NCBI RefSeq assembly: GCF_040938485.1
Contig: NW_027271200.1
Span: 992,001 to 1,056,000, forward strand
Direction of reading: 5' to 3'
Length of the DNA: 64,000 nucleotides
Source: Diadema antillarum
Lineage: Eukaryota
The notes beneath the pieces were generated by a model. The model was not told the origin of the DNA and did no database searches. It saw only the letters and a program-made list of their open reading frames with translations. The position numbers were made by a program, and so were the translations under genes. This document shows, one piece after another, positions 1 through 64,000 of this stretch. How positions within the stretch are numbered: the first letter of the stretch is position 1; each line of letters begins with the position of its first letter.

Positions 1-1502
1 TATTAACACTCTTTAATCTCTCAATCGTTTTGCACTTTAAAATGCCCCTCGAAGTTTCCTGCCAGTTTTGACAAGGCCAATTTGACAAGGCCCATGCCAC
101 GGAACAAATAGTCCTAAATCGCGACGTAGATCCGACGCAAATGGTCAACATCCCTGCCCTCCCCACCCAGTCTATCTCACCTGTAGAGTCAGTAACCTTT
201 TATTTTATAACACAAATTATGATTGCATAAACCATACATATTCACTGTTGAAAACAGATTTACGTATTAGTTCATGATACAAGGATCAGTTCTAAAGAAT
301 GGAAACAAAAAGAGGAAAAGGTAAAGATAGAGAAAAGAAAGGAATAAAATCGATAATCATCAAATTGACAGATGTAGAGACTCAGACAAAAAAAAAACAA
401 CAACAGAAGACGGTAAACAAGATGCAAATATTTCTGTACAACCCATCCTACCCTATGATTGCGAACTTATATAAGATACAAGTGAATCATATACATGTGC
501 ATCTATGCAGTATACGAATACATGACTGGTTTGACAAAATTTTTACTGATGGCTTACTATGATGACGTCATGATCATCAAGTATAGCATGATATTATTGA
601 ATTTTGATATTGTTTGTCGATGATGAAAAAATAAACTTTAATAGCAATGATCTCTGAAAATCTTGATAAACAAGCAGAACTGCATTGAAAATAAGATCAA
701 GAAGAAAGACCAAATGAGTGTAGCTTTGCGATGTAACGCGAAATTGGTCGCGTGATTGTTTTCTTCCAGACGATATTGAAACTTGTTTTTATGACGGTAT
801 TATGCCCTAGGCTCGACTGGTGCGAAATTGCATGGAGATAATGTGTCTCGAAAATAAATACAATAGTTCAGTTCATTTCATTGTTTTTTTTTCTCCATCT
901 CAACATAATCAATAACATTGTATCTTATGCTCAGTGTACGTGAAAGTTTAAAAAAAAATCAACATAAGTAGTCAATATAAAGGGGTCGTAAGGGGCTCTA
1001 TACAAATAAGCATCATAATGATAAATCAGTCAGATGATGGGGTGGGGGACCTACTGAAAAGCGAAGCTTGTAGATTGTGCCCCCCCCCCCCCCCCCATTT
1101 CAATGTACAATGTTAACTTACCAATAAAGGAATATATTCAAATATAGAATGATGATAAAAAATATCGAAAATTATTATCTTCACAAAAAAGAATGATATA
1201 TGACGAAACTAAAGAATTCAAGAACAGAGTGGATAGCAACCTGCGTCTTGTTCTTCATCTTTAAAAAAAAAAAATGTTTAATGAGATAGCATTATGGCCG
1301 TTAGTTCCGGATGTCCAGATGAAATCGTTATGTCCTTCCGAGCGTCATATACTGTAGTTGAGTGTATGACAGTGAGTCACATGAAAACTTATCTTTGAAT
1401 ATTACTATAGAATTTAAAAACCAAACGATAACCCTGTATACCTCAGCACATATATAAAGGTCGTAAGAAATGCCATGGCTATATGCAATGCACTATCATT
1501 AA

Positions 1503-1882
1503 AGGAAACCAAAACCCAAAGAGCCATGTGGATTGAGTGAAAGGAGCAACATTAGTAGAACACATCAGTGAAATTTTGAGGAAAATCGGACAATCGATGC
1601 AAAAGTTATTTAGTTTAAAATTTTGGTGTTGTAATGACTGGATAAGGAGACTATAATAAAGTTCATGACGTTCATGACTGTGTGAACAACAATATAAAGA
1701 AAATATAAAATGAATTCCAAAAATGTATTTTTCAGATGATTACACATTCCATCAACTTGATACTGACACATGTTAAGGTTAGTAATTATTCCCCCCGCTT
1801 TCTATAAGCGGTAAGTCAAGTGCTCTTTCATTTCGCTTGAAAAGTGAAAGCATGTTGAATTTTCTTTATATTTTGAGTTCAG
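1503..1882 (+). mobile_element. Truncated related Kolobok-type element
   Basis: Starts TTAA|AGGAAACC and shares attagtagaacacatcagtgaaa..gaggaaaatcggacaatc and further interior sequence with 9936-10504. No right end was found. Confidence 0.7.
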
Positions 1883-2000
1883 TTATACGTAGAGATGATT
1901 GTGTAACCACATAAATGGCCTGCATGAAAGTAAATTGTACATATGATAAATCATGCATGAATGAAAGCGTAAATGGGAAACTACAGGAGAAAGCATGCTT

Positions 2001-2006
<6 letters not shown>

Positions 2007-2046
<40 letters not shown>
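2007..2046. repeat. (AT)n microsatellite
   Basis: Direct reading. Similar (AT)n tracts lie at about 8693-8738, 13704-13742, 16645-16683 and 18139-18175. Confidence 0.95.
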
Positions 2047-2050
<4 letters not shown>

Positions 2051-4720
2051 CCAGATTTGTCTATGCAGATAACAACCTTTGAGATTACTAGTATTTTTTT
2101 TTTTGAGGGGGGGTGGGGGTGGGTACACATTAACCTTATACATTTGTATATAGGTAATTTTACTCAATTCGGTTTCTTTCTTACTTCGTCTGTGTGCTCT
2201 AAATGAAAATAACTGTATAGCCATGCACGATGTTGTGGCAGGTGTGTGGTGTCTTTATCAGAAAGCTTCTCCTTTCTACGATCAACATGAACAGTGCTAT
2301 AGTCTTTCAAACTTTTCAACAAAGCTCTTATTACTTATACAGCCAACATTTTTTTTTCATCGCAAATTTCATAACATCACAACACTGTCTCTCTTTGGTG
2401 TGTAGATTTATATTATTACATCACTATACGACGAATACAGACTACGGGAGTAAGTCTATAATTTATGTATACAGTACTCTTGGAATCCTTTGATACATGT
2501 TATAGAAGGCCCATTTTCCATCATGCCATTCCTTATCCATCAAAGATATCAGGAGAAACGAAACAGCCGTTTTACAGGAAAAGACGGTCGTTTATGGCAA
2601 TCTCTTTGTGGAATGAATCACGAGAAGGTAAATTTAGCTGCATTTCCTGATGCAATAGAAGAAAAGTGTTATATTTATATCTTATGGCTTCGACTACAAG
2701 TAGGCCTAACTAGTCTTACTTTCATTTTAATAATGGTAGGACCAGGATGATGACGATTTTGTACGAAGTTAACAGCCGTTCTTAGCAACCATTTCGGTAT
2801 ACGAATGCGCATCGTAATTCATAGCAGGTCATTTTTTTTTTCGTTGCGATGAGAGAGTTTTTCCTCAAACGAAGTTCAAATATCTTTGCATGATCAAAGG
2901 TACATCACCCTCACACTGGTATCATGGGGGGGGGGGAATGAGGGGGTACCATGAATTTTAATACTTAAGATTCAAAGATCTAAACAGTCTGGTAATGTGA
3001 GAAAACAGAATATCCAATGGGTACACCCATGTTTAGGGAGGCAATTTTAGACAGAACAGACATTTATTTTTCCTTTGGACAGTTGAAATTACCCAAGACC
3101 ATAATAAAACATGTGCAGTTATCAGTGCATGGAGGATTATGGATCAATAGTTCAAAGGTATGAATCTTCACATCATCATTATAATGTGTAGGCTACAATT
3201 ATGCGTGATGTTACATTAGACAACGAAGATTATTAAAAAGTATTTTAAAGAAACTTCTACATGTTTTCTCAAAATTTCATTTCATTTCATTTTATCTATT
3301 TCATTTTTTTATTTCTGCCACTTTTCCATGAACATTTTTTTTTACACAGAAATGTATTTACAAAATATGGTACTAAGGATAACAGCAATGATGATAATAC
3401 TGATTGATAGTGGTTAACATAGCATACATGTTCCTATGCGCTCAAGAAAGGGAAAGATTATTCAATATACAATTGCAATTACAATGGTCACGAGTTTCAT
3501 GTTTGAATACATTTGAATACATTCGTGATGTAAATCAATATAATATACAGAGTTAATATAATTAATAAGCATTATGAGTTAGTGTTATTCCTGTTTAGAA
3601 ATAGATTATTTGATGGTTTTGCAGGGATTTACAGAAACAACAAAGCTTGAAACGCAACAACCCCACCCTCCTCAAAAAAAATTGTCATCTGTTTTAATTT
3701 ACTTTCTTAATACAAGAGATGCAGGTGCATGTGCGTGAGGGGCTATGGGGTCACGGCGGTGAGGGGATTGGGGTGGTGCTTGGCCCTTAGAGTGTGTTCT
3801 AAAATAATTTCATTTATACTTATTTTCTTATAAGTACACATTCCCTCGACTATTACTGACATATTTCCAGCATTATACTCACAATAAATATGTAAACTTA
3901 ACTTTTATTACGTATTGTAATACAATTTATGTATTCAATTTCTGTAAAAGTATATATTTCTGCTGGAAATGGAATGAGATAAATGAATATTTTGTTACGT
4001 GTAATATCATTCTCCCTGTCTTCTTTAGGTGTATATACAAGTGTTCTTTCACTGTGCTACAGAAATGAAGATATGATTTTACTAATTTTTTCTGCATCTA
4101 CTAAAGCAAAATAAGGTTTAAACAGCTGAATAAGTCAGCCTGAAGTCATCAAAGGAAAAAGCAAAGTTAAGAAGTATATTGCCATAGCCCCCTTTGATGA
4201 TTTCAGAATATTTCTTTCATCAGTTCTTGTGCTAAATTTGGCTTCAAGGATATGGGGAGGGTGGATGCTTGAGACAGTGATGGGTCACTAACATAGGTTT
4301 TGTTTTGTCTAGTATTTTTTTCTCCATAAGCCCTAAGGTTAGATCCCCTCATTTAACAAGCGAAAAGTGGTAGGTCATGATCGAGAATCCATCGTTGCGT
4401 ATGTTCAGTGCTGTCGTCATACGCTGAAATGAATCAATGTCATGCTGAGTTCCCCCGTGATGCCGTGTAAGAAATGGATGCAATCTATATAGAATGTTAA
4501 CCTCAAGACGAAACCTTTAAAATAAAGGATAATAGAGGATAATACTGGATAATACTATATTGTATATAATTATCAACACACAACAATTATCACAACCAAA
4601 CTTTCAATAACTCTATCCCCATCCCCCCCCCCCAAAAAAAAAAAGAAAAATAAGAAGAGACGTTGGTTAAACAACCTAAAACAATCATTCATGTGAATGT
4701 AAATAACAGTATGTACTCAC

Positions 4721-4950
4721 CTTGAATGCAAGGGGTCTATGGTATGCAATTCCCTGTGCTGAACCTTGAATCCCCAGGACAATTAACTTAGAGCGCAAAG
4801 TTGCAAAATCAAAATCAATTTACCCATCAGACTATATCAAAATCGCTCATGATTGCTGAATTCCGATATAAAATGTCCCGCGATCCGACGTCCTCACGGG
4901 CCGGCCGCCACGAACCCTTGTGAACGCGCCACCGAACAAGCCATTAGCCA
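4721..4950 (-). other. Possible non-coding first exon of a minus-strand transcript running off the left edge
   Basis: A strong donor (TTCAAG|gtgagta) at about 4720 lies next to a CpG-rich stretch at 4880-5050. No usable ORF was found. Confidence 0.3.
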
Positions 4951-5142
4951 TGCTCATGTGCCAAGCATCTTCCGCTCATGATGGAGGGGGTGTTCACAAT
5001 CATGCGCACACAGCTGCCCACCCGACTGGATCACGATCATGATCGATATAATTATAGTATCGTCGAACACGACCATCGGTGACTGCAAAAGACGTGGGAT
5101 ATGCACATGCACTGATAGGAAGTATTCCTGTGAAGATCAGTG

Positions 5143-5145
<3 letters not shown>

Positions 5146-5183
<38 letters not shown>
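5146..5183. repeat. (GT)n microsatellite
   Basis: Direct reading. Confidence 0.95.
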
Positions 5184-5184
<1 letters not shown>

Positions 5185-6002
5185 ACAGAGATCAAATTGG
5201 CGACTCGAGCTGCCGCCACTTACGGTGTTACTCATCCAGGGCCCATTTGCCTAAAAAGATGCAATCAAACATAAGTCAAAAAATCAAACATAAGTCAGGT
5301 ATGAGCCAGTCAGGATCGAGTATTCCGAGATTTATGTTTGATTTTTTGACTTATGCTTGATCTGAACTTTTACGCAACAGGGCCCAAATGACCTATCACT
5401 GAGCAATAAAGTGAACTCATTGTAAGAGTACGCGGATAATATTTTTTTGTGTGTGTGTTTGAAAAATAACTCGTATGAAATAAAAGCAAAATAAATATTC
5501 TACACTACTCCAAACTGCACACATTTCTTACTCGTTCTCCTTTGAAAATGGCACAAGGTACAAACGCGGGGAAATCAAGAGAAAACTAATTAACTAATTT
5601 TCTAATTCTCTTTCTCCTTCACCATGGAATTATAATACTCTCTCCACATTTTTGCAGCCTGCACTACCACGCTTAAGCACATTTTAATCACATGTCTGCC
5701 GCAGAGTGCACTGATTGGTCTACTGTAAAAACAAATTTGAACGATTTCGCTGTTGTGTTTGTATATTTATTCATGTTTCTAGCCGGAAGAATTGTCTGCC
5801 TTCAACTGACGTGGTACTAAGCCTGTTCGGGTTTTTCCTCCGTGGCTGCACAGATTCCAAAGTCTATTCCTGGCTTCGTTTCCATGGTACCGTACTCGAT
5901 ATCACTCGCTGCATCTGTTTTGTCGGATGCCACCTTTCTTTGACATTGAAATCTCTTCCCTTTTATCCAACTTCTGTCTCTCTCCGTCTCCCTCTCTCCC
6001 CC

Positions 6003-6009
6003 TCTCTCT

Positions 6010-6060
<51 letters not shown>
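6003..6060. repeat. (CT)n microsatellite immediately upstream of the SINE
   Basis: Direct reading. Confidence 0.95.
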
Positions 6061-6066
<6 letters not shown>

Positions 6067-6074
6067 ACTTTACT

Positions 6075-6443
6075 GGGCGGTGAGTTGGCTAAGTCGGTAG
6101 CGCGTCTGCCTCACGATCCTAAGGACCCGGGTTCGAACCCGACTCTGGACTGAGCAATGTTGTGTGTAATCATACCGTACCCTCTAGCAAGAGGCAAAAA
6201 CACTCTGTCCCTCGGATAGGACATCTAAAAATGGAGGTCCCGTGTATGAGAGAGTCACAACTCATGCACGCAAAAGATCCCGCTTCATTCATCTATCGCA
6301 AAGAGCAGGATGCTTAACCCGGTGAAGTGGTCCCACCTCACATCCAACTGGACCCCATGGCACACAAGCTTAGCGTAGCTGAATAATAATATGAGCTGTC
6401 CATCCATCTTCTCAGATAGAAATGAACAAACAAACAAACAAAA
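6075..6443 (+). mobile_element. tRNA-derived SINE (SINE2) with (AAAC)n tail
   Basis: tRNA-like head with A box (tggctaagtcggtag) and B box (ggttcgaacccg), a central body and an AAAC tail. An independent copy lies at 6729-7062. Confidence 0.85.
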
Positions 6444-6728
6444 TCTAGTCCCTTCTCTTTTATTCCTTTATTCACTCTATCCTCTTCTCCTGTCCCTCCC
6501 CCTCCATCTCACTCTTATCTTCTCCTTTCTCTCTTCCGATCTATTCCTCCTCTCTGTCCCCCTTTCCATCTGTGCCCCACCCCTGTAGGACTTTATGCAC
6601 CCCTCTCACATTCCTGTTTTATAAACTAGCTTTTATCCAATCAATGCCCCGTCGAGAGTATCACAGTATACATATTCATGCTGTCATAAGAAATGCAGAA
6701 ATCAACTCAGATCAAATTAATTCTAGTC

Positions 6729-7062
6729 TGTTGTTTGTTTGTACATTTCCGTCTGAAGAGATGGCCGGATAGCTCGTATTCAGCTACGATAAGCTGGTCT
6801 GCCATGGGGTCCAGTTGGATGTGAGGTGGAACCACTTCACTGGGATAAACACCCAGCTCTTTGCGATGAATGAATGAAACGGGATCTTTTACGTGCATGA
6901 GCTGTGACTCTCTCATACACGGGACCTCCACTCTATGTCCTATCCGATTGACAGAGTGTTTTGCCTGATTGCAAACAATATTGTTCAGTCAAGACTCGGG
7001 TTCGAACCCGGGCCCTTAGGATCGTAAGAGAGACGCGCTACCGACTGAGTCAACCCACCGTC
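6729..7062 (-). mobile_element. tRNA-derived SINE, same family, inverted orientation
   Basis: The reverse complement aligns along its length to 6075-6443. Confidence 0.85.
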
Positions 7063-8689
7063 TCATCATAACATTCGTTTTCTCGAATCAGTTGACCCCT
7101 CCCCCCCCCCCCCTCCTGCACTGTATATATAAGAAGCCGTGAAGACATTTTGGACTAAATTTTGTTATGTAAATGGTACAGGACATAATATTTTATTTCT
7201 TGTCGGGAAAAAAAAAATCAGTGTTCGTTCATTGATCGTAAATTATGATGATGGCTGTCGTGTCGGTTCACGAGCCAAGTTCTTGGTCTCAGCAAAAATG
7301 TGGGTAACGTGATCTCTGCACAGCTTCTGACCACAACAGTAAATCTGGTGACTAACAACACGCGTCCAAAAGGAAAAAGAAAAACCATAGTTCTGGATGA
7401 TTTTGACGCTTCATCAGACTTTCTCTCTCATAATTAGCTCTGATGTTAAAACTGTTTCCGATCTTCAGGAAACGAGTTAATCTATCGGGGAAAATTTATG
7501 GACTGCATTCCAGAAATTACGTCCACAAATCAAAGGGACGACGGGTTCGGCATGCTGTCTTTGTTTCTGGGGGATGTACGTGCGTGACAGCAAGGAGCTT
7601 CTTTTAAGCTCCTTACTCCTTACTAATCAAGGAGCTTCAAAATGAAGCTCCTTGCTCCTACCAGTACTAAGTTCCTTGTATGTATAGAGAGATCGCATTC
7701 TTTTCTTGCTTTGTTTCTTTGAGTGTGTGTGTGTGTGAGTGTGTGTGTGTGATTCAGCAGGGTTTAAGATGCGTTTTATGCTTTTAATTTGCCACGTGAT
7801 TGAGAGATCACGTGTCCCCTTGGGATGGAAGAGTATGTTACACCCGGCACGTGGAATAACATGGATGTGATATTACCTGCCCTTGCACGGGATTTCAGAA
7901 TGTAATGGTGTATGTCCGCCGAAAAAAAAATCATAAGCCACTCATTAAAAGGCATAATTTACCGTTTGCAGATGAAACAAAAACCCAGCATTAGTGCTTT
8001 AAAATAATTCTAAAATGTGAGTTAGGGATAGAAACAACCGTGAAAACAACTGTGAAAATTTGATTCAGTAAAACCGATGTTAAGTATTGTTAAATATACA
8101 AAATGTGAACAATAGTTATAGTGAAAATGTCTCCAGACTAAACCATCTACAGTTACGGTTTATTGAGAAAAATACTGATATATCCTTATATTTTAGGCTT
8201 TATAGCAAAAAGTTTATGTGGTACGATGTTTTGTGGTACAACAGACCTACACATATGCATTACAAGCGATATCTTGAACATTTTTAAATCACTGCTCCTA
8301 AAGGTAAACAGTACAAGATCTCCCATCCTTTAACCCGGTGAAGCACAGTTTGGCTTGATCAAGCAAGGGAGCAGAACACTAATTTTGGGCATCAAAATTT
8401 ATCCAAATTGGCTTTGAAATGCCGGATGCGCTTACCGATGTTCCTGTAATACACGTGACTTATTGAAGTATACATAAGGAAATTCTCCTCGTTTGTAGAG
8501 TGACATGTGTCAGAACCTGATAATAATTATTATCAAGATCTCACCCACATTGACTGTGATGACTGTGTATTGATTAAATAATGTTCTTTCACAGTGCTGA
8601 ATAGGATTGACAGGCAATGACAGGCAATGGCTGCTAAGGTGTGCAGAAAGCCCAAAGTACAGCAATTTTGTCGCCTAGCAACCAAGAAT

Positions 8690-8740
<51 letters not shown>

Positions 8741-9935
8741 ACAGGACTGGAGGAAACTTTATTTTTTTGTTTTCTTGTTCAAACTTCACCGAGCCATGCT
8801 GCACGAGTGATTCAATTCAATTAAAATTCAATCCATCAATGTAAAATGATTAATGAGTAATACAAAATATACACTAAGCAATGTATATAATTATAAATCA
8901 TATTGTCATAACACGTAAGTATTATACAAAAAATAGATATAAGGATATTATAATCGGAAACAATGCATACTTTGCAATTGTAACAAAAATGAATAAGACG
9001 TATGAAATAATGATTAGTTTAGTGTAGTCTGAGTGATGTGTATAGCATTATTGCATCACTTAGCGCTGAATATAAATCATACAATAAGAAAAGGGACAAC
9101 AACACCAACCACAGCACACATGGGTCCAAAGTGGGGGCTCCTGTTTGTAACATAACAATCTAATCTAAGCACTCGATCGGCTGTCGTTTCACTCGAGTCG
9201 ACTCTTTCCTCCCTTTTTTGTTTATTTTAATTAAAATTGTCTGTTTGCTTGCATGCTTTGGTTTTGTTGTTGTTAATGTTCTTGTTTTCGTCCTTGTTTT
9301 GTGTTTGATTTTACTCTGTTTTTGTGTCACTGTTCTGTCGTGGCTGTTGTAGTCGTTTTGTTTTGTTTTGTTTTATTTTGTTTGTTTGGGTTTTTTTGCT
9401 TGCTTGCTTGCTTGCTTTGCCATTTCGGGGAGGGGCGAAAGTGCCCCCCCCCCCAAAAAAAAAAAAAAAAAAAAAGCTAGCAGGGACATGATGACCTTTT
9501 ATCATCATATACCATACACATCACTATAATCCCCTTGAAGTGATTCTCATAATTCCACGCTTTGGCACAGTAGACTGATCTATGTCTTATCGAGATCCGA
9601 GAGTTTCCTAAACCGGTAAGCCGTAAGTGATCTGTCTTAAGGAGTGTTTCATATCACCCTCTAACGGTAGTAGCCATCGTTTACGTAAGCCCCTTCTATC
9701 GAGGTTCTCGGAGTGAAACAGGCTATAATGTACACACTGGCAAAAAGTGTGGTAGAAAGATGTAGAAATGTCAAAGAGGAAAAACACTTTTTAATATTTT
9801 GTTATCTCAATACCGTACTTTTTTTTCCGAGGCATTTGCTCCCCATTTTTCTGAAACAGAATGTCATCTTTCAACATTTTGTTACCCTCTTATACTCATC
9901 TAACCTGTTCCATTTGACATACTGTAATTTCTTAA

Positions 9936-10504
9936 AGGACAAGTTCACCTTCATAAACATAAGGATTGAGAGAATGTAGCAATATTAGTAGAACACATCA
10001 TTGAAAGTTTGAGGAAAATCAGACAATCCGTTCAAAAGTTATGAATGTTTGAAGTTTTTGTGCTGTAACCGCTGGATGAGAAGACTACTGCAGTGTATGA
10101 ATAACTTAGATGTCACATGCGTACAACAATATAAGGAAAATATAAAGAGAATTTCACAAAATGCCATCTTTTGAAAAAAGTACACATTCCCCTGACTCGT
10201 TACCGACAAATGTTATGGGTAATATTATTCCCCCTGCCTTTAGAAAGAGGCAAGTCGAGAGCTCTTTTATTATGCGAAAAAAGTGAAAATATGTTGAATT
10301 TTCTTTTACATTTTCTTTATACTGTTGTACGCATATGACTCACAAGCTGTAGTAGTCTCCTCATCCAGCGGTTCCAACACAAAAATTTTAAAAATTCATA
10401 ACTTTTGCATCGATTGTCCAATTTTCCTCAAACTTTCACTGATGTGTTCTACTAATATTGTTGCATTCTCCCAATCCTCATGTTTATGAAGGTGAACTTG
10501 TCCT
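9936..10504. mobile_element. Non-autonomous Kolobok-type DNA transposon (long TIRs)
   Basis: TTAA|AGGACAAGTTCACCTTCATAAACAT ... ATGTTTATGAAGGTGAACTTGTCCT|TTAA. It has a TTAA TSD, RR..YY termini and TIRs over 100 bp. Confidence 0.85.
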
Positions 10505-11203
10505 TTAAGGACTTAACACAGGGCACATACCGTTCCTGTTTACATAGGAAAAGGATTAAAATGGCAACTGATTCACAGACCCGCCCCCAATGCTACCGAC
10601 TCACGCTTCTCGACTCTTCATGTTACATTTCATTTTCTCTTCGCATATTATTTTCGCTCCCTACATCTTTACTGAGTTTGATTGACTAGACACGAGAGCT
10701 ACTCAGGCAGATAAACATACAGATCGACAGACAAGCACACACACACACACACACATACACACATACACACATGCACACATCGAATTGTTGGTTAAGTCAG
10801 GTGAAATCACCTAGGCTGGTTGAATTCAGGCAGGGAGGTGAGACTCGTCTCATCCCCCTGGCTTCGGGGGGCCGATTTCCTATCTCTTCGCACGTTGTCG
10901 TTGTTTCGGAGAGTCCACACACGAAACCAGCGGGCCTCGATGTGCCGGAAACACCTGCGTGATGTTAAGACACCTTACTAGCGTCTCCAGATGATCCGGT
11001 GGGATCAAGGAGGTCCTAGAGTACCTCCTTGGTAGGATTTACAGTTCTTTCCTTTGAAGCACATGTCGTGGACTGCGGTCATTGGTATGCAAGCATTCAC
11101 TTGCACCTGCGTAATACACATGATGATGGGACTGCACACATCTTCCTTATGCACTTTAATATTCAAGACGCCGGAGGCAGCTTTTCTTTTTATTACTATA
11201 TAC

Positions 11204-13702
11204 CAGGCCCGTAGCCAGGGGGGGGGGGGGGGGGGGGGGGGGTGCGTCGGGTGCGTACGCACCCCCCCCCCCAAAAAAAAAAAAAATTCTGAAAGGTCCA
11301 CTCTTTCATAATAACGGTTTTTAGCGATTCTCAAGATAACAATCCAAATAAATATAAAGACACATTATACGCTACGTAAATGTGGAAGAGTACGTTTAAC
11401 AATGTTAACAATAATTGTACGAAACCCTTTTGTTGTATGAACCATCGGATCGTCTCCATGCACACAAACACAAATGTTATATATCAATTTGTGCGAGCTA
11501 TTATTATATTGGCACTGCATGCCATGGCCCTTGGCGCGTGTGACCGGTGTTTTTTTTTTCCACTGGCCGCCCGAGTACGTGTGATTCGTGGATGACATTG
11601 AGGTTGACACTTGCATTTTTTCACAGGAACAGAGGTAAGTGGATGAAAATCTAATAATAGCCTCAAGTTTACATATATGATAAAAATTAAAGAAATTTCC
11701 TCGAAATTACTATAATCGAAAACCTGAGACATTTTATATCTACGTCTCACAAAGATATAGTAGGAAAAGCCTGAATATTGCAAGAGCTCCGGAGTAAAAA
11801 CAGTCAGTGAAAAACCCTATGTATGATAGCATTGTGAGAGCGTTAGACTGCATTGTGACGCATCGTTATTTAATTTACATTCTTTATTGATATATTTTCA
11901 TAAATATCTCAGGTAATGAGTCGGATTGGATTACAATTCTCACTTACAGCTTTGTAGAAGTCTGAGTCAACAGTATCACACAGTACTTCAAGACGTATTA
12001 TAGTACAAACGATTTCTTGAGCCTGCACCGTTTCAGGCTCTGTTCTGGATACGGCGGTAGAAACTCATTCTTTTTTGTTGTTTATTTTATCATTATTTAC
12101 TAATCTCTTTTCTAACTTACAGGTAGCGGATTTCTTTGCAGGCCAAATTCGGAAATGTAGTGTTGATTATTACTTATACATTTTCTCATGTTGTGACAGT
12201 TCTATTGGTTCTCATTTTAAAGTGAGCCAAAACCTAAGAACATTTTCACTTATAATTTCCAAAGAGTATTATGCAGGCACGCAAACTCATTTTAGTTGTA
12301 TTTCATTTAAATGTAATGGGTAAGAGGGTATGAGAGAGAATGGAAAGTGCTGAGCTATGAAGTAAAATGGTAAAGTAAAAAGTTTGTCAGATTACAAAAG
12401 AGACTCATTCTTTTTTGTTTGTTTATTTTATCATTATTTACTTATCTCTCTTCTAACTTAAAGATAGTGGATCTCTTTGCAGCCCAAATTCGAAAATGCC
12501 TAGAGACAGCTAGTAACCAAATATGCTACTGTAATTTAATAAATAAGAAATAACCATTCCAGTATGTATCTTAGTGTGCACAGTAAGACAGATCAAATCA
12601 AATAGGAAAACATCTGAGCACTAAGCCTGAGGTCTGAATTTGCACTCAACTTCTTCCAATGGCTAACGGATGTTTAATTTTTGAATTTCACTGACCTCCA
12701 AATTTCACAAAGAAAACCTTCTTAGCATGATGGTTAATATGACATTTGACTGATATTGGAGATGTTTGCGAATCGGATCTACTACCTTTAATATTATTAA
12801 ATCTAAAATGATTATTTGAAAGTTCGGAAATGCTGGAAATATCCTACCACAAGGAGGCAAAATATAAATGGTTCACATTTACAATTCATTTTGTTTTAAA
12901 AATGTTCTTATTTATTTTCGTTTTTGACAAACTCGCATACCAACGGCTGATATACTGTATAGTAAAGTGAATGTTTCATCTTCCAAACAGCATCCAATGG
13001 GATGGAAAACTCCAACTGAAAGGTGGACACCGTGACCATACTCGCTAAAGAAAACGCGTAATAGGGGTCGTTTTTTCTCACGGATTAGATGGAAAGTGTG
13101 ATGTACGAGCGTATATAATCAAAGGGTATCAAAAAGGCCGAAATTTGGGAAAATGGTATATTGTTCAATCATGATGAAGTACTTCTTTAGGGTGCAGGAA
13201 ACATTTAAGGAATACTTGTTTTTAAGGCCCGAAAAAATCATATGATCATTACTCGTTTACAGGGGCCATTTTGAAAGTCCATGTATAAGCATGCATGGTG
13301 TCCACCTTTTGATTGTCGCTACCCCTCCCGGGACAGTATCAAAGGACCGTTTTGTTAATTAACGCAATCCCCCCTTCCTTTAAAAATCCTGGCTTCAGGC
13401 CTGCTAACGCGGGTATACAATAGAAAAAATAAAAGTTAAAACAACACCAGGAAAATCACTATTCTCAATTTTGCGGCGCGCTACGCGCGCAGAGTCTCGA
13501 ACACAATCAAACTTTGCAACTTCCTGGCAAAATGAGTTTTTATTATTTCCTAGATGAAATACCGTAACGCGATTGCATGCAACAGACAAAAATACAAATT
13601 TCCTCGAGACTTTAAAACGTCATTAAAACAGTCAAAATTCACAATTTGCGGCGCGCTTCGCGCGCAAATTCTTATACAACTTTTGTAGTTCGGTCGTCCA
13701 AA

Positions 13703-13745
<43 letters not shown>

Positions 13746-13805
13746 ATCCGTTTTTTAGTGACCGCACCCCCCCCCCCCCCTTGAAAAATCCTGGCTACGG
13801 GCCTG
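11204..13805. mobile_element. 2.6-kb non-autonomous DNA transposon with CAG..CTG termini and 5-bp TSD
   Basis: TATAC|CAGGCCCGTAGCCAGG ... CCTGGCTACGGGCCTG|TATAC, with subterminal poly-G/poly-C. A second degenerate right end lies at 13388-13403 and there is an internal duplication (about 12060-12165 vs about 12400-12495). No transposase ORF was seen. Confidence 0.8.
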
Positions 13806-13900
13806 TATACGCGATACTGTATCGCATATGAGAAGAGACTGGCCATAAGGGAGTGGTGCCGAGATACGCCCCGCTGTTGAGGCCCACTTTATTGTTATGA

Positions 13901-14046
13901 NNNNNNNNNNNNNNNNNNNNNNNNNNNNNNNNNNNNNNNNNNNNNNNNNNNNNNNNNNNNNNNNNNNNNNNNNNNNNNNNNNNNNNNNNNNNNNNNNNNN
14001 NNNNNNNNNNNNNNNNNNNNNNNNNNNNNNNNNNNNNNNNNNNNNN
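13901..14046. other. Assembly gap (N run)
   Basis: 146 N. Confidence 1.
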
Positions 14047-14269
14047 AAACGAGCTTAAAGCTCCTACTTCTTAAATCGCTTACTTCAGCAAGGGAGCCGA
14101 GCGAGTGTCCCATGGATGCACTTCTTATGTATGTACAGGGAAGTGCGACACACCGGCTGGTTTGGATTGGCTGCGCTTTCGTTTTGAGAAAAGAAAAGAA
14201 AAGAAAAGAAAGAGGCTTTCCAAAGAATGGATGAATGAGTAAACACACAAAGTAGCAAAGGTAAATAAA

Positions 14270-14435
14270 TGAATGAATGAATAAATAAATAATAGATAGA
14301 TAAATAAATAAATAAATAAATGAATAAATAAATAAATAAGTGAATTGGTAAATAAACGAATGAATAAATAAATAAACATAATTTTTGAAAATTAACTGAT
14401 CAATTGACTAGTAAATAAATGAATGAATAAATAAC
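14270..14435. repeat. (TAAA/TGAA)n low-complexity tract
   Basis: Direct reading. Confidence 0.85.
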
Positions 14436-15667
14436 TAAATCGTAATCTTTAACCGCCTCTTCAGAGCCCAGCCTACTACTCTTATCTCTATTAAAGCATT
14501 TTACGTGAATCAACTTGTCAAACCATGACATGATAATTTGGAGACAATACGCGTGCAAAGGGCATGTCAACGGGGATTTGGCGCGGGAATGGAGCGAGTC
14601 TCTTGTCACGTTTTGGCTGGCAGAGAGTGGAAATGAATATTAATATTTGCCCATCTCCCTCCCATTTTCCCCTACCCCCCCCCCCCCCCCCCCCCTCAGA
14701 ACTCACTGACCTGTCCTCACATGGAAACCTTGTGCGATCTGTTACAACGTAATCCTACGGATATAACAGGCTCATACCGATTTTCCTGTTGCCTTTTATA
14801 AGTTACTCTAGGCAATGTTTGACCTTCTGCATTCACACTGCCAGTCTGCACATACACGTGATATCTCATACTTATGTCTAATACATGTATAGTGCATCTG
14901 TTATATACTCATAATGTTTCTGAGTCCCAATGTATAGTGCCTTACCAAGGACACCATAGATAAAAATATTCCTCAGAAAATGACAAGTTTATGATAATTT
15001 GCATTGTCGCTGTTCCAGCACAGGTTCAATTTCCTCGTAATTCAGATGGACTATTTTGGTTGTTTGGATTCGCAAGTCACGTGCCAAATTTGCCTATCAT
15101 CGTGAACAAAATTTTGGAAAACGCAGTCTTGATTAACCCAACCTATTGAAAATATTTCACAATGAAGTTATGCGTTCGACACAATAGTGAAGTTATCGAA
15201 TGCTTCCTTTATGTTGTAGATTTTTTGATGATTTAGTCCAGATGTAGTGTAATTGTTCGGTATGCATCCTGCGTCAGTAAAAGTCAACTTCTTTTCCTTT
15301 CTGGTAAACACCACTGCTAATCTGGGATAATTACGAATAACTGTAGCCTCATGTTCACACTACTCGTAATAGTCACGCGCATGGAATCACTTGCGCGTGT
15401 CTGCGTGTGAATGTGCATGGTGTGAGTTTGGTTTGCCACTAGTTTTGACGAGTGAAGGCGAAGCGACTTAATAGCGACGATCGCGGCGCCCTCACATGAG
15501 TGTAATAAATTGGGATATGTGCGCTTTATCCTACGTGCGTTCATTGTGCATTTGTATGTTTTTACGTGTGCTCTTTTGCTTGTTGGCAAGACACGGAGGT
15601 AACATTGGGTGGTTCACACTGACAGGATGTGTATTGCGTGCCTCTATTAATCAAATATGGGCCCTGT

Positions 15668-16184
15668 CCTAGCACGCTCGCTGCTTTGATGGCGATGAGT
15701 GATCTGACAGTGTCTCTCCAACTTCCTGCCATGGATGTCATGGCGTGACATCTCCTTTAACTCTCTCGGTCCCGTCGGTCACATGCTCATGCACAATGTC
15801 GGTAGGATTTTAGGATGGTGGCGGTAAAAGGGTTAACACAGCACCCAGTGGCGGATTGGGGGGGGGGGGGGGAGGGGCTGCGCCGGGCGCGTGCCCCCTC
15901 TTTATTTTTTGGTAAAACAAAATAAAAGGGGGGGGGGGGGGGGAACGCGTGCAACCCCCTTTAATTTTGTAAAGGCGCCATGGAGCGCCTCCCCTTTACG
16001 GAATTCCTGGATCCGCCAATGGCACCTAGCATGCTCGCTCCTCTGACAGTGTCTCTCCAACTTCCTGCCATGGATGGCATGGCGTGACATCTCCTTCAAC
16101 TCTCTCGGTCCCGTCCGTCACGTGCTCATGTACAATGTCAGTAGGATTTTAGGATGGTGGAAGTAAAAGGGTTAACACAGCACC
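15668..16184 (+). repeat. Direct duplication of a 160-180 bp unit interrupted by the MITE
   Basis: 15668-15845 and 16025-16184 are highly similar. The first copy has about 20 extra nt. Confidence 0.85.
15846..16021. mobile_element. MITE, CAGTGGCGGAT..ATCCGCCAATG, 5-bp TSD GCACC
   Basis: Short TIRs, poly-G interior, and GCACC on both flanks. Confidence 0.75.
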
Positions 16185-16641
16185 TTGCTCCTGTCTTCTA
16201 ACCCCCGGTGATTGTCGTGGTATCACGCCGTGCGGGCAGATCCCCTGACTACCTACCCCGAGTCTCCCATGGAGCATACAGCATGTACAGGAAACAGCTC
16301 TCTTAATTTAGGCAACTTACGTGTATGTAAAAGCTGGAGTCATCGAGAGTGTGGGCCCAATTTACGAGGGGCGGGTGCAAATGCTGTCGGTCATTTGCAC
16401 GTTGGATTCAGGAATAAAAAGATACAACATGTGGTCACCAAGACCCCTTCATTCCAAGAAAGCGCACTGTAAATTATCACCGTATACGTTATAATTTTAA
16501 TTCGATGATGAAAATGACCAATTATTAGCGAGCAAATTTGATATTTTGCCTTACGCCTTAGTAATATCTTTAAACTCTTTCTCTTTATGTACTTAATACA
16601 TACACGCACATATATATACACACACACACACACACATATTA

Positions 16642-16688
<47 letters not shown>

Positions 16689-17820
16689 TTCCATCCATTT
16701 ATTTTTTATACTTTTTGTTACCACTGCAAAGTATGTATTGTTTATATTTATTCATGAATAAGAATATGTATTACTGTATAACAACTTTAGGATCTGCATT
16801 GTTTGCAAACTTGATAATATGATTTATTAATGTATACTTTGTATTTGAAATTACTTTTCTGTTGGATGAAAGAAAAGCTAAATCAAATTGAATTGAATTT
16901 TATTGAATAAGTACAGGTTCGTACGAAGATTTGTTGCTATACCACTCTCTTACTGCCGACAAAACACAAGAATGCAAGGAATCTTGTCTATAATAAGGTG
17001 GAGTCACACGGTTACTTTATTATTCTTTAATAAACAAACTAGTGTTGATGCTTTAAAAAAATCAAAGATTGTATAATCAACTGAAAGTGCAAAGTAGTGA
17101 ACTTTGAGAGTTATAGACACAAGATGGGAATGTAAATGACAGGGATGAACAATCTATTGAGGTGACAGAAAGGTATACTTGTGCATCAGTGGTGAACCTC
17201 TGCCCTCAACGTTTCCTGGCATCACGACGACAGCCTCGATCGCCTCTCCGCCGGTAGCAAATCATCTGTACGATTGATGAGACAATATGATGACACAAGT
17301 GACAGAGCTAGCAACAAATTAGTCATTATTCATGATACTTCAACGTGATAAACGACGATCATAATATTCATAATGACTATCATTTCATTTGTTTCCATAT
17401 CCAAATAATACAAGATTATAACAAAGTAGCATATAAGATTTGTACAGGAAGTTGAAATGTCATGAAGTAAATACAATTACAAACAATTGCAAAAGTATAA
17501 CATAAATTATGTGCACTGTATAACAGCTTCACTTACAAACAATACGCTTGATTTACATAATTTGGTCATCGTGAAATCATTGAGTTAATTCCAGGGTAAA
17601 TATACGGTATGAAGCATGATCCTCATTGTGTGTGATAAAGACACGTTGTAATCATAAAGATTTTGATATTGAACATGCAATCCGCATCAAAATAATACGT
17701 CCTCGACTACAGGTGGGAAAGGGGGAGAGAAACTAGAACTGTCAACTCTGTGGAATGACAGTACTGCTCCGTCTCTTTCTCTTTCTTTTTTTATTTTGTC
17801 TTGTCATTGAGTCTCCTTTA

Positions 17821-18107
17821 CTCTCTAAAAAATCGAGTGAAAATATTCACTCTTGAAGGAGTGAATACAAAAAAAGAGTGAATTTCGAGTGAAATTGGAG
17901 TAAATTTTGAGTGAAAATGTTCAATTTCACTCGTTTTAGAGTAACGTCAGGGATCACTCCAAAATCTTCTAGTGATCCCTGTATGAGGTCACTCCAAAAT
18001 GAGTGAAAATGAAAATGAACATTTTCACTCGAAATTCACTCCAATTTCACTCTTTTTTGTATTTACTCCTTCAAAAGTGAATATTTTCACTCGATTTTTT
18101 AGATAGT
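17821..18107. mobile_element. Fold-back MITE with TA flanks
   Basis: TA|CTCTCTAAAAAATCGAGTGAAAATATTCAC ... GTGAATATTTTCACTCGATTTTTTAGATAG|TA. It is almost entirely palindromic with internal GAGTGAAA repeats. Confidence 0.8.
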
Positions 18108-18136
18108 ATATATATAAATAAATAAATATATATATA

Positions 18137-18176
<40 letters not shown>

Positions 18177-18756
18177 TATATTCTTGATCACCTTGTACTT
18201 ACTTCATTTTTTTTTTTCGTCATCATCCCCATACACGTACCCACACGGCAAGGGTGCGCTATAATTATTATCGTATTATTCTAAAATTGAGCTGGAATTT
18301 GTTGCGTATCTAATTGTAATGTGGCATACGTCGAAACATAATTATGTTCATTTTCTTGGAAGTGTCCATGTATAATTCATGTCCGTCGACATGTTGAGAT
18401 CGTGCATGGAGACACCTGCTTATGATTATAAATAGACATGCGATATTGATGAATAGCGCAGTCGCTCAGTGTCGATCTCCGCTTCTTTTTTTTTCCTTGT
18501 CCGTTTTCTTCTTATATGAGTGAAGGGAAATGACTGTTTTGGCTTAATGTTCATAATCCTATTTTCTTGAAAAAACAGGAGATAACAAAAAATGAATCGC
18601 ATATACCATGTAGAGCACAGTTGAAGATTTACGAACTGCTACCGCTGCCAACTAGTAAGATAGACTTCATGCCAGGTTTCCTTATCTTTTTTTCAATGCA
18701 GCTATAATGTATGTCAGTCATAATTCTCAGGACTCACTTGCTTTAATACTCGCCAT

Positions 18757-19864
18757 TCATTGGACCACGTCATCGGAAGGACCATCGCGGGAGTAAGCGA
18801 GGAGCCCACATGCAATGCAGAGACTGGTGACGAAGGCTACGGAGCCAAGGTGGCCGTACTTTTCAGTCGGTTTCGAAGTTCTCATTCCAGAGCTGATTGA
18901 TACGGTTTGCAGTTAAGGGAATGACATTAATGTGTGACTTGTATTCATGATCACAGTGGACATTTTAGTTTTATGGGGGCGCTAAGGCATAGGGGATAAG
19001 ACTACCGACTCCCAGTCGGAGGATCCGAGTTCGATTCCCGCCCAATACTTACATCCTAAGACAAGAATAATGTTTTTACCCACCCCGTCCCTCTCGACCC
19101 AGGAACATTTACCTGGCAATGCATGGGGTAATGATAATGGCAGGGCCCTCTATAGTAGAGCATTGGCAACACTGAAGAGGCTACTTTGGATAAAGAAGAC
19201 CTTAATTGTTTATTTGTTTATTTATTTATTCATTTCCAGCAATAGGGTGGATATAGCCCTTTCAGCACGGCTGATTTTCAAAGGGGTCCACTTGACATAC
19301 ATAAAAATCCACATAAAACAACAACAGTAATAAATGCATAATAAAAACTTATACACCATGGGTATAAAGTCATTGTAAAAAAGTCGAGACGTTAATATGA
19401 TACATTACAATAATTGCGGAAACCGAAAAAAACATCACTATAAAACAGTTACTTTGTTATGTAATGATATAAAGTGATTTTTCTTATAATATATAGAATA
19501 TAAATATTATCCTTGTTATCATTATTATCATTATACTTGCATAATTTTATGAAACTAGAAACACCTTCACCATTCATCTAGAGCACTGATGTCTGATGCC
19601 TTTAACTCTTTTAGATCCCGCTGATATTTTTGTAGTTTATTTTGTGCTGAACTTTGCGTTATCCTTTATAATATCGACGATGTAATTTTGATGAGAGAAA
19701 AACACGTACACCGACGAAATTCTCATAATACTTAAGTATACAAAAGGATACAAAAGGAGCCACGACACCAGGACGATCCCAATGGCCAGGAGGATGACCG
19801 GAAGCTGAGAGAGGACGGTGAAAGGAGTGGTCACGTACATGACCGTCGTCTCCCAGGCCGCTAG
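18757..19864 (-). CDS. TMEM258-like diverged paralogue (two internal exons; first coding exon uncertain)
   Basis: Exon 19864-19752 (tttacag|CTA...CTT TT|gtatcctttt) and exon 18892-18757 give LAAWETTVMYVTTPFTVLSQLPVILLAIGIVLVSWLL-F-SGMRTSKPTEKYGHLGSVAFVTSLCIACGLLAYSRDGPSDDVVQ*. This aligns to TMEM258 (ILL[A/S]IG..[..]W.L; VA.V.SL...G.L) and has the same phase-2 intron with U12 signals. Confidence 0.75.
18974..19125 (+). mobile_element. Degenerate tRNA-SINE 5' fragment inside the paralogue U12 intron
   Basis: A tRNA-like head ending in the B box gagttcgattccc, followed by ccaccccgtccctctcgacccagg. Confidence 0.5.
19742..19751 (-). other. U12-type 5' splice site of the TMEM258-like paralogue
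   Basis: Donor GTATCCTTTT, with branch point TTCCCTTAAC at 18921-18912 about 20 nt upstream of the AG at 18894-18893. Confidence 0.8.
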
Positions 19865-20650
19865 CTGTAAATTAATCGGTTGATCGATGGTACCAATAAA
19901 GATACAGTCAACGATTTTTTTTTCCGTCACGGATTATCCAGCAATGCACGGTGGTTGCCTGGGTCGCAAGATCTTGAAGTCATAATGTGCAAAAAGCATT
20001 CCTACCAGGGAGGTGCAATGGAAATAATTGAATCTCTTCGCATTTACTAGTACAGTGTAGTGCAAATTTATGTGTAGGCCTTTGTTGTGTTTTACAGTAT
20101 GACTATTATGGGTAGACTTACTGAATGATTTTCTTTCCATTGGTTTTGATATTCTATGCTCCAAATTCAAATCATCTTCGTCATTGATGTTTTCTGGATC
20201 AAGAAACAAGAGAGAAGGGAATTACATTTTGGTGTTCGTCACTGATCGCATGCACACTGTACACATGGCAAACGCGAGGGATTTAAAGGGGCATTCCAGA
20301 CGATTTCCATAATTTCACATCATGAGGTATGGCATAAATCGACAGCTCCATGTATAGATTTGTGAAATTTATTGTGATCCTTGAACAGAGAAATACATAT
20401 TTTGAAAAATAAATTACACTGAACAATGTTGATGACACAGGAGGCTCACATAATATTTCAGAAATGAAACAGGTTCGATTCTCTCACGACTTCTCGCAGA
20501 CGTGGTGCTCGCTCAATGTTTATAAGGGGAACGTATAGGTGATTCCACGTATGAGGGCGCTGTACAATGTGCTATTTCAGTCTGTGCTATATGTGCAAGC
20601 ATTGTAGCACAAAACTGAATACCGTGTACCATTACAAACAAGGAAAAGTA

Positions 20651-21721
20651 GAAATTACGCGGTGCGTAATATATGTCCCCGCCGGAAGTAGCATTTAGAA
20701 GCAAAATGTACAATATAGGTAAAAAGATGAAGGTCAAAGGTCAAAGAAGTCAAAGGTCAAAATTCTATGTAGAAGTTTTGAAGCCCTCACCTAGTGCCAT
20801 CACATAAAGCAAACGGAATCGAAATCGGGTTAGAAATGGCGAAGGAGTAGCATTTTGTAGCCAGTGTACAATATAGGTAAAAAAATCAAGGTCAAAGGTC
20901 AAAGAAGTCAAAGGTCAAAATTCTGTGTAGAAGTTTTGAAGCCCTCACCTAGTGCCATCACTTAAAGCAAACGGAATTGAAATCGGGTTACAAATGGCAA
21001 AGGAGTAGCATTTTGTAGCAAAATGTACAATAACGGTCAAAAATCAAGGTCAAAGATCAAAATTCTGTGTAGAAGTTTTGAAGCCCTCACCTAGTGCCAT
21101 CACATAAAGCAAACGGAATCAAAATCGGGTTAGAAATGGCGAAGGAGTAGCATTTTGTAGCCAGTGTACAATATAGGTAAAAAAATCAAGGTCAAAGGTC
21201 AAAGAAGTCAAAGGTCAAAATTCTGTGTAGAAGTTTTGAAGCCCTCACCTAGTGCCATCACTTAAAGCAAACGGAATTGAAATCGGGTTACAAATGGCAA
21301 AGGAGTAGCATTTTGTAGCAAAATGTACAATATAGGTCAAAAATGAAGGTCAAAGGTCAAAGAAGTCAAAGGTCAAAATTCTGTGTAGAAGTTTTGAAGC
21401 CCTCACCTAGTGCCATCATATAAAGCAAACGGAACCAAAATCGGGTTAGAAATGGCGAAGGAGTAGCATTTTGAAGCAAAATGTACAATATAGGTCAAAG
21501 GTCAAGGTCAAAGGTCACAATTGAAATTCTGTATAGAAGTTTCAAAGCTCCCATGTAGTGCTATCATATAAAGCAAACAGAATCAAAATCGGGTTAGAAA
21601 TGGCGAAGGAGTAGCATTTTGAACATTTTGATCACACACGGACGCACACACGGACGGACACACACACGTACGGAGCCCGTTTCATAGTCCCCTGCTCGAA
21701 CTCGTTCGGCGGGGACAATAA
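20651..21721 (-). mobile_element. Helentron-associated interspersed element (HINE/DINE-1/Tsp-like) carrying a tandem array
   Basis: Subterminal inverted repeats TGTCCCCGCCG (20674-20684) and CGGCGGGGACA (21707-21717), a 3' hairpin ATTACGC-GGT-GCGTAAT (20654-20670), a GTCC/GTGT microsatellite near the 5' end, and A/T-run flanks. Confidence 0.8.
20690..21620 (+). repeat. Tandem array of about 160-bp units (about 5-6) with 300-bp higher-order dimer
   Basis: The core tgtagaagttttgaagccctcacctagtgccatca recurs at about 20768, 20927, 21068, 21227 and 21385. The line at 20761 is nearly identical to the line at 21061. Confidence 0.9.
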
Positions 21722-22569
21722 AATGCAGATATAAGTTTATGCGCGCACTCTGATCAAGTTCAAAGAGATAAAACAAAGGACAGAACAAAAAAAAAAACCA
21801 CACAAAATGGTAAGCTTGGAAAATTTTAACCGTTTCGTGATTCGTTTGAACAGATGAAAAACACCTAAATCTCGTACCCACATGGAAGAAAGTATGTTTT
21901 AACACAAAACAAACACAAACGTCATACACGCATACATAGTATTTCGTCAATTCGTTTTTCATCTTCATATGGTGAAAATACATCTTTTGAGTTTTTTTTT
22001 TGTATTTTGTTTTCATAATAACGTGCACTGTCAAAATGGAAGTGAATTAAGTGTTCAAACTTGTAAGTCTGTACTTTCAGACCGTTATTCACTTACCAAG
22101 TAGCTACTGCAGAAAAGCCAAATTCAAACCACCTGCATAATAATATTTTGAGTCTCCGAATTGATAATCAAGGCGCGTTACAGCAGCCCCCACGAAATAG
22201 TCAACAATTAAACAGAAAACACCTTTACCTTACAAAGCACGGAATCTCTGAGTACGGACAAAACCTGCAAGGAGGTGTTGGTAGTGAAGTGATTTTGACT
22301 TACCGCGTATGCGATATTGCCGCACATACTGAACTTGATAGTGGAAAATGTGTGTGGTCAATGTCCACCGAAAACCATCAAACTGCGTTAATGACCAACA
22401 GGTATAGGTATAGCGAAGACGCAAGTGTACACGCCTAGTGCTGGCATGTGGAACAGGACGCCTTTATTGACGGCCAGCTATATGCAGGTCAAATCAAACG
22501 GTTGATTAACTTTTAGCTATTTCATCTTTTTGTTGAAGGGTGTTAAATAGCGTTGTTTGCGCTTGAGAA

Positions 22570-22570
<1 letters not shown>

Positions 22571-22640
<70 letters not shown>
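22571..22640. repeat. (TG)n microsatellite
   Basis: Direct reading. Confidence 0.95.
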
Positions 22641-22643
<3 letters not shown>

Positions 22644-23296
22644 ATGAATACCCTTGCAATCCGGGATATAATCGTTATTACTGTACAGGATTTTTTATTC
22701 TAATAAGTAAACTAATGAAAGTGAGGGAATTTATGATGGAGGCCTACTCGCAATATGTGAAAAACTGAGCGGCGGCGCCAGAATGAACGCCATCTTGGAT
22801 TACGTAAAACGCCCATATGAGGATTTTCAGTACGTTATTCTAGACATATTTCTTTACCTATCCCGAAAAAAAAAAAATATCAGCTTGTTACCAAAATGTC
22901 CAGTTGACCTAATGCTCTTGGCCTAATAACCAAGACTACCGGCTTGTTCTGTTCATGTACTTCGTTTGAGCACTTTCTTTGCCTTACTTTGAATTGCTTC
23001 ATTGTGAATACTGCTGTTGTTGGTGTGCATGTTTATTTTTGTCCCATTGCTGGTTTTGTTTTAATGAGAATGCCGCTTTATTGTTTGTGTGCACATTGAT
23101 TTATGTCATATTTGTAGTACATAAATCGATAGTGCCATGTATATTTGTGGAACTTATTGTGGTTCTTGAGCAGATAAACCAATTTGTACTCTAAAAACCC
23201 CATTACAAATTACACTGAACAAGGATGATGACAATGTGATGTTCCAGTAATGTCGCAACGCAAACCATTACATTACGATTTCCTTAATAAAACTAA

Positions 23297-23645
23297 AGGC
23301 CCCGTCACACTACAGCGAATGCCCAACGAATGCCCAACGTACGTCCAATAAATTTGAAAATTTGAAGATATGTTAACATCCATTGGTAATACAGGTGTAC
23401 TAGAATAGTTCGTAACATGCTTGGCGTTCTTTGTATTCATTAGCTATTCGTCGGGATTCGCAGAGATACGCTGGAGCCGATTTTATCTTTTAAACATGTC
23501 CAAAATCTCCAGCGTATCTTTGCGAATCCCTGAGTAGCTAATGAATTCAAAGAACGTCAGACATGCAAACTGTCTTCACATTTTCGAATTCGTTGGACTT
23601 TCGCTTGGCATTCGTTGGGCATTCGCTGTAGTGTGACGGGGGCCT
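23297..23645. mobile_element. PIF/Harbinger-type MITE
   Basis: TAA|AGGCCCCGTCACACTACAGCGAATGCCCAACGAATGCC ... GGCATTCGTTGGGCATTCGCTGTAGTGTGACGGGGGCCT|TAA. Confidence 0.85.
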
Positions 23646-24037
23646 TAATGTACAAGTATGACAGAAAAAAATAACTTCACCTGTGTAGAATTTATGCAAG
23701 CTTTATTCTTTTGTTCTTCTTCCATAACCCTAATTCTGCTTTCTTATATGAAGCTGCTATCATTGACTTTGATCCCCCTCAGTCCCCCCCCCCTCATGTG
23801 TACAACACGTATTCTCATTACACTCATTCTCACACTTGTGGGCAAGGATAAATATGCAAACATACACGTATATTCACTGACTTTCCCACACACGTATTTG
23901 CAAGCACGCATTACAGATGTACTTTCCTCATTTAAACACACACGATAGAACAGCAATCCGGACAGCAAGCGTTGCATAGTAAGTGTGCATGTGTGTATTT
24001 GTGTCTATGTATAACATGATTCAATTCTGTTTTGCTG

Positions 24038-24173
24038 NNNNNNNNNNNNNNNNNNNNNNNNNNNNNNNNNNNNNNNNNNNNNNNNNNNNNNNNNNNNNNN
24101 NNNNNNNNNNNNNNNNNNNNNNNNNNNNNNNNNNNNNNNNNNNNNNNNNNNNNNNNNNNNNNNNNNNNNNNNN
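24038..24173. other. Assembly gap (N run)
   Basis: 136 N. Confidence 1.
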
Positions 24174-25449
24174 CTGTTATCAATCAGACCAATGAGATGC
24201 TATATGTTTATAGTATCAAGTGATAACTTCTACTTCTGTGAAAAAAAAAAGTTGTATACATTGTACAAGGATATCATATTGTAATACTTTTGTGTCCAAA
24301 TTATGTTACATGTACTTTGTTAGAGCAGTACCAGTTTATAATACATCACCTTGCCTTTGTATTAGTTGAATGGAAACAAATAAATGCCACTGAAAAAAAG
24401 AGAGTGTCTGTGTGTATGTGCATGTGTGTGTGCGAGTGAGTTTGTGCATGCACATTTCACTTATACATGAATGATTGCACAGTCTACATGTATATGAGTT
24501 CATCCATCTTTGTCTCTATCTACAGTGCTAAAAAAAAATCACTCTCTCACAGTTCAGTGGCAACGTGAAGGATACTGCAAGGATTTTTTTAATTTCTTTT
24601 CTTCTGTACAGGAAACATTTCTGAACTACAAGTGAACATGGTACATTTCCTATACATGTACACTCTGTATCTTGGTGTTCAAATATTTTTTTTCTCCTGT
24701 TGGCCTGTATCGTCAATTACAAATACATTGTACTAGACACATACGACACTAGAAAAATACGCAATTTCTACCCTTCTTTTACATTTCTTTGTACTTTTTT
24801 TTATTTTATTTTCTTCTGAACTTTTTCAGTGTGATAGCAGAAACTCTCCTGGAAATCCATGCAAAATTTCCAGAAATATTTCTGCTATCATCATAATCAT
24901 GACAACAATGATGAGAGGAGGGATTTAAAGACAACAAACACTTGGTTTAAAAAAAGAAAGTGATACGTGTATACACAATTTCAAATTCATCCTCTGCATC
25001 AGAGAAAATATAACAGCACTTTGAATTGTCTCTGCAGTACTGGACAACTTATGTCCCGACTCCCTTTCCCATGCTTAAACAAAATATGGAAAAAATGTAT
25101 GTGATCCCATTTCATGAACCTTTACTCACTTGGACAGCGATGGCTGTAAACCTGGACTTATCCATTTCATGTTGTACATGTATTTCAAGCCGCAAAGTGC
25201 TGCTTGGAATATTTCCAGCCAACTAATTCCATCTTGTCCAACATTTAAACCAATTACTGCATGTCATAATTTGCTGTTGGGGATAGGATTAGAACAAGGT
25301 TACAGCCAAACTGCCAAAACTGCACCCCCCCCCCCACCCCAAATCCCCAAACCAAACAAGCCAGAAAAACCATGTGACTGCAGATATCAGCAACTCTCAG
25401 AGAACATGATTACCAGGGAACCTCAAATAGCTAACACATATACATACGT

Positions 25450-25626
25450 CAGGGGCGGATCCAGAAATTCCGTAAAGAGGGGGCGTGTTTACAAAATTAA
25501 AGGGGGGGGGGGGGGGGGGCGCACGCACCCCTCCCCCATTGTTTTCTTTTTATTTCTTCTGTTTCAACAAAAAATAAAGGGGGGGGGGACGTGCGCCGGT
25601 TGCGGTCCTCCGTGGATCCGCCCCTG
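25450..25626. mobile_element. MITE, CAGGGGCGGATCC..GGATCCGCCCCTG, 5-bp TSD TACGT
   Basis: 13-bp TIR and TACGT on both flanks. A homologous copy lies at 55730-55886. Confidence 0.8.
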
Positions 25627-26918
25627 TACGTACATATCAAATATGCATGTATACAGGGAAATGGAATGTCATATTGAATTAATTTTGACAACATTTGCAG
25701 TGGACCTGATGTCAAACAATATTTTACATTAAAAAGGTATGCTGACAGTGCATATTTTGTTTGTTTGTTTGTTTTCCAACATAAGATCATGAGAAGTCAA
25801 CAATTCATTGATATTTGTCCTGGGCTATGTACATGTACATCACAAGGAGATGCAAGAATCAGTAACTGGTAGAAAAGGTATCACTGAAAGGAGAGGAAAC
25901 CAAAGTGAAAAGAAATGGCTCAGGAATCTCCAGACAAAGGCTACCACCATCTCATGTGCCAAAATGGGGTGAAAATTTACAAAAAAATCACTCTTGTGTG
26001 ACATCATAAAAATTTTCCCCTAACAGGTTGTACATGTTTTTACATCTCACGTACTTGCTTACCATTTACTCCCAAACCCCCTGTCCCACCAATCACCACT
26101 CATCGACTCTCCCAAGAATGAAAAACAAACAAACAAAAAGAACAAAACACCCCCCCCCCCCCCCAAAAAAAAAAAAAAAAAAAAGAGGAGAAGAGTACAG
26201 CAGTCAATATCATATCATATTGCCTCGGGACACTTTACAGATGGTTGGCATGATCTTTCCAGGGGCAGACAGGAGTTCTCCCAAGCCCTGTAGGATGAAT
26301 GAAAACAGTAAGAAAGATAGATCTATGAAAGAAGACTTTGAATCATGTTTGGCATTTTAGTTATCTTTACAAAATAGAAAAGAGCTGATGAGAGGACAAT
26401 ACATGAAGTTGATGAATGGAAAACAGCATTTCAATTCCTCTTGCCAACCTTTGTCTTAATCAATTTAATACATCTGTTAGGTTGTGGCAGTCACTTATGA
26501 AACTGAAGGAGTTGACATACGTAATTGCATATGATCATAATAATGTACAGTATGCATCCATCGCACTTTTATTTACAGAACTGTAGAACATTTCTTTCAT
26601 GTGAGAGGAAGATACAAGTGTAGTGCAATCAACCGTTGATTTGTTCCCCTTGGCTTAAAAGTCCATCTCATTGTGAATATCAAGTTTGACATAGCAAGAC
26701 AAGGAATGAGAGATAGAAATGACAGCCTTGGACTATATATACACTGTACAGTAAAAACTAGACAAAGTACCCTCTAGCGATAGAGGCCAATGTACATGCA
26801 TGCCAGTCAGGAAACATTAATACAAAAGCAAAACAAAACATTAGATTAACAATTTCAAAGAGATACTCACCAATGAACAATCTCTAAAATACAGCAGTCT
26901 TTGTGAGGAAAGTTGACG

Positions 26919-29900
26919 CTATACATATATTCCAACCCACAACATTAAGAAGAGAATTCCAAATCCCATGAAAAGACTGGCAACTAAGGCAACTAGCAGC
27001 TCCTTGTATAGATCCCGTGTGTACTTTGTGGCTGTGACCTCATAGCTGATCCACAGGAATGCAGTCAATCAAGGAAAACTACAACCTTGTCTACAACCTT
27101 GCCCACATCAAATCTTTTTAAACTGACGATATAGCTTCGACTTATGAGGGATTAAAATCAACAGAATAGTAGTATAAAGAGAAGAGGACTTGAGAAGACC
27201 TTCGACTTAGATGATTCTTCGACTTATTCGAGGTCACCTTAAGCAAGGTTGACTTATTCAGACTGAGCACACGGTATGAAAGGGTAAAACAAAGTGAAAT
27301 GCAGAAATAGAATGTGTACAAGTGAATACATGTACCAAATTCATGACTGCCAGTGATGAAAGTTGTGTAACACAGTTGAGAAGTATAGTTTTGGTTGAGA
27401 TGGGAATTCACATTTTAACTTTTTGTGAGATACAGATAATTAGAAACCTCTTACTGTAAACGTCAATAATTTTTTGTGCGATTAATTTTTCATGCTACAG
27501 TTGTACGCGACTTAAAACATATTTTGCATGTTCTTGAATTCGCACTGCCCAAGTGTCAACCCATTCAAGGTGTGCACAGAAATTGTTGATATACATTTGC
27601 CGGTTTTAGAATTTGGGCTTGCTAAAAGTAGCGCTAAATATGCAAAAATTGATGTACAGTATCACAAACGTTTCTGTATGTATATGAAATATTAAAGAAC
27701 ATACAATTCTAGGAGGATTAAAAAATATATTTGATGAAAATTGGTTTTGAAGCGGCCGGGATATCCACTAACAATGTAAATCAAAGTGGTCCTAATAAAT
27801 GCTAGGTCCAGCCTTCAAAGTTACTAGGATTGCCACAGTGAAATGCAAACCTGCTACATTTATTACCTGAACACACTGCTAAAGAGTTGATACGATTTTA
27901 TCACTCAAAAAGGTAAAATGAATGGAGCAGACAAATAATCACATACATTGTATACATGTTTAAGGCACTCATTAATAAGATCTTTCTGTTTTCATTAAAC
28001 AGAACTTTCTCCTATGACAAATTTTTAGTATCATTTGAGGCAACACCTATGAGTAATATGTACACAATGTGTATTTACAATGTAGCTGACCATGGTTTGA
28101 CATTTCACAAACATGCAAGTTTAACATTCACAAGGATACACCAGGAACCAGGCCATGAAGAAGACTCCGATGGAGAGGAGGATGAGGGTGAGGTGAGGGT
28201 AGACAGCCGGATTAACCGGGCTGACGTACCTCGTCATCGACTCAATAGCTGCTGACTGAAAGATCAAATTGGAAGCACATTTACATATCCACCATACATT
28301 TAACGCTGCAATGGTAGTACAATGTATTTCTATCAGCATACCCAGCATACAGATATAAACAAGTACTTATATGCTTGTCCGTACCAATATACAAAGTGAA
28401 TAAGAAAATTCTGCATTTTCAATTGAAGGATGACAAAAGTGGCAACTGGCTGCCTTTAACTGATAACATAGAGGGTGTAAATCACCCATACACCTTGCGT
28501 AGAAAATCCATTCAAGACACAGTGGGATGATAAAGAAACCACTAGTGCACATATTGCAAAATTGTATGTTACATAAAAAATATATAGAGAGTAAGCAACC
28601 CTGTTTGCAGCAGGCTTTGTACAGGGTGCGTATTTGCAGCAGGGGTCATTTCATTCATTGCTTGTATTCTAAAGTGGGCCTAAGTGCACATGGTGTTCAT
28701 TAGCTGTCTTATTGATGAATGAAAATGCCCCTGCCAGAAATAGGCACCCAGCTGCATGCAGCAGCGTTGGTTGTTCACTGTATATGTTCCAGTCATGCCA
28801 TCGATATTATCCAAATACCTAGGTGGAGAGGAAATAATTTTGCGAATAATAATGATAATCATAATAATAATAATAATATCAAATAAATAATAGCAATAAT
28901 GATAATAATAATAAAACTAGAAAAGCACTTTGAGAGCGCAGACCTCTGCCAAGCAGCTTCTTTCCATTGATGATCTTTATTCTTGCTCTTCATAGAGATC
29001 AGCGATTTCCACCCAATGAAAAATCGCTCGATTTCCCCAAATAGAAGCCTTCATTACATCATAAACCCTCAGCTGTGCGCCGTGCCTCTCCATAGCAGAA
29101 ACTAGAGCATGCACTTTAGTGCGCGTATGAAACCTAAAAAATGCCCAGCTTGAACTCCCAAGTTCATTGACCCTACCTGCCAAAATATCGAAAATCCATC
29201 ATAAAATCCATAAAAATTTCTGGATCACTACCAAATTTAATCATCTGTTCCTTGTGCTATTCTCAACCTTTCCTGCAAGTTTTCTTAATGCGTCCACAAC
29301 TTTTTGAGTTATTTTGCACACGGACAAACAAACAAACCAACGGGCAACGGTATTAAATGAAAACATAACCTCCTCCCTTGGCGGAGGTAATAAAACACAG
29401 TTCTGTTTACATTTCAAATGTAGACACCCTACACTTGACAATATCTTAATGATGGGACAAATCATTCAAAATTAGACCCTACAGGAATTAAGATCGGTTG
29501 CCGTGTAAAGTCAGGAAGAGCCAAGACTGCAACGAGTGCATGAGTGCAGTGCGAGAGTGCGAGCGAAAAACTCTTGTGAAATGTTGTAGACCTCTAGGCT
29601 CTATTAAGAATGACACAAAATTTCCTTATGTGTGGGACTAAACCAGTGATTTATTCCAACGTGTAGCGGATGTTAGGACTCAAAATTACGGTGGTTCTGC
29701 TGGTCACCGCTTCAAAAGATTTTGAATACCACTCATCAGTAATACATTTAAGGGGTACCTTTTTAATATTTATATCTGGTGCGGTCAGTTACAGGTGCAG
29801 GCTACGTGTGATTTTGATGCGTCCAGACTCGTCTTCTCCTACCTCCTACATAGTATGATCCACGGTGCGCCACGTAAGCAATGTACACGATACCACGACT

Positions 29901-30105
29901 ACACACCACAGCAAATGACTGCAGCACCAGACAAGCAGGTGAAAACAGTGAATAATATTCACAATGTAAACCATGCTGGCCTACATTAATACAAAATGCC
30001 TTGTATCCTTGTATAACAATTGCATGAGAGGACCTACTTGAATGACTTAATTTATATTACGCTAATATAATATCTGTCACAAGAGTACATGTTCAGTCTC
30101 ACCAT
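26919..30105 (-). CDS. TMEM258: Transmembrane protein 258 (OST5 subunit of oligosaccharyltransferase), 81 aa
   Basis: Exons 30105-30103 (ATG|gtgaga), 28255-28140 and 27045-26919 give [81 protein letters not shown], nearly collinear with vertebrate TMEM258. The splice phases (0 and 2) are consistent. Confidence 0.96.
27452..27661. mobile_element. Short TA-flanked MITE (TACTGTA..TACAGTA)
   Basis: Degenerate terminal inverted repeats. A related end lies at about 42251. Confidence 0.45.
28131..28139 (-). other. U12-type (minor spliceosome) 5' splice site of TMEM258 intron 2
   Basis: Donor GTATCCTTG, with a branch-point-like TTCCTTGAT at 27076-27068 about 23 nt upstream of the AG at 27047-27046. 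Confidence 0.85.
28916..29391 (-). mobile_element. Second HINE (different family) in TMEM258 intron 1
   Basis: SubTIRs ACCTCTGCCAAG and CTTGGCGGAGGT, a terminal hairpin GCACT-TTGAG-AGCGC, a (CAAA)n tract, and insertion in an A/T run. Confidence 0.7.
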
Positions 30106-30790
30106 TTTCGACTCAACCAGATCCCAGAGAGGTCAAAAAGGAGTTTAGCTAGGTGACCTATGTACTACATCCGCTGCGGTTCGCACCCCCCCCCCCCCTC
30201 CATTGAATTCTCCGATGGCATCCATGCACATTGCAAGCACGCCGCACACTGCACTTTGTACACGATGAAGCCACTACCATTAATTCATAGGGGTGATATT
30301 CATTTCTTAGCCGTTGGTTACCAAGAAAAATCCCAAATTATATACTGTAAGGAAACTTCGCTATTCTTTTAAGAATTTTCTAATGTTATTATATCCTTGT
30401 GGTGTCAATCATTTCAAGTATTTCGTCAAAACCTGAAATGGAGTTAACAGTAAATCCCAAACTCATTAGTAATGAATTCTTCCAGCTGCCAACCAAGTGG
30501 TAGTCATGGAAGGCGTGTATACAGAAAGAACGAAATTAATCAATAACCTATTGTTCAGGATGTTTTGAAGCTCGTCGAACTTCTTGTACACTGTGCGAAA
30601 ATATTCTCAACAATGAGCTAATCGATGGAAGTGTAATAGGTGGTTAGAACATAGATGGTAGATTAAACAAAGCTTATATTGTGTTCTCGAGATTTTGTGC
30701 TGTGTTCCTTTCCGTCAATACTGTCTGGTGGTCATGGTGGAAGCAAAACCGCTACCGTAGTAGCAGCGTATCCTACGCTGAGTGAGCTGG
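30106..30790. promoter_or_regulatory. Putative bidirectional promoter between TMEM258 and the KIAA2012-like gene
   Basis: The TMEM258 ATG exon ends at 30105 on the minus strand. A plausible non-coding first exon of the plus-strand gene ends at a ga|gtgagc donor near 30782. The genes are divergent with less than 700 bp between them. Confidence 0.45.
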
Positions 30791-32622
30791 CAAGTTTTCA
30801 GACGCCGGGCTAGCTGCTGCTGCTACCCATTTAATTACTGAGTCCTTTGTGACGGAGGATCTACTACTGACTAGTAGGTGTAAATTATTTGTCAAGCCAC
30901 GGCTGCATGTTCTCATCTTCTATTCCAACACTCTCCTCAAACCACAGCGGATTTCGTAAGTCGTACTGTGTCACTTTCTTATTGTACTGGACCTCTAGGG
31001 CTATGTAGCATAGAAACTGTAAATTATACAACCGCGTGCAGTGCAGTGTACTCTACTGTAAACTGAGGGTCTCACTAAGTGAAACGTTACATCGACATTT
31101 GTTAGTAGATCTAGGCCTAGTTGTACCAAGGAGGTTTAAGAGATGGAGTTCCAGCTGGCTGTAATTATTCAAACAGTTGTCAGATTTCTATTGATGTACA
31201 AAAGAATTCCACAGGTGCATTTGTGCCTTTGATGATCGATAGTAGGTAGGCCCACACGCCACAGTAATGTTGGCTAATTTTGCTTATTTACACTGTATTT
31301 ATTTGTTAAATGAAAAGAAATCTCACTTGATGATAAAGCATGTAACTGTTAAAACAAAAGTAAATCCCATCCACAAATTTGTGCGAAAGTGTATATCAGA
31401 GCTGTATCATACGAATCCTGGAAAGCCGGTTTTATCACTTTTCCACTTAATTTCCACAAATGAAACCAATATTGGAATACAATGTGTATATTGGATCTTC
31501 AAGTACAATGTATGATTCTTGATAGATACATATCAGATTATAGTGCCCGGATAAGGCGCCGGATATGCCCAGTTGAGTAATTGTCATTTTTATTTCATCA
31601 TTTTATTTTATTTATTTATTTATTTTTTTTTTTGGGGGGGGGGGGGCGCAATTTCTATTTGCGCATCCTCATGTCTGTACTACCTACCTTTTATAAGAAT
31701 TCTAGGGATAGCGAAAGGTAATTACCATCACAGAGACATATCTTCTGGGTTAGATAGGTTGCTGGTGATTATGCAATGAGACACGAGTCAATTGTCTTCC
31801 TATCTCCAGTTTGGCACATGCTTCAAATATTTTTGAGCGGCGGCATCGAACATCTAGCAAAGGAAACAAGACGGTTGTGACTCCATTCTCTTGAACCTCC
31901 TTGGTTGTACGTACAATATGCACATTATTGTACAGTACATGTAGGTCGGGAGATGCCATATTATTATACCTCACTCTCATTTGAAGGAAGCAACACTCAA
32001 TGTTTGTTGAGACGTGAAGCACATGACTGACATGGGACCTGTTTTCATTACAGTAAAGAGTGAATATTTTACAGTGTGGAGATTTTCCTGACTTATTGTG
32101 CCATGTGTTCTGATACCTCCTGACATGCTGGAACTAAAAGTAAAAAAAAACATTAGTTTGATATGCAAATGATTATACATTTGTAGGGCCTACAATACAG
32201 TCACAGAAATACCATTATTCACATATAATGTCAAAGGTAAGCCGATTAATGAAGTTCACTAAATTTGACCTGACAAAAAGTTTCTTGCACAAAAATTTCC
32301 ACTTTTATGCAATATCATCCTTAATAGACAAACAATTTGTATTTGGGAGCATTATGTGAGTGAGAAGTTCCAATCTGGATCTGGATCTGTACACTGCCAG
32401 ACCAGACGGTATAATCGATTAACAATTCTGCTGGTTTGATTTTTTTTTTTTTTTTTTTAATGAAGGCTGATATTGTCATCACTTTTACTCATAGGTTGCT
32501 GTCGAAAGCAGGAAGAATCACGAAAGATGTCCATTCTTCGCTGGAGACTTGGTGATACATCATTTGAGTGACATGGAGAATCTCTAGAATTCACCTTGGC
32601 TGCTGACAATCCACAGGCAATA

Positions 32623-35600
32623 ATGTCATCGACATCAGTCTTCAGTCCTCTGGCTCATGGCTGTGGATCATGGGATGGTGATCTACAGCAACAGCTGGAA
32701 GACAAGAAGGTGAAAATGCTTCATTTGAACATTTTGAAAATGTACATCCACTTTACATCTGTATTGTACAAAAGTATGAATATTGACTAATATATGTGAC
32801 CCGCTACAACATAAGGATTCTAAAGTCGCTGACAGCCGAGCCGAGAAAATCGAGTTTGAAGTCACATCATTAAAATTGGTCAAAGCAATCGGATTTCTGT
32901 TTTTTGCATAATTTTGTAGTCTAATGTTTTGTTCATCATCTGCCGAAGTTTCAAAGCTAAATGATCAAAGGAAAGGCAAGAAATCAGTGTTTTTCTGGGT
33001 CATGATTTTCCGACTTTCAATGTAAGAGAAATGTGTCCAAAGATTTGGATTTAGCGCCGCAGCTTGACTCCGCCCCTAGCAACGAGGGAGTGATCTTATT
33101 GGTCAGTGTGTGGCATCTTGATTACCGATTGGTCGTGCATGGACCGCTGGCGCTAAGCTTGAATGAACATGGCGGAGGTCGCTAGGAGTGTGCCTTCTAC
33201 TGTCGGGCGGTGAAAACTGTCTTGCCTCCCCTTGACCATGAGAGTGTTGGAAGGACAACTTTGAAGGCGTTTTTCTCAAAACTCTGATTTCCTCAACCAC
33301 TTGACATGCGCTCATAAAATCATCGATATCTCCGCAACCGAGTACTTTTATGGGTTGTGCTATGTATGAAATTAAAGCAAAAGAGTACGGGAATTATGTC
33401 ATGTCATTTTCAGAAAATTGTCCTCCCCCAACTTTCGGATCCTTTTGTTGTAGCGGGTCACATATCTGTAATATACCATTATGTGTGACTGTCATCTTGC
33501 ATAAAACTTACTTTCAATGTATGTCTTCCTGTGACCAGAACCTCAAAATGTATAGTCAAAACTAAGTAGTCTACCAAAGGAGGATTTAGACAACTACAAA
33601 AAAGCAAATACCATCTGGGACATTACTGTAAGGATTTTCTTGAAGTGCTCATTTTTAAAGTGCACCATCACATGGTTACCAACAAACCCCAGTCGCCCAC
33701 TCAGGCAGTCAACCATAGGCCTACACATATATGCTTTTTCCAGATTCTTAGCAACACCCCTTTAAGGATGGATATTGGTTTCATTTTGACCCCCTATCTC
33801 AGGCTTTTGGAATGGAAGCCAGCAAAATTACCCCCCCCCCCCCCCCCCCCCCATCACAGGTAGGCTTATTTGGAAGGGAAGCTAAAAATGCAGCTTGACA
33901 TGTACATGTACATGCAATTGATGTGGTGAAATGTCCTGCTAAAAGAAGGCCAGGTCAGCATGCTTTGCAGCAAAACATGCACAGTAAGTACATTCAGGAG
34001 AATCTGGGCAAACATCAAGAAGCTGCAATACCCATATTATTTTTTACTTTTTGAGGTGTATTTTGAGTGTATTAAAAATATGTCCCAACAGCAGTCATCC
34101 CCCCCCCCCCCCCCCCCCATAAACTGGTCAGAATTTGTGGGTGCAGTTAATGCAACAGTGAAGAACAGTAAATTGTTTAAATACAATTTTTTTTCCCCCA
34201 CAAATCTTACAGACCAAGGTCCTCAGTAAGTCCCTGCCGGGAGAGTCCTTGGACCACTTGGAGAAGAGGGTCAACATCCCAATCCGAATCAAGAGTCAGC
34301 TTTCCCAGATAAGGACCATTCTCCGGGAGGCATCCAAGAACTACCCCCAGCAGTCCCAAGCCGTCGGTGAAAACTTTGCAGATCTCATCCGGCTGAAGAC
34401 ACAGACCACCGAGTACTCAAGGCCTCTCGGCTCCGTTCGCTTGCGACCCCGGACTGGTGTCATTCGCGCCAACAAGCAGCAGTCCCGACCCAGCCTCACT
34501 GGATCGCACAGACCTCTCAAGAGGGCAAAAAGCGCCCCCACCTCCCGCCGCTCCTCGCAAAGTCCAACTCTGCCTGCCAGAATTGATGCTTCCTTGCCAA
34601 AAACTCTAACGACCAGGAAGGGTGCCCTGATGCTGTTTGCAGCGCCCAAAGATGTCGCCTTTTCTGTCCCGGAACAAAGGTGCTACCGTGTCAATCCAAA
34701 TGCCATCGATGTTGACGACTGGGTATCCGACCTTCAAACATTTCAGAAATTAACAAATAGTGTCCTTCATTATGGATCTGAGGTAAGCAATAGAAAGGTG
34801 TATGTGGTGCTCTCTGGACTTGTGTCTGTGTTCTGAAAACATGGAAAAGCAAACATTATCAATCACACTTGATTTTGCCAAAGAGCTGTGACTTGTTGTG
34901 ATGATCAAACAAAACTCATATTGAATTGTTATGTGTCAGATTTCATATGAATATAGTGCATCAATTAAAATTATTTGTGTCTTCTCAGATTATTTTCCTG
35001 CTCAATGTACAATATGTGAAAAGTAGAATTAATGAATGCATGATGCACTGAACCATCTCTATATTTGAATGGACAAATTATTTGCTATGATCATAGCATA
35101 TGCAATTAGGAAAATCATGAAGACAAGTTGCAATGTTCTGATAGAAGGAATCTTTTGTGGAAAAAAAAAATCTCTTTTCAGGCTGGCGATGGTCTAGAAC
35201 AGAGAAATGCACCCTACGACACATCTTGCTTCAAGTTTTTACACAAGGAGGAAGGTGAACATGGAGTGGATTTCCGATTGCAGCCCGGAGGAGACTTTGT
35301 CTTTTACCTCAAAGACATGAAGACAAAAGCAGCGTAAGTTATGCATAGTGTTAATTTCATGCATAATCATTTTTTAGCCAACTCCAGAACTCCTCTGATA
35401 ATGCTGTTAATATACAATAGTTGCGTGACTACATGTGCAGAAAATCTTTTTTCATCTGGTATGTGCGTGGTAGATACCATCTGCTGACTATTGATATTCA
35501 CCTTGGGCAAACCATTAGGGGTCAGCATCGTTTTCTTGTGTGGGTATGTGGGGTGGACACTTCACCGGGTTAGCACCCTGCTCTGTGTGAGGAAGTAAAG

Positions 35601-38600
35601 TGGCATCTTTTATTTGCATGAGTGATTAACTTTCTCATGCACTGGTCCTCCGCCTGATGTCCAATCTGAGGGACAGAGTATTTATGCCTCTTACTAGCCA
35701 GAATGGCATAATTACACACAACATTGCCTAACTAGACTCATCAGGAGGAATTAAGGTCTAGAATTTCATCAAATTTGGGTCAAAGCCACCTTTTTGAGGG
35801 GGCTCAAAAGCACTCAAAGGGACATAAGTCAAACAAAATATTGTAGCCATGAATGGTTTAATTTTGAAAGGGGCATTCCGGCCAGTGGGAGGGTCATGGC
35901 GGCAAATTGCCAATGGCCAGTGGGTATTTTAAGCCCTGGGAATTGATCCAGAGTCATTTAATTGCATGGCAGATGTGCTACCGAATGGGCCCCATCACCA
36001 CCCTTGTGCAGGAAAATGAGAGATTTATGTTTGAGATAGGTCTTCTATGCAACCTTCTCGAACACTCTCATTCTCTTAAATGCCTCTCTATCACAGGGTC
36101 AGAAATGTCATAACATCGATATCTCAAGCCAACACACCAGCCCCCGACATGGCGGAAGAGCTGAGCGATGTGCTGGAAAAGTTTGAAGAGGATGGAAGCC
36201 TCGAGCCAGACGGTGCTCTGGAGGAACAGATCGAGAGCGTACCTCCCAAGACGGAGTTTTTACGGCCGGCCATCTTGAAATCGGACGGGCAAGTGTACAG
36301 TGAGACCAGCAGCAATGCAGACATGAGATCGGTCAGCCACACCATCAACAGCACCACCACAGAGACCACCGTCAGATTTGCATCGGACAGCACTCAGCCA
36401 CAGCAAATCCAGGCAGAGGCCAACTTGCTGTCACGTCCCGATACTGCGAGGTAACCAGCTGATGTCTTTTCTAGTGTCTTATTGTGTCTCCTCCCTGATG
36501 TGTACAATATGTAGAAATGAATACTGTATTGCCCAGTTGAATCTCGGAATGTAGCTTTACAGGTGAATGGTTTCATGGTATATGATATAGCATCGTGGTA
36601 TGATTATTTTGGCTATGTTTCTTATGTTTAATCATGTACATGCTAAACAACTTGTGCTTTTCTTGTTTGATGCATTACATTGTTTAAAGTTCTCTAGAAA
36701 TAGGCATCATAGTGATTGCTACAGATGGTCAAAGTAATCTTTTGAAAATTACAAAGCTGCTGCATTTTGACAATTACTACTGGGAATAGAAAATGTATCT
36801 GAATTTGATGTTGTGCATGAATTTCTTGCTGCTTCTTCCACCCACTTGTATTATGTATTTATTTATTTTGTACGTAGATCAAACAGATCCATAGGAAGCA
36901 TCAGATCAGGCACACCTTTCTCGCTAAAAGACTTGACTGCATCTTTGAAGTCAGGAGGATACCTTGGGAGACCGGTTAGTGCACCTTACCCCCCCTACTC
37001 TCCGCAAGCAAGAACACCATCTCTTCCACCCGAGAATGAGGATTTTGGAGGGGAACAAGAGGAAGAAGGCGATGGCTATGAGGATGTCGAAGAAGAATGG
37101 GTAGTGGATGAAGAAGCGAGAGCTGCATCAGTGAAGTCAAGATCCCGTCAGTCGTCACACCACTCTTCCCGTCAGTCATCACACCACTCTTCCCGTCCTA
37201 AATCGAGCAGACCCACATCACGCAGATCGCAAATTAGCGCTGGAGGGCATCCTGAGGAGGATGAGCCCAGTCGAGCCCCGAGTTCGGGAAGCAGGAGGTC
37301 AAGGGCGGAGAGCTCCAGGAGCCGGAAGTCTTCCGCCGGGATGCGATCTCAGCAAGGCGAGGATGCAGGAGCCGCAGAGCTGGGAGGAGAAGATGATGAT
37401 GACTGGCAGTCAGAGGATCTGGCTGAGCTCGGGGTGGAAGATCTCGAGCCAGACGTAGCCGAGGCGGATGCTCCGCATGAAGCAGGGATGGATGCAGTGG
37501 ATGCAGTGGAAGGTGAAGAGGGCCCAATGCTACCCCATCGCAGCAATTCAAGGACATCCTCATTACCACCAAGAGTTTACACACCAAGAACACGGTCATC
37601 ACGTCGATCGACTCCACCTCCGGAGGGAGATGAGTGGCCTGGTTTGGACGATAACGTCGGTGAAGTAAGGCCTGGATCGGGAAGAACTAGAACAGGCTCT
37701 GCAAAGTCAAGACAGGTTAGTTTCATGTGTGATTGGATCTACTTTTCTGGAATAGTGATATGTTCCTGAATAGCCATAGGATAAGGAGATGCTACCAGCA
37801 TTGTCAATCGTGGTTTGCTCTGATTTATATGTTGCTGTTTCTCCCTCATCCACAGAGGTAGCTCCTTCAGAGCACTATCAATTTACATGACACACTTTAA
37901 ACACTTACAAAAAGTATACCAGTGACTTCCATTATAATGAAGTCCTCGGGACCGGCAGTTTTCTTTTGTTATAATGAATTATCAAAATTTTGTTATAGCC
38001 GAACAAATGAAGTGCTTATGAAGATATATGGACAATAACTTTGGGGCCTAAATTTCCACCTCGCTGTTACTGAAATTTTGTTATAACTGCATTTGTTAAA
38101 ACGGGAATGCATTATACTGACATTGTAGTTGTGTGTGACTGAGTAGAATTGTAAAGTAGAACTTTTCACAGTAAGTAGAGAGCAAGATGGGGGCAAAATA
38201 TGGCTACACATTCCCCTTCCCCCCCCCCCCCCCCACACACTTCTACCATGTTTCTGGAGTTTTTGGGAGCATTTAATGCATGTCTGCATTGTATTGTAGT
38301 TTTGTGGGATTGTCAAGACATGCCTGTCCTTTATTGTAGCTGTAATATTGGCTTACCTAAGCTTTCATTTTCAATTTTGTTTCAACAGTCATCCCGCAGC
38401 AGGCCAGGAACGTCTGGTTCTGCTAGAACGGCTGCCTTGGAAGACGTTGAGGAAACTGTGCAAGAAGAGATGCAGGTTGACGGAGAAGAAAAGTGGGAAT
38501 CTCCAGTGGAGCAAGGTATAAAGAATTCCCCTTGTTATTCACCATTTGGTTTCAACCATATGCTTGGCTTTAGAGAAAGAAAGATTTTCATGTCTGATAG

Positions 38601-41600
38601 AATATCAGGCAAGTTTGTGTTTACATTGCATTTGAAATTCCTCCAGTGTAATGTCATTTGGTAGAAACTAGTTTTGCAGTGTGTAGTTTTGCCATTTCGT
38701 TTTCTCAGTTTTGTAATTAATGAAAGTCATTTGTATTTCATTCAATTTGGTTGTGTTTTGCAAGAGAGAAACTGCATTGTATATTCTTTACTATGTTTCT
38801 GTTAATGCCTTGTTGTCTATCTTGCACAGGAGAGAGCAACAATGAGAACCTGCAGCTGTTTGGAGAAGGAGTAGGAATCCCAAAGGAGCAGGGTATGTTA
38901 TGAGATATGTTGTGGAAACAGAAAAATGATGTCGACTTAAAGGACAAGTCCACCTTCATAGACATGTGGGTTGAGTGAATGCAGCAATATTAGTAGAACA
39001 CATCAGTGAGAGTTCGAGCAAAATCGGACAGCCCGTTCAAAAGTTATGAATTTTTGAAGTTTCTGCGCAGTCACGGCTGGATGAAAAGACTACTATAGCT
39101 TGTGATGTCACATGAGTACAACGATATAAAGAAAGAATAAAGCAAATTCAATGTATTTCCATTTTTCTCGCATAACAAAAGAACACTCGACTTCTCTCTT
39201 TCAGAAGGCAGGGGGAATGATATTACCCTTAACATACGTCAGTAGCAAGTCGAAGAAATTTGCACTTTATTCAAAAAGTAAAGTTTTGTGAAATTCTCTT
39301 TTTATTTTCCTTATATAGTTGTACGCATGTGACATCATACACTGTAGTAGTCTTCTCATCCAGCAGTGACTGCGCAGATACTTAAAATATTCGTAACTTT
39401 TGAACGTATTGTCCAATTTTCCTCAAACTTTCACTGATGTGTTCTACTAATATTGCTGCATTCTCTCAATCCTTATGTATATGAAGGTGGACTTGTCCTT
39501 TAACTAGGGTAGATAGGATATTAGAATGCATTTTGAAACTGCTGTCTTTTTGTAGCATTAGTTTTTATCAGTTACTGACCTGAATATGAAAGTCTTTGTA
39601 AGTACATATTGAGTTTTTACTTTATCCTTTATTCTGTGATCAGTTCAAGATTGCCCTGTAAAGAGCTGAATCTGTTCGGGATGTTTGTGCTTGCATGTGC
39701 AGTGAGTTTGAAGAGGTAAATACTCTGCTTAAAGTAGGCACATTCAAATGATATTTTCTACTGATAACGGTAAAACACCCTAGTGCTTATAGTGATGATG
39801 TTTTTGTCATTACAGGAATTAATGGTAAAGGAGGTTGAATGAGGGTCTTTTTTTCCTATCTAGTAGGGATATATTTGATGCAGTTCGATTGCCATTGTTA
39901 TCGATGATATCCCAATTCTATTCTAAGCCCAAAGAAATAGTGGAACAACATTATGTACTTTAGATATGCACATTACTGTATAATTCAAGTCTAAATATAT
40001 TCTAAGATATTTAGTCTGCAGATGATTTTATTTATATTGTCAATGTCAATAAGTAAGGTTGTTGATTAGCAAGATACACAGCTTCAGTTCATATGATTTC
40101 TGCAGATTTAAAGATAGTATTCCATGACTATGTGCCATGTTGTCATTATGTTTCTAACAGAGATAACCTCCAAATCGTCATCGGAGCCATCACGCCCCTC
40201 CACCAGCCACAGTAAAGACCCTCTTCAGCAAGGTGAGCAGGAGCAGGATGGGGAAGAGGAACCCCCTCCTAAAGCCCCTACTCCGCAGTTGGCACCAGAA
40301 CCTGCTCCCATCACCAAGCCTGCCTCACCCGTCGTCCATGTCCCCACCCCGCCCACTACCCTAGCCCCCACTGTTGTCACTTCCCATGCTCCAACACCTC
40401 CTCCTCCTAGGGTGCAGTCCGCTGCCAAGAAGAGTGCTGGTGACAAGCCGAAGAAGGCAGAGAAACTGGACCTAAGCAGCCTGCAGTCCATGGTTGCCAA
40501 GAAAAATGAATCTTCTATTCCAAAGGTATCCATTTCACACCATACATGTATGCTGCTTTACTTGCACTGAACTCTTCATTAGTATCTCAATCAATATATG
40601 TATAAAGTGAAGGGGTGGAGTAATTAGAGACTTTATTGTATTATTTTTTTTAGGCAAGGCATTGTTTTAGGCCAAACACAGGACATCCACATTTTGGACC
40701 TTGTACAACAATGACAGCCTTGTGCTCTTAGCTATTGACTTACACTATACAGTGTATGTGACCGTGCATCATAAAACAAACAAAAAGTCGCACCCCTTGA
40801 TTTTACGTGAGGACTCAGGAAAGGTGAAATGGGTCAACCAAGTCAGAAATAAGTTTTCCATATTTTCTGAAAGAGCTATTCTTCTTCTACAATATTCTTG
40901 AGTTCAGGATCATAAATTGAATGGGAAAGTGGGTTTTCAGCAGTTTTTCTACCACCCCTTTTTTGGTAGAGAAGTGCGATCAGGTTTTTCTTAGAGGCTA
41001 CTTTTCATTTCTTGAAAATCCTCTGCATACTCTTTACTTTCAACTCTAATAACGTTTGAAAGGATGATGCTACTGCTTTGAAAGTTGGCATTAATCATGG
41101 ACAGAATGTGTTAATAGAACATGCTCAATTTCAATTTAATCCCAAAATCCCTTCGTTGTTGTTGCTCCAGTGGTTTACATCGTGTTTTTTGTTCCATCAT
41201 AGCACAGGTAGCACGGCTTAGTAAAGATTAAGCGCTTGAATAGACCCTGTACTTCAGAGCCTCTTTTCTCAGTTCCAACTTTTCCAGAGTATAGGCTTTC
41301 TTTCCAATATTTTTATAGGTTAGGAGAATCCATTTAAATTGATTTATACATCATTTTAAAGCTTAGAGTCTGCTCTTTCAGAATCTGTCCTTAACTAAAA
41401 ATCCATGTCTGCGACTTTTTGTTTGTTTTGTGGTGCAGGGTCACATATATTGTTTTAGTAGTCGAGAATGCAGTGCCCACTACAAACAAACAAATTAGTT
41501 TCCCTTCCCCATCTTTTGTTACATCTGAGTGAAGTAAGTTCATTTAGGATGAGAATAATATCCTGCCAAACTCTCAGAACTAGGCCCCTGTCACTACTGG

Positions 41601-44600
41601 GAAATAATTGTTTTTGAATTTGATGTAGATTTACGATGTGTAGCTCAATAGATGTTGGATGTCCAGACATTCTGCCATGTTGGCTTGCTTGTTCGTTTGT
41701 TTGCTTTCTGCAGTCGTAGTTGTGTTGTTGTATATGAAAATGGTGGAAGTTGTATTATCAGGTTGTTCATTACTATGAAGTGCTGCCTGTGCATTGTTCA
41801 ATTTCCACAGCCGGAGAAAACCAAGCCCAGTCCCAAGCCGTCACCCCAGACACCCAGGAAGGCAAGGAAGGGCAAGAAAGGGGGCGGATCCAGCCCTGTT
41901 CACAAGAAGGGAGGAGTGGAGTTCATCGATTCTGGGGGAGCAAGTGCGTATGAAGAGCCGTCCCAGGATGAGATCAATAAGATGATACAGGAGGAGGTGA
42001 GAAAGACTGGGGGATTTTTCAAAGTGAAATTTCACATCAAGTTCAAGTTGATTATGATAGCTTTATAGTAGAATCACACAAATGAGATTGTTGAAGTTTT
42101 ACCAAATTATGCATGTATGGTAAAATGAAGAAATTTGAAGTTTTCACATGTTTTTATACTAATGTTGGTTGTGATCTCATATATAAATCACATGAGGTGA
42201 TAGTATTACTGCTTCTCAAGTCTCCCATTGACCTAAAATGTACATGCAAATACTGTGAAACCAGAAATTTTTGCATGCATTGTTATTTCGCGAGAGCCAA
42301 GATTCACAAAATAGAAATGCATGTCAAAGTTCTTGTCTATGCTATATGCATTTAATGCCAGTAACAACGTGCCCCTAAGTTAAAAAAAAAAAACCGGTGT
42401 GTCTAGTCTTGCTGTAGGACGTAAGTTTTGTGCAAATTACACATAGCTTGCAACATTCTCTATTTCTGCCATGTCTTCTATTGTAGCTTGCTCAACAGTT
42501 GGCTGAAGCAAACATCAATGTAGAAGAGGAAAAGAGGGAAGAACAAGAAGAAGATAAAGGTTAGTTTTCTCACATGGATTTCAGTGACACCAAGGTTGTT
42601 CCATTTCTTTCAACTACATCTGCAAGTGCGGGCCTATGATAGCTCTCAAATGATAAACCAGATGTTATATTTTCATGTTGTTGAAATGTGAAGTGAGCCA
42701 TGAAAAACAATGCTTCGTTCACTTTTAGGAGTTTCGCATTTTAAAACATGCAAAAACTTTGAAATGTCAACAGATGGTAACTTACACACCAAACTTTCAA
42801 CACTTTGAAGCAAATCTAAAATTACAATTTTTCAATAAAATACCTCTGTACAGTTTTTTTTTTCCCTCCATACATTTCTTTGACTCTGTCAGAGTGACAT
42901 GCAGATGATGGCTCACATTCTTGTTTTAGAATGAATGTTAAGCAAAATTTTTGTAAACCAAAATACATCTTGTCAGAGGAATAGGTAGTGCTCAACTGAT
43001 TTATAAATTATGTATTTTGGTCCAAAGTCGAAAGAGTTTCCATTCTCAGGTAATGCACAGATCTACCCGTTTGTTACCTGTATCCATCTTCCATGGCCCA
43101 AATTTAATAAGAGTCTAAATTCTGTGACCTCTAGGTGACCCCAATGACACAGACCGCGCCTCTGTTGCTACAGACGATGAGGCAATTGAGAAGGAGCTGA
43201 AGACCCAGACTCCAAAGGGGACCAAGAAAACCAAGAAGCAGCAGGCCAAAGAGAGGGCTGCCCTCAAGGAGGCTCGCCGATTAGAGAAGCAGGTATGGTC
43301 ACGTTTGCATAGCAACAATGTTATTATCATCATCATCATCATTTACTGTTTCCTTAGGCTATTTGTAATAAATTCACTGACTTCCTTTTCTATGTAATTA
43401 TTATCATGCATATCCTTTTCTACTTCTTGTTCCTTCTTTCCTTGCTGTTCACTTTACATATTTTTGTCAACTCTCTATTCTGAGAGTCTTTATTATTGTA
43501 TAATTCTTATGGTGTTGTTTTTATCTCTTCCATTCTTACTACTTTTAGCACCTTCAGTTCTAAGAGCCATTTTACTTTAGCTCCTGGAGCCATTTTGTTT
43601 GTTTGTTTACCCCTTTATTCGTAGAGTTAAATTGTAAGCTCTTCAATTCCCAAATCTGTTCTATTATCCCCTCTATCTGTCCTTCTTTTTTCTTTTATTC
43701 TCAATTGTAAAAGTCGTTTTAAGAGTCCCTGATTTTTAGAGCCCCTTTGGTAACTATTCAGTACTCACAGCCTCAAGGATTACCCTTTCATAATCTGCCT
43801 GTAAAGGTCTTAAGACTTGTGACCTTAGAGTTTAAGAGCCTTTTGTTTCCTATTCAATTCTCTAAGGTTTGTTTGTTGTTTTTTATAGGCCCTTTTGTTC
43901 ATTGACTCTTTTTTGTTAGTTTTGTTAGCCCTATTATTCTGAAAGCCTTTTCCCCATAAACCCTTCAAGTATGCAGAATCTTTATGCAAATCAATTTTGT
44001 TGTCAGCACATTCTTTAGAAGTTTAATAATTTGTTACTTTCATGGTTGCATGGACTGCAGAGAATTAGTCAGGAAATCCCAGATTTGATCAAAATGGAGA
44101 AAAAAAAAGACATTATTTTATGCAGAGAGTTTCATAAGCAAAATGAAAAATTCAAGAGATGTGACATCACTATGAGAGCAAAGAGTATTTCACTGCATTA
44201 CCACACTGTCTTAAAAGTGAAGAATGTCAAGCTAGTGGAATAAAGTTTGCCTTGTTGCATTGTAATAGTGTGCTTTAATATCCAAACATGTTCTGTATTT
44301 AAATTTGTTTACAAAACAGAGGAGGGAAGAAGAAAAGAAGGCCCTGCTAGAAAAGAGGAAGGCTGCTGAGGAGGAGAAAAGAAGACAGGCATATGAAGAG
44401 GAGCGCAAAAAGATGGTAAGTTTAGAAATCAGCTGTAAGGTCATTTTTGAAATTCCAACAAGAGGATGTTCATTGCAGCTATGAATGACAGCTTGTAAAA
44501 ATTATGATATTTCATATACATTCCCAATCCCCCCCCCCAAAAAAAAAATCAAAATCAAGTTTGGAAACTTACATGTGAAAGTTATCCAGTTAAAACATCA

Positions 44601-47600
44601 CATGCATTGACTATAAAGCATTTAAATTCAATAGGAGCCAATCAAATATTACAATTGCACTCTTTCCTTGGCCTACATGTTGGTAAAATATTGCTAAACT
44701 CTTAGCCATTTTGAATGGAATCTATTGGGATTCCATGACTGACAAATTAGCTGGAAAAAAGAAACCCAGCTTAAAGTGAAAAGGACACTTATTGTAGCGT
44801 GTATTCTGAGTTCTCAACTTGTGCTGAAAACCAGCTGACAAAATATGTATCATTGTGATCGTTTCCCAGGAAATTGAGGAGCAGCTGAAAGAGGCCGAGT
44901 ACCAGGCCAGGCTGGCAGAAGAAGCGGAGGAAGAAGCGAGGCTGATGCTGCAGGAGTCAAGGAGAGCTGCCAGGGAGGAGAGGGAGAAGAAGAGGAAGGA
45001 GGAAATGGAGAAGAAGAAAGAAGAACGAGAGAGGCAGCGTGAAGAACGGAGAAAAATGGTCAGTGCATTCATTCTCAGTAGTAATATTTTGCCGATGAAA
45101 AAAGGTGTATACATGTATCATTCAACACCAGCAATTCATTTGCAAGAAGAGCAGAAGTTGTCAGCGGTTGGTCTCTTATGAATAAAGTGATGCTTTTTGG
45201 GGGGATGTTTGTGTTCAAAAGTCTGTCCTGATTACATTTAATCATCAAATTCCTATCTTGCTCTGTTACCAAATAGTTGGTCCAATCTATGTATGTGTTG
45301 CTGTTTTTTGGTTTGTTTGATCAATCATTGATGGAAATCTGTACTGACCTGGCATTGAATGCAGCTGATGCGTAAGACTTTATTCTCTCTCACCTTCTTC
45401 ACCACAAATACAGGAGGAAGCAGCCAGACAGCGGGAGAGGGAGATGGCGGAACGTCTGGCAGACGCTGCAGAGAGGAGGAGGCTCAGGGAGGAGGCCGAA
45501 TGGGAGGCCGAGGAGCGAGAGCGGGAGGAACGGGAGAGGCGGGAGCGAGAGGAGGATGAGGAGAGACGGAAGATGGAGGAGGAGGAGGAGAGGATCCGGG
45601 AGCTTGAGAGGGAGGTGAGTTTAGAATTGAACCCATGCTCCTCTCCTAAGGGATCGTCTTAACTCATTGAGGACGAGTCCAGAGTATACTTAGGCAAATA
45701 TCCATGGGAAATGCATGTTGCAGCAAAATCAGCCCGCCCTCAATGGGTTAAGGTGGAAGCATGGTGGATGTTTGATATCAGCAATCTTGCTTCATCATGT
45801 TCTATATTAGCAGTGGCCCAGTGGCCTAGCCACTGAAAAATGATGTCGGTCCACCAAATTTCCAAAAAGACTATCTTTTGGTGGCCCGACGAGACACTTA
45901 TGATAGTGAATGGAATGTTATGTTTCCTTTTATTTCGAGCCACTATGTTTCTTTTTCGTGGCCACCACCATTTCAAATTTAAAGATTTTAGTAGTCCAAA
46001 TAGGCCACCATAGAAAAAGGCTAGCGTCTAGCCCTGCCTTTAGCATATACTATATCTCATTTCATCATGTGTTCTCATTTATTAGCGGTTGGCTTTATCA
46101 CCCAATGGAGTATGCAATAGCTGGTTTGTGAACGTGTGCTTGTGCAAGGAGGGGGAGAGATGGTGAGATCATTTCATTATGTCAAAAATGTTCTTGCACA
46201 CTTCTTGTAAAATGCTGCATGATTTATTTATCCATTTTTTAAGGTGATTGGTACGCAGGCATAAATCAAGAAGGCACTAGGGGATCAGTATCAAAGATAT
46301 TGGTGCAAAAAACAGAAGCTTGTGTCATCTTCTCTGCACAACGCTATCACTTCATTGCGTGATGATTGACAATTAAGAAATGATGAGGAAATGCAGCTGG
46401 AATGGCTGGAGAGCTAGATCCGCCATCTACGTATCTTCGGGCCTGTGTGTGTACACCTGTCGTCTTGACTTTCTTTCTTTTCTTTCCATTTTTTCAGGCT
46501 GAGCAGGAAGCGCTGGAGAGACTAGCCAGAGAAAGACGAGAGGCAGAGGCGAAGATGAGGGAGGCCCGGGAGGACGCCGAGAGGCAGAAAGCAGAGGAAG
46601 AGAGGAAAATGTAAGATGATACAAGGGAGCACTCTCTCTTAACCCGTTGAAGACAAGTCCTGAGTATACTCGGGCAGGTGTCTATGGGAAATGGGTGTGA
46701 TTGCAAAATCAGCCTGTCCTCAACGGGTTAACATGGAGATGGTTTGCTGGTCAATGTTGCTCTTCACTCACTATGAGTTGACAAAATCCAGCAGGAGCGA
46801 AGTTGTCATCTTTATAATTCCGTCTTGTTTAAGGTGTGCATCATTTGTAGTTGAATGTTGCACATTGTGTGCAGGCAATTGCTCAACTTGTTTAAATATG
46901 AAAAATGTTACAAGATGATAGGTTCAAAGTTCATAGTGTGAGATTCTTTCAAAGATAACAAGACTTATCTCCAGCCTGTATTCAACTTCGATAGAGAATG
47001 TTGTATTCATATATGCGATGTAATTTGGTTGATTTCCTGAACATGCTTCCTTTCCATTTTCGTTATGTGTAACAATACTCTTCAATGATTAAGGTATAAG
47101 TTACCAGGGTTCTTATAGGATATTATAGTTGTTTGAGGTGGAGTACTCATTGTGGAATCCAAAAGAGAAAACATTCAAATCTCTGTCTTGATTTTCAGGA
47201 GAGAAGAACTGAAGAGATTGGCGGAAGAGGAGGAAAAGCGGCGTCAGAAGGAGCTGGAGGAGCAGAAGAGACGAGAAGAAGAACTTGAGAAGATTAGGAT
47301 GGTAAGGAAGTGAGGGATATACAGGATTTGGGATTAGGTCAGGGAAAGCATAGAAGTAATTTTCTATGTTTCCTGTCACTGAACCCTTTCTGCACCAATG
47401 AGTCAAATGTGCAAAAATTCACACAAATACCTATGGACAATGAATTAATATGGCATGTAGGGAGTTAGACATGGCCTAATGTTCTATTTATTTCCGTCAA
47501 TGTTCATTCATATACATTTCAACTTCGTAGATTCATTATGCTCACTACCCTTCCATATGCACCACTTCAAGGCCTCAGAAGCATCTATGTGTCGATAATT

Positions 47601-48094
47601 CCTCTAAAGAGCATTTTCTTTCTGTTACAGATCTGTTGGAAATTATAATGTTGTATTTCAGAATTTACTAGTTTGTACTTCGTGTGGAATCAAAACTGCA
47701 ATAAGAATCAGAAATAAATATGGTTATCATGTTTCTTGTGGGACTGTATGTTTTTATCGATTGCAATCTTCTTTGATATTTGCAGATCCAACGCATGGAG
47801 GAAGAGGCACGCGACCGCGTGCGACGCAAGCTGGAGAGTCGTCGTCTGTGGGCCTTTCGTCGCCGTGAGCGCAACAACGAGCACCGCGGCCATCTCAATG
47901 GACTGCGCAACACCCAGGGCATGACACGCCCATGGGTCTTCTCCTACTACGTCCATTGGCCGCGGGACACGTACGAAAAGCGGTTGCCATCCAAAGACAA
48001 GAAGAAACGTGGGTTCAGACCTCGCCCCAAGCCCAAGCCACCAGCAGATGGTGCACCCACTCAACCTCCTGCCATTGGTCTTCCCAAGCCCTGA
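32623..48094 (+). CDS. KIAA2012: KIAA2012-like protein (low-complexity S/E/R middle, E/R/K-rich coiled-coil C-terminus), 17 coding exons, about 1327 aa
   Basis: Phase-consistent GT-AG exons 32623-32709, 34213-34782, 35182-35333, 36097-36450, 36878-37715, 38389-38515, 38830-38892, 40161-40525, 41811-41996, 42487-42559, 43135-43292, 44320-44415, 44870-45058, 45414-45614, 46498-46610, 47199-47301 and 47786-48094 total 3984 nt with no internal stop. The motifs LPKTLTTRKGALMLF, DLQTFQKLTNSVLHYG, LQPG..YLK and the terminal GLRNTQGMTRPWVFSYY resemble remembered KIAA2012 motifs. Confidence 0.85.
32796..33461. mobile_element. Non-autonomous DNA transposon, GTGACC..GGTCAC termini, ATAT flanks (superfamily unassigned)
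   Basis: ATAT|GTGACCCGCTACAACA ... TGTTGTAGCGGGTCAC|ATAT. Confidence 0.75.
38941..39499. mobile_element. Non-autonomous Kolobok-type element, same family, in a KIAA2012-like intron
   Basis: TTAA|AGGACAAGTCCACCTTCATA ... TATGAAGGTGGACTTGTCCT|TTAA. Its interior is homologous to 9936-10504. Confidence 0.85.
40758..41444. mobile_element. Non-autonomous DNA transposon with related GTGACC..GGTCAC termini
   Basis: About 33-bp TIR: GTGACCGTGCATCATAAAACAAACAAAAAGTCGC / GCGACTTTTTGTTTGTTTTGTGGTGCAGGGTCAC, with AT-type flanks. Confidence 0.75.
45663..45747. mobile_element. 85-bp piggyBac-type MITE
   Basis: TTAA|CTCATTGAGGAC ... CCCTCAATGGG|TTAA, homologous to 46643-46727. Confidence 0.75.
46643..46727. 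mobile_element. 85-bp piggyBac-type MITE
   Basis: TTAA|CCCGTTGAAGAC ... GTCCTCAACGGG|TTAA. Confidence 0.8.
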
Positions 48095-48788
48095 GAGGTG
48101 TTCCTGCTGTAGCTGGGTGCAGAAGTTATATCAAGTTGTGTTGTTATTCATAACTTTGCAGAATAGAAATCAATTGATAGCACAGTACTGCAAGTTGTGT
48201 TGATGTATGAGCACATTTTCACACTGAGTTATTTTGCAATAGGAGGCAGTTGTTTTCTTCATGCCTTTCGAATCTTGTGTGTTCAGTCTGCTGAGGTAAG
48301 ACAAGGAAATATAATTATCAAACTTAGATTCGTGTGCAAGTCTTTCCAGTTGCAATATGCATCGTGTATTTAGCTTCCTTCATCGTATCTCATATTGTCA
48401 CATTCATGAGACACTTTTATTCAGTCAAGAACAAAAAACATTTATTATTCCAACTTACACTCGCTGTATCATTGTCATTTCCTGCCAAAAACAAATGGCA
48501 AAGAATGAACCAAAAACGTCTATATATGAAGTGCCATTATTCAGTGTATTGATTCTGTACCCATCTTCCCCTCCCCCACCTTAATCTTGACCCTTTGTAC
48601 ACAGTGAATCACATTATTGAGATGATGAGTGCATTGATACCATGTATGGCCTTTATACTTGAACAGTCTACCTTGAGATTCTATTTGCCTTTATCTATTT
48701 ATGTATGTATGTCCATCATATTCAGTGTAAAAATTGTCATGCATATTTTGCAGTAAATGATCACTCTCTGCTAATTGCATTTGCTATA

Positions 48789-49337
48789 CAGTGCACTCCT
48801 GTTACAACGAACACGGTTATAACGAAATTTTGTTATAACAAAGTAAAACTTGTGGTCCCAAAATTATTGCCATTAAAGTCTATGGTACAAAATTCGCTTA
48901 TAACGAACACGGTTATAGCGAAATTTTCATTATAACGAAGTCTTTTCCGAGCACCACTGACAAAGAAAAGCAAAAGAAATGTGCCTCGTTACAACGAAAT
49001 GCTAATCGCTTTCAAATATACGTAGCAGAACAAGGCATTTACAGCGTCTCTGCATGGGCGAACGCGTTACATCACCGTGTGTTCGCTTGGTGTGTCACGC
49101 ACAGTTTCCGAGGGGAACTTGCGTTATTGTAATACAATAATCTGAAATTGATTAACTATTTGTTTGATTGTTCACATAGCTTTCCAGTGTATGACGAGTA
49201 TTCAACAAACAGAATATCATATATGCATGGCTTCCTTGTTTTCGTTATATATTGTATTTGTTCGGTTATAATGAAATTTCGTTATAACGAAAGAAAACTG
49301 CCAGTCCCGAGCATTTCGTTATAACGGGAGTGCACTG
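48789..49337. mobile_element. Tc1/mariner (pogo/Tigger-like) MITE in the KIAA2012-like 3' region
   Basis: TA|CAGTGCACTCCTGTTACAACGAA ... TTCGTTATAACGGGAGTGCACTG|TA, with internal repeated GTTATAACGAA motifs. A decayed relative lies at about 37915-38118. Confidence 0.85.
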
Positions 49338-51093
49338 TAATAAATTCCGTCCTCTCTCTGATGCTATGGAAATGTTTATTACACCAAAACTTTCATGTGC
49401 CTTTTGCTGCTTACATTGCATGATATACCAAAAGAAGTTTCTACATGATTGGTGATAAGTAAATGCAATGTGTAGGTGTGATATCAGCATGAATATATTT
49501 TGTGTGGGACTGTGACTGTTTTATATATGATTGTTTTGTACTACTGCATGGCCTTATTGCTGTGAAATAAGTGCCCATATTACCAAATAAGTAATCCAAA
49601 AAAGAAAATCAGTATGTGAGCTGGAACTCGTGAGATCATGTGATGTTGGTGTAATCGTTGCTGTACAAATCCCAAGCCCCTTTGCAGCTGTTTGTACACG
49701 TGCGTTTTATCATGCTGTAAGACAAGTGGAATTTTGGAATTTGTTCTCTGTAACTTCACTTTATGGAATCTCAAATATCTGCAGCGAGCGCAAAGCTTAT
49801 CTTCATTGACCATGAATCTGTTGCTGACATGGGTACAGTATATCTACATACCACACCTGGTTTTAGAATGAAAGAGACCAATCAGCCATTTTCATCACAT
49901 TCTTATTGAGGTAGTCCATCAGCCTGCACGCAGGAACAAAATTGTAGTTACAGTTCCATGAGCGGGTCAATCTGAAGTCACATCAACACTCAGGGCATTG
50001 AGCACTGCTAGGAAGACTACATGTAGTTTTTTTCTAAGACCACGATGATAGCTATCCCATGACTCTCATCATATCTTCAAATAGTTCTCTTTCACAAGAT
50101 GAACTTTTGCATCTTTGAGCCAATTCATCATCTCTGACTTTATCGGAGGAGAAAGACATGCCGGAGACAGGTGTAGCAGTATGTCGATCTCTGCATATGC
50201 CTCCAGCACTCGGCAAAATGTGACCCCGTGTGTGTACGCAGTTACCCCTTTGAACCAGAGAGTAAGGTCGCCTAACTGATTAGAGTTGCGCAGCAGGTGC
50301 ATTTGGAGGGCGGGGGACTTGTTATCTGTTACCCTTTGCATTCCTGTAGGGATTCCCTCACAATGATGTAAGGCACTCTTGATGTACTGAAAAGTGTGTG
50401 CAATGTATTGCTCAAATGCTCATGGGACATTTTGCGCCCCAGATGGACCAGAAGTGACACGTGTTGTCTCACGTGCATAGAGACATAGATTGAGAACAGT
50501 TAATGTGTTTCTTCTTCTTCATTTTTTTTTTGTCTTCAAGTTGAACTACATTGTGTTCAGATACAAATTGCATGCAGACATATACATAGACACATGAATC
50601 TGCATGTTTTGTCACTTTGATAAAAACTATGATTATATTTCATGTATTCACTTACGAGTATTTTCACTTCAAATAAACAGAAACTATGCTGCAGATTGTG
50701 CCTTGAACATTTAAATGCAATTTCCATCTACATATTTCCCCACATATATGCTAATCTTGAATGCACTAGCAATTTTCTAATGACAAAAGGATTTAAATAA
50801 ATGTGAATAATGTGACAAGAAAAGACCTCAAATATGCATTTGGTATACATGTATACAACCTATGCCACCATCTTTTCATGCACATTTTGAAACTGAGAAT
50901 GATGGTCGATCCAAATATTATGTGAGTAAACCAGTCACAGCAAATTGATCATACACATCCAGCACTTCTGCCAGAACCTTGTTACTATTGAATAAGGTGT
51001 TCTTAACTTGTAAATGTTTGTTTTATTTTCCACTAATGCTGTCAATCATCTCCAATATTGCAGACACTCATTTCTGTTTTTAATTTACCAAAA

Positions 51094-51385
51094 TTCAGTA
51101 ATCATTTTTTTTGTTGTTATGCATAATTTAGTGTATACAATATGTATTTAATTAAGGTATTTTTTGCTATTCACTTGACACAATGAGATTTCAGTAATCA
51201 TTTTTTTTTTGCATAATTTAGTGTATACAATATGTATTTAATTAAGGTATTTTTGCTATTCACTTGACACAATGAGATTTCAGTAATCATTTTTTTGTTG
51301 TTATGCATAATTTAGTGTATACAATATGTATTTAATTAAGATATTTTTTTTGCTATTCACTTGACACAATGAAATGCATTCAGTC
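51094..51385 (+). repeat. AT-rich tandem repeat, 3 units of about 90-100 bp
   Basis: ttcagtaatcatttt..gcataatttagtgtatacaatatg..cacttgacacaatga begins at about 51094, 51190 and 51279. Confidence 0.9.
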
Positions 51386-63562: not shown

Positions 63563-64000
63563 TGGATTGGACATGCATTGTCCTTTGTATGATCAAGAAC
63601 GAACGGTCAAGTGCATAAATTCAGTTCTTTACTCTTATGGAATTCAATACTCGCGCGGGCATTAAGAATCCATGACGTTTATGCATGTATAGGTGATTAA
63701 TGTGTGTGCCTTAATGGCTCTGTTGTTACTTGAGTCAAACATGCCAAACAAACCAAAACACCGCACAAACAGTGTAGTACTAGGGTTATATCTTTTATCT
63801 TGGTTTGTAAGATTGTCCTTTGGGCAGGAATAAATGTATCTCTCTTGCATCATCACCATCATCTTGCCGGCTTGAGAAGATCAAGTTTACTACATTGCAA
63901 GCGCGATTTGACCTTTCCACGGTGATTCCACGAGGATTGAGAGAAAAAAAAGCGCTAAAGCTGGATATAGCACCACCCTTTCAGAAAGATGATATGAAAA

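What the first reader, a model, noticed from the sequence alone, without database searches (positions are those of the whole stretch)
18757..19864. Hidden diverged TMEM258 paralogue in tandem, retaining the minor-spliceosome intron
Seen: a 113-nt exon (one codon shorter than the 116-nt TMEM258 exon 2) begins collinearly (LAAWETTVMYV vs [11 protein letters not shown]). It ends at the same phase-2 position in GTATCCTTTT and splices through a CCCTTAAC branch point to an exon with VAFVTSLCIACGLL (vs [14 protein letters not shown]). The frame is open, but the conserved C-terminal LWVGIYV is replaced by a polar tail, SRDGPSDDVVQ. Established: TMEM258 is a small OST subunit, usually single-copy. Inference: this is either a neofunctionalised OST5-like micropeptide (a variant OST complex or a dominant-negative regulator) or a young pseudogene. 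The start is either the internal ATG at 19840-19838 or an upstream exon such as ATG TGC GGC AAT ATC GCA TAC GCG|gtaagt ending at about 22304 (phase 0, in frame).
Basis: partly seen in the sequence, partly recalled or inferred. Interest (0 to 1): 0.7.

Follow-up and report, generated by a model that had tools for sequence, protein, structure and literature searches.

The report
Diverged tandem TMEM258 duplicate in urchin
Seven kilobases downstream of this sea urchin's normal TMEM258 gene (a small subunit of the N-glycosylation enzyme) lies an old, very diverged copy of its two main coding exons that still has an open frame, two membrane helices and the rare minor-spliceosome intron, so it was probably a working gene for a long time, but whether it is expressed today could not be tested.

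Summary
The canonical TMEM258/Ost5 gene has exon 2 at 28255-28140, a U12-type intron and exon 3 at 27045-26919, on the minus strand. The look-alike has a 113-nt exon (19864-19752), an 859-nt intron with a GTATCCTTTT donor and a TTCCCTTAAC branch site, and a second exon (18892-18757).

Both exons are homologous to the parent, collinear, with the same intron position and phase. A second haplotype contig (C913) carries the same pair.

It is not a young pseudogene. dS to the parent is about 1.15, yet it has no frameshift and no stop. Both helices stay hydrophobic, GC is 58% against 35% in the flanks, and the U12 signals are intact. Neutral-decay simulations reject each of these.

It is no longer an orthodox Ost5. 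Only 9 of 31 family-invariant residues remain, the C-terminus is replaced, and Pfam does not hit it.

The two haplotypes differ by 6 nonsynonymous and 0 synonymous changes, so present constraint on the protein is weak. No orthologue lies within 10 kb of TMEM258 in S. purpuratus, L. variegatus or Holothuria, and no predicted protein anywhere matches.

The scan had not noted this before. Verdict: a real, old, TMEM258-derived paralogue that is either a fast-evolving gene or a recently relaxed relic.

The parts
28140..28255 (-). Canonical TMEM258 exon 2 (116 nt), the parent of exon A
   Evidence: Pfam Ost5 hit at E 2e-9. 88% nucleotide identity to S. purpuratus exon 2. Identical in both haplotypes.
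27046..28139 (-). Canonical U12-type intron: GTATCCTTG donor, TTCCTTGAT branch site at 27076-27068, branch A 23 nt from the 3' end
   Evidence: The same GTATCCTT donor is present in S. purpuratus, L. variegatus and Holothuria.
26919..27045 (-). Canonical TMEM258 exon 3 with stop codon, the parent of exon B
   Evidence: Pfam Ost5 hit at E 1.5e-18. One difference between the haplotypes.
19752..19864 (-). Candidate exon A (113 nt, phase 0 to phase 2), encoding the N-terminal segment and TM helix 1
   Evidence: One V/F difference between the haplotypes.
19838..19840 (-). Internal ATG and the only ATG in exon A. It is a possible start for a 74-residue product (length counted, sequence not joined).
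   Evidence: Read from the sequence. The position corresponds to the MTRYV/MSRY starts of the 74-77 aa TMEM258 forms.
19742..19751 (-). U12-type 5' splice site GTATCCTTTT
   Evidence: Identical in both haplotypes.
18893..19751 (-). Candidate intron (859 nt; 877 nt in C913). No similarity to the parent intron.
   Evidence: Substitution divergence between the haplotypes is 4.75%.
18912..18921 (-). U12-type branch site TTCCCTTAAC. The branch A is about 20 nt from the 3' splice site, and 26 nt in C913 because of a 6-nt insertion.
18757..18892 (-). Candidate exon B: basic loop, TM helix 2, an acidic or polar tail, and a TGA stop (TAA in C913)
18742..18747 (-). ATTAAA, a possible polyadenylation signal 10 nt after the stop. 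This is inferred only.
   Evidence: Read from the sequence. In C913 a 403-bp insertion follows it directly.

Best explanation
This is an old DNA-level tandem duplicate of TMEM258 exons 2 and 3 together with the U12-type intron between them. For most of its history it has been kept by selection as a spliceable open reading frame for a small two-helix membrane protein.

Shown:
- common origin with TMEM258;
- identical intron position and phase;
- intact U12 donor and branch site in two haplotypes;
- an open frame;
- two strongly hydrophobic segments separated by a basic loop.

Inferred mechanism:
- It is transcribed from a 5' exon or promoter that has not been identified.
- The intron is removed by the minor spliceosome.
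- Translation starts at the ATG at 19840.
- The product is a hairpin ER-membrane peptide of about 74 residues with an acidic C-terminal tail in place of the conserved LWVGIYV end.

The protein has left the orthodox Ost5 sequence space and its amino-acid sequence is now under weak constraint. It is therefore a fast-evolving, lineage-restricted TMEM258 derivative rather than a second OST5.
For: Homology and gene structure.

Age: dS to the parent is 1.15 and dN is 0.74, against dS of 0.73-0.82 between this species and S. purpuratus or L. variegatus. Introns and flanks share no similarity.

Against neutral decay:
- The only indel across about 246 nt is a single in-frame codon. Local haplotype DNA shows 0.25 indels per substitution, which predicts 3-30 frameshifting indels. 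P(none) is 0.04 down to below 1e-6.
- The frame has no stop; substitution-only simulation gives P of 0.023-0.08.
- Both 15-residue hydrophobic maxima are retained (2.99 and 2.37); P is 3e-4 or less.
- GC is 0.58 against 0.35 in the intron and flanks, and was never reached in 3000 simulations.
- The 8-nt donor plus the branch-site core are unchanged; P is 0.01 or less.

Both haplotypes keep the frame, the stop position (TGA or TAA), the donor and the branch site. The amino-acid differences between haplotypes spare the TM2 core, and the one in TM1 is hydrophobic.
Against:
- The haplotypes differ by 6 nonsynonymous and 0 synonymous changes. pN is 0.033 against an intron divergence of 0.0475, which rejects strong present-day purifying selection (omega at or below 0.3 has P of about 0.01).
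- No orthologue lies within 10 kb either side of TMEM258 in S. purpuratus, L. variegatus or Holothuria leucospilota.
- Neither exon matches any predicted protein in the word search, and exon A matches none of the 1.84 billion representatives.
- Pfam Ost5 does not hit either exon.
- Only 9 of 31 family-invariant residues are kept.
- No 5' exon or promoter was identified.
- In C913 the branch-site-to-3'-splice-site distance is 26 nt, far from the reported 11-13 nt optimum (PMC3584512), and a 403-bp insertion sits 16 nt past the stop.
Confidence: 0.5

Rival explanations
1. It is a relic. The duplicate was a working gene for a long time but is now silent or dispensable, and has only recently begun to decay, so no disabling mutation has hit it yet.
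For: - 6 nonsynonymous and 0 synonymous differences between the haplotypes. Nonsynonymous diversity is about 70% of intron diversity.
- Structural polymorphisms sit at sensitive places: a 6-nt insertion between the branch site and the 3' splice site, and a 403-bp insertion just past the stop in C913.
- It is absent from the syntenic neighbourhood in three other echinoderms.
- No predicted protein matches it anywhere.
- No identifiable first exon.
Against: - Both haplotypes still have an open frame, the same stop position and intact U12 signals.
- With only six changes, the 6:0 split is expected 18% of the time under neutrality and also fits diversifying selection.
- The protein databases appear to lack this species, so their silence is weak evidence.
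Confidence: 0.4
2. The two exons are an alternative 3' exon pair of the TMEM258 transcription unit itself. Canonical exon 1 contributes only the ATG and ends in phase 0, so splicing it to exon A would be in frame and give an alternative isoform.
For: - In S. purpuratus and L. variegatus, exon 1 ends in ATG|GT, and the protein starts with M followed by the exon 2 residues.
- Exon A starts in phase 0 behind a usable acceptor.
- Same strand, 7 kb downstream of the parent, with no promoter of its own found.
Against: - It would require skipping the canonical terminal exon and its polyadenylation site across 7 kb.
- No data support it.
- According to the review read, alternative splicing events that involve U12-type introns appear almost entirely absent.
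Confidence: 0.07
3. It is a chance resemblance, or a long-dead pseudogene drifting neutrally since the duplication.
For: - Pfam finds nothing in either exon.
- Exon B alone is not significant in a free alignment.
- Pairwise dN/dS is about 0.64, which is near what a copy neutral since birth would show when compared with a conserved parent.
Against: - Exon A homology: z of 6.8 and E of about 5e-5.
- Exon B in the fixed register: P below 1e-3.
- A rare 8-mer donor at the homologous phase.
- Neutral-decay simulations fail on frame, indels, hydrophobicity, GC and splice signals.
Confidence: 0.03

Closest known systems
TMEM258 / Ost5 (Pfam PF05251), the small subunit of OST subcomplex I that packs both its helices against the single helix of RPN1/Ost1 (PMC7226087)
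   Same: - Derived from it by tandem duplication.
- Same exon structure, intron position and phase.
- Same length class, with two hydrophobic helices and a basic connecting loop.
- The LLxIG core of helix 1 and the VAxVxSL...G.L core of helix 2 are recognisable.
   Different: - 22 of 31 family-invariant residues are changed.
- The lumenal SPVNP motif is degraded.
- Helix 2 is shortened, and the conserved LWVGIYV end is replaced by an acidic or polar tail.
- It falls below the Pfam threshold.
- It evolves at about the neutral rate, whereas TMEM258 is nearly frozen (dN 0.03 at dS 0.8).
Paralogous OST subunits that define alternative complexes (Ost3/Ost6, STT3A/STT3B; PMC7226087)
   Same: It is a duplicate of an OST subunit gene, so in principle it could give a variant complex.
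   Different: Those paralogues are conserved across large clades and are biochemically shown to sit in the complex. This copy is so far seen in one species, is poorly conserved, and has no expression or interaction data.
Gene duplicates that retain a U12-type intron at the ancestral position
   Same: The donor GTATCCTT and a TCCTTAAC-like branch site have been kept in both copies long after neutral sites reached saturation.
   Different: Nothing unusual in kind. The branch-site-to-3'-splice-site distance (20 or 26 nt) is longer than the 11-13 nt optimum, but the parent gene in this genome also has 23 nt.
'Transmembrane protein 258-like' entries in mammals (for example Arvicola and Ochotona)
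   Same: They are extra TMEM258-related loci in a genome where the gene is normally single-copy.
   Different: Those are 78% identical to the query exon and 79 aa long, so they are close copies. This one is far more diverged, and it keeps its intron, so it is not a retrocopy.

Membership tests
Ost5/TMEM258 (PF05251) | Sequence match to the family HMM above the curated cut-off (27.4 bits) | tested here: not met
   Neither exon gave a Pfam hit even at E up to 10. A six-frame search of the whole genome with PF05251 listed only the canonical exons, in both haplotypes. The test was exon by exon only; the joined product was not scored.
Ost5/TMEM258 (PF05251) | Common descent with TMEM258 (collinear homology, same intron position and phase) | tested here: met
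   for homology. for exon boundaries and phase.
Ost5/TMEM258 (PF05251) | Two transmembrane helices joined by a short basic loop | tested here: met
   Maximum 15-residue Kyte-Doolittle hydropathy is 2.99 for exon A and 2.37 for exon B, against 2.56 and 2.51 in the parent. The loop contains R, K and K.
Ost5/TMEM258 (PF05251) | Family-invariant residues and the conserved C-terminal LWVGIYV | tested here: not met
   9 of 31 invariant columns are retained. W76, V77, G78 and V81 are replaced by D, G, P and D.
Ost5/TMEM258 (PF05251) | Physical membership of the OST complex (packing against RPN1/Ost1) | not testable with these tools
   This needs co-purification, or a complex model built from the joined product, which was not built.
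U12-type (minor spliceosome) GT-AG intron | 5' splice site matching the RTATCCTT consensus | tested here: met
   GTATCCTTTT at 19751-19742 in both haplotypes. Only 4 such 8-mers occur in the window.
U12-type (minor spliceosome) GT-AG intron | Branch site resembling TCCTTAAC close to the 3' splice site, with no strong polypyrimidine tract | tested here: met
   TTCCCTTAAC at 18921-18912, matching 7 of 8 positions of the consensus. The consensus is quoted from my own knowledge. The stretch that follows is not pyrimidine-rich.
U12-type (minor spliceosome) GT-AG intron | Branch-site-to-3'-splice-site distance near the 11-13 nt optimum | tested here: inconclusive
   20 nt in the window haplotype and 26 nt in C913. 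The surely functional parent intron has 23 nt here and 14 nt in S. purpuratus and L. variegatus. The optimum is taken from PMC3584512.
U12-type (minor spliceosome) GT-AG intron | Actual removal of the intron in RNA | not testable with these tools

The most novel reading that the evidence does not exclude
The copy is an expressed micropeptide, spliced by the minor spliceosome and evolving fast, possibly under diversifying selection. It still pairs with the RPN1 helix but lacks the conserved TMEM258 C-terminus. It would therefore compete with TMEM258 and tune, or define a variant of, the oligosaccharyltransferase complex in this sea-urchin lineage.
Probability: 0.12. Interest if true: 0.65.

Novelty: new variant of a known kind. 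Interest (0 to 1): 0.35.

Why it matters
TMEM258/Ost5 is one of the most conserved small membrane proteins in eukaryotes, and its role in OST is still listed as 'not clear' (PMC7226087). A duplicate that kept the two-helix hairpin but freely changed most conserved residues would be a natural mutational scan. It would show which features matter for being a membrane hairpin, as opposed to being an OST subunit.

If the copy is expressed, it could be a lineage-specific modulator of N-glycosylation. It is also a clean example of U12 splice signals being held intact in a duplicate long after all neutral similarity has gone.

If it is silent, it is only an unusually well-preserved relic.

Tried and rejected
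- Word-index protein searches with exon A (inside the contiguous read-through ORF) and with exon B were blank. The HMMER search of exon A against 1.84 billion representatives was blank. ESM Atlas look-alikes for both exons gave no usable hit.
- These blanks are weak evidence. The canonical TMEM258 of this species is itself missing from the database; only the S. purpuratus and L. variegatus proteins, at 95% identity, were found.
- Searching the S. purpuratus and L. variegatus whole genomes is not possible; the loci are not in the genome collection.
- Downstream synteny. tblastx of the S. purpuratus and L. variegatus downstream 10 kb against the window found nothing, so gene order downstream of TMEM258 is not shared and cannot place the copy.
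- The weak PF05251 matches elsewhere in the genome (C492, C188, C302, C790) are unrelated proteins, not further copies.
- Haplotype conservation as an exon detector. Perfect-identity runs of 75-250 nt are common across the whole interval.
- Dating the duplication relative to the species split. The candidate is equally distant from the window, S. purpuratus and L. variegatus parents, so the signal is saturated and the question is unresolved.
- The Rfam scan of 17000-31000 gave only sub-threshold miRNA-like matches. ARAGORN found no tRNA in the intron.
All searches were exon by exon by reference, and counts were summed across exons.

Full report
**What is there**

The window is from a sea urchin. 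Its TMEM258 exons are 85-88% identical in nucleotides to those of Strongylocentrotus purpuratus and Lytechinus variegatus, and the upstream neighbour gene is syntenic.

The canonical TMEM258 gene lies on the minus strand:
- exon 2 at 28255-28140 (116 nt, Pfam Ost5 E 2e-9);
- a 1094-nt intron that starts GTATCCTTG and carries TTCCTTGAT near its end;
- exon 3 at 27045-26919 (Ost5 E 1.5e-18).

In S. purpuratus and L. variegatus, exon 1 supplies only the ATG. A likely equivalent in the window is the ATG|GTGAGA at 30105. This assignment is an inference.

- exon A at 19864-19752 (113 nt);
- an 859-nt intron from GTATCCTTTT to TTCCCTTAAC, then 19 nt and CAG;
- exon B at 18892-18757, ending in TGA.

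All details of the observation hold.

**Is it more than chance?**

Yes.
- Exon A aligns with canonical exon 2 over its whole length with a one-codon gap. BLASTP gives E 4e-5, a profile of 15 TMEM258 proteins gives E 6e-5, and the global score is 6.8 sd above shuffles.
- In three other echinoderm loci, the best tblastn hit of exon A is TMEM258 exon 2.
- Exon B is too diverged for a free alignment. In the register fixed by the exon start it shows 9 of 41 identities (P about 8e-4) and 42% nucleotide identity (0 of 20000 shuffles) without any gap.
- The 8-mer GTATCCTT occurs four times in 128 kb of both strands. Two of those are at the homologous exon ends in the same phase.
- The last bases of both introns and the first bases of the following exons are also alike.
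- Introns and flanks share no similarity. This was therefore a DNA-level duplication, with the intron kept, and it happened long ago.

**A second haplotype**

The assembly is 1.75 Gb in 2963 contigs. It holds a second contig, C913, that is collinear with the window over at least 30 kb at 85-99% identity. I read it as the other haplotype.

C913 carries both the canonical gene and the copy. In the copy it keeps the frame, the donor, the branch site and the stop position (TGA becomes TAA).

The coding differences are:
- one in exon A (V/F, hydrophobic, in helix 1);
- five in exon B (loop, helix edges and tail; the helix 2 core is untouched).

All six are nonsynonymous and none is synonymous. pN is 0.033, against 0.0475 substitutions per site in the intron and 0.061 upstream. 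The canonical exons differ at 0 and 1 positions although their intron region aligns at only about 85% identity.

With about 180 nonsynonymous and 63 synonymous sites, six out of six nonsynonymous has P of about 0.18 under neutrality, about 0.01 at omega 0.3 and about 2e-4 at omega 0.1. Present-day purifying selection on the protein sequence is therefore weak at best. Diversifying selection is an alternative reading.

**Long-term history**

Against the parent, dS is 1.15 and dN is 0.74. The canonical gene shows dS of 0.73-0.82 and dN of 0.03 between this species and S. purpuratus or L. variegatus, and dS of 0.41 between those two.

So the window species branches outside the S. purpuratus / L. 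variegatus pair. The duplication is of a similar age to that split or older. The candidate is equally far from all three parents, so the order of events is unresolved.

Had the copy drifted neutrally through that divergence, several things should have happened that did not.
1. **Indels.** Local haplotype DNA shows 0.25 indel events per substitution, 72% of them not multiples of three. Even at a quarter of that rate, 3-8 frameshifting indels are expected in 246 nt. The only indel is one codon.
2. **Stops.** Substitution-only decay from the parent to the observed identity leaves the frame open in 2.3-8% of simulations.
3. **Hydrophobicity.** Both 15-residue hydrophobic maxima (2.99 and 2.37) are kept in at most 3 of 10,000 simulations.
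4. **Composition.** GC of the two exons is 0.60 and 0.55 (GC3 0.81 and 0.57), against 0.35 in the intron and 0.34-0.39 in the flanks. That is higher than in the parent exons (0.56 and 0.41) and was never reached in 3000 simulations.
5. **Splice signals.** The probability of an unchanged 8-nt donor plus 7-nt branch core is 0.01 or less.

Together these show that for most of its life the copy was transcribed, spliced at these sites and translated as a two-helix membrane peptide. This rests on inference from sequence statistics.

**What it is not**

It is no longer an orthodox Ost5.
- Pfam does not hit either exon.
- Only 9 of 31 columns invariant among 15 animal TMEM258 proteins are kept.
- The SPVNP motif is degraded.
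- Helix 2 is followed by an acidic or polar tail instead of LWVGIYV.

**Distribution**

- No trace of the copy lies within 10 kb on either side of TMEM258 in S. purpuratus, L. variegatus or Holothuria leucospilota.
- In S. purpuratus an NDUFB2-like gene starts 3.7 kb downstream. In L. variegatus a RhoGAP gene starts 5.5 kb downstream. Neither gene is in the window.
- Neither exon matches any predicted protein. This species' own TMEM258 is also missing from those databases, so this says little about expression in this species.
- It does mean that no annotated orthologue with shared words exists in the S. purpuratus or L. variegatus proteomes.

**U12 signals**

- The GTATCCTT donor at this position is shared by all four echinoderm TMEM258 genes examined.
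- A Nematostella model reads VYPF at the junction, which is what a translated U12 donor would give. This suggests the intron is ancient.
- The candidate's branch A lies 20 nt from the 3' splice site in the window haplotype and 26 nt in C913, longer than the 11-13 nt optimum (PMC3584512).
- The parent intron in this genome has 23 nt, against 14 nt in S. purpuratus and L. variegatus. Distance alone does not disqualify the copy.
- Other U12 introns have been noted in this genome by the scan (not checked here).

**Start of the gene**

- Exon A has a single ATG (19840-19838) with G at position -3. A product starting there would be equivalent in extent to the 74-77 aa TMEM258 forms.
Perfect runs of that length are common throughout the interval, so this has no evidential value.
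- Another formal option is splicing from canonical exon 1 (ATG, phase 0) to exon A, which would be in frame.

**Limits**

- The spliced product was not joined, searched or folded. All searches were exon by exon by reference.
- N runs in the window were left alone.

**Verdict**

| Reading | Probability |
|---|---|
| Real, old TMEM258-derived tandem paralogue with its U12-type intron retained | above 0.95 |
| Maintained as a coding gene for most of its history | about 0.8 |
| Still expressed and useful | about 0.5 |
| Acts on the OST complex | about 0.1-0.15 |

Noticed in passing
G000:C913:300001-326379 against window 8000-36818: The 1.75-Gb assembly carries a second contig collinear with this window at 85-99% identity, with many indels. 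It is evidently the other haplotype. Any copy-number statement for this genome must allow for such haplotigs.
   Followed up: partly
window 20687-21621: A minisatellite with a 158-bp unit (about 6 copies, 86% matches) lies 0.8-1.8 kb upstream of exon A. The interval that holds it (about 20650-21715) finds no counterpart in the C913 haplotype.
   Followed up: partly
G000:C913:317934-318337 (window equivalent about 18741): A 403-bp insertion in the C913 haplotype lies 16 nt past the copy's stop codon, directly after an ATTAAA. It is possibly a mobile element in what would be the 3' UTR.
   Followed up: no
protein P0007 (Nematostella vectensis TMEM258 model): The annotated protein contains an extra 'YPF' at exactly the exon 2/3 junction. 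This is what a short read-through into a GTATCCTTT donor would give. It hints at a mis-modelled U12 intron at the same position in a cnidarian.
   Followed up: no
window 27046-27076, against L016 and L017: The canonical TMEM258 U12 intron of this species has its branch A 23 nt from the 3' splice site. The S. purpuratus and L. variegatus orthologues have 14 nt. This is an unusually long distance for a conserved, surely functional U12 intron.
   Followed up: partly
window 18985-19060 (inside the candidate intron): A GC-rich, tRNA-like or SINE-like stretch (GGGAATCGAACTCGGATCC...) is conserved in both haplotypes. ARAGORN calls no tRNA there.
   Followed up: partly
window 32636-37042: Exons of the gene upstream of TMEM258 are conserved with S. 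purpuratus and L. variegatus (67-80% nucleotide identity) and are 99% identical between the two haplotypes. Downstream of TMEM258, the gene order differs among all three species.
   Followed up: no
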